Origin: Setoptus koraiensis
Lineage: Eukaryota; Animalia; Arthropoda
Reading direction: 5' to 3'
Assembly (NCBI GenBank): GCA_048013815.1
Contig: CM106585.1
Span: forward strand, 22,444,001-22,508,000
Length of the DNA: 64,000 nucleotides
The translations under genes were made by a program, and so were the position numbers. The notes under the pieces were generated by a model. It searched no databases, was not told where the DNA came from, and saw only the letters and a list, made by a program, of their open reading frames with translations. Of this stretch, positions 1 through 64,000 are shown one piece after another (the stretch's first letter is position 1; every line of letters starts with the position of its first letter).

Positions 1-282
1 ACAATACAAATTTACCAGTTTTTGCCCCTTTGTTAATCTCTGCCCATGTAGCAGCCAACCTGTCTATGATAGGCTATTATTGAACCAATCATTGTAACCA
101 ATATTCATGATTAGGGAAGATTCTTTACAACATGTTCAGCATCACAACAAGGGAAAATTACATCATTTAAGAGAGCTGTAATTTATTTTCAGAATCTATC
201 GTCTCAAAGTCTACATCAAAGATAGAGCCTCGCCCCAAGTAAATAGGACCAGACAAGCTAGTCTCATTAGAACCGTACAATA

Positions 283-546
283 ATGAGCGATAGATACAAT
301 ATCCACAGTCAGTCAGAGCATCTGCAATCCAAGTACATAGGTACTGGACATGCCGACACAACTAAACATGAGTGGATGGTCAACGTGCATCGAGACTCCT
401 ATTCTTCATACCTTGGTCATCCTGATATTCTCACTTATTTGGCCATTGCTGAAAGCGAATCAAGAGGGGCAATGAGATTTCATTGTCTGAAAAGGATGTT
501 ACAGCCGTGCGGTCCACCTCCACAAAAACCACCAGAGGATGAGTAA
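283..546 (+). CDS. SF3B5: Splicing factor 3B subunit 5 (SF3b10)
   Basis: 87-aa ORF MSDRYNIHSQSEHLQSKYIGTGHADTTKHEW...MLQPCGPPP, near-canonical SF3B5 sequence and length; intronless. Confidence 0.96.
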   Translation: MSDRYNIHSQSEHLQSKYIGTGHADTTKHEWMVNVHRDSYSSYLGHPDILTYLAIAESESRGAMRFHCLKRMLQPCGPPPQKPPEDE

Positions 547-789
547 CGTTCATTAGACTCATTTTTATACTTCAAATAAGATATATTTATTTGTACACAA
601 TTGTCGAACGAGCCTCCTATTATTACATATCACGGATCATGTGATGTATCTTTCGTTATGTCGAACACGTGATTTTATGGACATGATGCACACGAAGAAT
701 GAATTTGTCATTGACGCGTTTGAACCCTAACTAAGAAAAAATGTATTGCAACTATTTCGAACTTAAATAGAATATATTAAAAGATTCAA

Positions 790-3321
790 CTAATTGTTAA
801 GTCGAACTCCGTTGACTTCTTTCAAAGAATCTGGTAGTGGGTATTTCCTCGGCCTTCCGACGGGTCGTCCAGTTTTCACGTATTTGTAGGGCTTTTTGAA
901 TACCGCTTGCTTCTGCTTATTTTTAGCGGGTCTACCTGGACCTCGACCTGACTTGACCTTTTTATTTTTGGTAGCGGGGGCGGGCGTCAAGTTGCTTTTT
1001 GCCTTGCTAATATTGATATTCGCTCCTGGTTGCGGTTGTGGTTTCTTGCAAATCACCTTGGCTTCGGGTTGAGAAGCTACGGCTAGACCGCTAGTCACTG
1101 GATTATTTTGAGTATTACATGAATCACTAGAGATACCAAGATCTTTTTCAATAAGTTCCGCTAAGCCTCCCTTTTGAGCTAGCATAGATAAGAACGTCAT
1201 TATGAAGGGCTCATAGTTGTGAGTGCGCCTCGAATCGTCAATCTTGTATTTTCTTCTCTTCTCAAATTCTTCTTTGATATATTCTTCAATCTGGTTAATG
1301 TCGGACTCAATCCTACGTACTAAAGAGATAAGATCTAGAAGGGTAAATTTTGGTCCGTTTTGTTGAGCATTTGCCGTAGAATTTGATGGCATCTTATGGC
1401 TGGGTAATGGGGCTTGTCTGTGAGCGATATGAGGGTTGACGAATTTATCACCACGTAGGTCAATAAATAATTTCGATGACGCATCTTCTTGAGGGTGTCG
1501 ACTATCGATCATACCATCAACTTGATTTACTTTTACCTCATGAGGGGATCGGCAATCTGTTGATGGTTTGGCCGATGTTTCCGATTCATAGTCAGACTCG
1601 TTGTTGGCCAGACACAGAGATGTTGCATCATTTTGTTGTGAAGGTTTTTGTGATAAGTTAAAAGGTTTCGCTTCTGTAGCCGGCGGTAAGTCAAGATACC
1701 TTCTCTGAGTGAGAGCTGATGTTGATGGTGAATTATTATAACCAATACTATTGTGACTGCTAGAATGGGCCTGGCCAGGCAATCTAGGCTCTTCACTCGC
1801 TAGCTTTTCGTTTGAAGTGTCACCAGACTGAGAGTTTGGATCGCTATTTGTTATGACTATTTTTGGAGTACTATTAATTGGCAGAGTGGCCCTTACAGTA
1901 GTTTCGTTCGGATCCGTATCTCTTTTACGAGAGCCCAGTTTTACAACGAAGAATTTATTGAGCTTTTCGTCATTGCAGAATAAATTTCGGAGTCGTGTTT
2001 GTTGAGAGCAAGCACTAGTAGGTGAGTTAAAGGCACTTCCAGCTTCAGAAGCAGAGTCTGTACCACTGGAGCAGAGACTAGCAGGTGATGTTGTGACTGT
2101 TTCGGTCACATCCACGGATAATGGAGACTGTACACGTTTGGTCAATTCTTCTATTGCTTGTAAAACAATCTGTCTATTAGTTTTGAGGGTCGTAGCACGA
2201 GTTGACAGTTCAATTCTTCTATCCGGTACCACAGCCATCAAATTATATCTTATGTCGTTTGATAAAACACCATTTAATGGTTTTGATTCTTGCTTAATAC
2301 GTCGTTCGATAACTTGTCTAAATTTTTCAGTCCAATCTTGTCCTTCTTCAATTGCTCCATGATCAATAGGATAATTCTGAAGTCCGTCTAATTCGTAAAG
2401 CCGACCTTTGATAGGCACGTAAGATACAAAATGGAAAGCCTCGTGCTGGGAAGTCAATTGTGAATTTGTTCTCTGGTTTCCACTTATGACCACAGTCCCA
2501 GGTGCAATCTGTTGCTTATTATATAGACTTATATAGCTGGCATGGTTATTATGCGCTTTGGCTAGTTCTGGTAAGTTTCCTATTGCGTAGCCTTTGTTTT
2601 CTGGACTCATTATTCTAGTATGATCTTTGAGCCTGGTCAACGTAGGACCTAAATCTAGTTCTTTCCGATCACAGTTTAGCAAAACAGATATCAATGCATG
2701 GGTGGCACATGAGTTCGAGATCACTTGACGAGCAAAAAACATTGAATTAACAGTTTCGTCATCTTCAACATAGGACCAACTCTTCCCATCATTGCTATTG
2801 TTGCTGGAGCCGCCTAAATTTTGGTAAGTATTGTTCCTATTAGTATAACTATTGAAGGTTGTCCTTCGATGGTCATCCAACCATCTAAATAGGAATATGA
2901 ATCCATAAACAGGTCCCTCTATTTTTTGTTGCAGATCATATATTTCCTCAACTTGTGCCCCTGTACAACCGAAATCTTCAAGTAGCAATGTGAATAATCC
3001 AGGATCCGATTCTAACTCTAGCCAGCCATCATGTAATAGATTGAGATTGAAAGTTACATTAGGGTCATTTTTAGACAGTATCTTTTCAAATATCGGTCGT
3101 TTTTTACGACCTCTACGTTTGGCCTCCATTTTCTGTTCTTCTCCAGATTGTTTAGACTGTTGCTGCTGTTGTTGTTGCTGCACATTGTATCTTAGAGCTG
3201 ATGATCTTCTGGTTCCATGACGACTTAAATTCGGTTGTTGCAACAGCTGTTGATCTAAAAGTTGTTGATTACGTTCTGGTTGTTGTTGCTCTTGTTGCTG
3301 CTGTTGTTGTGATGTTGTCAT
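790..3321 (-). CDS. BAP1: Ubiquitin C-terminal hydrolase BAP1/calypso
   Basis: 843-aa intronless ORF. WLELESDPGLFTLL start of the UCH domain; catalytic C (NSCATHAL), H (FHFVSY), D (ELDG); C-terminal ULD (DDSRRTHNYEPFIMTFLSML); basic tail; large low-complexity insert between UCH and ULD. Confidence 0.94.
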   Translation of the reverse strand: MTTSQQQQQQEQQQPERNQQLLDQQLLQQPNLSRHGTRRSSALRYNVQQQQQQQQSKQSGEEQKMEAKRRGRKKRPIFEKILSKNDPNVTFNLNLLHDGWLELESDPGLFTLLLEDFGCTGAQVEEIYDLQQKIEGPVYGFIFLFRWLDDHRRTTFNSYTNRNNTYQNLGGSSNNSNDGKSWSYVEDDETVNSMFFARQVISNSCATHALISVLLNCDRKELDLGPTLTRLKDHTRIMSPENKGYAIGNLPELAKAHNNHASYISLYNKQQIAPGTVVISGNQRTNSQLTSQHEAFHFVSYVPIKGRLYELDGLQNYPIDHGAIEEGQDWTEKFRQVIERRIKQESKPLNGVLSNDIRYNLMAVVPDRRIELSTRATTLKTNRQIVLQAIEELTKRVQSPLSVDVTETVTTSPASLCSSGTDSASEAGSAFNSPTSACSQQTRLRNLFCNDEKLNKFFVVKLGSRKRDTDPNETTVRATLPINSTPKIVITNSDPNSQSGDTSNEKLASEEPRLPGQAHSSSHNSIGYNNSPSTSALTQRRYLDLPPATEAKPFNLSQKPSQQNDATSLCLANNESDYESETSAKPSTDCRSPHEVKVNQVDGMIDSRHPQEDASSKLFIDLRGDKFVNPHIAHRQAPLPSHKMPSNSTANAQQNGPKFTLLDLISLVRRIESDINQIEEYIKEEFEKRRKYKIDDSRRTHNYEPFIMTFLSMLAQKGGLAELIEKDLGISSDSCNTQNNPVTSGLAVASQPEAKVICKKPQPQPGANINISKAKSNLTPAPATKNKKVKSGRGPGRPAKNKQKQAVFKKPYKYVKTGRPVGRPRKYPLPDSLKEVNGVRLNN

Positions 3322-6300
3322 TGTCTGAGTGATAGCGATATTGTAGATGATGCATACATGAATTGTTTATGCAATCAAGACTAAAAACATAACTAATCTA
3401 ATCAGTTGTGTGATAACAAGAATACTAGGTATTTATCGAGTTATTATTGAGTCATTTTGAGTTCCAACGATAGGTCTTATACCTCGTTGAAACTTCCTGA
3501 CTAATAATGATAATAAATACAGAAAGTAGCTTATGGATGGATATTATTTCTGGGTTGCAGTCAATATAATCAGTATCATCTTCAATCTTAGATAGTTGTA
3601 GTTTTCTTCACTGTCCGATTGGATTGAAGTTAATATATCATTCTATCTAGTGAAGGTAACCATTCATATGAAGTTCGACATGTACTGAATGTTAGCATGA
3701 ATACAAATAAGAGAATTTCTTATTTGGTTGTCAATCAGTCTTCATCTATTAATAGTGGCATCAATATGTTTCATGAAATAACGGGTTATCTTCGGTGTCT
3801 TTTTGGAAGACCTGTTCTTTGGATAGGATTAAATTAATATTCTATTACTGAATTTTAGATGAAAATTGCCTCGTCAGATGGCCACCTCAGTTTTGTGTTG
3901 TGAAAAATAATAATAAATTTACAGTTAGGATTAATTTGAGCCCTCGTAATGCAGAGCTATTATAGTGATAGTGGGGTAAAATTCCTCGATTGTTTCAGCT
4001 GTTCGAATGAGTCTAAATTTTGTGAGTCTGCCAGTTTCTTCATTGTGATTACTGATGCAGAAGAAGATGTTGAAGGGAGAAGAAGAATAGTATCGTGTGT
4101 CCCATAAAGTTTCACGTAGCCCTAGCTTAGAACGATTGTCCAGAAGAGGGCGTCTAATTATCTCACGTTTGTAGTATTTAAACTTCTAATGATGGCCTGC
4201 CAGGCCAAGAGTGGATATTTTTTCTCAATCAAAAATTCATTCGAAAGTTGCCAAGTGAGATTTATAATGTCAACACTTTTGTTATTAACTGTAATGATTG
4301 TTTCAAATAATTATGAGCCTCCGTCATGACCCAATATGAGCATACAAAGTTGGCGAAAAAGAAAGGGTGCCACAAAAATAACCTCTCAGATACAGAAAAT
4401 ATTGTGCGCTTCAAAAATAAAGAACAATTTTATTGTGAAAACCATGCCATGTTCCGCACTACATTCGTACAAATTGTTGTGCAGCACAAATTCATGTTTT
4501 CTACACAAAGGATTCACTGTGCTTGAGCAGCCAGCAAATCACACTTGAGCAACAAAGGCATAAACTGACAGAGCGACGCACAACATGTTCTTAAATGATG
4601 GCTGTGCTATTCTGTGTGCGATCCATGAAGTGTGTGTCACATCAAGGTTGGTGGCTGGCGATGTGTAGAGGGAGCTTCTGTATTACGCTTGTGCGCGTGT
4701 TCGAGCTACAAGAGCGACTCCCTCAGATGAAATTTAGAACTAGTGTTGACTATAATAAGCAGCGTAGCCTCCACGACAGTGGTGCAACTTTGGCCGAACC
4801 ACCTAGTCGTTGATTTTTGGTTCGACAGTGTCGAATCGACACTAGCGACCTCGTGTGTAATTTAACTATACTGAACAGAAAAATAGCTCTCAATGTAACA
4901 CAGGATTCATGTTATACTTTAGACGCGCTGACCGTACAGCTTTACCAATAACTATGGGCACCATTGCACCAGAACGTAACCGTGGCGTTAGCTATAGCAA
5001 ACGAACGGACGCATAGATGACGCCCTGTGTATTCTTTTGTGCATCAAATGTTCGTTCACCAACAAGAAAAAAAAAACATTCTGCATATTCCACTGCTAAT
5101 GGTCAGAAAGGCGCCAATTTTCAAACGCTTTCGCCGATTCGAAAGTTTGAAAATTGCAAACTTTGGGCTTACTTCGCCCGAGACCTATCAAGACTATCCG
5201 CTCTCGAGGTGAGCTTTTTTGAAACATCGAACTAGACTTGGAGATGCGACCCAGCCAGTATATGCGAACTCGTTCTCTCGTGAAGAGATCTTCGTATATA
5301 TGATGATGACGCAAGAAAAAGAGACAGGCAATCTCGCTGACATGTTCTACATTTGACTCAGAATAAGAATATTCTTACATACACAAAAGTTATTATAATG
5401 AACGTTTTTTCTCTCATCGAAATGTTCTGTGTGACCTATGACCGGAGACCTCTCGAACTACGCCATGCATGGAATGGAGGCCCCCTTCAAAGTTCCATCA
5501 TTGTTTTCCGGTTTACTGAAATTTTATCAATCTCAACCAAAATTTGGATAAATCTCCTCGGAACAGTGAGCTTTTATGAGTCGAATGAAAATTCCACGCA
5601 TGTCTGATCCACCACCATCGACTATCACTATAATTTTTAGATTTGCGTTCTATCGGCACAAGTTTTGTTTATATTATTTGATAGTCAGCCTATAAGGTTG
5701 ACATTCAATTTTCCGGGTAAAAGTTTTGCAACGCTCATACAACCATATTGAATTGGATTTTTGGATCAAAGTCGAACATTGATTGCTTTTGCGCAGCAGG
5801 AGGTAGGTCGACTGAACCGTTACCCGTCATATAATCATACTAGGCAATAATATTATTTTTAGTAGGTATCAGCTAGAGATAATCTTGCAAGAGTAACCTA
5901 AAGAGGCTGCAACAATGGGACAACGATGTAATCCATTTAACTACAATCGAGGTAGCGCACGTACACATTCAGATTAGTTTCTATTATTTCTGGGACTTCT
6001 AAAGTTGTAAAACATATGCGCTGTAGACGATAATTTAGTTGGATTTTAGAACGTTTAATCTGACAGGTACAGCACTCATGGGGCTTCTCATTAAGTTGTT
6101 ATTTACCTGAAATACTGTTTATCTCTTTCCTAATACGCCGAATAAACCAAAAAGCTCGCAATAGGTTCCTTGACTGTCTGTTTGGCATAGAGCCCCATTA
6201 ATCTTAGTTCTACAAGGCTTACTTGCGGATTTGTGATGTTGCTGCGAGATAAGGTAATGTTTTGACTTGCATAATTGAATTCCAGTTTATATTACAAGAT

Positions 6301-8964
6301 GGTATATCATACCAATAGTGTCACATACACAATGTAATGGTAATGTCGATGTTATTAAAGATTTTGGTGAGACTCTTCTACATTTATTTCTACCTTCAGA
6401 AGGATCAGTGACAACATTGCATTATTATATCATACCTGTGAGAGCGCCTCGTCATCACACGACAGAGCACAATCAGCGTATCTTACTGACATGTAATAAT
6501 CAAATCGTAAACAAATCAGCGACGTTCAAAAAATAAAAACAAGCTAATCTAACTACGTTTTATCTCTAATAATAAAACTAGTGAAAATAGACACCTCTTG
6601 AAACAATACTTAAAAGATCAAATCACTTGTTTTGATCACTCATATGCAATGACTGTGTTGCTATCATCACACATCAAAAATTGTTTGCAATGCACTTGAC
6701 ATATTAAACTCTAACGACAATATCTGTCAAACTGTTGTTCAATAGCAGTTAACAGTTTCGAACAACGGTATATAACGATAAGCGAGCTGTTATGAGTACA
6801 AAAGTATATTTAGCAACTACACTTGTAAATTTTAACAGCCTCTCGAAACAAAGACAATGATATAATGTTTGTGTGAATACAAACGTCGGTGGACTTCACT
6901 CATTTTCCATCAGATTAAATGCCTAGGTTGACGCAATCATTTGCACCATATTGATCAGATAGAAGATAAGCCTAGATCTATCGCTAATCCTACAGAAACA
7001 ACTAACTTATTTGATGCGGATGAGGAAATGGTTAACGTTTATAGAGATTTATTCCGCCAAAGAGACAAATAGTAGCGTATGTATTTCATAGTATAGACTC
7101 TAAAATAATTTTCATAATACATTAACACTAGTTCAGCTACCTTTTACCAATTTAGCTCAACAGAGAGGACTCAAGTTTGCTTGAATAAATCAATTAGTAC
7201 TGTTGATAATATGATTTGGCATAAGAATAGCTTGCAATTTTTGCCAGCTTTCATCTTGAGCAGCTTCTGTATGTCTAAATTGAGATTACATTTATAGTTC
7301 ATATAGTTTATGTCGTTTACAACATGTCAACATGGTTGCACTATTCCGATGTGTGCAAGTGTGAAAATCACCGATTCCTTGTTAGCTATTACGTAACATT
7401 GAGTGAGTTTGGTTGGGTGATAGTTGTATGTTAAGTTAATTCATGCATTACAAATAGGCAAGCGTCAGAGTGAATCATCACAAAAACAAGCAACAAAAAG
7501 AAGAAGAAAACTTTCGCAATGCTCAAATTTTCTACAGACCGTACATGCTGTCAGAGAGCCACACATATGCGACAAATAGAGGGTAAATGATCTACAGATA
7601 GAGTATATAGGGTTTGATAAGAAGATTTGAATACGTTGCCATCAACTTGTCTCGCCAATCTATACTCGATCTAATAACGTTTGTTGCGTAATTACGCAAT
7701 GTTGTTTTTAGGAGAATGTTTATTTCGCCAACGAGGGACTTCGCGATGAGAAAAATTTTATTTTTCATTTCAAGTTTTACCGCCACATTTCGAAGAATCG
7801 AGTGTGCGCCAGTGATGTCACCAACGTCCAGCTGCTCGTTTACAACGTTGTACTTTTTCACCAGATTCCAGTTTCTTTTTGGGGTAAAGCAACTGAAAAT
7901 GCTAGCGAATTTTTAAATAGAATTACAGCAGCAAGCAAGTGAAGACGATTAGTGGGCAGTAACGTTGTGTGTGTCAGTAGTGTGTGTCTGCATGAATTGA
8001 TTGCGCTACACACACACGCACACACACAGTGTACATTCGAGACTGGCCTTCTCATCGGTTGTGTTTCAGTTTACGGTGAACACCCGACCACGAAAGAGCC
8101 AGCACACATATGCACTAAATACATAGTGTGACTACCATTGCACTGTATGCACCAATATAGTATCAATCGCGCTCCATATATTACCATTGTTCCTCTCGTT
8201 GCCGCTACCGACTACACGCACACGCACTCGCATTCGAGCTCTCATGTATTATCATTATCTAATATACAGATATCTCTTTCTATTGCCGTAGCTATCAACT
8301 ATACGATTGCAACAACAATAATAATTACAGTTACGCGTAATCAGCGATAACCAGGACAAGTAGGGAGACTCGACAACGATGATATACATGTTCCATTCCG
8401 GCAACAACTGTCTCTCCGAATCAGCACCACTCCATCACTATCAGACAAAATAGGATAAGTCCTCCCAGCAATTATCCGTCTAATCACTGTTGTTGTCACG
8501 GGCCTTTCGTTTACCTCAACAGGGCCGGTCGTCGTCGTCAACGTCCCATTTCTGTGTCTAGATGCGGCCAGTTTAGAACCATCACCACCAGCACCGTCGT
8601 CAGAACAGATACTATATTTTTTCTCTTTGTTTGCCCGGCACTAACAACATCACCGTATCACAAAATCACATCTACTATTATTTGTTGTAGACAACAAACA
8701 AATACAAGTTATATCATACTCAATCTAACTTGACTTCACTCACTCACTCACACATCACGGAAACCTTTATGACTAACACAGCTAGATAGCCGCACACCAC
8801 GCACTTCAACAAACAAATCAATATCCACAAAGGAAGGCCATCATTACTATTATTACATCAATAATATTAAAAGGAAGGATAAACACACTAGGAAGTAGAT
8901 AAACAATTTCTCTTTTTTCTTATTCATTTATTATCATTGTTCAGCAACACAAACATCTTCAATT

Positions 8965-10471
8965 ATGTTCAAGTACATGCCCGAGGACCAGCTCAAAAGG
9001 TTCGACAATTACAAATATTGTGCCGTAGACACAAGCCCATTGAGCAAATATGTTATGCACCCATTTTGGAACAAAGTTGTAGAATTAGTACCAATGTCTA
9101 TTGCTCCAAACACGCTGACACTTGCCGGTTTTGCTTTCACATTGTTGAACGCCGCACTATTGTCTACATACGATTATTTTTTCTACGCTTCTACTGACTC
9201 ACATCCAGAATATCCGCCCATACCGAATTGGGTCTGGTTTTTGTGTGCAATCAATTTATTTATGGCCCATACTCTCGATGGCATTGATGGGAAACATGCA
9301 AGACGGACAAAGGCCACCGGACCTCTAGGCGAACTCATGGATCATGGTGTTGACAGTTGGACTGCTGTATTTATACCTCTTTCCGTTTACTCGCTTTTTG
9401 GACGTGGAGATTTCAGCTTTAGTCCATTCAGAGTATTATTTGTATTCTGGGCAGTCTTTCTTACATTTTATATTACACATTGGGAGAAATACAACACTGG
9501 CATACTATACCTACCATGGAGCTATGATCTATCCCAATTATTCCTACTCATCACTTTCATTACAACATCAATACAATCATACAAATATTGGAAATTTACT
9601 ATGCCCGTTTTAGGTGCACCCTTCATTGAAGCGTTCGAGCTGTTACTCTATGGTATGATAAACATATTAACTCTTCATGAAGTGGTGTAGATGCATCACT
9701 CAATTACAAACGAAAATGCGACAATATTTCAAAATCTTATCCTTGATCTAACACTAATTCTCACATTTTTGATTCTATCTCCAAATTATAACGTCTCCAG
9801 TGAGCATCTTGCTAACACTACCATTGCCTCTATACAATGTTTACGCGACGTTCAAATTAGGAAAAACAAAATACTCATCATCGATAGAAACACTCAAACC
9901 ATTAGCACCACTTATATTATTATTTGTTACGAGTGTCTTGTGGGCTGGCTTTTCAAAGTCTGATATACTATCTCAGGATCCGAGGTTATATTTTTATACT
10001 TTAGGAACAATTTTTTCCAATATATCAGTAAGTGACAGATTGACGATTCACTTATACTGTTTCTCATCACCAAAACCACTCAGACAGAGCTTATGAATGT
10101 ACTCAAACTCTTACTCTACATGTACATACATATCTAACCGAGTATTTCACACAAAATCTTTATCATTATATCTTTAGTGTCGATTGATAATTTGCCAAAT
10201 GTCAAGCACCAAATTTGGCGTCTATAACGGATTCTTAGCATTATTCGGTTTGGTAGCTTTAACCGCACTTATATTACCTCCAATGGGCCGCTTTGAACTG
10301 ATATTGTTAAGGATTGTTGCATGCTTTGTAACTATTGGACATATCCATTTCGCTACTGGTATCGTTCGGCAGATGTGTGATCACTTGAGGATTAATGCCT
10401 TCTCCCTCGAAAAGAGAAAGTCTGGATTATCGCGCCAGCATTTGCTGAATAACAAATCAGAACATGAGTAA
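8965..10471 (+). CDS. CEPT1: Choline/ethanolamine phosphotransferase (CEPT1/CHPT1/SELENOI family), 3 exons
   Basis: join(8965-9652,9801-10027,10178-10471) = 1209 nt in frame with GT-AG introns. CDP-alcohol phosphotransferase motif DGIDGKHARRTKATGPLGELMDHGVD; HWEKYNTGILYLPW; NIS|CRLIICQMS across the junction. Exact paralog within the family is uncertain. Confidence 0.9.
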
Positions 10472-11034
10472 GCAACATAAACTACATCACCACTGCAGTT
10501 AAAATTGCTTTCCCTTGAGCGATCGCCCGCATATTTAGCTACTCCTTCGTCCCGCTGATAAGAATCTTCCCTACTTCCTTTCCTCTATCAAAACCAACGT
10601 CCCGATAGTTTGCCGCTACCTCTCGATAAAAAACCATCTCTCACAAATTAGAAAAAGATAACTAATCTACACAGTAGTTAAAGTATATTTGGACTAACGT
10701 TGATTACATATTGTCGTTGGACACGCGATTGTCAAATCTTTGTGGAACTAGTTCCGTAGAAAGGCTCACGGATTCAGGAGAAACACCAAGTGATCAGCAC
10801 AAACTCGCTGAGGCCGACCAAAAGAATTCCTTCTTGAATCAATCTCCCCAAGAGCACATAATCGATATTCTGGTGCCCGATGCAATATAATTAGCTAGAT
10901 TCATTTTGTTGCTTGTAAATTCATGAAGTGTTATTATTGAATAAACTTTCTCCAACCCGGTCATAGACGTCCTTGTCTATGATCAGAATCTATCGTTAAT
11001 ATATTACTGGTATTTGCCTCTTTCTCTCGACAAT

Positions 11035-11901
11035 CTATCTCTTCTTCTCAATACTTCCACACTCGCTAGAATCACTCGAGCGGTGATGATATTTTGACTT
11101 ACGAGATCGGATCTCATCTGTATTAGATTTAAGCTTCTTTCTAGACCTATCATGGGAACTATCTCGACTAGTAGATCTATGTCTACTAATCTTTCTAGCT
11201 CTCTCATTGTGATGATGACGCACTTCACGACGCGATTTCCGATTTACCGAATTCGTTTTCGTACTATGAGGAACTCGAGACGAATTTTCAGAAGATGATG
11301 AAGAAGAACCGTTCCGATTACTAGAACTTGACGAAGAAGATGTCGATGATGAAGACGATGACGATGAGGATGTTGAGGTTGAAGATGAAGATGATGAAGA
11401 CGATGATGCGGATGATGATGATGACGATGTTGATGAATCGGTAGATTCGGAGGATTTCGATGAGTCTGACGAAGGAGAACGATTATGTTTTGACGAGCCC
11501 GATTTTTTGGATCGATAGTGACTTAGTTGCGATGATTTCGCATCAACATCAGATGCAACTACTTCTCGATCACACCTATCTACCGATTTGGCACTAGACC
11601 CGGATTCTTCTGTTCCTCTTAGTTTCAATTGATCTTGTAACTGCTTCAATTTGACCGGATTATTCAATATGGCTGCGCGAATCTCTATTCTCCTTTGTTC
11701 TACTCGCTTCAAGGGATCATCGGATAATCTTGCCTTGGTATCGGCTGCCGCGGCGAACGCGGCCTCTTGCTGTTTTTTCTGTTGCTCCTGCTTATAGACC
11801 TCAAATGTTTTATCGATTTTTCTGCCTTTCAGATAGTCATCAGTGTCCACCATACCGGACACACCCTCGTACATCCAGTCTAGTTTCTTTTGGTCACTCA
11901 T
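11035..11901 (-). CDS. CWC25: Pre-mRNA splicing factor CWC25 homolog (appears N-terminally truncated)
   Basis: KLDWMYEGVSGMVDTDDYLKGRKIDK and DPL...ILNNPVKLK match CWC25 blocks; Ser-rich and RS-like C-terminus; in-frame TAA four codons upstream of the ATG. Confidence 0.82.
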   Translation of the reverse strand: MSDQKKLDWMYEGVSGMVDTDDYLKGRKIDKTFEVYKQEQQKKQQEAAFAAAADTKARLSDDPLKRVEQRRIEIRAAILNNPVKLKQLQDQLKLRGTEESGSSAKSVDRCDREVVASDVDAKSSQLSHYRSKKSGSSKHNRSPSSDSSKSSESTDSSTSSSSSSASSSSSSSSSTSTSSSSSSSSSTSSSSSSSNRNGSSSSSSENSSRVPHSTKTNSVNRKSRREVRHHHNERARKISRHRSTSRDSSHDRSRKKLKSNTDEIRSRKSKYHHRSSDSSECGSIEKKR

Positions 11902-14441
11902 TCTTTGACTTTAAATAACCACTGACATGAAATAATGGTTTGAGATTCCTTACTATGGCATAGTATTCGTAGGGGTATTATTAGAATAGTAATGATATAA
12001 TAAATATAAATAATTAGAATGTTTGATCAATCATTTACGCTATCCACACAGTGGAGTGTAGCATTTTTGTGAGAGTCAAAACAATAACAATCATCATATG
12101 GTATTTGTATTGCAGGTAGTGATAATGTCCGCTAGGTGTCACTTTCAGAACCTGATTTAGAGGTCGGACTTTCTAAAAGTCCACATAAGATATTAAAGTA
12201 TCTAGAATGATGAAGTCACCGACCATATTCAGCACCTTCATTTTTCCTAATTGAATTTTAAATGCACCATAGAGTTTGTATAGTGATCATCAGTGACGAA
12301 CACAAAGTCTCCAAGATACCTGGCTTCCAAACACATTCCAAGGAAATGGTAGATCGATCGAGGGACAAAGAGGGCTTGTCAAAGGGAGCACCGAATATGA
12401 TGAAATGAAAAATCATTGCAAACCCCGTCCAAGTCAGCGCTAGTTACTCAGCAGCTGACTTTCAATGCAAGTTGGATGGATATGGAAGTCCCGCATCATA
12501 GGGCCTACCACTTACCATAAGTTCTGATGAGATGAATGAAGCGGCGATTTTATTATTTAATCGATTATTGAACATGGTGAGGGATTTCCTGTAGATACAG
12601 CATTCAGCTTGTACTGAATTGAGCAAACAATGAATCACAAAACTATCCAAAGCTGACCATTCAATCACAATGAGTCTTGTAAGCGACCAATTGTTGACTC
12701 TATTGTTACCATTCGTTGAGACACTATCTACCTTCATTATTGATCAATAAAAATCTAATCTTACTGACTCTAGATGGTCATCTGTCCGAAAAGATTGACC
12801 AAGGATGACGTAAAGCTGTTCATTTTTGCTAGTGATTGTTACGAAATGCCGCATTCGAAGAATCTATCAAGATGGATGATTTTTTCTCAGTATTTATAAA
12901 GGTCTGTAAAATTTTGCCTGAACTGCACAATAAAGCGATCAACACAATCAAGATCGGTGACATGCTCTTACTCTACGTCAGGAGATAGAATGAAAAGAAA
13001 GAATTGTTCTCAGCGAGCATGATGATATGATAATGGTGATTGCATAAACAAGTCTCAAGGCATATAATGCAATCCTAGCTAACAACGATCTTGAGTATGA
13101 ATGAATCAAGGTATACGTGCCCATGTGAGAGCGCCAAAATTGCGTGGGCGAGGTCGGATAAATCTCAAGAAACATCTGTAATAATGTGCGTTTCATAGAA
13201 TAATGAATATTCAACTGACTTGTATATCTTCAAGTAGCTTGCAATTATTGTATCAGTTTTAATTATAAGATTGTGAGACCAGTGGAAATAGCCTTGCTTA
13301 TATTATACAACCTAATGATTGAACCGATTACCGATTCGGATTTTAATCAATCGAACTAATACTTTAACCTAAAGAAGAATATTACCCAGCAAAACAGTTA
13401 ACTACATATAAATTATATGAATCAGAAGCGAAAAGTCAGAAAAGTCCGAAGTTATCTGACAACAAACACACAGTCAGATATTTCAAACTGATTTGGTAAG
13501 TCTATTTTGATCTATGCATTTGCTATACAATTCCGTCAAGGAACATCATGCAACAAAATAACACTTCGATAGATATTGTTGGCACATTTCAAGTATTCCA
13601 GTCTCATGTAGATGTATGCAAATTCTATAGATAAGGGCATCAGTGACATATTGACGATATTCATGTCTGCAGTTTGTTGTGACTAGTATAGATTTCATAT
13701 GTATGAATTGGAACTGTCGACAGCTCAATAAAGAATTTGGCTAGATTGATAACAAGTTTACTTATTTAGTCTATTGATAAGTATTAATTGAAACAATTTT
13801 TATTATTTGAATGGTACTTGGCATTGCGCTTCATTTAACTAACAAGTAAGTCAACTCTAACTGTAGTTAGATGTTTTTGGAACAGTAAATTGTTGTTGTT
13901 GTTGACAAAAGTTAACAATGTCCGTTCTTTTGGACCAATGATTCACTAGATCCAGACAAATGGTGCAATGCTTGGAGATTGGCAAATCTTGAGTCTAGTA
14001 AATTCCAGAACATACCTAGCGTCTGTTGTTGATACGTATGGGCTTGGAGTTCCTCTAGCCAATGTCACATATAGCATGTTTGCGTGAAAAGTTAAGCTGA
14101 TCCTAGCGAGATTTAGCGTCAGCATGAGTAGCTATGTGCAAGTACAGAAGCAGAGCGCATTCTGAAGAGTGAGTCATATCAACGTTCTTCTTTCTATAGT
14201 TTTATGTTCTTTCCAAGTAATGTTACACAGCTAGCTATTCTAGTCAAGATTCTTCTACACTTAGTCAGTAGTGTTGATGTAATTGTCAGCTGACTCACAA
14301 ATGGTACTTAGCTCGAGAGAAAATGTGTATAAATCTGTTGGTATAATTGATAACAATAATGTTACGTAAAACAACAATTGATATAGCTCCCTAAAGTAGC
14401 TAATTGATAGCAAAACAGAATCAATAATAGAAGGTATAAAA

Positions 14442-17400
14442 ATGAACAATGCTGATAAATTGCCACCCATGCCATTGTCTCATCATCAGGTAGATCAATA
14501 TTGTTATGCAAACACTCATTTGAAAAGCTTTCTTAAACTCAATCTATCCTCTAACTAAATTTATGATACATATAAAAATAACACACATATTTGCATCTCA
14601 ACTATGATAGACAAATAGTAGCAATAAAAAAGTTAAAAGTTCACTAGTAGTAAATTTAGCTAACAACAATAGCAGTTCTAATGGAGGAAGTAACATTTGT
14701 AAGCAAGAGAATTTTACAACTAATCGAGCACCTTCCGGTAGAGCTCCAAATTTAGATTCTAGAATATCTAATCACTCGTCACTATCATTCAACGGAATTA
14801 ACAATGCAGTAACTGTATTGAAACAAAACAAATTATTGAGAAATCGTAGTTCATCTTCAACAGATAGTTCACCTGTTTGCATAGCTCAAACTGAACGCTC
14901 ATTTAGCACTAGAATTAACGATAGTTTCGATGAGCATGATTTATGGTTTTCGGCCACCAATTCTCTTGCCAGTTTGCACGATTGCCATGAGCCGACACCA
15001 GAATCCCAAATAGTGGCTGTCAGTGGAAGTAGACGGCGCCGACAAAGAATTGTACCCATAAGATTGAAGCTAGACGATTGCGACAAATCGGGGAGGCTCC
15101 CCGGTAGCTGTAAAAGCAGCAATAGTAGCAACAAGATTATTAAGACACCCCAAAGCGCACCTCCTCTGATCGATAGTGTAGATATTAAAACTAAAGAAGA
15201 TTACCCCGATGTTGCTACTAGTGATGTTGATCATAAGCAATTATCAACGATTAATTGGAAAGAAAATCTGATCAATTGTAAAACTAAACTTTTGTCTCAA
15301 TCTTGTACTGATTTCTTCGACGAAACACCCAAAAATTGCATTTTTTATCAGCAGCAGGAGCAGCGCACCAGAGATCGATCTCAAGACGAGAGTCAATCTG
15401 ACGCCTACTTGACCGATTGTTCCGAAGACTCAACACATTTATATCAAAGGCAAACTACATCAACTAAGCGAGGTAGAAAAACAATAATAACAAAGCAAAG
15501 TCATGAAATTATAGGCCAAAGAAACAACAACAATAAATCTCAAACTAATTTAATTGTTAATGAATCGCCACGAATTGTGGAAATATTCAACGATAATCCC
15601 AATGATAAAAACAATGAGCTGACAGTGTCTGTGGGGCGACGAGACAGTTCAGATAGCGAAAATCAACATATTAGTTATAATAATACAAGCGAAATATTTG
15701 CAAGCAAACAACAGCAACACAAACAATTGTCAGCGTCAATCACGAGCTTAAACCAGATAATAAAATCTCCATCATTTAACAATGTCATCACGAACAAACA
15801 AGAATCATCGATAAACAACACTGTCAGTGGCAGTTATGTAACTCGTCAGAGTTTTTCTAACTCTTCATCTTCTAGTTCCAATTTACAGCAACTGAGAAAA
15901 CAAGCCACCGCCATGTTGTCGATAAACTCAACAAATTCGACGGCACGTAGAAATCAATCATCCATTTCAAGTTCTTCCTCGCGTCAACTTTTGTCCGACG
16001 CAACTAGCCAGTCGGCATCGAGCTCAAACGCACTGGCCAACACCATTGATATAACACCGGAACTGATGGATTCGGGCACAGTTGCCACGAGTCATTTGTC
16101 ATCAATTCGTCGCTTGTCAACATCGTCAACAGCGTCTACTTCGTCTACAACTTCAACGGCAAGAATACTGAATCATCATCATCACCAACAACAGCAGCAG
16201 CAACAACAGAAATTCAAATCTAGTGCGACATTCATGTTGGGAGCCCATCATTCTTCGTCGGCTTCATCGTTGGCCCGTTCGACAAATCAACAGCAGCAAC
16301 AGCACGCGATCAGTATGAGCCGAAGCAATCAGCAACAACGCAAACAATCTATATTTCTTGATCCAGACACAATAATATCGCCCGATGTAAGGTCACTGGT
16401 GAAGGAGATAGGAATGGATTTTGAAGAACTTGAACAGGCCTCTAATCAGCAGGCGCTCAGGTCAAGCGCAAATTTTTCCATGCAACAACAAATGAACAAT
16501 GGTTTGAGTATTTTATTCAATAATAGACCCATAATGAGCCAAAATAGATTGTCCATTATGCCGTCGCGCACGGTACCCATCAGAGCAGCATCCGGTCAAT
16601 CAGTATCTGTGAAACAATTGCGTCACAATGAATTTGGAGACGACGACGACGATACGCCGTCACCGATAATATCATCTCCAGATTTGGAGGGTTTTATAAC
16701 GAGCGCCAGCTCGATGAGACACAGAAAGTCGACAGGCAACGAACGAAGAATATCATTGGAGATAGACGACGAGGACAGTAGCAGTAATAGTAGACAGCAG
16801 TCGAATGCAAGAATGGACAAAATAAATCAATTATTGGCCAATGGTAATAGTAAATTAATTGAATCAATTGTACCATCGCATGTAAGCATTGAGCCAGTGA
16901 AACAATCTGATACTGATACTGTCGGCTCAACAACAGTAGTGGCGGATAAAAAAGTTGACACTACCGATAGTGACGATAAATTGGCCAGGTCAAAGAATGA
17001 ACAAACAAGTGACAGCAACAATATGCAAATAGAGAGCAACAAACAACAACAACTAGACAAAGCGGTTATGTTCAAGTCAATGTCGCGCATTGAACAACGG
17101 ATGTGCGATTTGTGTAAAAAATTAAAAGATTGCCAGGACACCAAAGAGGCCATTGATTTATTGAACATAATGATCAATATGATTGAGAAGGCTTGGTCGG
17201 TTCATTCTTGTGGATACGATCTTGGCTTCAAATTGTGCAACACCCTGAGAGAGGCAGGCGGCTTGGATATTTTGCTCAATTGTATCCACGATTACGGTGA
17301 CCAATCATTGTTGGATCCGGATCACACTCACTGGACGTCGTTGCTGCTAAACAACAGTGGTGCCGATAAGCAAATCGCTCAACACAATGACATAATATCA

Positions 17401-20253
17401 GCGAGTCAACCACAACAACAGCAGCATATTGATACAATTGACGAAACGTCGCCACTCACCGAACAGGACAATGAAAATGATGAAACAAAGACGACGATAA
17501 AACGCGACAATGGCGACAGCAACAACACAATTAGCCATAGCAATTCAACTGTTGTTGATACCACAGATGATAGCTGTTCGGCCAACACCGATTCAACCGG
17601 CAAACGAGCGCAAGAATCAGCCAAATCTCCATCACATTATCACCATCATAGGCAAGCCAATCATTTGCAACTGAAAATATTAACTCCGGCAATCAACGAC
17701 GAAACAGGCAACAACGCTGGCACCGGCAGTAGTTGTGGCGACGTGAGATCGCCGCTGGTAGCAACAACAGATTATCATCGCCAACTGACACTGTCCTCGT
17801 CACCCTCAACGAATGTCACCACCACCCCGCTAGTCAGCACCGATAATGATGGCGATAACAGAATAGCCAAAATCGCCAGCGATGTTGCCAATCTCAATGA
17901 TCTGGACGAAAGAAGAGAAGACGAGGATGAGGCAGTGTCACTGCACGAGGATGTCGTGTATCTCAGTGCCCGTTTGTTGTCTCAGTGTCTGACATCGGAA
18001 AATCGGCGCTACATAGTGGCAAACGGGTTGCAATTGATCATAAAATTGGCCTGCAATTTCACCACTATGAAGAGCACTCACAGTCATAGATGGTTAAATA
18101 GATCGGCGTCGTTGTTGGCCAAACAACAGACAGAAAAACAATGGAAGCAACAAGACAACAGCAACAACAACAACAGACTGAAGAAGAATCAACAATCGTC
18201 GGACGGTGTTGTCAATGTCAAGGCGTCTGACATGCACGCCAAAATTGGAACAGAGATTCTGGAGCATTTGTTCAAACATTCAGAGGACACTTGCTCAGAG
18301 ATAATATCCCTGGGCGGACTACAGGCCGTTTTGTATGGTTGCCGTTCGCAAGACATTGACACCTTGCGACATTGTGCCTCAGCTCTGGCCAATCTTGCCA
18401 TGTACGGCGGACCGGACAGTCAGCAGACTATGATAGAGCAAAAGGCTCACGTTTGGCTGTTCAGATTGGCAGTGACAAAAGACGACAACATTCAATATTA
18501 TGCCTGTTTGGCCATTGTTGTGCTGGTGGCAAATCCAGAAATTGAGGCCGATGTGCTCAAGTCGGGAACATTGGATTTAGTGGAGCCATTTGTGACTAGG
18601 CACGAGCCACAAAAGTTTGCCACTAGCACCACATCTCACATACACGGTCAATCGGCAAGTTGGTTACGTAAGCTCATTCCAGTGTTAGATAGTAAACGTG
18701 AAGAGGCACGAAATTTGGCAGCCTTCCATTTCAACATGGAGGCCTACATAAAGAAGGCCCAAGGTCAAACGGAGGTGTTCAAAACAATTGGCTCTGTTGA
18801 GGCACTCAAAAAGGTTGCTAGCTCGCCGATAGCTATAGCATCGAAATTTGCATGTCAAACATTGAGATTGATCGGCGAAGAGGTGCCCCATAAATTGTCG
18901 CAACAGGTACCATTGTGGACAGTGGACGATGTCATGGAATGGGTGAAACAAATTGGTTTTGAGCGATTTAGTCAGGCATTCATTGATAGCAACGTTGATG
19001 GAGATCTGTTGTTGCAATTGGACGAACAAATGCTTCAAACGGATCTGAGATTGGATAATGGCATAATAAGGAGGAGATTCTTGCGCGAGTTGGGCGCTCT
19101 AAAACGAATAGCGGATTATTCATCGTGCGACACATCAAATTTGTACAATATTCTCACTAGTGTTGGCCAAGAATATACTCAATACATTTATAACATGGTT
19201 CAAAATGGTGTCACCAGGGACAATATACACCTATTGAGCGATGAACAATTGCTCAACGAATGCAAGATATACAATAGTATACATAGGATGAAGATAACAC
19301 AAGCCATCAAAGCGAAAAATGTCACCAATTCGGAGGGAACGCAACTTGATGGCGATCCCATCAACAATAAAACACTGGATGTGTTTGTCAGCTATAGGCG
19401 ATCGACAGGTAGCCAATTGGCCAGTTTGCTCAAGGTTCATTTGCAATTGAGAGGATTCAGGTAACTGTCGCGATAACAGCACTTGTGACAAAATACATCA
19501 CATTGATAGTTTTTTATAATAATCTAATCGAAAAATCAATACTTGCCCCTTTACATTGATCACTATTGCAATTCTAAACGATATTTCAGTGTATTCATAG
19601 ACGTGGAAAGACTTGAGGCGGGTAAATTTGACAACAATTTGCTGGAAAGCATCAAGATAGCTCGCAATTTTATCCTAGTGCTCAGTCCGAACGCCCTAGA
19701 TCGTTGTCTCGGCGACGACGACTGCAAAGACTGGGTACACAAAGAGATTGTGGCCGCGCTCACTAGCAATTGTAACATTATTCCCATATTTGATAACTTT
19801 CAATGGCCAGAAACGGAATCTCTACCACAGGATATGCGATCAATAAATTATTTCAATGGCGTCAGGTTAGTGGTCATTGAATTTTGTCATATTTCTTCGC
19901 TAATTACGCCCACTAACCTTAGTTAAGCATTCCAACACTAACTAACCGGTTTTCATTATCTCTATCTCTCCAAACGAACAAACAGATGGATACACGATTA
20001 CCAGGACGCTTGCGTTGACAAAGTGGAGCGCTTCATCAGGGGGGAAATTAGCTCATATCAATCTGGTGTGGCCGGCCCACGGCCAGGAGTAGCGTACTCT
20101 TCTATTCTGACTCCATCATGCTCGGCCTCAATATCTTCGCTTACAAGCAACACAACAAGATTTGACCAGTCAGATCACCCCTTGTCAGTCAATAATCTCT
20201 CTGCATCACCAACTTATCAGAACACATCGCCCAGTTACATTGTCAGGCGGTGA
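14442..20253 (+). CDS. SARM1: SARM1/Ect4 NAD+ hydrolase (ARM-SAM-SAM-TIR), probably 4 exons
   Basis: join(14442-14489 inferred,14611-19460,19590-19865,19986-20253) = 5442 nt in frame. ARM repeats ([16 protein letters not shown]), tandem SAM ([15 protein letters not shown]), TIR ([27 protein letters not shown]|SVFIDVERL; WVHKEI with catalytic Glu; R|WIHDYQDAC). Exon 1 is inferred because the frame is open from 14611 with no ATG for about 1.3 kb. Confidence 0.93.
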
Positions 20254-20289
20254 CAAGTAAACAATGTCTGTTTGTGTAAAACTTCTTAG

Positions 20290-20620
20290 ATCCAAAAGAA
20301 TCTGCTTTATTCATGTAAAATTATTTCGTTCAAAATCATTTCTTTTAAAATTATTTCGTCTAAAATTGTTTGGTTCAAAGTCATTTCGTTTAAAGTCGTC
20401 TGGTTGTTCTGTTTGGTTGTTTTTCGTCAGTGGTATAAATGGTTTGAAATGGTTTGGTTTGAAATGTTTGTGTTGGTTTAGAATCGTCCTGTCAAAAATT
20501 GATCTGTTTGGTAGTTTTTCGTCAGTGGTATAATTGGTTTGGAATGGTTTCGTTTGAAATGTTTGTGTTGGTTTAAAATCGTTTTGTTTGAAACTTTGGT
20601 GTTGGTTAAAATCGTTTTGA
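20290..20620. repeat. Degenerate 15-bp tandem array plus a ~95-bp direct duplication
   Basis: Units aaaattatttcgttc / aaaatcatttctttt / aaaattatttcgtct / aaaattgtttggttc / aaagtcatttcgttt; 20411-20492 repeated at 20506-20588 with few mismatches. Confidence 0.8.
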
Positions 20621-20733
20621 GGGCGCGGACTAAGACCGATTCTGGCTGCGCGACAGTCAAAGATGGCGTCTGTGTCAAAGATGGATTTGTGTTAATATAG
20701 AAGATCACTCAAGAGCGATCGAATTCATACTCT

Positions 20734-23364
20734 TCACCAAAAATGATCTTGTAAGAACTGCGAAATGCGATCGCCGTCGCGAGCCATCCAGAACATGTTG
20801 AGACGTATCTTTTCGATAGATTGTTGAATTAACAGCTCAGTGCCAGAAAAAGAGTTTTCTCCAAAGAATTTTTCTATTTCCTCTATCTTTTCTTGCGTGG
20901 TGAAGTTCTCGGTTGTTTTTCCGATCAGTTCCTTGAGCGAGTCCTCTGGTAGCGTCTTGAAATTTGTTCGGAAAAAATTCCAAGCTGCATCGCGACCTTC
21001 TATTGTCTTCGCAGCCGCTTCAATGACTAACACTCTAAAATAATTGCTAACCTCGTCCGACAAAGCGAACTGGAAAACTTCGTCTATGCGTCGCTGGTTT
21101 GTAGCAGCACCTAGCGCCTGAATTATGCGACCTTTCTCATCTTGTGAATCGGTTTGTCTATAGAGTGTGAAGAGCCAATCAAGCATGTCATCCTCACCGT
21201 AAGCAGCCACTGACCTGAAGACAGGTAGCCTCAAATCGACCGGAAGACTTTTACCGCTGATGTGGTCTGTAAAATAGTTTCTTGCCTCAATTAACATGGA
21301 TTCATCGCCAAATGTCAACATCCGGTCTATAATTAGGGCACGCAAGCAACCGTCTAGGTGATCATCGCTCCAGCGTGGCCTCCATGTGAGCTTTTGTTGG
21401 ATATTTTCATACAATCCTATACAAAATTTGCGAAATTGCGACTGAAGCCTACCACAATAATCAGACAAGATTATATCGATTTTGTGAACATGATCATCGA
21501 TAGAGGCCCAAACTGTTTTATGTTCCTCATTGACATAGGACGTGAGAAGCTTTAGCAGAGTGGCAGTGTTAGTAATACCGGCCTGGCACAAGGCAAACAT
21601 GTCGTTTTGTATCGCAAATCGATCCAACGGAGTCAGTTCTAACTGAGATATCGCTGGCAGTAATCTTTCTATGAGTTGGGGCGGATGATGTACTCTGTAG
21701 AAGCCAACCCTGTCCGGATTGAATAAAACCCAGGTTTGATTTTCGTCCGGCAGTGAGCGCCTTATAAAGGCTTTAGACATGACGAATTCAGTTCTAAATT
21801 CTTCGGAGGCTGTGCGCATCAACACTGGAATTGTCCAGATAGCCTGTCTATCCTCAGATGAAAAGTATCTACCGTTAGAGATGAACTTTTTTTGTTTCAT
21901 GTTGAGCGTCATATGTTTGTCCACGTTGTTTATTATAGCGTGGATTTCCAACATTGGATAGCCTCTCAGATGTGTCCAGTCTTTCATCATTCTGGTCACC
22001 TCCGCCGGGCGGCTCGCTCTTTCCAGTGACTGCCACAATTCCTCGCATGTGGCGTTGCTATACTTGTAAAGGTTTATGAATGACTTCAAGCCAATCTTGA
22101 AACAATCGTCAGTGATGTATTCGTGCAGCATTCTTATAATGGCGGTTCCCTTATCGTAAACGATAGTGTCATATACGTCGTAAAGCTCTGACGGACGCAC
22201 GATGGGTACCTCGACGGGATGATTGTTGCGTAGGGCGTCCACTTGGGACACTCGTGCCAGTATTTCGCCCACAAATTGAGTCATATAATCGTAATCAGGA
22301 AAAATTTTATCCATGCACGTTATGTGAAGAAATGTTGCAACAGACTCGTAGAGCCACATTTGGGTCCACCATTTCATCGTAACCAGATTTCCAAACCACT
22401 GATGAGCAATCTCGTGAGTGACTGTGAAGGCAATGTGCTGAAGTTGATATGTAGATGCATCGAATTCATATATCAATAGGTCGTTTTTGCAAGCAATTAG
22501 GCCCCAATTTTCCATAGCGCTAAAGATGATGTCTGGCATTGCGACGAGATCCAGTTTGGGTAACGGGTACAAAATATCAAGATATTGTTCGTAGTAGCGT
22601 AATGATTTAAGTGCCGCATCTAGCGCATATCGACCCTTATGGCTTTCGCCTAACGGTGTGTAAATTGTTACTGGTATGTCCCGATGATACGCTCGGATGA
22701 AATCGAACTCTGCCATCATGAATGCTAGCAAGTAGGTGGACATTAGGGGAGTTGGGCCAAACCGGAATGCTTTCTTACCATTGCATCTTGTTACTCCTAT
22801 TAAGTTCATGTTGGACAAGGCCATAAGAGGGGGTTCCACGACCAGTATTAAGTTAAACCTGGCTTTCACAGCTGGCTCGTCCCAACAAGGAAAGACTAGT
22901 CTGGCATAGGCGGGTTGGAATTGTGTGAAAGCCCCAAATCGTAATCGCCCATCCTTACCAGTGTATTTGGAGCGATAGAATCCACGTAGCCTATCATTGA
23001 GCGTCCCGCTATACTCGATGGCCAATTTACCTGGGCCCGGCATCAGTTCTCGATCAAATACAAATGTGGCAGTTTCAGTTGGGCCACTTACAATCACTTG
23101 GCGTGCAACAAGTGGATCACCATAGTATGTTGTGTAAGTGGCAACATAGAAACTTAGCTGCTTTGCGTGTAGCACTATCTCAAATGTCGACTCAAATACA
23201 TGGATGTTTATCAAGGCGGCTCCGCCAAATGTCCCTCTTTCAATAGATGGCTCGATAGTAAAAGAGTACAATAATGGCTTACAATAGTTGGGCAGACGAA
23301 CATCGGTGTATCGAGTGTCGTCAACAACCTGAAACGGAACAGTTTCTCCGGCTTCGTCATCCAT
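20734..23364 (-). CDS. NPEPPS: M1 zinc aminopeptidase, puromycin-sensitive aminopeptidase-like, intronless
   Basis: 876 aa. TQFQPAYARLVFPCWDEPAVKA; SAMENWG (GAMEN variant); HEIAHQWFGNLVTM..W..WLYE zinc motif; VYDKG catalytic Tyr; ERAP1-like C-terminal domain. Orthology versus divergent paralog is uncertain. Confidence 0.85.
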   Translation of the reverse strand: MDDEAGETVPFQVVDDTRYTDVRLPNYCKPLLYSFTIEPSIERGTFGGAALINIHVFESTFEIVLHAKQLSFYVATYTTYYGDPLVARQVIVSGPTETATFVFDRELMPGPGKLAIEYSGTLNDRLRGFYRSKYTGKDGRLRFGAFTQFQPAYARLVFPCWDEPAVKARFNLILVVEPPLMALSNMNLIGVTRCNGKKAFRFGPTPLMSTYLLAFMMAEFDFIRAYHRDIPVTIYTPLGESHKGRYALDAALKSLRYYEQYLDILYPLPKLDLVAMPDIIFSAMENWGLIACKNDLLIYEFDASTYQLQHIAFTVTHEIAHQWFGNLVTMKWWTQMWLYESVATFLHITCMDKIFPDYDYMTQFVGEILARVSQVDALRNNHPVEVPIVRPSELYDVYDTIVYDKGTAIIRMLHEYITDDCFKIGLKSFINLYKYSNATCEELWQSLERASRPAEVTRMMKDWTHLRGYPMLEIHAIINNVDKHMTLNMKQKKFISNGRYFSSEDRQAIWTIPVLMRTASEEFRTEFVMSKAFIRRSLPDENQTWVLFNPDRVGFYRVHHPPQLIERLLPAISQLELTPLDRFAIQNDMFALCQAGITNTATLLKLLTSYVNEEHKTVWASIDDHVHKIDIILSDYCGRLQSQFRKFCIGLYENIQQKLTWRPRWSDDHLDGCLRALIIDRMLTFGDESMLIEARNYFTDHISGKSLPVDLRLPVFRSVAAYGEDDMLDWLFTLYRQTDSQDEKGRIIQALGAATNQRRIDEVFQFALSDEVSNYFRVLVIEAAAKTIEGRDAAWNFFRTNFKTLPEDSLKELIGKTTENFTTQEKIEEIEKFFGENSFSGTELLIQQSIEKIRLNMFWMARDGDRISQFLQDHFW

Positions 23365-23557
23365 TGATGATACGTCTGGTCCAAAGATATTTCTTAAGTT
23401 TAATCTTATGCTATGTACTTTATGTCTTGATGACTTTTAGATTGTCTTTGACTTGTCTTCTCGATATCTTGTGATTCGCATTATATATACTAGCAGTGGC
23501 GAGGGGCGTTTGATGATTTGAGAGCGCCAAGCTACAAGTTGCACTCACCGATTCGCG

Positions 23558-23585
23558 TCTAGACTCTAGACTCTAGACTCTAGAC
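23558..23585. repeat. (TCTAGAC)x4 tandem heptamer
   Basis: tctagac tctagac tctagac tctagac read directly. Confidence 0.9.
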
Positions 23586-24368
23586 ATACTATCATCTGCG
23601 AAACCGAGCGGCAAACATGAAGATTCAAAGTTGAATATTTTGAGTCAAAACTTTTGACTCAAATATTAAACCAGTTGACTCATATAACAATGACCATCTA
23701 TTTGATTTTCAAGAGATTTACTGGGCGCAAAATGACTTCTTATGTGCCGTGTGCGCTCGAAATCGGTCAAAATGTTTATAAAAATGAACAGATAGGCAAC
23801 AATCACCATAGATATCACGTTTTCTCGACAATTCTAAGGAAGAAATAAAACAAATGACCTATAGGTCGTCTGTAGATTCTTTCGTTCTTCGAACTAAAGA
23901 TGCTAGCCTAGTATCCAACTCGATGCATTCTCTGAATTTTCTCGAGTGTTAATCTCGACTCCTGTGATTTCTTCTAAAAGACAAGAATAGAAAACCCAGT
24001 GCTGGATGGTGTTCGCTGCCGAATAAACTATTGGTTGGCCACAATCACGCCCACAAGAAGCTGCCTAAATTATGCGGCATAACACTGAATCTAAATACTC
24101 TTGGTGACAAAAGAACGTGCGTGCAATAATGGGCGACTTCATGATATTTTTTGTCAAATGAAGACAATCAATAGTAAAATTTAGAGCTGACACATGAAAA
24201 CAATGATGACACAATCGGGTAGTTATAGTCATGTCGATAAATTATCGTTTTTTTTTTCTTCATATAAAGTACAAAATAGTTAATTTAGTTTTTAGTTGAT
24301 CATTGGGATTCTCCAAACACATTGTCCTTTTTGATTTATATATACATATATTCAGCTAATTTTCTCTA

Positions 24369-27300
24369 TCAATTCATCCATTTGCGGCAGTTTGGTGCCC
24401 CACATAAGCAGGATATCTTATGTGGTTCATCTTCTATGGCCAGCTTGTAGTCGTAGCCGAGCTATAAGTAGATATAGGTAATGAAATAATGTTAGTCGAA
24501 AAGTTTTGTGGTCGTAATTAGTTGAAAGTTTTTATCAACTATTCGTGAATAATAAAAACGTACCTCTTCTCCCTTGAGTATTTTTCTGTTAGCAATAATT
24601 AGAATTTTTCGCTCTCTGTCTATCTCTACCGCTTCCGCTACACAATTCGGACTGCATGAATGATTTATGTAACGGGCTAGACCTCCAGCTAAAGTTGCAT
24701 CTATGACACGGTTCTCATCCAATCTAAACATATAAATACCCCGATTCTATGGTGGAAGATTGTGTATAGATTGATGATATAAATTAGTTTCTTCTGATAA
24801 TCAAAGATTAAAATGAAATAGCGAGATTTCACTAGATTGAAGATACTTACATGTGCCTCATGAATACGTTCATTCCTTTCAGCTATTTCATTTCTGATTA
24901 GTAGACCAATATACTCGATGATCATCGTGTGTTTTTCAATGTCACGAGCCGCATACAATCCCAGACCTTGGACCTTAGAACGAGCTAATACTACGTTGTT
25001 CCTCCATTCACTTTTCATCTTTCGATATTGAGATGACTTCGAATGGACGAATTGTTTTATATAAGGGGAGCTGGAATCTCCGCCACTCAGCGATTGTAGA
25101 CGCGATTTAGACGCCGATGTTGTGTGTATTGTATGGGGCCGCTTGAAGTGTGTACGTAGCTTTGGTTCAGTCCTTGCGCAACCACTTGGGTTGATCGCCA
25201 GAGGCAACTCTAGGAGTGCTGACCTTCCAAATTTAAAATTATAGTCGGTCAAAGTCTCAATGCCAGGCAATGATTCTAAAATGCGCAATATTGATGGTTC
25301 TGTCAAACCGAACAAGCACTCGCCTGTGATGTAATCAGGGAATGTGTTTATTCTGTCCTTGCCTGTTGTTTTACGTAATTCCATGATCTTTTTAATTATT
25401 TGGCGCCATACCAGTTGAGGTGATGAGTCATTGAAAACAGTATCATCGTAACCTAGTTCTTCAGCTACGACCTTGAAGTTTGGCTTTCCTTCATTGTCTT
25501 CTATGGTGCAGATGTATTTGCATCTCTTATTTAGTCGTCGAAAACTCCAATAATATCTAATCACCTGATATCCAATGGGGTAGATGCTGTTGGGTGTATG
25601 GAAGGCCTGCAACTGATGAGGTAAGAGTTGACCAAAGTTTGAAAACACCAAACTACCGATACGCATGACCTGATTCTCTCCTTGGATCATCTCGGCGATT
25701 TGTGCTTGCTCGTCACGATTGACATAGACTCTCCTCTTCACTACGAAGGATGTTAACTCTTTTATGCCTAATGCGGATTTCTGTGAATGTTGCTTGCATT
25801 GTACAGATTTATCCTCATAGAATGAACAACGATCCTTGGTAGCACAACTGAAATGATAATAGTTGGAACATCTTGTCTTAAAGCACTTTAGTGTCGCACC
25901 TGGACGACGACACGATGAACAAGTCATCGCCTTCTTGCAAGCTAGCTCCACATTCACCAGTGCTCCATTGGTCAATTCATAAACATCTAGCGACCATAAG
26001 GCGCAATTTAAGTGGACCCACCTGTCGATGCTTAGGTTAAGTAAACGAGCTGGACCGTCAGTGTCACCATCGCCGCATTCATGGCATAATACACATTGGC
26101 GTGTATCTTCAATCATTTCTGTTACTTCACTGGGTTCGGCTAGAGATGCCTCCGATGTAAGGGTCCGCTCGTTTGCTTTTCTTCTGATGTATGGTCGCAC
26201 TTGAATGTAATCCTCTCCAACCGGCCAAGCGGGAACAATGTCTTTATTCTTCTTTAGACGTAGATTTGACCGAACTAGTTGCTTGGATGTGGAGCCCTGT
26301 TGAGAGTTAGTGCTTGGGGCAGGTATTTCTATCACAGGTTTTGTTGGTACACTTCCAACATCAGACGTTGGCTGGGATAGCATGACAACATTTGGTTGTT
26401 CTGGTTGGGATGGGCCAGAATCGTTTTGTTGAAGTTCCTGGATCTTGCTAGCAAACAATGTAGGCGTCCAGCGGGCATATCTAACACCCAACCACATTTT
26501 TACGGATGGCTTGAGGTCACTGGGGCAAGATCCTTGCTGAGGGGAGACACATTCAGACAATTGTCCCACACGGCTCGTTGTAAGATCCTCGTCATCTTCC
26601 ATCATGGGACTCATGGGTGGCAAACCTTGCAACGTTTTGATGTTAAACAATTGCTTATTTTGTTGCTGATTCAATTTGTAAGTCGCGTCGAGATGACAAT
26701 TTGTGGTAGTAACGACGGATTCAGAGTTGGTTTGAGACCTGTTGCAAGTGACATGTTGAGTGTAACAGTTTACGCTACAAAATGCCGCTTCTCCAAACTG
26801 ACGACCAGCAGTCTCGCCTGAAGCGGAAGACGATGAAGAGGAGGAACTAGTTGCGATAATCTTTTTTCTGATTCCACAATCCGTTATGATATTTCTACAC
26901 TCGTAACAAAATTCAGGTTTCTTGTCAACAGATTGGGAATCGGAATCATCCAAGGACGACGGTAATCCGACGTTGATTTGGGCTTCGTTAGAGACAGATT
27001 TTTGATCGAACTTCAATCCACTAGTAGGAGATTCTGATTTAGAATTTGTTACAAGCTTCAAACTAGAGCTCAAACCACTCGTCCCAACCGACATCAATTG
27101 ATTATCAGCGCTGGTTGGTAGAGGTTCTAAACTAGTGGATGGAACAGCCAAAAGTCTTGATAGTGAGTTAAGAACTCTTTTCACACCATCGGCCTCGTCA
27201 TCAGTAAGAGTCAACGTGACTGCGACATTGCCATGTTCCTTAAGCAACATACTGAGAGAGGTTCCGTTCGGACCTTGCCTGGCTTTTGCTAAGTTCTCTC

Positions 27301-30300
27301 TATTGATCCTCAAGTTTTCTTTATCATGGTCGACATCAACCGATACCGATGTCTCGGGTCCAGGAGAAACAGACATTTCACGCTTGATGGGAACATTCAT
27401 GTACATGGGAAGCGATGGTGAGCCTCGATCATTATTGTTTTGATCATGCGCCTCAATCTCTACTTTGATACCACCAGAACTCAAATCATCCGATGCTTTG
27501 GTCCTCATGCCACATGATAATTCTCTCAAACAATGACGTCTACTATATTCTCCGTAATCGTTCCAGCCGTCTAAAGATTGTGTATCGATCTCAGGACTCG
27601 ATGGTGAAATAATAGAGTCAGGACTATCACAATCACGCGAATGTAAGTCAGGTGTGAGACGTGAGTTATAAACCTCCAAAGATGGTTCACTGAGATCTGG
27701 GGGAAATTCTTCATGATAGAATCCTACTTGGCGTCTTGCATTCATATTAAGTTTATTACCTCCAACCAATGAATGATTCATCGATACAGATCCATTGCCA
27801 AATGGACCTCGCAATCTTGACTCTCTTGAGTTCAGGTCACCACTCGCAAAGATTGAGCAAATATTGTAGTTGATGGTGAGGTCGGGTTCGCGAATTGGCA
27901 CTTTGGGAAATTCATTTTTCAGCCTAGCTGAGAGAGCAGCATAAACAGAGTCTAAAGGATCACCGCTGGGATAGTTATTGTTTGATTTAGAGAGATTGGA
28001 TCTTCTTATTCTCTTCTTCGTTGGCGGCTGAGAGCTAGAGCTATCTCCTTGATTCAGACAGGAATTGTCTCCTACTTTTAGAGATGCATTCGATAAATCT
28101 GCCTGCGACTTTGATCTTTTATTGGGGCCTCTGGGTTTGCGCTTGGGTTTTACTTCCTTCGGTGGGGGTGTAGGTTCTTTTTCAAGAAGAGCCCGTCTCT
28201 CAGCCAAGTCATTCTTACGTTTGTCAGATGGGGCTTTGCTACTGCCCATATTAGCAGACAACAAAGTTGATGGATGCTGTTGTTGAGGTTTTCCATTCTG
28301 TACTTTAATTTTTTTTGCTGGCTGCTGAATGTTCCTCTGCGCTCCTACGGATTCTTGCATGGGCTCTGAGTTTTGAATTCTCTGGTCGAACGATGCCGAT
28401 GCTACAGAATGCTCGCTTGAAGATATTGATTGCTGTTGAATTTGCGCCAATGGGCCATTCGTCATAGTTTGTTGCAGCACTGGATTCAATGTATTCAGCA
28501 CAATTTTCACATCATGTTGAGGCGCAGGTATATTATCGGCGCAAACTGAAGCGTTCGTAACTGAGGAGCTGTTGCCAGGAATCAAATTCGATATAGAAAC
28601 ATGATCACTGGCATTTGTATTAGTTATAACACAGCCAACATTTCTATTGTTGTCTAACTGTAAGGAGATAGTAGGTATTGAGGGTCTTGGGGGAGATTTG
28701 TTTTGCAAAGATGGGTGTAATATTGGACAAACATCGGCTAGCTTCCCATCTGGTGTAGGTGTATCAGCAGATGAACAGTTTCCTAACAATTGTTTCAAAA
28801 GTTGATTTTGTGCAGATCCTTGGGCGTTTGATTCTTCTTGGCCACCTGATGAGGTATCAAAAGACGAACGGCCAGAGCATACTTTCCTATTCTGTATCGA
28901 TGTATTACAAGCGCCCGGCAGATAAGATTGCGTTCCACTTTGCATGTGTTCCGTCTTACTACCAGCAAAGTCACGTTCATTTTCTGCTTTAGATTGAGTG
29001 GAGTTTGTTATATAAATTATAGATTGCTGCTGGTTGAACTGCTGATTTTCTTCATTTGATGAAGAAGCACCCTGTAACTGAGAATGTTGGGATTGACTGG
29101 TATCACTGACAGTTGTACTTGGTGCTACGGAGGAAGGAGGGTGAGCGCTGCCTTCACTAGACATGGTGGATGATTGAGTGTCGACATGGGAACCCGGTTG
29201 GTTTTCTGAATTAGATGTATTTGTAGATTGTATTGAGAAGTTCACAGCTCCATTCTCACAACCTGGGCCTGGGTCTGACATAACAAACTCCATAGATGTG
29301 ATTGCCTCGCTAACGATTGGATTTTTCTGATCTTGGTGCATGATTTGATCGCCTCCAGGCCTTATGATTTGGTAGTGTTGTTGTGGTTGCTGATACATTC
29401 TCTGCTGCTGCTGTTGCTGCTGGTGGATCATATTTGGCTGCTGTTGAACCATGTATTGACCAGGATGCATTGGTCGTCGCATCGTCATTTGTTGTTGAGG
29501 TATAAGCTGTTGTTGGCCTGAATACACCACCTGTTGTTGGGGCTGACCTTGATTGGGTAGATACTGCTGATGGTGTTGCGGTTGTTGCATTGTATTCTGG
29601 TTGTGATTATCCACAAATCCTTGCTGGTATTGATGCTGTGGCACCTGTTGTATTCTAGTCACTTGGCCATGCATTTGCTGTTGTTGAGGGTTGAATTGTT
29701 GCTGCTGGCCTAGATGTTGCATGCTTGTTTGGTTAGTAAACCTCTGTTGGGGTCTAAACTGCTGCTGTTGGGGCTGCGGTTGTTGCTGTTGATAGTTTGG
29801 ATGTATCTGCCGGGTAACCTGAGGTTGTCGTATGATTGGCTGGTTTTGATACTGTTGTTGATTTTGAGGCTGATTAGATAAAGTTCGTGGGTGGTTACCA
29901 GGATTATATTGGGCAGGTTGTCTTGGACCGTTATATTGTGCACCCTGTATGTTGTTGAGCGGTTGCTGATGCTGAACATGCTGTTCTGAGTAATTAGGTT
30001 GGGGTTGATGTTGCTGCTGTTGGTAGACTTGTTGCACTTGCTGCGGTGGTGTCCCCTGGTGTTGATGCATGATAGGATCCATCTGATTGATACGTCGCTG
30101 CTCAATATCACCACGCTTTTCATCCTCCCGTTCGGAGCCCTCAAGATAGTGTTCGATATTCTCATCCAGGATGTTGTTTTTACCAGAGGTTATACTATCG
30201 CCTTTATCAGGTTCGGGGTCTGCGTATTCCAATATATTGAAATCAGGGCCTAGGTCTCTCAGATCATCTTCATCTTCTACAACATTCTGGAGTTGATCGT

Positions 30301-33300
30301 CGATCTGGTCAGCTGTCAAAGAGGACTGCGGGTGCATTTGATATTGTTGTTGTATCTGCTGTTGCTGCATTTGTTGTTGTTGTAACTGCTGCTGCTGTTG
30401 TAGTTGCTGTTGCTGAAGCTGTTGCTGTTGTTGTACTTGTTGTTGCTGCATTTGTTGTTGCTGCATTTGTTGTTGTTGAACCTGCTGCTGTTGCATTTGA
30501 GGCGCCTGTTGTTGTATCTGTTGCTGTTGTTGTTGCTGCTGATGTTGTTGTGATTGTTGTTGCTGCATCTGCTGCTGCTGATATATACGGGGCTGATTTA
30601 TTACATGTTGGGGATGTTGGGGTTGTTGCTGTTGCTGTTGCTGTTGTATGGGCATGGATTGAGAGAGTTGCCTCCTCACAGGTACAGGCTGATTAGCTAC
30701 TTGGTACACAGTCTGATTTTGAGCCAGCGGTTGTTGGACATATTGCTGATTCTGATGAACTTGATTGACTGGCCCTTGGCCTACAAAGTTACTTGCAGGT
30801 TGGTTGACCTGATGATATTGCTGCTGTCCTGGCTGCATCATTTGTTGTAGAGGCTGCTGCTGGTGATTTACATAGCGTGGCTGAGGTCGAATCTGGTATG
30901 GCTGTTGCTGATGAGAGTAGTTTTGAGTTGTTGTTCTCTGTTGTCCAAGTTGAGTTCGCATTTGTTGTGGTGGTCCTGCTGGATATGGCATCTGCTGTCC
31001 GCCAGGTCCAGGAATAATTCTAGGTTGAGGATGGGGCATTCGTTGATTGTATTGATTGGGAACCGGCCCGGGAGACTGCTGATGTATGACTTGCATTTGG
31101 TTGCCATCAGCATAGACGTTTTGTTGTGCGGATTGTTGTGGGTGTGATTGCATTTGCTGTGGCTGATTAAACATCTGCTGATTACCCATCATATTAGGAT
31201 CACCTACGTGTTTGTTCATATCCTCTTCTAAATATTCGACACTTTCTTGACTATGACTTGGTCGAACTAGATCTGACTGTGATCTATTTCGCTGCATCAT
31301 TGGTGAAAATGGACTAGGAATAGGTCCACTAGGTGTACGCGGTTGTTGATGTGATAGAAAAGGGCTCATCGGTTGAGGAGCAGAATGTTGAACGACAAAT
31401 GGACTCATAGGTTGATTTTGATTGTTTGGGTCAGTGCCACTATGGGGCCGGGGAGTTGCAGGCGGCGTTAGGGAAGAGGAAGCAGTATTCGTCTGTGGAT
31501 AAATAGTTGCAGGAGACTGAGGTGAGAAGGGTGATCTTTGTTGCACTGGCGAAGGCCTCGGCGTTGATGGAGGCATGGCATAAGGGTCAGAAGAGGCAAT
31601 AGGTGGTCTCACTCTAGAAACTTGAATTAAATTAGCAGGACTAGGCATAGATCCTTGTTTATCATTAAGAGGCCCAGAAGGTGATTTCCCAGGATGAGGC
31701 ATACGATGACTGAAATTTGAATTGCTCACTTGTTGGGGTGGTTGCATCGGAGCTGGAGTATGTGGTGAATCGTGTGAGTAAATCGACTGCCCCTGTTGAA
31801 TATTACTTTGCTGTTGGGCGATATTATCAGATTGAGCCACCATTACAGGTTCGTTGTTGTTATTTATTTGGGATTGTGCGCGAAGCTGTGGGGGCAAAAA
31901 TCGGTTATTGTTTGGATGCATATCAGAATGTATAGGTTGCTTCCATCTCGTGTCATTGACGTTCACCATTGATACGACAGCAGGAGGATTTTGGTGCGTA
32001 GGTGTCATCATTTGTTGGGGCATGGGAGATTGCGGACAGTGAACTTGTCCCGGAACAAATTTCGCGTCTTTGGCATTAGTTGGTGGCGCTTTCTTTTGCT
32101 GAGAAGAAATGGGATCTACCTGCTTGTTTGCAACTTTATTTGCTGATCTGTTGTCACGAGCTTTTTGCAAGAAAGGTTGCCTCTCCTCCTGGGATAGCTG
32201 CCTCCAAAGTTTTTGTATTTGTTTGGCACGCTCTGACCACACAGGATATTCTATTTTGAGGTTAGGGTGCTTAGTATTGCAATAGAGGACAGGTGAAATA
32301 GTGGCTAACAGGCCTAGAGGTTCATCTACCTCCATTTTGGCAAAATTCTTCTTGCCTTGTGAAATGGTGCTGTCGGAGTTGTCAGCCCCTGCTTGTTGCC
32401 AACTAGAATCACTCACTTGGGGACTGAATTGACGCGCAGTTTCTGAACATCCGCCCCAAGGTGATGATGGCGTATTGTAGTGGTTATTTGCATCTGATCC
32501 CATAGAAGTTGTAGGTGACATCTGTGATTGCTGGAGACCGGTGGAATGGTGTAGGGATTGCGGTTGTGCTGGTGAAGGCATAGAAACTTTAGATGTGGCC
32601 GATTGAGGCCTATGTTGTGTGGGTAGACGCGGTGATGATATAGCACCCCTAGGAGACATACTAATAGATGGGGAGGCAATCGGTCCGTTGATAGCTCCAG
32701 TGCTTCCTGAGTTAATGGGTGGCTGTTCGATAAGACATGGTTGATTTACCATCGGACTCATCATGTTGTTGATTTGTATGTTCGATTGCATATTCTGCTG
32801 CATGCCTGGTTGAAGATTGGGTTGCATGTTCTGGTGCATGTTGGATTGCACATTAGCAGGTACACCATTTAAAGTATTAGATTGAACATGATGCATCTGG
32901 ACATTCGTCGGAACATAAGTAATCTGACTATTAGAAATTGTTTGTTGTGATTGTTGTTGTAGTTGACTTTGTTGAGGTTGCATCTGCTGAACAACATGAG
33001 GTCGAATATTGTTGCTCATAATCTGCCTTGGCTGAGAATGCATTCCTTGATGAACGGTTGGTGATTGTGGCTGATTCGGTTGTGGCATCTGATAAGGAGG
33101 CATAACACTAGTGGATGGAATGGGCTGACTCTGAGGTTCGAAATCTTGGGGTTGTGCTATTACATCCAGCTTCTGACCCATTGCACTAGGACTGAATACA
33201 TTGAGAAGCTCTTCGACATCTTTGCTGTCAAATTGAGTCAAACTATTATCTCCAACGATATTAAGGTCAAACTCAGGACCAAATAGCACTGAGTCTATAG

Positions 33301-35494
33301 CATCTTTTTTATTGTCGGCGGATGTATCATCCAGATCAGCTCCAGCTAAGCCTTCTCTATCGTTGGTCAATATTTCCATGAGATCCTCATCTTTCGGTAT
33401 CTGCAATACGTCAAAATCACGATCATGATAAGTCTCATCTTGTACACTATTGGGTAATCTAATCTCGGTTGAGCCTTTAGCTTTCGTCTTGGTTGAGACC
33501 ACGGTGTTTTCTATCCTCTCGCCGATAAGATCGTTTCGTCCATTTTCAGTTGGGTGTTTTTCACCCTCGAAAAAGTTTTTCAAGGAGGTTTCGCAATCAT
33601 TGAGTTTAGTTGGCATATCGTCTGTTTTGGAGCAATTGTTCAGTAATTCTTTACCGAAGAAAGCTTCCTGCATATACGGTGGGTAGACATCAATTATCTG
33701 AGTCTTCTTCTTTGGTTTTTTCCTAATACGTTTAGGCTTTGAGCCGGCAATATCAGCGGTAGCTTCGGATTGCGAAAGTTGGGAGACATTAGCCTCGTGG
33801 TGAGGTTCGCCATTAAGACTGCAATTTAGGTCTTCGTCTTTGTTGAGTCTCACTCCTCTCTGTCGAACAGAAAATCCGCCTATGCCCACTTTACTCAACT
33901 TTCGTTGGCGCTTTTTCTTGCCATCTTCCTCACCAATTTTACCATCACCAGTGGCAGTTTTACTTTCATCGTCCTCGTCTTTGATAAAATCATCGTTGAA
34001 TAGATCCTCCAGTTTTGATTGATTTTTGGTTCCACGTTTGGCTCGAACTCTCTTGGCTGGCTCGAGTTGCTGAGCCTTGATAAATGTCAAACCACTATCA
34101 GTCAGATAAACTCCATCCATAAGATGCCCAGGTATTTGACTGGTCTCTTCACTATTTGTCAATTTAATTTCTCCTTCTGCAGATAGTGCTTGAGTGTTGC
34201 ATGTTGAATCATCTAAACTGACCATAGGGTTATCTATGTTTTCTAAACCTTTGCTTGCGCCAGAATCCTGCTGCCGAATATCGTTACTTCTGGAGTTTGA
34301 TGAGGAAGATAACTCTTGCAAAGGTGAAAGGTCTATCGAATCGTGTGATTTGAGGTCACCGGTCGTGTATATGCCATTAATTTCAAACTGATCAGCTGAA
34401 GAGGATGAATAAAGATTAGTTGTGAATGAGGAAGTCAGCTTGTGGTCACTTGAAGAAAAAAGAAGTGATGATGAAGGCCTTTTGATTTCACCAATATTGA
34501 AATTGCTGTCGGTGTTCAATATGGTTAAAGGTGCAGACTTTGGACGTGAGAACTCGAGCTGTTTCAGATTGTCATCTGTCGAGGATTTGATGATATCAGT
34601 AGAGTTGATATTGTGATAAAATTTGATTCTGTCATTTTTCGAAGAATCCGAGGTGTCGTCCGTGGTTGGAGCGTTGCTTTCTACGTTAATAGGTGACTTT
34701 TGTTGCACATGATTTGAATGGTTGTTCTTTTTAATTGTTTCGTCATTAAAACCATCCATTTGTTGATTACTATGGCCTGAGGGATCAATCGTTTTTCCAT
34801 GGACTAAATGAACAGGCAATTCGTCTTTTAGCCTACACATGATACATTTATACTCTAGTTCATGTGCTTTGAAACAATCATCTAAATCTTTAATCTGGTC
34901 GCAATGTGCATGTAACCAACGCTCACAATTTATACATTTAATGAGAAGGTCCTTGGGTTGATAATCAATTTTGCATTTTGGACAAGTAGTTAGACTAGAA
35001 CATGGTCCACATTCTGTGTAATTCTTTTGCCAGTGAGAATTGTGACCAGGCGAACGATTTCCACATATCTGGCAAAAAACACTAAGGGCTACACAAAGTT
35101 TGCACTTCCAGGCTTCTCGTGGCACTTCATCTAGCGGTGGGTTCAGACAGTAAGTATGAAAGCTCATATCACACTCTTCGCATAATAACAATTTTCCTTC
35201 GTCTCCAGGAAGGCCACATTCTTCACACACGGTACATTCTAGGCAGCGCCAGCCCTTGGTCACTACAACTTCAATACCTTTAATCTTGACACAGGAAGGA
35301 TGGTAACATTGTCCACATTGCCAGCAAGATATAAGATTTCCTTCATCATTTTTGCCTAAACTGCCGCATATCGTACAAATATCTTGAGATAGTATATAAT
35401 TGTCTCTTTTTGAGCAAAGAACTAGGGTAGGCCGATGCTCCGTAGTGGTTAGCATGGATGATGATGGTGAGGATTTCAATCGTTGAGCTGCCAT
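24369..35494 (-). CDS. KMT2C: Histone H3K4 methyltransferase KMT2C/D (MLL3/4; trr+Lpt in one gene), 3 exons, ~3639 aa
   Basis: join(35494-24851,24746-24564,24461-24369), all phase 0 GT-AG. PHD triplet (SQDICTICGS...CHPSC, CLECTVCEEC...), HMG-like box (HPNLKIEYPVWSERAKQIQKLWR), polyQ, ePHD (RQCVLCHECGD...WVHLNCALWS), FYRN/FYRC, WIN motif GCARTE, SET (RSKVQGLGL, YINHSC, LGYDY), post-SET SCLCGAPNCRKWMN. Confidence 0.95.
30330..30580 (-). repeat. CAG/CAA polyglutamine tract inside KMT2C
   Basis: Long (tgc/tgt/ttg)n run on the + strand encoding QQQQ...MQQQ repeats. Confidence 0.9.
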
Positions 35495-35609
35495 AATAGT
35501 TGCACATTACATGCGTGATCATAAGTAAGTAATATTGATGTTTTGCTACATAAGTTCAGTTGGGTGAATTATTATGTATACATTTATGTATCGATATATT
35601 TGATAATAT

Positions 35610-35775
35610 TAGCGATAGTAGTAATAGCAGTTGTAATAATAATATTAATGGTAATAATATTTATAATAATAGTAATAATAATAGTCTCAATAGTAATAAT
35701 AATAATATCGATAGTTATAATGATAATATTCATAATAGTGATAATAATAATAGTAATAATAATAATAGTAATTAT
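35610..35775. repeat. Degenerate (AAT)n microsatellite
   Basis: aataataatagtaataat... run; generates the spurious Ile-rich and Asn-rich ORFs. Confidence 0.9.
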
Positions 35776-36289
35776 ATGGTGTTATGTCATCATTTGTGCC
35801 TTGGAAAAGCAGCCTTATAGCAGTTCATGGGCTTGTACAGCCTGAGTCTTACAATTAATGTTCAGTCCGATATCTCGATTCCCTTTGGTTTCGCTAGCAA
35901 GCTTTCGTGAGTGCATTTGAATATAACAGCAGCTATACCACTGCGCTGTTGCTGCTACTACCTTTCGCTTGCAACGCACAGAACGGCACAGAAATGATCG
36001 CTGGCATTAAACAGTTGCCTGAACAAACATTTGGACATTGGGAATAAACTTGTCGCCCCCCTGTGCGCAGAACTGGGCGGCAATTTTAAAACTGTGCAGA
36101 AGTTTCGTGCGTTGCGCTCAATTTTGCGCACATTGCAAGACTCCGGCTGGACCCTTCCCATGGACTGCAACAAGAATGCTTTTTGCAAGGCACGATTTAC
36201 ATAGTGCCAAATGACTACAACCATTTGGCTACAATTACGACTATTACTGATACTATTATTATTTATATCATTATTGCCGACAATATTGA

Positions 36290-36589
<300 letters not shown>

Positions 36590-36674
36590 ATTACGCGAGA
36601 CGAGTGCACTGTACAAAAGTAGCCAACAATAAATTTCCATTGGGTCATTGCCAACTTTTGTCTCCTCGGCGCAG

Positions 36675-37569
36675 ATGTTTTTTATAGATTTGGATAGATA
36701 TCCTTTTGTGGGTATACCTCTGTACAGCTCCATTAGGAGCGAAATATTACGTTTAAGCATCGAATTAGCCTCGACTGCTCAGAGAGATCAGTTCGTTGAG
36801 CAACCGAATGACATTTTGAAAGTAAAAGCCCAACGTTTATCAAATCAGTGTGATGTCATTGTCAGAAACATAGACGATAGTTTGATCATTCAGCCCACCT
36901 ACCTCGATGTTGTTAACGTTAAAAAGAAACCCGATGAAGAGTATGGTATAGTTCTGAGGTCTTTGTGTTTTGGCGTTCACCTCATAGAGCAAGTTATCTT
37001 TCAATCTCCCTCTCATCGATCAGGCAGAATTTGCGAAGGTGACGAAATTGTTCAAGTTGATTATCAAACAGTAGTTGGTTGGACCATGCCAAACGTTATG
37101 GAGTTCGTTAAGAAATTCTCCACCGAAGTAATCTTGACCATCAGAAAGAGGCCTACACATAGTAATATACCCAGTCAAGTATCAATCATAAAACCTTATA
37201 ATGATATGTGGAAAATGGTGGCGACAATGAACGAAAAACGACCAGTTCAAGAGAAGAGTGTCAATCAGTGGAAGTATAGTTTCTGTTAGTGATCTAAGTC
37301 AGGATTCTCTTACGATACCTTCCATTGCAGCTCCAAATAGAACTTTGATAACAAAGAATAGCTCGCCAACATCATCACTATCAAATAACGCAAAAGACAG
37401 CCTAATCAAGAGTGTCTCGAACGACCCAACTAGACTTTACTTGCACACTCTGAGTATAGAAATCCAGCCAGAACACCGAAATAAAATGGACAGCCTAATA
37501 TCCGACAATTGTTTGAGGAACAATCACCATATAAGCCCAAATTATTGCAGCGTTAGTAGCGATGAGAAT
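36675..37569 (+). pseudogene. Inverted partial duplicate of CNK (C-terminal CRIC + PDZ, then a frameshifted downstream block)
   Basis: 36693-37201 = reverse complement of 42252-41744; 37261-37569 = reverse complement of 41481-41164. A net 203-nt loss between the blocks shifts the frame. In-frame ATG at 36675 gives a 204-aa ORF ending at 37289. Could be functional rather than a pseudogene. Confidence 0.85.
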
Positions 37570-37619
37570 CTTGGTATAGAAATCACACGTCTATCCAGAC
37601 AACGTGGACTTTGTTGATG

Positions 37620-38150
37620 CGCGTTCTCCAGCGCGTAATTTAAACATTCTCGATATCGGATATCCGATGTTGAATACCCGAATAACAAGTTTCAATACAT
37701 ATTCTGAAGCTGACCAAGCGCGCTTTCGGGATGCTATATATGCGGCGAACCCTCACACACCTCCATAAACTGTTCCTATATTTCGTCTTCCATGCAGATA
37801 TTTATGCAAAAGCGCAAATTGTGATACATGAAATCTGTTTGTATGGTACCTCCCTCTCCGTCTGGGGCGCACACGCGCACTAGTTTTCATTTTGTCGACG
37901 GAAACACTCAGCTGCTTTTGTTGTGTACTAAATCGGCTAACGACCATCACCGATGGATCTTTACTGCTGATTGCATCACTGTTTTGATTGTGTCTTTACT
38001 CATTGAACTCAGTTAATACGAGTGCATTTCAAGTCTCGAAAATATTCTCAGATGAATTCTCAGCAACCATGTGCTGATATTCTGATACAAGTGTCACCTG
38101 TCACTGATGTAGCAATCGATCTTGTTGAGTATCAACCTGAAGAGCCCCGT
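37620..38150 (+). mobile_element. Decayed retroelement relic (gag zinc knuckle, possible integrase fragment)
   Basis: Exact CX2CX4HX4C knuckle CYICGEPSHTSINC at 37732-37773 flanked by in-frame stops; VAIDLV at ~38109 resembles the start of an integrase core. Confidence 0.5.
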
Positions 38151-39267
38151 ATGCAAAAATAGACAACACTTTCAATCACATATGTTCAAACACCATCAAC
38201 TTCAGAACACCACGCAGTTCGGACATTGAGTGCTCAAAAATATCGGTCGGTAGATATATTAGTTCTGCATAATACAATTATATTTCAAATCAATTGTTGT
38301 CTATCGTATCGCTATGTGACGAAATACCGCTCTCTTGTAGTCAATGACATACTAATGTGAACATCGATTGTTTTAGATATAGACTTGAATAATTACTTTT
38401 TTATGATAGTAACAAACAATCCATCATTTGGAAAGTTACAACAAGCCAAGTAAGCCAAAATTAGAATCCGTGTTAGCTGACTCATGCTTACTGATGACAT
38501 TGGAATAAACAAATGTATTCAATGAAGAGAATAAAAAGCTGATAGACAATGTTGAGCGTGAATCTGTTTGCGATGGATTACTATAAAAACTTGCCAGTTA
38601 TTAATATTGATCTGATTCTACATTATACTAGTCACTCACACCACCACTGCTGCCATATTCGCAATGCATCCTCAAACTCAATGTCGATCAAATTGATAGT
38701 TATCCGTATCTGATGTTACAACTACTATTTCTATCATCATATAATATATTATATTGGATTGAAGTGCCATATTGGTGTCTTTATCTGCAATGTGAAAGCA
38801 ACGAAGCCATTGCAGATGAAGGCAAATAAATCATAAAGCAAGTAGAATTCCCTCATTATCTTTATGAAGTTGGAAGCAGATAGTGGACTCTCATCAACCG
38901 TGCAAGCAAAAAGAGATGGTTAATTTAAACTCGAAATTAATCTATTGACGCCCTATATGACCCAGTCTCTTGCATTTCCCGACAAATATTCCTTTTTTTT
39001 CACAACGAAACAACCAACACCTAGTTCGCAGGTGGCTTGGCGCCAACGTATTATATGTCATATGCTTTATTACAAAAAGAACTGATTTTTTTACATCGTT
39101 GCAAATGTGCTCACATTGAAACTAATTTCCGAAACCTCATCCACAACAGTAAAATTGAAAATCTCCTTCTTTTGACTGACAATTAACACTCATTCATTTA
39201 AACAAGTGCATCGTACATACAAGATAATACCAAGCGAATCAAGCAAGATCTCGAGAAGGATCAAAAC

Positions 39268-40794
39268 ATGGTAGATGAAGATTTACGTATACTCGCCCAT
39301 AAGTTATGTTGCGATTTCCTTAGCGGCCGATGGAACAGTGTTTCGCCCTCCGATATCAAAATAGAACCTGTTAGGTAAGTAAGATGAGTTTTTTTTCTAT
39401 AAGCGAAAATATCTTTCAAATATAGACCATATAATTAACCATTGGCATCTCGATCTACGGATATACTATCGAATAGTGGTGGCCTGAGCAATGTGCTTTA
39501 TTGCTGCTCTTTGCCTTCCACCCTAAATATCAAACAGAGTCATCCGAATCAGATTTTATTACGATTTTATGGACAATCTGTTGACAATGATGCTACAACC
39601 GGGTCAGTAATATTTATGTTGCTGTCTGAACGGAAACTGGGACCAAAGTTGTATGGTGTATTCTCTGGGGGTCGTCTGGAAGAATTCTTATCTGCGCGGC
39701 CACTTACACAAATAGAGATGAAAACTTCAGACATTTCGTCAGCTATTGCCAGAAAGATAGCCGATATACACAGCTTAGAAGTTCCAATCGGTAAGCGCCC
39801 GAGTTGGTTGTTTGATAGATGCATTGAATGGGCTGATTACATCAGCGAAAACGCTGATCTGGAGAAGACTTTGGTTAACGTCCAGGATAAATCGAGACAA
39901 GCTATCGTAAAAGATATTTTTAAAGTCAATTTTTATGACGAGATCCAGTGGCTTAGAGAAATCGTTGCTCGTTCTAACTCACCGGCTGTATTTTCTCATA
40001 ACGACTTATTAAGAGGAAATATCTTAATCCACGAGGAGTCCGAAAAGTTTAGAACTCTCTATCAGCGTTTGGTTTTGATTGACTTTGAGTATTGCAGTTA
40101 TAATTATAGAGGGTTTGATATTGCATGCCACTTTTGCGAATGGTGCTTTGATTATACCCGACCTGGTGCTGAACCATTCGGCGATGTAAGTCATTTTCCA
40201 GATGAACAACAGCAGAGAAAATTTGTTCACGAGTACCTCGATCAAGCCAGATTGCTATCCAACCAGAATATATCAAGTTACCCAACTGGGGACAGTGGCA
40301 TGGCATCGCCTTGTAATTTGTCTACAAATTCCTCAAACGACAAAAGTATCATCACTGCTCCTGATGATAGTACTTGCACATCTAATCTCAACGATACCGA
40401 TTGCAAATCTTTGAAAACTCAACCAATAGACTCAGCAAAGAAGCCTTCTATACAGGATAGTTTCAGCCTTTCTCAGAGTAACTCCATGTGGAACAAGTCC
40501 AAATGTGATTCGATCAATTGCAGCAATAGTGACGATCAGCCTAGCAAACAATGCACCTTCCCTGAAACATCGACCTTTAAAAAATTCAACAGTTGTATAA
40601 CTAAACAAGACGAAGATCTGCTTATGGAAGAAATCCAGCCTTTTATACAGTGTGCCCATTTGCTGTGGACATTGTGGTCCATCAAGAATGCATATTGTTC
40701 CGAAATTCAGTTCGATTACTGGAAGATGGCATCCGAAAAGTTGAAATTTTATATTGATGCGAAAAGAGTATATAAATGTAAGGGTGGAAACTAA
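39268..40794 (+). CDS. CHKA: Choline/ethanolamine kinase, 2 exons
   Basis: join(39268-39374,39477-40794) = 1425 nt in frame; S|GGLSN across the junction, LGPKLYGVF..GRLEEF, Brenner motif FSHNDLLRGNIL, LIDFEYCSYNYRGFDIACHFCEW, HLLWTLWS. CHKA versus CHKB is not resolvable. Confidence 0.9.
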
Positions 40795-41049
40795 CATCCT
40801 AATTCTTACTACAACTTGTGATCAATGTGGAGTGCGCTATCAACAAAATCTAAACTGTTGGTTGTTACAAAATATTCGGTGAGTTTATTTAATAAATCTC
40901 TATCTCTCCTCGCAATGAGGATGCATGGAGCAAAATCAATTACAGTCCACGAATACACTTTGTTGAGTTTTGTGTTGACATCCAAAGGAAACAGTCAATT
41001 TATTATTCACTCAGGAGAATTACCAAGCAACCAAACGGATGATGAAAAT

Positions 41050-42750
41050 TCACTTGGATTCATCAGGAGGTTCAGTAGCTGGACTTGGTTGGCGCGGTTT
41101 AGTCTCTGGATATATGAACGTGCCACTGTTAGTATTTATTTGCTTCGAGATTTCCCAATGATTATTCTCATCGTTGCTAACACTGCGATTACTCGGGCTT
41201 ATATGGTGATTGTTCCTCAAACAATTGTCGGGTATTAGGCTGTCCATCTTATTTCGGTGTTCTGACTGGAGATGACATCGATCTATACTTAAAGTGTGCA
41301 AGTAAAGTCTAGTTGGGTCGTTCGAGACACTCTTGATTAGGCTGTCTTTTGCGTTATTTGATAGTGATGATGTTGGCGAGCTATTCTTTGTTATCAAAGT
41401 TCTATTTGGAGCTGCAATGGAAGGTATCGTAAGAGAATCCTGACTGAGATCACTAACAGAAACTATACTTCCACTGATTGACGCTCTCCTCTTAAGCTGG
41501 CCTTTCTTCGTTCTACCGGTAGATGCGGCATTCAGCTCATAAACTGGGCCTTTTGGTTCCTTGGGTAATTCAACTGTGACGTCAACATCCTTGATTGAGC
41601 CATCATCGCAATCCATCGTGCTTTGCTTTCTATCTAAATTAAGCAGTCTATCTTGATCTGAAGACCTGAAGGAATCTGTGTCAGTATGAATAGTGTCTTG
41701 ATCGACACTAATGATAACAGACTGTATTTTTCGTAACTGAATCTTATAAGGTTTTATAATTGATATCTGACTGAGTATATTACTATGTGTAGGCCTCTTT
41801 CTGATGGTCAAGATTACTTCGGTGGAGAATTTCTTAACGAACTCCATAACGTTTGGCATGGTCCAACCAACTACTGTTTGATAATCAACTTGAACAATTT
41901 CGTCACCTTCGCAAATTCTGCCTGATCGATGAGAGGGAGATTGAAAGATAACTTGCTCTATGAGGTGAACGCCAAAACACAAAGACCTCAGAACTATACC
42001 ATACTCTTCATCGGGTTTCTTTTTAACGTTAACAACATCGAGGTAGGTGGGCTGAATGATCAAACTATCGTCTATGTTTCTGACAATGACATCACACTGA
42101 TTTGATAAACGTTGGGCTTTTACTTTCAAAATGTCATTCGGTTGCTCAACGAACTGATCTCTCTGAGCAGTCGAGGCTAATTCGATGCTTAAACGTAATA
42201 TTTCGCTCCTAATGGAGCTGTATAGAGGTATACCCACAAAAGGATATCTATCGAGCCAATAAATAAATGATTTAACACTTGCTAGAATACTTGAAACGCT
42301 GGATAGGGTCGCTAGGGACACGCGTTGTTCTCCAGGTTTGATACAACTCAACTGTGAGGCTGAATCTACTTTTGTGAAGTCAAAGTAATTTCTGTCATTG
42401 ATCGATGTACTAGATGAAGTAGCTTTTGGACTCGATTCATCCTGACATAGATGATTATACAGACAGCGCGCTTCGCAAGATAATTTTAAAGCTAGAACTT
42501 GCAGTGTCTCTGTTGCTACATTGTAGGTTAATTCTCTGAGTAGATTGACGGCATCTAGTATTAATTCTTGTGTTCCAACTTTCTTCAAGTTGAGGTGGTT
42601 GAGATCAGTGGCTGTCATCATTAATAGTTTGGAACCATTTATTCTCGAATTGAGAAACGATTCACTATGCGGCAGCACCGACTCGTCTAGACCACGTAGC
42701 CATTCTGCTACGTGTTCGGGGTTCCATTCTACTACATCCACCTGAGCCAT
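41050..42750 (-). CDS. cnk: Connector enhancer of KSR (CNK): SAM-CRIC-PDZ, no PH domain
   Basis: 566 aa; N-terminal SAM (VEWNPEHVAEWLRGLD...INGSKLL), CRIC (WLDRYPF), PDZ (EEYGIVLRS...RICEGDEIVQVDYQTVVGW); intronless. Confidence 0.88.
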   Translation of the reverse strand: MAQVDVVEWNPEHVAEWLRGLDESVLPHSESFLNSRINGSKLLMMTATDLNHLNLKKVGTQELILDAVNLLRELTYNVATETLQVLALKLSCEARCLYNHLCQDESSPKATSSSTSINDRNYFDFTKVDSASQLSCIKPGEQRVSLATLSSVSSILASVKSFIYWLDRYPFVGIPLYSSIRSEILRLSIELASTAQRDQFVEQPNDILKVKAQRLSNQCDVIVRNIDDSLIIQPTYLDVVNVKKKPDEEYGIVLRSLCFGVHLIEQVIFQSPSHRSGRICEGDEIVQVDYQTVVGWTMPNVMEFVKKFSTEVILTIRKRPTHSNILSQISIIKPYKIQLRKIQSVIISVDQDTIHTDTDSFRSSDQDRLLNLDRKQSTMDCDDGSIKDVDVTVELPKEPKGPVYELNAASTGRTKKGQLKRRASISGSIVSVSDLSQDSLTIPSIAAPNRTLITKNSSPTSSLSNNAKDSLIKSVSNDPTRLYLHTLSIDRCHLQSEHRNKMDSLIPDNCLRNNHHISPSNRSVSNDENNHWEISKQINTNSGTFIYPETKPRQPSPATEPPDESK

Positions 42751-42928
42751 CTTCTCAACAGCTTATCAAGGTTTCCATTATAAATAATATACAAAATGCA
42801 CAATTACAGGCTTGACTATCGATCAGCTGCATGATTCCATCTTGTGAAAATGATTTTACACATTGGATATCCGAAAAGTTTCGAAAAACCACGCGGGGAA
42901 TTCAAAATCAAGTCAAAATTCAATTTTA

Positions 42929-42938
42929 CCGCGCGAAA
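42929..42938 (-). promoter_or_regulatory. E2F-like site in the divergent cnk/SDHAF4 promoter
   Basis: TTTCGCGCGG on the - strand matches the TTTSSCGC consensus; motif match only. Confidence 0.35.
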
Positions 42939-43034
42939 ATGAAGTGAATATAGCGAAAACGTGAGCATTTCTCGCACTTGGATAAATTCTCATTTGGATG
43001 AATTTAACTGTACATATTACGAAAAAACATCAAA

Positions 43035-43367
43035 ATGATTCTTGTCAGATGCACCATCAGATCCTGTCAGGTCTTCGAGCTGACTGTGAGAACAATATCT
43101 CGCTCAGCATCGTCTTCAGGATCCAAACCACCGAAAGAAGAAGAAAAAGTAGATGACCCAAGAACTCATTATTATCCCAATACCTCTGTCGGTATTGCAG
43201 AAAGATCAACCAAACCTGATAAAAAAGGTGTCCAACCTCTTCAAACGCCCATCCCACCGTTTCCCGGTGGAAAGAACCCAAAGACTGGCGAGGTAGGTGG
43301 GCCCGCAGGACCAGAGCCAACTAGATTTGGCGATTGGGAGCGTAAAGGAAGAGTTTCAGATTTTTGA
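43035..43367 (+). CDS. SDHAF4: Succinate dehydrogenase assembly factor 4
   Basis: 110 aa, mitochondrial-presequence-like N-terminus, C-terminal signature NPKTGEVGGPAGPEPTRFGDWERKGRVSDF. Confidence 0.95.
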   Translation: MILVRCTIRSCQVFELTVRTISRSASSSGSKPPKEEEKVDDPRTHYYPNTSVGIAERSTKPDKKGVQPLQTPIPPFPGGKNPKTGEVGGPAGPEPTRFGDWERKGRVSDF

Positions 43368-43433
43368 AGGTCAAGAGCCATTGGAATAAACGCACTCAGT
43401 ATGCTGTTGTATGTATTACTTTTTTTATCTTTT

Positions 43434-45545
43434 CTACGTAGAGGGGTATGCTCTGCGTGACAATTCTACCAATTCATCACTTTGGAAATCTCTCCTTATG
43501 GGATCGAGAAGCTTATTGATGTAATTGGATACTTGTATTTTCAAGTCAGAGTCCTTAATCTCTCCTTTGGCAAAGTCATTTGTCAAGATATCAAAGTCCT
43601 CGTATTTCGTCTCGTGATCCGATTTACTTACAGTAAATTCATTGAACAAAGGTAAAATAACATGTTGCACAAATGCAAGAAGACCGTTTTCACTCTTGTC
43701 ACCAGGCTCACATTTCGGGCAGCTGGCATTCTGAAGTTTCATTTTCACTACTTCTGGACTATCGAGCAGATCTATCTTCGAATCAACTTCAGATGCACTC
43801 ATTTTTCCACCGGATAAACCAGGTACCATGGGATTCATTAGATGGACTCTTTTGGGGTAGCCAATTGAAGGGAGATATTTTTCCGCATATGTAAAAATTT
43901 TTCTTTGGTCAACGCCTCCAAACTGAGCATCACAATCGAGGTACTGTTCATCTAAAGCTTGTAACAAAGGATACAGAAGACTACCAATCAGAGGGTGATC
44001 AGACTGCTTGACTACCTCGGCACCGGCTTTTTTCGCATCGTGTAGAGTTGTCTGGGACACTAGGCTAAACAAATCGCGACTGAATTCTCTACTTAGTTCA
44101 AATTCAGTTCCACGAACAAATTTAAGTTTTGATATTGGCACCTGTATTGATTTTAGCATACTAATTATCACCGCCTTATAATATTGCGTCCTGGCTTCAA
44201 GCAAGTCCCATGGTGCTTTCTGATTGTCCAAATATCCGTGTAGATCCGCGAGTAGAATTGTAACATGGCAATCTGCTCGTAGGAAGTCAGCGATCTTGGA
44301 CATAGGTACGAAATAAGCGACATGGGGACGTCCGGTTGTTGCTGTGCCCCAGTATATCCTAAGATTGCGCTCATGGAGGATTGTCTCCAGTGTTTCGCGC
44401 TGTAAAACCTCCTCTAATCTTCGAGTGATAAGTTTAGCTCGTTCCTCGAAACTGAGAAGTGGCTTATCGGGGTTGATAATTGTTAAAGAGGGTTCAGGTT
44501 TTTTGTTCGATTCTTTCTTTGGCTTTGTTGGATATGCTGCTTGTACCATCGCAATAAGATCTTCAGTTTCAAATTTACTTCTGATAGGATCGATTAACTT
44601 ATTTACGTAGGCTTCAACGCCCATCTTAATATCACCTGGATGAAGCAAGGATTTAGCAAAGTCATCTTCCAACTTATCATAATCCGCATAGTGTATGGGA
44701 CCACCATACTTTTCTAATCTATCCACGTCGAACTTTCCGAAGAGAGGAAAGATGATGTGCTTGACTAAAGGTAAAACCCCGTTGTCAACGATGTTGCCAG
44801 GTTCACAAAAAGCCTTATTGAGTTTCTTCTTAACTATCTTTGGTCCATCTAACAAGTCGATAATGGTGTCTTCTTCGGGCACAGTTGCACTTTTGCTACC
44901 TAGAAGACCCTGTATTATTGGATGCATCAGATGAAGTCTTTTAGAATAGCCGATAGCGGGTAGACTTTTTTCAGAGAAGGCGAAAATCTTTCTTTGATTT
45001 GTACCCCCTAATTGGGCATCAACCCCAAGGAATTCTTCATCTAGGGCCTGAAGGAGTGGATAAACCAATCCTCCCATGAGAGGGTGCTTGATTTGTTTAA
45101 CGACCTCATCTCCTGCGTCATTAGCAACGTCAATTTGTGTAGAACCGGCGAGCTTATAGAAACTCAACATTGCTTTACCGTCCAATTCTAGTTCAGTTCC
45201 TCGAACAAATTTCAACTTAGCTAGTGGAGCATCAATGGACTGTAGCATACTTGTAATGATTTGTTCATAGTAATCAGTTCGGATGCTAAGAAGATCTAAG
45301 GGTACTTTGTGGTTGGCTAAATGTCCATGCAAATCAGCTAATAGTATTTTAACTTCGCAATCGGCTCGCAAAAAATCTGCTATCTTCGACAAAGGTAAGA
45401 AAGAGCTGATATGAGGTCTGGACCCAATAGCCGTACCCCAGTAGACAGTGAGATTTTTTTCATGAAGAATCGTTTCCAAGGACTCCAGATCGATAAATTC
45501 GTGAAGATTCCTTGTTATTAGATTGACCTTGGTTTGGATATCCAT
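43434..45545 (-). CDS. YARS1: Cytoplasmic tyrosyl-tRNA synthetase, double-length (two tandem TyrRS units), no EMAP-II domain
   Basis: Single uninterrupted 703-aa ORF. Unit 1 is about aa 1-340 (45545-44526), then a ~25-aa K/P-rich linker, then unit 2 from ~44453 to 43434. Both units align to eukaryotic mini-TyrRS (ITRxLxE, YWGTA, KQxx[14 protein letters not shown], KLxDPIR, AYP). Confidence 0.96.
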
Positions 45546-46005
45546 TATCTGCTGTGATATGTTGCTTATATTTCCTAATTTTCTTTTAATAATTCATAAA
45601 AGATTTTCCAATAACTTGGTGGTATAGTGAGAAAAAATAAATATATTATAAGTTTTATCGGAACAAATCATCCCCTCCGTGGCCTGACATGTCCGGCTTT
45701 TTAGTAAATATTGCCACCTGTCTGTCACGCTTACTAAACTACTCCTAAACGCAGCGCAAATCTTTAGTGCTACTATTTGGCAGAAGCCTTCCCTGATCCA
45801 CTTACACAATATGAACCACGTGGACTAAATGAAGGCAAAATGTATGGAGGTTGATAGTTTTGTCCGCTAGGCGAAATCGAGAGTCAAACTTCGCATAAAT
45901 CAACTAAAGCAAAGCGACATCTCTCATAGAATTCTCTAGTTAAAGTTTGCGCCCGCCTGGTTTTCGAGTGCGACACTATCACTGGAAGGGATCACAAAGA
46001 AGCAA

Positions 46006-46014
46006 TTTCGCGCC
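46006..46014 (+). promoter_or_regulatory. E2F site upstream of PRIM1 (divergent YARS1/PRIM1 promoter)
   Basis: TTTCGCGCC about 160 bp upstream of the PRIM1 ATG; replication genes are typical E2F targets. Confidence 0.45.
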
Positions 46015-46170
46015 AACATGGCAAAAGCATAACATTTGGACCCGTGATACAGTCACCAGTATTATGATAAGAGGCACGGAAGAACTTATCTCTCCTAAAT
46101 GATTTATATCAAAGGGGCTTCTTTTATCAACTAGACATCGTATAAAAATAACTCGTCGGTCTTCTTAGAT

Positions 46171-47361
46171 ATGGACGATCTTAAAACTTATTATACGCAG
46201 CATTTTCCTCACCAACTTCTTTATAGGTGGATCAACTACGGTGATGGTGAGTTATATAAATGTGACGATAGTCTAATTTTTTTCTAATCTACATTAAAAA
46301 AAACAAACAAACTAATGGCAGCAATATTTCTCTAAACAGGCGTCAAAACTGATTTCTCAAGACGAGAGTTCTCTTTTACCCTGCCCGGAGATATCTACAT
46401 GAGATTCCTATCCTTTGATGATATACACGAGATGAAGAGTAGAATAATTAACAGGTGTCCGATAAAGATAGATATTGGAGCAGTGTATAACATGAAACCT
46501 AGAGATGCCAAGTTGAACCATGGGCTAAACTTTAAAGCAGAAGAACACGAACTTGTATTTGATATAGACATATCTGATTATGATGATGTGAGGAATTGCT
46601 GCAAGGAATCGCAGATGTGCCAAAAATGTTGGCCATTCATGAGGCTAGGTGCAAAAATACTACACCATATATTAACGAGAGATTTTGGTTTTAAACATCT
46701 GTTATTTGTATATTCAGGAAGAAGAGGGTTCCATTGTTGGGTCTGCGACAAAAGAGCTAGAATGCTATCGTCAAAGGCTAGGTCAGCCATTGCATCTTAC
46801 TTATCTCTCATAGAGGGAGGCCAGTCGATGGTTAAGAGAGTTACATTCGACCCCAGAAACAATCTCCATCCTCTGATAGAGGAATCGGTCAAGATAATAG
46901 ACACTGAATTTGATGATCTTATGTTAGTTAATCAAGATTTCTTAGGAACAGACCACCTTATGCAGACTCTCATAGACCTCTGTCTCGACATTACCATGCA
47001 AGAAAAATTTCGTGAATTGAAACTTCAGCATTTGACAACAACAACTGCTTGGAACCATGTCTTGAAAGCTTCAGAGGCAAGAAATAAGTTTAAGGGCGGT
47101 AAGCATACCCACTTCATCAAGGAGATCAAGATCCAACACTGTTTTCCCCGTCTGGACGTCAACGTCACTAGGGGATTGAACCATTTATTGAAAATACCCT
47201 TCTGCATTCATCCTAAAACAGGCAACGTCTGCGTACCATTCAGCATAGACACAGTTGACAATTTCGATCCTACCAAAGTTCCAAACATCAAAGATCAAGA
47301 AAATTGGAATGAGTCGAAAATTCTGCTGCCTTATTTGCAAGTGATGAAAGATTTTGTAGGT
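46171..47361 (+). CDS. PRIM1: DNA primase small subunit (3' end lost in the assembly gap)
   Basis: join(46171-46246,46340-47361); RREFSFTL, PIKIDIG, ELVFDIDISDYDDVRNCC, YSGRRGFHCWV, FPRLDVNV, HLLKIPFCIHPKTG. Confidence 0.95.
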
Positions 47362-47861
47362 NNNNNNNNNNNNNNNNNNNNNNNNNNNNNNNNNNNNNNN
47401 NNNNNNNNNNNNNNNNNNNNNNNNNNNNNNNNNNNNNNNNNNNNNNNNNNNNNNNNNNNNNNNNNNNNNNNNNNNNNNNNNNNNNNNNNNNNNNNNNNNN
47501 NNNNNNNNNNNNNNNNNNNNNNNNNNNNNNNNNNNNNNNNNNNNNNNNNNNNNNNNNNNNNNNNNNNNNNNNNNNNNNNNNNNNNNNNNNNNNNNNNNNN
47601 NNNNNNNNNNNNNNNNNNNNNNNNNNNNNNNNNNNNNNNNNNNNNNNNNNNNNNNNNNNNNNNNNNNNNNNNNNNNNNNNNNNNNNNNNNNNNNNNNNNN
47701 NNNNNNNNNNNNNNNNNNNNNNNNNNNNNNNNNNNNNNNNNNNNNNNNNNNNNNNNNNNNNNNNNNNNNNNNNNNNNNNNNNNNNNNNNNNNNNNNNNNN
47801 NNNNNNNNNNNNNNNNNNNNNNNNNNNNNNNNNNNNNNNNNNNNNNNNNNNNNNNNNNNNN
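47362..47861. other. Assembly gap (500 N)
   Basis: Exactly 500 N, a placeholder size; the true distance is unknown. Confidence 1.
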
Positions 47862-47899
47862 TATACAGCTAGCCTTTACTATACTATTTGTTGCTACAA

Positions 47900-48950
47900 T
47901 TTGTCAAGCGTGACTGATACAAACTTATGCCTATGCTCGTATCTCTCCTTCACAACGGCTGCTAGAGGCACAACTTGAGGAATTAACTTGAATGTGTATT
48001 GGTTCTTCATCGGTATCAGAATCTGCCACCGCAGATAATGAATTCGCTATATTGGTTAATATTGTTTTGCCTAATCGGGCCAGGGCTACGACGGCCACTT
48101 TCTCACACCGATTCTGATACCGAGGTAGCAACAAATAGTATTTGAAATAAAACTCTTCTGAAGCAGTCTAAAATGCCTTTCTGATGCTCTCGGGAGCATC
48201 TCTAGTGATATCTCAGAGGGTCTGAATCTTTAGAAATTTTATCGATTTATTGCAAAAAGTCGGGAAAAAACGGGGCTAGGTATAGACCCATTTTGCTCAG
48301 CTCCTCAAGCTGAGTCGATCTAGGCTAACGAGGACTCAATCTGAGTCTATCAGCTGGTTTGTAAGTTGGACATGAGAACTCCACTGTACATTTCGATTTT
48401 GTGCACAGTTTCGAACGTTCTCAACACTCGAACATCTCAACAAGCCTCACACCCAATATGCGGCGGCACGTCAGGGGCGGAAGCGGGCCTGAGTGCCGAA
48501 CTGACTTGAGCTTGATATTGTTCTAATATGGAATGACCTGGATATTCTCTTTCTTCTAGATGGGAGAATCTGTCTATAATCAATTGAAGTATCATCAGAC
48601 CCTCCAGTCTTAGGTCATCAATAGATAAGGTTGCGGCGACAAATGACATTCTTATAAGATCCGACAGATTGTTCACTAAAAAATTATATTTTGTATTGAT
48701 TTGTCGCGTTGATAGACGATTTAGGTGAGTCTGGTAGTAATTCGTATGATCACAAGTACCGTCATTTTCGCTTGAATATATTTCTATGAGACCTTTCAAT
48801 ACTGACATTGCTTAGATCCTAGTCGTCCATCTGGGCGATCGGCCTATCTGTTTCTCATCTGAGGCCTTAAATGACTCACCTAGGTCCTCTGCACCGTCTT
48901 TGTCATCTGGAATGTTCTCTAATTCACTTTTGCTGTTCAAGGTAGCCAGT
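47900..48950 (-). pseudogene. HEATR5 (HEATR5A/B, Laa1 family) pseudogene fragment
   Basis: PRWTTRI*A (canonical PRWATRVFA) and LSDLIRMSFVAAT...EYPGHSILEQYQAQVSSALRPA...EAC*; in-frame stops and loss of frame downstream. Best support is at 48430-48900. Confidence 0.75.
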
Positions 48951-49148
48951 TCGTTGGACAGTGCCAGCTCAGAGGTATAAGCCGAAAATTTTTATTTTTC
49001 GACTGTCAATGGTTTTGAGCTCTACCCTAGTAGAGCGATCTTTCTATGTTCTAAAAAAGCGAAAAAAAGTGCTCTGTGACCAACACGAGATGAGCTCTGG
49101 GTGTTACATTGAGGGGTCCCAGTCGTTGAGCATGTGCGCTTCTGTGCG

Positions 49149-50943
49149 TCATGTGCCACCAGGTGAGGGCGACACAGGGGGCGTGAGATAATCCAATTTT
49201 ATATCGTAGAATTCGTCGTAACAGTCATCATTGGCTCCTTTAGACAGCTTAAAATATCCTGTTTCGCCCCAATAGTAGCCATGCGAGTTTCTGAATAACC
49301 AATATTCGTCGCCATTTTCCACACCGTGGCCCACGAGCAGCATAGCGTGATTTCCATTATTTTGTTCACAATTGAGTCCGTCATGCACCAGACCACCGTA
49401 GGCAGAAAAATCTTCAGGTATCTTTAAGAACGCCAAAGATGGACCCGACATTTTTAAGACAGTCGGCAAAAGAGCTCTGCTGTATATATTGTTGTAGGTC
49501 AGTACAACTGGCCGCTTGTGGCCGGCCTTATGCCAATCGTCTTTCTCGTAGGGACAAACAGAATCTCTAGCCAAATAAGGATAATCAGAACGCAACTCGG
49601 CGCCCCATTCTCTGACGAATCTCTCCACAGATCGGCTGTTTCCTCCTGCACAACCGGCCATATCGACATGTTTGCCACAATCGACCACATACTGTTCGCT
49701 GAATGGCACTAGCTGGTTTGTCTGCTTACAATGCCACCACTCCATTAAGGCAACAATCGCGAACGCATAACAACTGCCACAGAGGAACTGGTCTCTGGGA
49801 ACAGTTAGGCAACCGCCTCCGCGATGATCCAGATAAACTTGGTCCTCTATTGGCGAACCATTGCTGGAGTCACTCAAATAACCCAAACGGACCCTCTTTA
49901 ACGACTCGTGATCCGCATCGTTACTAGCACTAGAAGCCAACGATCCTACAACACTGCTTGGGCTTGATGATTCGTCTCCGTCGTGTTCACTGGTTATCTT
50001 ATTGAAAATATCAGTCAACCAGGTAAATTGTCGCTTAACATAGTCAACAGAGTTTGGAACTATCTCCAACAGGTTTAATTGTTTTTCCGGCAAGCTGTCT
50101 TTAGTTGTACAAGTGTTCGTGGCTTGACTAAACAACTCCAAGGGTTCGTGCTCAGGATTCGTCGACGGCACCCGCTTCACGAATTTTTTACTCTCTTTCG
50201 GTTGTTTGCCATCGACCATAGATCGAAATTCATCAATTTTCATATCGCTATTATGCTCTCTTCTATCATCTTCCTCATCAATTTGCTCGCATCCGACGTC
50301 TCTCTTACATCTATGACTATCTATCGTTATCTGCAGTTGCTGAGCTAGTTGACGATAACCAGGTTTCTTTTCTGCGACAATGAGCGCCAGCATTTGCTCC
50401 AGTCGTTCAAGATCAACGCCAGCCAGTGGTTCCATCTTGTAACTTTTATCAGCCACGCCGGAGTCTGATTCGCCTTGCTCCTCTTTTCTGGGTTTAATAC
50501 CAGAGTACATCTTTTTAAGCTCTTCTTGCGTAAAGTCACTAAATTGATTGATGCTCAAGAAATATTTTATTCTGCCTAATCTAAATGCCATATTATGCAC
50601 AAATGTCTTGAGAGCACTCGCAATGAACAACTTCTTTCTAGCCAATTCATCTCTGATTGTTGGATAGATCTTTTGAAATGACTTCTTTACTTGGCAGACA
50701 AGAGAAAACGAAGACCTGAGTTGAGCATTGCTAATTCATTTGATGTCAACTATTGTGAATCATACAATCAACAGTGCTACTTACTTTGTAACGATCCCAA
50801 TCGAAAATCTTCGGCAGATGAATGCTTGAATTCCTCGGCTTCAGTGTGATCCCTTCGGCATCTGTCGGCTGCCAAGACAGTAATAACAGTAGTGTGAGCA
50901 GACCGGATAATAAAAGAGTAATGCGAAAAACTGAGCTCATCAT
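49149..50943 (-). CDS. Secreted papain-family (cathepsin L-like) cysteine protease with an expanded propeptide
   Basis: Best model join(50943-50785,50684-49149): signal peptide; I29 start WDRYK|KSFQKIY and INQFSD; mature domain QFLCGSCYAF, FSEQYVVDC, CAGG, NHAMLLVGHG, YWLFRNSHGYYWGETGYF. The acceptor is an AAG that must skip upstream AGs, so the 5' model is uncertain. Confidence 0.82.
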
Positions 50944-51269
50944 TATTCTATACTCTGCTTCTTCTACCGAGATTACTGTATCGTCGCTCTATGATTGAAT
51001 TTTAAATCTGTAGTGATGGTTTTTGGTATGATGTTCCGTTCTCGTCATGCACTCACATCCTAAAGGTAAGTTCTACCACCAGCAACGATTTGCTTTTCAT
51101 CTATCTTCATGCAATCACATGCCTCAGCGTTCATGATATGCGAACCGTTTGCCCGATCTTTTTCTGTTCAATATATAAATATAACTTAGCGGCATGCATA
51201 CTGTATTGGGAGAATTCATTCTCGAAATAGCATTGATTCTTTGACGCCCCCTTGATCCTTGCTCGTTGA

Positions 51270-51858
51270 CTAGAATTGCCGGAAGAATCCATATGGTGCC
51301 AATCCTAGGAATATCAAACAAATTGGGCTGATGGTGGTGGCATTAATACCAAAGGTAGTGATCATTAGCGCTGTGTTAGGTTTTCTTTTTCGAAAACTTG
51401 ATCGTCTATTCCTAAACATCAAAGCAAGATGATCTTTTGAACGCTCCTTTTCTGGCTCAGTCAGGTGTCCAATCCGAACATTCTTTGCATGCACCCTTCC
51501 AAACAAATACTGGCATTCTCACTGTATCTGTTCGAATTTTGTGTGTAATTGAATCTGCGGCGCTTTCAACAATCAATGGGCTATTTACATTTCCACTCTA
51601 TAGCATGTCGAACAAGAACCTATAACTGAGCTGATTAGTAGGATCGAAGCTTTGCTTATTCATTTGATGCCAACTATTGCAAATTGTATGATTAACAGTA
51701 TCACTTACTTTATGACGAGCCCAATCAGAGATCTTCGGCAAATGAATGCTCAGATTCTTCTGCCTGACGCTGGTTCCTTCGGCACCTGGCGGCTGCCAAG
51801 ACTTTAGTGACAGTAGTAGAAGAAGACTGGATAGTAGTAGCGGAGCGCGACAAATCAT
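51270..51858 (-). pseudogene. Truncated tandem paralog of the cathepsin 5' end
   Basis: Exon 51858-51709 MICRAPLLL...IHLPKISDWARHK|gtaagt parallels ...IHLPKIFDWDRYK|gtaagt, and the intron and upstream promoter are also homologous. All nearby acceptors lead to early stops and no mature domain follows. Confidence 0.7.
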
Positions 51859-52093
51859 CGTTACTCTATTACTATATTTCCGCCCTATGATTGTATTCTA
51901 AATCTGCGGCTTATGTTTTTTGAGAGGTGTTCCGTTTTCATCCTGCACTCACACCCGAAAATAAAGTTTCGCCATCAGGCATTTTCGTTGGTCTTTCGGC
52001 AACTCGCCCTTCATCTATCTTCAAGCCAGCATCTATCTACATGCCTCGGTATTCATGACATGCAACTGACAAGTTGTTTGTTCAATATATATA

Positions 52094-52389
52094 TAGAGGC
52101 AGCTGTAGCAGCAGCAGCAGCAACAACAAGCAACAACAGCTAATCGACTATAATGAAGACTCTACAGAGTGGCCTTAAAGTCACTCTGTAGAGTCCCCCA
52201 AACGCTTGTAACAGGCTCCACTACAGCCTCTACTCCTCAATAGAGGAGCTGCAGTGGAGCCTGCGACCCACCTAGGGTCTGCCCTTGGCAGTGCTGCACC
52301 TTCCCCTATATAAGGGGGCAGCACTGCCAATCTGAGTCAGTATCGTTTGTGAATTCATAAAATAAACATCATAGATATCATTTATTACA
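52094..52389 (+). repeat. 5' LTR
   Basis: tagaggcagc...tttattaca; contains TATA (ctatataag) and aataaa; differs from the 3' LTR by one extra GCA unit and a few substitutions/indels. Confidence 0.93.
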
Positions 52390-52792
52390 TTCAACCAGTA
52401 GGATCTGAATTGTCTCTAGCACACAGCGCGTGAGCTCACGCGCAGGCACACAAGCACCTCGCACACAAACACATCGCACACAAACACAAAGTCCACAAAC
52501 ACATGAAGTAGTACACAAACACAAGTACACAAACACTTCTCGCGCAAGCACACAACTTGTGATTCACAAGCGCCCGCTAGAGGGCCAACACGATCGCACT
52601 GAGCACTCACCAAGTGCGATAGTACACACAATTCAGCACCATATTTCAATGGTGTTGTACACCAAGTGACCATTAAGAATAGACACACTATTCTAAAACA
52701 TCAATAGTTATATTCTGCCATTATCAAGACAGTGTTCAACCAAATTGCAACACACACAACACAGTTTGACAAACAAACTCCAATACACAGCA

Positions 52793-53728
52793 ATGGCAGG
52801 ATCAAACAAATCAACAAAGTCAAGAAGATCAAACAAAGGCAAAAAGACCAACCAAGCAACCGAACCAAAAACAGTTCGCGACAGTAGCGCACATTCATCG
52901 CTATCCAGAGCAACCGCTCCCACTCAGCATCCTGACATGGCGCACCAAGGCCTAGCGATGAATTACCAGGACTACTATAGAAGACCAATCCTGAAGATTG
53001 GACCAGTCTTCGAAGGTCCTAAGGGTGCCTTAGCTCCAACAGCATGGATCAAACAATACAAGATCCATGCAAAGTGGATGAACTGGTCTGAAGAGGACAA
53101 GATCGAGGCAATAGGGATGCACCTATCAGGAGTAGCCCTTAAATGGTACTCGAGCACTATCCTCGAAGTTCGAGACTTGGACAGCCTCTACTGGGAGGAG
53201 TTTGAAGAGTCGTTCCTGGAGAGGTTCGACCACAAAACTGAAAGTCCATTGGATAAATGGCTGGACTATACACTAGAGAAGTCCAACGACGTAGCCACGT
53301 ACTTTAACGAAAAAGTACACTTAGGCAACCTCGCCAAACAAAACCTGGAAAACCAGATCTCTGGTTTAACTCGCGGGATGCCATCCCGATATCGAATGGC
53401 TTTTGCAACTGGTGGCCGCATATCCTCAATCAATGCCTGGCTGTCAATGGCCCAAAAGCTGGAGTCTGCTTATGGCAAGCCAGACAGGGCACCAGTCGGC
53501 AAGCCATTCAACCCAATGAAACGGGATGGCAACAACAACACTAAACCGGAAGTTAGCCGAGCCAGCACTCCGAGAGTCCAATGCCAGATTTGTGCCAAAC
53601 AAGGCAAGCCAAATCAAATGCACTGGCATAGCAACTGCCCGAATAAGCTCGTTGGCAGAGTTAATGTCGCCGAGGATCTCGAACAGGAAGAGATCCAGGG
53701 AAAAGAGGAAAGCAGCCTAGACAACTAA
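52793..53728 (+). CDS. gag: Retrotransposon Gag
   Basis: 311 aa from the first ATG; retrotransposon capsid-like region (WIKQY...MNWSEEDKI...HLSGVALKWY...WEEFEESFLERF); C-terminal Cys/His knuckle CQIC...HWHSNC. Confidence 0.9.
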   Translation: MAGSNKSTKSRRSNKGKKTNQATEPKTVRDSSAHSSLSRATAPTQHPDMAHQGLAMNYQDYYRRPILKIGPVFEGPKGALAPTAWIKQYKIHAKWMNWSEEDKIEAIGMHLSGVALKWYSSTILEVRDLDSLYWEEFEESFLERFDHKTESPLDKWLDYTLEKSNDVATYFNEKVHLGNLAKQNLENQISGLTRGMPSRYRMAFATGGRISSINAWLSMAQKLESAYGKPDRAPVGKPFNPMKRDGNNNTKPEVSRASTPRVQCQICAKQGKPNQMHWHSNCPNKLVGRVNVAEDLEQEEIQGKEESSLDN

Positions 53729-56709
53729 TTTACTTACCTGGACGACTAGGAACTTACAATGTCAAAGTGCTCCTCGACCCCGGAGCAAACATAACATGCA
53801 TTGATGAGGACTTAGTCAGGAGATTGAAACTAATTGTTCAGAAACACAAGATACCAATAAAACAATTAACTTCAACCACTCATAGTCTAGGCTGCGTCAA
53901 CATATTACTCACCATAGGTAAGATCACACACGAGATAGAGGCTCATGTCCTCAGAGATCAGCACCACGATCTCATCCTGGGACTAGAAGAAGGAGCTCTA
54001 TACAAACTCAAACTAAACCTACATCGAAGACAGGTAAAACAGAACGGTCAAATACTCCACGAGTGCAATAACCGAACCACACAAGTTGGAACTCCCAAGG
54101 AGTCAAAACCAACTCACCAACAAACACCCAAACAGGCTCGATGCCTCAACACTCAAGCGCAAATCACTCCAACAGAGCAGGTCACCTTACGAAGTGTCCT
54201 AGAAAGATACAATCAATCCTTGGATCAACGAGATCCATCAATATTGTATACTGTCCCAAATGTTCAGCACAGTCTGCTCCTCACCACTGACACTCCAGTG
54301 TCAAGTTGCCCACATCGGCTCTCAATGGATAAGAGGCTAAAGATCAACACCATGATCCAGGAGTTGATGGATGAAGGTAAGATCCAAAGATCAGCGTCGC
54401 CCTATGCCTCACCTGCTTTCCTTGTAGGAAAGAAGGACGGCAGCTCAAGAATGGTCATTGATTACAGAAAACTCAATGATGTCACAGTTGTCGAACCATA
54501 CCCGATACCACGTATGGACGATCTCTTGGATGGTATGCGAACGCCACGGGTATTCTCCGTCATTGACCTGAAAGGAGCCTATCACCACATCCGAATGTGT
54601 CCGGACGACATCTCTAAAACAGCCTTCGTCACCGCGGATGGGCATTATGAATGGCTGGTCATGCCTTTCGGTCTGAAGAATGCCCCAGCCACATTCGCAC
54701 GATACATGAACCATTTCCTTAGGCAGTATCAACTCAAGAACACTGTAATTTACTTCGATGACATACTCATCGCAACACACGATCTGGAGAGCCATCTCAA
54801 GGCACTAGAAGATCTCTTCTCAGCTTTGGCCAAGGAAAACCTTACAGTCAACACCGACAAATGCCATTTCTTGAAGGAATCAGTTGATTATCTAGGTGTC
54901 ACTCTCAGCAAGGAAGGAATCAAAACACAAGACCAGAAGGTTCAGTCCATAAGCGAGATGGCATACCCTAGAAACAAGCATGAAGTACAACGGTTCCTAG
55001 GAATGGTCAACTTCTATCATAAATTCATACCCAATTACGCCTTCCATGCAATTCCACTTTACAACCTGCTCAAGAAAGAGGTAACTTGGCAGTGGTCAGA
55101 TGCTTGTCAGCTATCAGTAGACAAACTGAAGCAACTTCTCATCCAGGGAGAAGCACTCGTTCCCTTTGTTCGTGGAAGAACAACCATCCTCTACACCGAC
55201 GCCTCAGGAGTAGGCATAGGAGCCGTATTGAAACAAGTAGTAGAATCACAAGAAAGACCAGTGAGCTTCTACTCAAAAAGATTGTCATCGGCACAGCAGA
55301 GGTACACAACATCGGAACAGGAAGCACTTGCCATAGTTCAAGCCATCCAACATTGGAATTATTACCTCGATGGACACAAGTTCATCATCAGAACAGACCA
55401 CAAACCCTTAACTTGGCTCCAATCAATCACCAACAAGAATAGAAGGTTGTTCAATTGGTCGATAAAGCTCTCCGTCTATGACTATCAGGTAGAATACCTG
55501 CCTGGTGAAACAAACATCGAGGCTGACGCCTTATCAAGAGCACCAATTGTCAACCTGGTCACATTACAGGAAGTCCGCAATGCCATCCAAAACTCAGAAG
55601 ATCCAACTCCCATGAACACTTACGAAGAAGATGGGATCATTTACGTAGAAGTAGATGGTAAGCGTAAGTTGTTCGTCCCAGAATCTCTGAGAAGGACTCT
55701 GGTAATGGAGGCGCATAAGCGATTCGGGCATTTAGGAATCAAATCCACCAAGAATATCATCCAGCTTAAGTACCACTGGCCTCAGATTAACTCCGACATC
55801 CACCACTTCCTGGGAGGTTGTGACACTTGTGCCAGGTGCAAGAACTACTCACGACCCAGGAAAGGTGAAATGGGACACATGCCCATACCAAGACAACCAA
55901 TGGAGTTACTATCAATGGACACGGTCAGTGGATTCCGAAACTACGGATCACTAAAAACTAACTTGACCGTGATAGTAGATCATGCAACCAGATACGCCTG
56001 GACCTTTGCATCAAAGGACATAAAGGATGATCAAGCAATCAATTGTGTCAGACAAGTCATGCAAGCGATGGGACCAATCAAGACACTCTTGACAGACCGA
56101 TATCCGGCGTACTTCAGCAGGAGATTTGACAGATTTCTATCACATCACAATGTAGAACATAAGTTCACCACTCCTTACCACCCCCAGGCCAACGGGGTGT
56201 GTGAAAGGATTAATAGAACAATCACCAACAAATTGAGATGTTTGAAAAATGACAATCCACGAGCATCATGGATCAAGTTGCTCAAGGTGGCAACTTCACA
56301 ATACAACAACACCATACACACCGCGACCAAGTATCCACCAAGTTACTTAATGTTCGGCAGATCAACAGATCGGTACATAAATGAAAACAATGAGTTTCCG
56401 CCATTAGAACAAGCACGCAATGAAGCGTTGACAAACATTCAGCAACTTCATGAGAACAACAAATCAAGATATGATAAACATCAACTTCCAGTGGACATAT
56501 CAGTTGGTGATCTCGTGTTCACCAAGAGGCCTCAGCAGCTGAATCGGAAGAAGTTGGACAACCCATTCGATGGGCCTTGGCAAGTCCTCAGCCAAATATC
56601 ACCAACAGTGTTTGAGATTGCTAAGCGCGACAAACAAAACAACCAACCAACAACCTACTTCCACAGCACAATGCTGAAGAAGGCATCAGTGAATGAGATC
56701 GATATGTAA
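53665..56709 (+). CDS. pol: Retrotransposon Pol (protease, RT, RNase H, integrase), -1 frame relative to gag
   Basis: Frame open from 53665. LLDPGA protease; SPYASPAFLV, RMVIDYRKLN, MPFGLKNAPATF, YFDD RT; TDASGVGIGAVL, EQEALAIV, TDHKPL, ADALSR RNase H; HKRFGH..CDTC, MDTV, TDR, ERINRT integrase. Confidence 0.96.
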   Translation, partial: CRRGSRTGRDPGKRGKQPRQLIYLPGRLGTYNVKVLLDPGANITCIDEDLVRRLKLIVQKHKIPIKQLTSTTHSLGCVNILLTIGKITHEIEAHVLRDQHHDLILGLEEGALYKLKLNLHRRQVKQNGQILHECNNRTTQVGTPKESKPTHQQTPKQARCLNTQAQITPTEQVTLRSVLERYNQSLDQRDPSILYTVPNVQHSLLLTTDTPVSSCPHRLSMDKRLKINTMIQELMDEGKIQRSASPYASPAFLVGKKDGSSRMVIDYRKLNDVTVVEPYPIPRMDDLLDGMRTPRVFSVIDLKGAYHHIRMCPDDISKTAFVTADGHYEWLVMPFGLKNAPATFARYMNHFLRQYQLKNTVIYFDDILIATHDLESHLKALEDLFSALAKENLTVNTDKCHFLKESVDYLGVTLSKEGIKTQDQKVQSISEMAYPRNKHEVQRFLGMVNFYHKFIPNYAFHAIPLYNLLKKEVTWQWSDACQLSVDKLKQLLIQGEALVPFVRGRTTILYTDASGVGIGAVLKQVVESQERPVSFYSKRLSSAQQRYTTSEQEALAIVQAIQHWNYYLDGHKFIIRTDHKPLTWLQSITNKNRRLFNWSIKLSVYDYQVEYLPGETNIEADALSRAPIVNLVTLQEVRNAIQNSEDPTPMNTYEEDGIIYVEVDGKRKLFVPESLRRTLVMEAHKRFGHLGIKSTKNIIQLKYHWPQINSDIHHFLGGCDTCARCKNYSRPRKGEMGHMPIPRQPMELLSMDTVSGFRNYGSLKTNLTVIVDHATRYAWTFASKDIKDDQAINCVRQVMQAMGPIKTLLTDRYPAYFSRRFDRFLSHHNVEHKFTTPYHPQANGVCERINRTITNKLRCLKNDNPRASWIKLLKVATSQYNNTIHTATKYPPSYLMFGRSTDRYINENNEFPPLEQARNEALTNIQQLHENNKSRYDKHQLPVDISVGDLVFTKRPQQLNRKKLDNPFDGPWQVLSQISPTVFEIAKRDKQNNQPTTYFHSTMLKKASVNEIDM

Positions 56710-56915
56710 ATATGAAAGCAAACAGCGCCCCTAGTGGAGAAGTTGATAACTGTACAAAACTTGTAAACTAAACACGCGCAAGAATGCCTCTAGTGGAGAA
56801 AACGTGAAGCAAGCTCAAACAAACACTTAGAGCCGCGAGAACTGGCGCGAGAATAGATAACTTGCAATCAGCAGTAATAAGCAGTAATCATAGCTCATTA
56901 ACATTTTACAGTAAG

Positions 56916-57437
56916 ATGGCCAACAACAATTTAAATAATAACATAGAAGAGCCATGGTGGCTAAACAACAATCGCCACAACCAAAACGGCGAGTATTCAC
57001 AATTTTTAGGCATGTTGCCACCGGCCACCACCATGTTTGGCGATGATTATATCGCAAACCGGAGAGCCTTGACCGAGCAATGGGGTCCAGTAGGTCCGTA
57101 CCGCGACACTCCGCTCTCCCCGGACAACCGAGTCCTATCGGGTCAGGACACGCCGACCCAACAGGAGGCATTAGCCATATTGGCCTGGCTGGCTGAAGAG
57201 CCCCCGGCATGGCCGGAATATGTGCCATCTCCGGCACCGGCCAGTGAGGCCGCGGACGACGACGAAGACGCCGACGAAGACGGCCAAGATGATTCTCCTC
57301 CCCCGGAGTCCCCAATTATTGTGGTTGGGTGTCCACCTCCGGAGGGGGAGGAATTTAGAGGCAGCTGTAGCAGCAGCAGCAACAACAAGCAACAACAGCC
57401 AATAGACTACAATGAAGACTCTACAGAGTGGCCTTAA
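56916..57437 (+). CDS. Accessory ORF3 of the gypsy element (173 aa, acidic/Pro-rich, unknown function)
   Basis: ATG at 56916 downstream of the pol stop, preceded by an acceptor-like ttaacattttacag; open for 173 codons through the PPT and into the 3' LTR. Confidence 0.62.
   Translation: MANNNLNNNIEEPWWLNNNRHNQNGEYSQFLGMLPPATTMFGDDYIANRRALTEQWGPVGPYRDTPLSPDNRVLSGQDTPTQQEALAILAWLAEEPPAWPEYVPSPAPASEAADDDEDADEDGQDDSPPPESPIIVVGCPPPEGEEFRGSCSSSSNNKQQQPIDYNEDSTEWP
57341..57353 (+). other. Polypurine tract
   Basis: GGAGGGGGAGGAA two nt upstream of the 3' LTR. Confidence 0.88.
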
Positions 57438-57647
57438 AGTCACTCTGTAGAGTCCCCCAAACGCTTGTAACAGGCTCCACTACAGCCTCTACTCCTCAAT
57501 AGAGGAGCTGCAGTGGAGCCTGCGACCCACCTAGGGTCTGCCCTTGGCAGTGCTGCACCTTCCCCTATATAAGGGGGCAGCACTGCCAATCTGAGTCAGT
57601 ATCGTTTGTGAATTTCAAAAATAAACATCATATTATCATTTATTACA
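57356..57647 (+). repeat. 3' LTR
   Basis: tagaggcagc...tttattaca followed by tatatata. Confidence 0.93.
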
Positions 57648-59199
57648 TATATATAATCTAATCCCATGCACAGAGTACAAGTACTAACAAGTAAGGGAAT
57701 TCTCTCTCGAAATAGCATCGATTTTTGTACGTGCTCTTGATCATTGAGCATTGACGAGAATTCCCGAAAGAATCCATATGGCGTGCCACTGAATGTGATG
57801 ATTTAGAATAAACATTGCCATATATCATCATCTCGTGATTTTGATATTCGTGATTCAGACATTTGAGATTTCAGTTGGGAGCCTTCCTCGAGATGGCGCC
57901 ACAGCTCCGTCAAGGCCCCGCACAGCGAGCAAGCTCGTCCCTTTGGACGTGCATCTGTTTGTGTTCACCTGTGCTGCTGTCGTCTATGGGAAGAACAAGC
58001 GAGCGATCATAGGAACGGATAAACGAAGGCGCAAGTTTATGTTTGACGAGCAAACAGACCGGAAAAAGCGAGCTGTCGATGAGTGTATCTCTATAAAATA
58101 CTTTGGCTCATTCTGGTTTCAGTGTCATCAGCGACAACAACTCATGACACTGTTGGGACACGAATTGCGCCGCATTATGTGGGTGAAGTTGCGTGTCGCG
58201 GGCCAGCCGAGTCGTACTATTTTTTCTAATCCAACAGGTTGCTCACGGCAATAGTGGAACTTTTGAGAGTTTCAATGCACACTTACTTGGCACTGTTTAG
58301 TTTTCAGTGCTCGCGGATTTATACTTGCTGCTCTATATCAGTTTAAGTATATCTCCGATAGGTGTGATGTTACAACAATTATCCAGCCATGTAAGCTAGC
58401 TGTCTCTGTCATAAGTGTTATTGTGTTGAGTTATCGCTCATAGTGGGCACATTATTATTGTCACAAATAGCTTAATATAAAGCTATTTAGTTATAGTTCA
58501 AATGCAAACTATAGCACTCATCACCAACATCTTTTTTCTCCCCCATCACCACGCTCATCTTCACCCTACCAATAGTCATATGAGCTTGTCAAGCTGAACG
58601 ACGTTGCCGACATATTCCAATTGCGTCTTTGCCATCATGACAAATTGGCGCACTTGTCTAGCCACATGTCACAGCTCAAGGCCGAAAGAACGAACCCATT
58701 TGCCAACTACCTATTCAGGTGTCTCCCACAAACTAGGAGACACAATTGTTACTAGCTTATCCATTGGCACCTCCCACCGCTCCCATATCTCCCTGGTTGG
58801 TGTGGATAAGTTGGCACAAGTTGATTGTTGTGCGCATGTGGGCTCTGTCAATATAGAGAAGAGCGACTTGCGCCAGCCAAACTCAAGATGGAAAACAAGT
58901 GCTGCGCATGCTCAACGAAGCGCGTTCCAGTGAGGAGCGATGCAAGTTTTGGCGGTGTGCTGGTCACTTTCGATTTGCAACATCATCGGACAACAACAAC
59001 AACAACAGCAACAACAACGACAGCAACCATAACAACATGAGCACTTGTTAATTAGATCAAAATGACAGGAGCAACAACAACAGAGAGCAACAATTGATAG
59101 AAGCACACATTTTAATTATAACACACCTAGTTAAGCTAGCTACTGGCATCAGTTGGTCAGTTTAGTTTAGTTTTGCATCGGTTGTGTTTGCATAACAAA

Positions 59200-60319
59200 A
59201 TGCATTCTCGACAACACCAACGGCGTCAATCTTTTCGTAACAGTGAAATTGTGATATTAATAAATCTAGTGATAGCTATAATGATAATTAGCGACACCCT
59301 TACAATGTCTAACACATTGTCAATCACTAGTGGCGGCAGTCAAGTCATCGGCAACAACTCAATTGGCAATATTGTTAATGCATCAACTACAACAGTATCA
59401 CACAACCTCAATACCAGCCACACTAATTCAAATATCAACAAGACAACAGCAACAACGACAACAATTACCCACAATGATGCTGATGTTTTCATTAGTGTCA
59501 AAACAACAAAAAGATTTCACAAGAAACGATTGAATATTGTCCTAGCCACTTGGTTTAAACACGCCATAGATAATACATATTTTTTCACTGATGCCAATGA
59601 TGATTATTACATAAGACATACAAATAATCACATGATTAACACGGGTTGTGCATCAACGCATAGTCGCAGTGCATTGTCTTGTAAAATGGGCTACGAATTT
59701 AGTTATTTCATAAACAACAGCAGTAAGAGTTGGTTTTGTCATTTTGACGATGACAATTATGTTAATGTTAAACAATTATACAAATTACTTGTTGATTACG
59801 ACCCAACACAAGACTTGTATCTTGGTAAGCCGAGTATTAGAGCACCATTGGAGCTTAAATTAGACGCATGGCCCGATCAAGTCGATCAACAGCAACAACA
59901 ACAACAGGCCAGATTCAGGTTTGCCACTGGTGGGGCCGGCTTCTGCCTGTCACGATCTCTGGCTAACAAGATGATTCCGTACGCAAGGTGAGCTAATTAG
60001 ATCTAATCTCATTCATTTGGTAATTTATTAAATCTCATTTTTTGTTGTGACAACGAGTGAAAATTAAACACAATCCACATTATAATGTTGACTAATTGTT
60101 GATCACTATCAATGTGTACTCTACTATCAATATCTTCCCCTATCCGTACACAGCAATGGTCAATTTGAGGCAATAAGCGAACGCATAAGGCTACCCGACG
60201 ACGTTACTATTGGTTACATAATTGAGCATTTACTCAAAACCAATTTGACCATCATAGATCGATTCCATTCACATTTGGAGCCATTGAAATTCCTAAAGAA
60301 GCACACATTGCCACAACAG
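59200..60319 (+). CDS. fng: Fringe-type beta-1,3-N-acetylglucosaminyltransferase, exons 1-2 (last exon not located)
   Basis: join(59200-59987,60154-60319). Type II TM segment; DVFISVKTTKRFH, TYFFTD, NTGCASTHSRSALSCKM, WFCHFDDDNYVN, YLGKPS, FATGGAGFCLSR, RLPDDVTIGYIIE, FHSHLE; ends at the donor cag|gtgagt. Confidence 0.9.
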
Positions 60320-60454
60320 GTGAGTTTAGTAAACCAATTAGCATAACATATACATAGATATATATTTATATATATATAAGATGGCTCATATATGTCTGGT
60401 CACTGCAGATCTGTTGTTCATGATCACTTGTTTGCTTACTGCTGGAGATTAACG

Positions 60455-60500
60455 AGAAAGGGAGAGAGACAGAGACAGACAGGGAGAGAGAGACAGAGAG
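60455..60500. repeat. (GA)n-type microsatellite in fringe intron
   Basis: gagagagacagagacagacagggagagagagacagagag. Confidence 0.8.
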
Positions 60501-63074
60501 TTTTTTTTTCGTATAGTCGATTGAACAGTCAGCAGATTGTACAAATTATACGGGATAATCGAAGCTATTGAAATAATCTCTGAACGCAACAACAGCGATT
60601 TGCGTCACCAGTTGCCATTCATTGCAACGAACACGATTCGTGTTTGCATATTCTAACATCGACCATATCATGAGCACAGCATGTTACCCTCACGAGAAGA
60701 GATTGTCTATAGATACGTTACAGTATCGAACAGTATTCGAATTAGCATAGATTAATTTCGCGTCGGGTGTCCATCAGAGGCCAACTCAATTCAAAACTCG
60801 AATCAGAACTCAATTCAAATCAGCGAACAAAATGGTCATATGGCGAGCCATTTCGGCTCGCTGATTTATACTGGCACCTATCAGACTAATCAATAAAAAT
60901 ACCAACCTAACACAGGTGACTGGCTGCCACGGTTGGTATGCTAGTCTTTTTCGTGCTCAGCACCAGACCGAACTCATCAGGTGGTTGCATCATTTGTAAC
61001 GGTCACTCATTGTTGGCTGTGAAGAATGTGTATGCGCCAACCTATTGATTCTACTATGTGTAGCTGCTACAAAAGCAGCCACAAATACAATGATACTGGT
61101 ACTCGCTGTTACTCTAATTTGCTGCTCACCATAACAACCAACAACGAGATGGAAAAGCATGGAAGCCAACACGTGTGAATTCGCGTGCTTGTAAGTGTTG
61201 CTTTTTTGGCCAAGCATGAATGTTGGAGAAGCCGGATTATTATTATTGTCGGTTGGTGCGCTCCGATTGTTGTCGCTTCAACAATTGGAGCGGATGGATA
61301 TTACCTGTGCTCATATCGTTGGCTATTGTGAATGCTATACAAACCGATAATTCATGGTGAGTCGGACACGTAAAGTGTCGACGACGATATAAAGTATCGA
61401 AAAGAAGTGGCCCTATAGCAGCTATAGCAGCTCTAGCAGCTATGGCAGAAGAACGAGCAACAGTTTGTTGTGTATACGGCAAATTACAAGTTGCTACTTG
61501 TGGCATCGGTAGTTTGATATGATGTTTAGTATCGTTTTACTGGTTTCGAATTGGCCGAATCGAGTGCTGCGCTGATTTGACTGAGCTCGACTCAATTGCA
61601 ACTCGGATCAAACTGAATCGCAAATGCAAACGGCACAACGAGCCGCATCGGATATTCATCTCTGGTTGTGCCAATTGTGCCAACCGGACCAGACACAGCA
61701 TAGACTGAATGAATCGAGCACACTGATAATAGTTGTTAGTTGGCCGGCTAAATTGTTACTGTTGTTGGGCTTCTCTTTTACTTTTTGAGTTGCTGCGAGA
61801 GAAGGCTAAAAAGAATGGCCAAAAAGAAGCACGAACGAGCCTACCTGATCGATCGCTTTTAGGGATCGCGAATCACTTTGGCGTCGCGTGTGTCACTCGC
61901 TCTCAACATGACTCCAAAATCGTTTGCCACTTACTTACTTTTGGCCAACACTTACTATTATTGTTATTATTATTCAAAGCTGCTGCGAATAATAATAACC
62001 AGTCTATAGTGAGTAGTGCCAATCGCCAATGGTTGCAACCTGACCTGACTTTGATGCTATTACCTGAGCACGTGCTCTCTCTCTCTCTCTCTCTCGCTCT
62101 TTGTGAGTCGTACAAAATTGATGCAAACAACAGCAGCAACAGGTGACTGATGCTGGCAACATGACAGTAGCAGCACAAACTAGCATCAAAATCGCTGCTA
62201 TTCATAATTGATGATACGCTTACCTGGCGCAACCAGGATCTATGCGCTGTAGCAACAATTGGCCTGCTTCTGTGTAGCACTCTCTAGACAGCCTCTCATT
62301 ATTATTATTATTATATCGGCCAGCGTGTTTGTGTCATGCAATATTAATATTATGTAATGCGGCTCACACTTGCGCAACGCCAGCTGCAACCTCCCAATTG
62401 TCGATTGTTGTCGAGTGGACAGGCCGTTGGCGATGGCCAACTATTATGCAACAGCCACCTGGTTTTAAATGACGGGACACACAGTGTTGTAACGCGCAAC
62501 TTTTGTCAGTTTGTCTTACAAACAACACAACAAACAAGCCAATGGCGCTGCTGCTGCGGAGGTTGTTGTTGTTGTTGCTGCTGTTGTTGTGTAAGGCAGT
62601 TATCGACTATTATTGGCAACATAAACAGCCTCGTTGTGCTGGCATCAAGTAGCGAGATTGCGCCATTACCAAATGATGCGGAGATGCTGCGGTCCGATAG
62701 TGGACACAACAACGATAAAAGAAGATAAAGACAACAATTAGTTTGTCTGCCTTTCAATTGATGGCTGTCGATGGTGCTTTGTGGTGCCAATATCGGTCGT
62801 GTTGACTCAAACGACACAGCAAACAACAACAGTCGCCATAGTGTGATTTTAGATCAAATCACATGATTTGTTGAAGTGATAAAAATATAAAATAGTGCCC
62901 AGTTTGCTTGTGGTTCGTTATCGTTGCTTCTTGGCCACAACCTTGCGTCGCACAACAAACTCCAATCTCAATGTTAACCAATGTCAATGTCGGCAATTTA
63001 ATATCGACATTCGATTGAGAGCAAAGCAAAGTCACATCGGCAGCAGCCAGATAAAAGACTCTTTGTGTAGTCGT

Positions 63075-63150
63075 GACGCCGTTGTTGTTGCCGTTGTTGT
63101 TGCTGTTGTTGTTGCTGTTGTTGTTGCCGTTGTTGTTGGTGGTGGTGGCG
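63075..63150. repeat. (GTT/GCT/GCC)n trinucleotide low-complexity repeat
   Basis: gccgttgttgttgccgttgttgttgctgttgttgttgct... Confidence 0.8.
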
Positions 63151-63480
63151 TTGTCATCAGTCATCCGTCGGCAGTTAGCAATCATCAGACACAAACACTA
63201 ATTTAGAATTTATTGTTGAGGTGCGCCAATGGTTGTTTGGCGCAATTGATGTGCTCGTCGTGAAAGAATTGCACATTCCAATTTGAGAAGCGAAATTCTG
63301 GCAGCAAACAAATTAATTCCAGCGCGAAACAACAGCTCTTATCTTGCGACTATCGACCAATCTAATTGCTGCCATCCTCTTCTAGGCCGCTGGCAGTTTT
63401 GGCCTTATTTTATTTTACGCCTCTGACGACATGTCAGTTGTTGTTGTTGTTGTCAACTGTTGGATTATCGGTTGCTTCAG

Positions 63481-63552
63481 TTGGCCAGCCGATATCAATT
63501 GGCCAGCCGATGTCAGCTGGCCAGCCGATGACAGTTGACCAGTGGATGGCCA
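63481..63552. repeat. 18-bp minisatellite, about 4 units
   Basis: ttggccagccgatatcaa / ttggccagccgatgtcag / ctggccagccgatgacag / ttgaccagtggatggcca. Confidence 0.85.
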
Positions 63553-64000
63553 CACCAACAGAATTTGAAATGACACTTGCCGTTTGTTTGTTGTTGGTGT
63601 GCCGGGCCGGGGCCAACAACGGCCAACAACCAAGCGCGGCAACGAAGAGCGACAACAATGCTTGCAATGAGATTATCGACGAATAATTGACGTCGGTTTG
63701 TGTCAACGTGAATCTCATTGTCGCTTTGGGGCACACAAACCGGGCCGCTCTCAACACTTGTTGTTGTTCGGTGATAGAAAAGCCAAAAGAGAAGAGATAA
63801 TGGGATTTGCAGCAATTGTATACTTTGTTCGTATCAAGTGTTGATTTGCAAGTTTTGATCTGTGCCTCATAATCATAACAATACCTGTTTGCTCGGCCGT
63901 CACTAATGCCAGCAATACAATCGATGATAGGATGAAATCAAACTGTCACGGCGAATCGTGCCCCATGGTAATGATTGGACATGGCAATTAGTTGTTTGAA

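Follow-up and report, generated by a model that had tools for sequence, protein, structure and literature searches.

A double-length tyrosyl-tRNA synthetase gene with complementary motif decay in its two halves in the mite Setoptus koraiensis

A single open reading frame of Setoptus koraiensis was found to encode two diverged tyrosyl-tRNA synthetase (TyrRS) units, the motifs of which have decayed in a complementary manner. We consider it probable that the product is a single-chain, cytosolic-type TyrRS with one cross-subunit tRNA site, composed of the catalytic domain of unit 2 and the anticodon-binding domain of unit 1, the complementary pair having decayed. Such a molecule would comprise one active site and bind one tRNA, and the gene would code for the housekeeping enzyme. 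In the canonical TyrRS homodimer, the acceptor end of the tRNA is placed in the catalytic domain of one subunit and the anticodon on the C-terminal domain of the other; one site works at a time, a behaviour known as half-of-the-sites reactivity, for which the symmetric TyrRS homodimer is the classical example.

Gene structure, locus and transcription

The whole stretch of DNA analyzed here (the window) comprises 64,000 nucleotides, and the coding sequence occupies positions 43434..45545 on the minus strand, where all parts of the gene described below are also located. It starts with ATG, encodes 703 amino acids followed by the stop codon and is intron-free, RNA-like contigs being colinear with the genome. 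The original prediction of one stop-free frame holding two diverged TyrRS units was borne out by the list of open reading frames of the window and by Pfam, which detected PF00579 twice in the protein (E = 2.5e-92). Furthermore, a mini-TyrRS HMM yielded two full-length matches (residues 1–346 and 361–703), and the two units shared 52% protein identity over 343 aa. Their codon-aligned DNA was 58% identical, with only 35% identity at third positions, indicating that the duplication is old and, as had been claimed, not an assembly repeat; the junction was also shared by independent samples. Human YARS1 matched the protein with E = 1e-139 (phmmer, PDB). No match to PF01588, the EMAPII-like C-terminal domain, was found in the 703-aa protein by Pfam, and its layout is therefore not that of canonical YARS1. 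While the latter is a homodimer of ~528-aa chains that carry this domain, the mite protein is one 703-aa chain with asymmetric halves.

The 5′ untranslated region measures at least 138 nt (45546..45683, as judged from RNA-like contig cover). Beyond it lies intergenic space, in a head-to-head arrangement with a gene for the DNA primase small subunit, and this synteny is kept in L001 and L002/L003. A convergent DUF1674 gene has its 3′ end less than 70 nt past the TyrRS stop at 43434. No tRNA genes were found in the window and Rfam gave no matches around the TyrRS gene. A 3351-nt contig of run X2 covered positions 42917–46267 at 100% identity, demonstrating that independent samples share the contiguous DNA. 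In run X4, an RNA-like contig (43409–44750) crossed the inter-unit linker, and another (45441–45683) was followed by zero depth at 45748–46128. X4 was taken to be RNA from its behaviour, namely a GT..AG joint in a neighbouring gene and zero intergenic depth; with this status of X4, units 1 and 2 are co-transcribed. The contiguous mRNA proposed as a check was thus recovered in part, as one X4 contig spans the linker, but the transcript as a whole is covered by four contigs rather than one.

Reciprocal decay of the two units and predicted structure

To compare the units, we scored invariant positions, defined as columns unchanged across 21 single-length animal TyrRS (110 in the catalytic and 26 in the anticodon-binding domain). 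The catalytic-like domain of unit 1 (Rossmann/CP1, aa 1–228, 44862..45545) exhibited degenerate ATP-binding motifs: the 12-residue motif at aa 37–48 is degraded, GSKSATV takes the place of the KMSxS loop (approximately aa 216–222) and GGTNQRK contains a D-to-N exchange. This domain reached 288 bits in the HMM search, compared to 450–479 for canonical single-length enzymes, and 31 of its 110 invariant positions were changed. The changes cluster in ATP-binding elements (T44I, T45G, G46S, Y52S, D187N, M223S, S224A and S226P). In the catalytic domain of unit 2 (aa 365–590, 43776..44453), the motifs were canonical (12-residue motif at 400–411, 11-residue motif at 539–549, GGKMSAS at 579–585). It scored 398 bits against the same canonical range, and changes were confined to 5 of the 110 positions (Fisher p = 2e-6 for unit 1 versus unit 2). 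Residues 6–244 of human YARS1 align to this domain.

The anticodon-binding domains showed the opposite pattern. The domain of unit 1 (aa 229–346, 44508..44861) has near-canonical motifs, i.e., KAFCEPGN (244–251), an EKYGG hairpin (278–282) and HPGD (302–305). It obtained 158 bits (canonical single-length range 163–183), with 3 of 26 invariant positions changed. In the domain of unit 2 (aa 591–703, 43437..43775) the motifs are eroded: KAFCEPG carries a three-residue insertion (606–616), the KYGG hairpin is deleted or replaced by SKSDHETK (640–647) and HPGD has become KDSD (664–667). The score dropped to 112 bits and 7/26 invariant positions were altered, the losses including G284 (deleted), G285H, H305K and P306D in human-type numbering. 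The fold of this domain is kept but, judging from these motifs, its anticodon pocket is lost. All motif strings quoted in the original prediction were present in the sequence, and the reciprocal pattern that it described was reproduced by these counts. Comparison with solved structures pointed in the same direction: when phmmer was run against the PDB, the human catalytic domain aligned to unit 2 (365–603) and the human anticodon domain to unit 1 (229–347), and Leishmania residues 10–350 aligned best to unit 2. We use class-A for proteins with an N-unit anticodon reader and a C-unit catalyst and class-B for the reverse polarity. When 37 class-A proteins were aligned, unit 1 had almost all of its invariant columns in the anticodon domain, and unit 2 had almost all of its own in the catalytic domain; G281, G282, H302, P303 and D305 of unit 1 were invariant in 37/37.

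The two units are joined by a Lys/Pro-rich linker (aa 347–364, 44454..44507), which is predicted to be disordered (AF2 pLDDT <50 at 345–358). It contains no Met (the only ones are at 333 and 415), so that a separate start of unit 2 is impossible there. Selection was measured as dN/dS against a syntenic orthologue (dS ~0.8). The linker gave 0.10 and the catalytic domain of unit 2 had the lowest value of the gene (0.019), followed by the catalytic (0.043) and anticodon (0.045) domains of unit 1. The anticodon domain of unit 2 had the highest value of the four domains (0.071), yet is constrained. All four domains are thus under strong purifying selection. The same 703-codon frame, free of indels, was present in a species at 87% DNA identity.

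An AF2 model of the 703-aa protein was obtained with high confidence (pLDDT 87.8, pTM 0.87), only the linker being disordered. It aligned over its full length with the chains of the Leishmania pseudo-dimer (3p0h–3p0j, 5usf; TMq 0.70–0.74, ~735 columns), whereas single TyrRS units reached a TMq of only 0.45. Each unit displayed the mini-TyrRS fold (TMt 0.93–0.95), which it shares with human mini-TyrRS (1n3l/7rou), and the catalytic motifs of unit 2 are near-identical to those of the human protein. In the Foldseek alignment, unit 2 was 58–59% identical to human mini-TyrRS and the whole model 18% identical to the Leishmania enzyme. Together with the two PF00579 matches and the intact motifs of unit 2, the fold places the protein among the class Ic archaeal/eukaryotic-type TyrRS. 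Both units of one chain are predicted to pack as a canonical TyrRS dimer, i.e., as an intramolecular pseudo-dimer, in line with the structure expected beforehand.

From the motifs, we infer that the catalytic domain of unit 2 is the sole working active site and the anticodon domain of unit 1 the sole working anticodon reader. HMM scores, invariant sites and the modelled pseudo-dimer all agree with the proposed covalent asymmetric dimer, in which the N half would read the anticodon and the C half catalyze. The claim of a reciprocal loss of function has to be toned down. Unit 1 retains the first His of HIGH (His49) and the Lys of KMSKS (Lys222; both in human-type numbering). It also possesses all of Tyr39, Tyr166, Gln170, Asp173 and Gln188 (human numbering), which we take to form the tyrosine pocket. 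Owing to these residues, motif decay suggests a loss of function without establishing it; the active site of unit 1 appears impaired rather than obliterated, and may not be fully dead. A structural role as dimer partner is likely for this domain.

The following scenario would account for the observed pattern. An ancient in-frame tandem duplication would have fused two TyrRS subunits into one chain, which would fold back on itself to give the normal dimer shape. Of the two cross-subunit tRNA sites, one alone would have needed to be kept after the fusion. In the retained site, the catalytic domain of unit 2 would activate and transfer tyrosine, and the anticodon domain of unit 1 would read tRNA-Tyr. 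In unit 1, G34 could be recognized by the aromatic side chain in the KYGG hairpin together with His and Asp from HPGD, roles that we assume by analogy to the M. jannaschii and yeast complexes. The ATP site of unit 1 and the anticodon pocket of unit 2 would be the complementary pair that was left to decay. The domains harbouring them would still be under purifying selection because they form the dimer interface and scaffold.

Related double-length enzymes and evolutionary origin

In Leishmania TyrRS, the N half is catalytic and the C half reads the anticodon (PMC8319005). The tRNA site straddles both TyrRS subunits, and the trypanosomatid enzyme needs both units (PMC8319005; PMC10157851). Like the mite protein, the enzymes of Leishmania major/donovani (3p0h–3p0j, 5usf) and T. 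brucei are single chains of two units, each with a catalytic and an anticodon-binding domain. They form intramolecular pseudo-dimers, the arrangement predicted for the mite protein; a single active site is inferred for each chain, and the anticodon site is supplied by the other unit. However, the polarity appears to be reversed, since motif conservation assigns reading to the N half and catalysis to the C half of the mite protein. Moreover, the mite halves are 52% identical, compared to 17% in Leishmania (PMC10157851), and the decayed active site is far less eroded than that of Leishmania. Both mite units nested inside arthropod TyrRS and joined each other at 97/99 support in a careful tree, from which P0042 and the class-B rows were omitted to limit long-branch attraction. 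On this phylogenetic evidence, the origin of the gene is independent of the trypanosomatid one; it belongs to a convergent, separate family rather than sharing common descent. The tree of the halves thereby upheld the notion of an independent mirror image. The double-length cytosolic TyrRS of Arabidopsis thaliana (At1g28350) was classed as a pseudo-dimer (PMC7564348), and HIGH and KMSK-type motifs were reported for both of its units (PMC9437257). Compared by publications alone, it is likewise a tandem fusion, of a separate lineage, with the reported motifs kept in both units, whereas the mite units are reciprocally decayed.

Full-text searches of the literature returned descriptions of double-length TyrRS for trypanosomatids and plants only and no animal case, although a passing mention elsewhere is possible. 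The assumption that an arthropod example was undescribed hence holds for the publications searched, but not for databases, where the same architecture occurs in Tetranychus, Panonychus, Aceria and ~30 relatives. The proteins of Tetranychus urticae (725 aa), Panonychus citri (702 aa) and Aceria tosichella (682 aa) share architecture and polarity with the S. koraiensis protein and are annotated merely as 'tyrosine--tRNA ligase, cytoplasmic'. According to tree and synteny, the Aceria-type proteins (~32 protein clusters with the same synteny) are orthologues of the S. koraiensis gene, but their N unit is far more decayed, with 69–84 of 110 invariant catalytic positions changed compared to 31. Altogether, ~35 related clusters have both the fused architecture and the synteny. 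As reconstructed from these data, the fusion duplication is older than the split from the Aceria-type mite group. Single-length TyrRS were present in some acariform mites, namely Halotydeus (531 aa), Leptotrombidium (393 aa) and Brevipalpus (398 aa). The fused proteins of spider mites grouped with single-length Brevipalpus, suggesting that their duplication was probably a separate one of the same polarity. A single origin of all mite N units fitted the data less well (delta lnL 21.5), although the AU test did not reject it (p = 0.09). A lineage-private duplication was rejected by the AU test (p = 0.0011).

Malacostraca (~965 aa, with EMAPII and an N-terminal extension) and nematodes (~708 aa) also possess tandem fusions with reciprocal decay. 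Their polarity is opposite to that of the mite gene and resembles that of trypanosomatids, the N unit being catalytic and the C unit the anticodon reader. Reciprocal decay was seen in every double-length lineage examined, whichever the polarity. A first quick tree placed all class-B catalytic units together at 96*, but the grouping disappeared with catalytic columns only. It was driven by convergent decay of the anticodon domain and was not accepted as evidence for a single ancient class-B origin. A mixed class-A and class-B alignment staggered the units and was left unused for folding.

Alternative readings and implications

Several observations on unit 1 would fit a partly symmetric fused dimer, in which either both active sites work or unit 1 serves as a regulatory or second catalytic site that still takes up tyrosine or ATP. 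Unit 1 is much less decayed than its Aceria-type counterparts (31 versus 69–84 of 110), has not lost His49, Lys222 or the pocket residues, and its catalytic domain has a dN/dS as low as that of its anticodon domain; the Arabidopsis enzyme offers a precedent (PMC9437257). We nevertheless regard this possibility as rather improbable. The changes concentrate in the ATP-binding elements, and a second site would need the anticodon pocket of unit 2, which is devoid of the hairpin and the His-Pro pair. Moreover, the plainly dead unit 1 of Aceria-type mites indicates that selection did not require it. Somewhat less probable still is that the fused gene is a specialized paralogue and that an ordinary single-unit YARS1 elsewhere does the housekeeping. 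The single-length enzymes of Halotydeus, Leptotrombidium and Brevipalpus would make this conceivable. However, no single-length protein was nearer to unit 2 than the generic 60–64% of all animals, and no single-length sequence without a species name was placed in the eriophyoid-type clade by the trees. Furthermore, the catalytic domain of unit 2 is the most constrained part of the gene, and the complementary halves were kept across the ~35 clusters. An assembly or annotation artefact, joining two tandem genes or alleles into one frame, can practically be dismissed: some database entries do resemble artefacts or very recent repeats, such as those of Gigantopelta with three near-identical units and Acropora with broken repeats, but here DNA identity between the units is as low as 58%, the junction assembled at 100% identity from independent samples, the frame lacks indels in a species at 87% DNA identity, and architecture and synteny are common to the related clusters.

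Starting from the preferred model of a single cross-subunit tRNA site, a more speculative and rather doubtful extension is that fusion and reciprocal decay occurred several times independently in animals and in both polarities (eriophyoid-type mites, spider mites, malacostracans, nematodes and at least one more group). The S. koraiensis lineage would then be a slow-decay intermediate, the intact and strongly constrained N-unit tyrosine pocket of which may have been retained for tyrosine binding or allostery in addition to a scaffold role. If this is true, nature would have run the same experiment several times over, each time with the result that one cross-subunit tRNA site is enough for the TyrRS dimer in vivo. 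Provided that they are independent, the animal cases would constitute a convergent series, with losses graded from 31 to ~84 of the 110 catalytic positions. They could be exploited to ask which residues mediate communication between the two TyrRS sites, at what pace a redundant active site decays, and whether a retained 'dead' pocket gains a new role. For databases, the annotation of fused proteins filed as ordinary cytoplasmic TyrRS would be corrected. The suggestion of a lineage-selective acaricide target fared poorly, because the active site of unit 2 is nearly canonical (5/110 invariant positions altered). The value for pest control is therefore modest, and any selective compound would need to exploit the interface, the linker or the altered second pocket.

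Architecture, expression and constraint of the double-length gene

The minus-strand open reading frame at 43434–45545 encodes a TyrRS of 703 residues in which PF00579 (class I W/Y synthetase domain) was found twice, without any other Pfam domain. The two units aligned end to end with 52% protein identity; their codon-aligned DNA was 58% identical, and third positions (35%) were near saturation. The repeat is thus ancient, and an assembly duplication as the source of the two units could be ruled out. In this respect the original prediction of two strongly diverged TyrRS units within a single frame was borne out, and all motif strings it had quoted were found in the translation. Unit 1 begins at the canonical TyrRS N-terminus, residue 1 corresponding to position 6 of the mini-TyrRS HMM. 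At its other end, the protein stops 70 nt short of the 3′ end of the convergent DUF1674 gene, a gap that cannot accommodate the EMAPII-like domain that ordinary animal YARS1 carries. The stop codons of the TyrRS and DUF1674 (SDHAF4-like) genes lie about 66 nt apart (43367–43434), and as one RNA-like contig ends at 43391 and the next begins at 43409, the 3′ UTRs of both genes appear to measure about 25 nt each.

The locus was present at 100% identity in sequencing runs from several samples and studies, and a single contig of DNA run X2 spanned 42917–46267. Run X4 was RNA-like: a GT..AG joint skipped 46246–46338 in the 5′ part of the neighbouring primase gene, and depth fell to zero over the intergenic stretch 45748–46128. 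In this run, the TyrRS gene was covered by contigs at 43409–44750, 44796–45291 and 45441–45683, the first of which spans the linker between the units (residues 347–364, 44454–44507) and continues more than 240 nt into the unit 1 side. The expected contiguous mRNA is represented across the linker by one RNA-like contig, but the gene as a whole was covered by separate contigs rather than by one. Since no Met occurs between residues 333 and 415, unit 2 cannot be translated from its own start as a separate complete protein.

The orthologue of a related species (P0001, on Logan contig L001) shares 93% amino acid and 87% nucleotide identity, identical neighbour genes and the same 703 codons with zero indels. 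Nei–Gojobori dN/dS between the two genes (dS ~0.8) amounted to 0.043 for the catalytic and 0.045 for the anticodon domain of unit 1, 0.10 for the linker, and 0.019 and 0.071 for the respective domains of unit 2. Strong purifying selection therefore acts on all parts of the enzyme; among the domains, constraint is greatest at the inferred working active site and least at the eroded anticodon domain, both in unit 2.

Reciprocal decay and a putative cross-unit tRNA site

A phmmer comparison with PDB sequences revealed that the human catalytic domain was best matched by unit 2 (365–603) and the human anticodon-binding domain by unit 1 (229–347). From ten canonical single-length animal enzymes, one HMM was derived for catalytic residues 1–232 (human-type numbering) and another for the anticodon-binding part, and invariant positions (110 catalytic, 26 in the anticodon domain) were defined on 21 single-length animal TyrRS. 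The catalytic domain of unit 1 scored 288 bits (canonical range 450–479) with 31/110 invariant positions changed, while its anticodon domain reached 158 bits (canonical range 163–183) with 3/26 changed. Conversely, unit 2 yielded 398 bits and only five changes for the catalytic domain, but 112 bits and seven changes for the anticodon domain. The difference between the catalytic domains was significant (Fisher p = 2e-6). These values agree with the proposed loss of opposite functions in the two halves.

In unit 1, the changes affect the loop preceding HIGH (T44I, T45G, G46S), the fourth HIGH position (Y52S), the Asp of GGVDQ (D187N) and the KMSSS loop (M223S, S224A, S226P). HIGH keeps its first His and KMSKS its Lys, and Tyr39, Tyr166, Gln170, Asp173 and Gln188 (human-type numbering) are likewise retained, so that the active site looks impaired rather than obliterated. 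In the anticodon domain of unit 2, a three-residue deletion has taken both Gly residues out of the K(Y/W)GG hairpin, and Lys-Asp-Ser-Asp stands in place of His-Pro-Gly-Asp. In the TyrRS–tRNA complexes of M. jannaschii and yeast, the hairpin aromatic residue stacks, together with the His, on base G34 of the anticodon, which is read by the Asp.

An AlphaFold2 model computed from alignment A2 (37 proteins of the same polarity) reached a mean pLDDT of 87.8 and a pTM of 0.87, with disorder confined to residues 345–358. In Foldseek searches against the PDB, single units matched human mini-TyrRS (TMt 0.93–0.95). The whole model could be superposed on the double-length chains of Leishmania major and L. 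donovani with TMq 0.70–0.74 over about 735 columns (18% identity), compared with only ~0.45 for a one-unit match. The predicted placement of the units thus agrees with the crystallographic pseudo-dimer.

The tRNA site of the TyrRS dimer spans both subunits, and the fused trypanosomatid enzyme has one active site in its N half and one anticodon site in its C half (PMC8319005); in T. brucei both units are required (PMC10157851). Fusion would free the two subunits from being encoded by the same sequence, so that decay of one pair of domains would be expected. The catalytic domain of unit 2 and the anticodon domain of unit 1 are the intact pair and would together form one complete cross-unit tRNA site; the remaining domains make up a pair decayed on both sides. 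We consider it likely that the enzyme works through this one site, the main uncertainty being how dead the unit 1 pocket is in this lineage. The mite protein would share its working principle with the Leishmania enzyme, but is of separate origin, belongs to an animal and has the opposite polarity; the domain states are consistent with the mirror-image asymmetry originally postulated.

Distribution and origin of double-length TyrRS

A full-length database search retrieved about 75 double-length proteins, which were assigned to polarity classes by per-unit and per-domain scores. Class A, with a decayed N-unit catalytic domain and a decayed C-unit anticodon domain, comprises the Setoptus protein with P0001, a set of about 32 clusters (lengths of roughly 655–695 aa) to which Aceria tosichella belongs, and proteins of Tetranychus urticae, Panonychus citri and one JGI entry. 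Class B, of opposite, Leishmania-like polarity, includes Malacostraca (shrimps, crayfish, crabs, an amphipod and an isopod), where EMAPII is kept, nematodes (filariae, tylenchids), Macrostomum and several further groups. The reciprocal pattern was seen in all class A and class B double-length proteins. Among P0043–P0061, P0063–P0079 and P0098, the malacostracan proteins measure ~880–985 aa, often with an N-terminal extension of ~85 aa, and the nematode proteins ~700–740 aa; their C units show 62–78 of the 110 catalytic positions changed and keep KAFCEPG, the GG hairpin and HPGD/HPAD. A common clade of class B catalytic units in a quick tree vanished when only catalytic columns were used, so that class B may have arisen once or more than once. 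Four entries (P0002, P0003, P0005, P0006) carry two or three nearly undecayed units and represent tandem fusions of very recent date or else artefacts of the gene models; the three units of P0002 (Gigantopelta aegis, 1151 aa) are nearly identical, and P0005 and P0006 are at an early stage of decay (35–38/110 C-unit positions changed).

In a careful IQ-TREE of 46 units, units 1 and 2 of the Setoptus protein each grouped with their Aceria-type counterparts in mirrored clades (both 100/99), Aceria being the nearest named relative. In this tree of the halves, a check suggested originally, the two clades joined at 97/99 with all single-length sequences outside. A duplication private to the Setoptus lineage was rejected (AU test, p = 0.0011), and the DNA-primase neighbour is likewise head-to-head at the Aceria-type locus. 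It follows that the fusion was a single event, dating to the ancestor of this mite clade. With 31 changed catalytic positions compared with 69–84 elsewhere in the clade, the N unit is far better preserved in the Setoptus lineage. Spider-mite units formed one clade with single-length Brevipalpus (100/99), which favours a second, independent duplication of the same polarity; a single origin of all mite N units was not rejected (AU p = 0.09). The change of the GGVDQRK Asp (human-type position 187) to Asn in the decayed N units of both the Setoptus lineage and spider mites may reflect convergence at an early stage of silencing this site, the spider-mite duplication probably being separate. Among single-length acariform TyrRS (P0077, P0101, P0125), the EMAPII-like domain is absent in Leptotrombidium (393 aa) and Brevipalpus (398 aa) and kept in Halotydeus (531 aa), showing that its loss is separate from the tandem fusion and, in spider-mite relatives, preceded it.

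When unit 2 alone served as the database query, no single-length protein exceeded the generic animal identity of 60–64%, closer hits being only fragments of double-length proteins, and in none of the trees did a single-length sequence without species name group next to the mite clade. This absence weakly hints that the double-length gene may be the only TyrRS in the genome. The animal double-length sequences are public but annotated as ordinary cytoplasmic TyrRS. The searchable literature, which did not extend to the original Leishmania paper, described double-length TyrRS from trypanosomatids and plants only, and yielded nothing relevant on mite, eriophyoid, nematode, yars-1 or tandem TyrRS. 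The Setoptus gene would be one case of a convergent series for which no description was found. Its suggested use as an acaricide target is weak, because the unit 2 catalytic domain departs from the animal consensus at so few invariant positions (5/110).

Neighbouring features

An intergenic stretch of ~106 bp between a CNK-like gene and the DUF1674 gene (42864–42969) is multi-copy, with a depth about 8–10 times that of its flanks in X2, elevated depth also in run X6, and several variant contigs and loose ends on both sides. As it matched neither a tRNA nor an Rfam family, a small dispersed repeat is the probable explanation. The 93-nt intron skipped in X4 (46246–46338) belongs to the 5′-UTR of the DNA primase small-subunit gene, a short way ahead of its start codon (46399), in an otherwise intron-poor region. 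The primase frame (46399–47913) contains a long N block, translated as X, which represents an assembly gap and accounts for the GC dip to 0.29 at 46001–48000.
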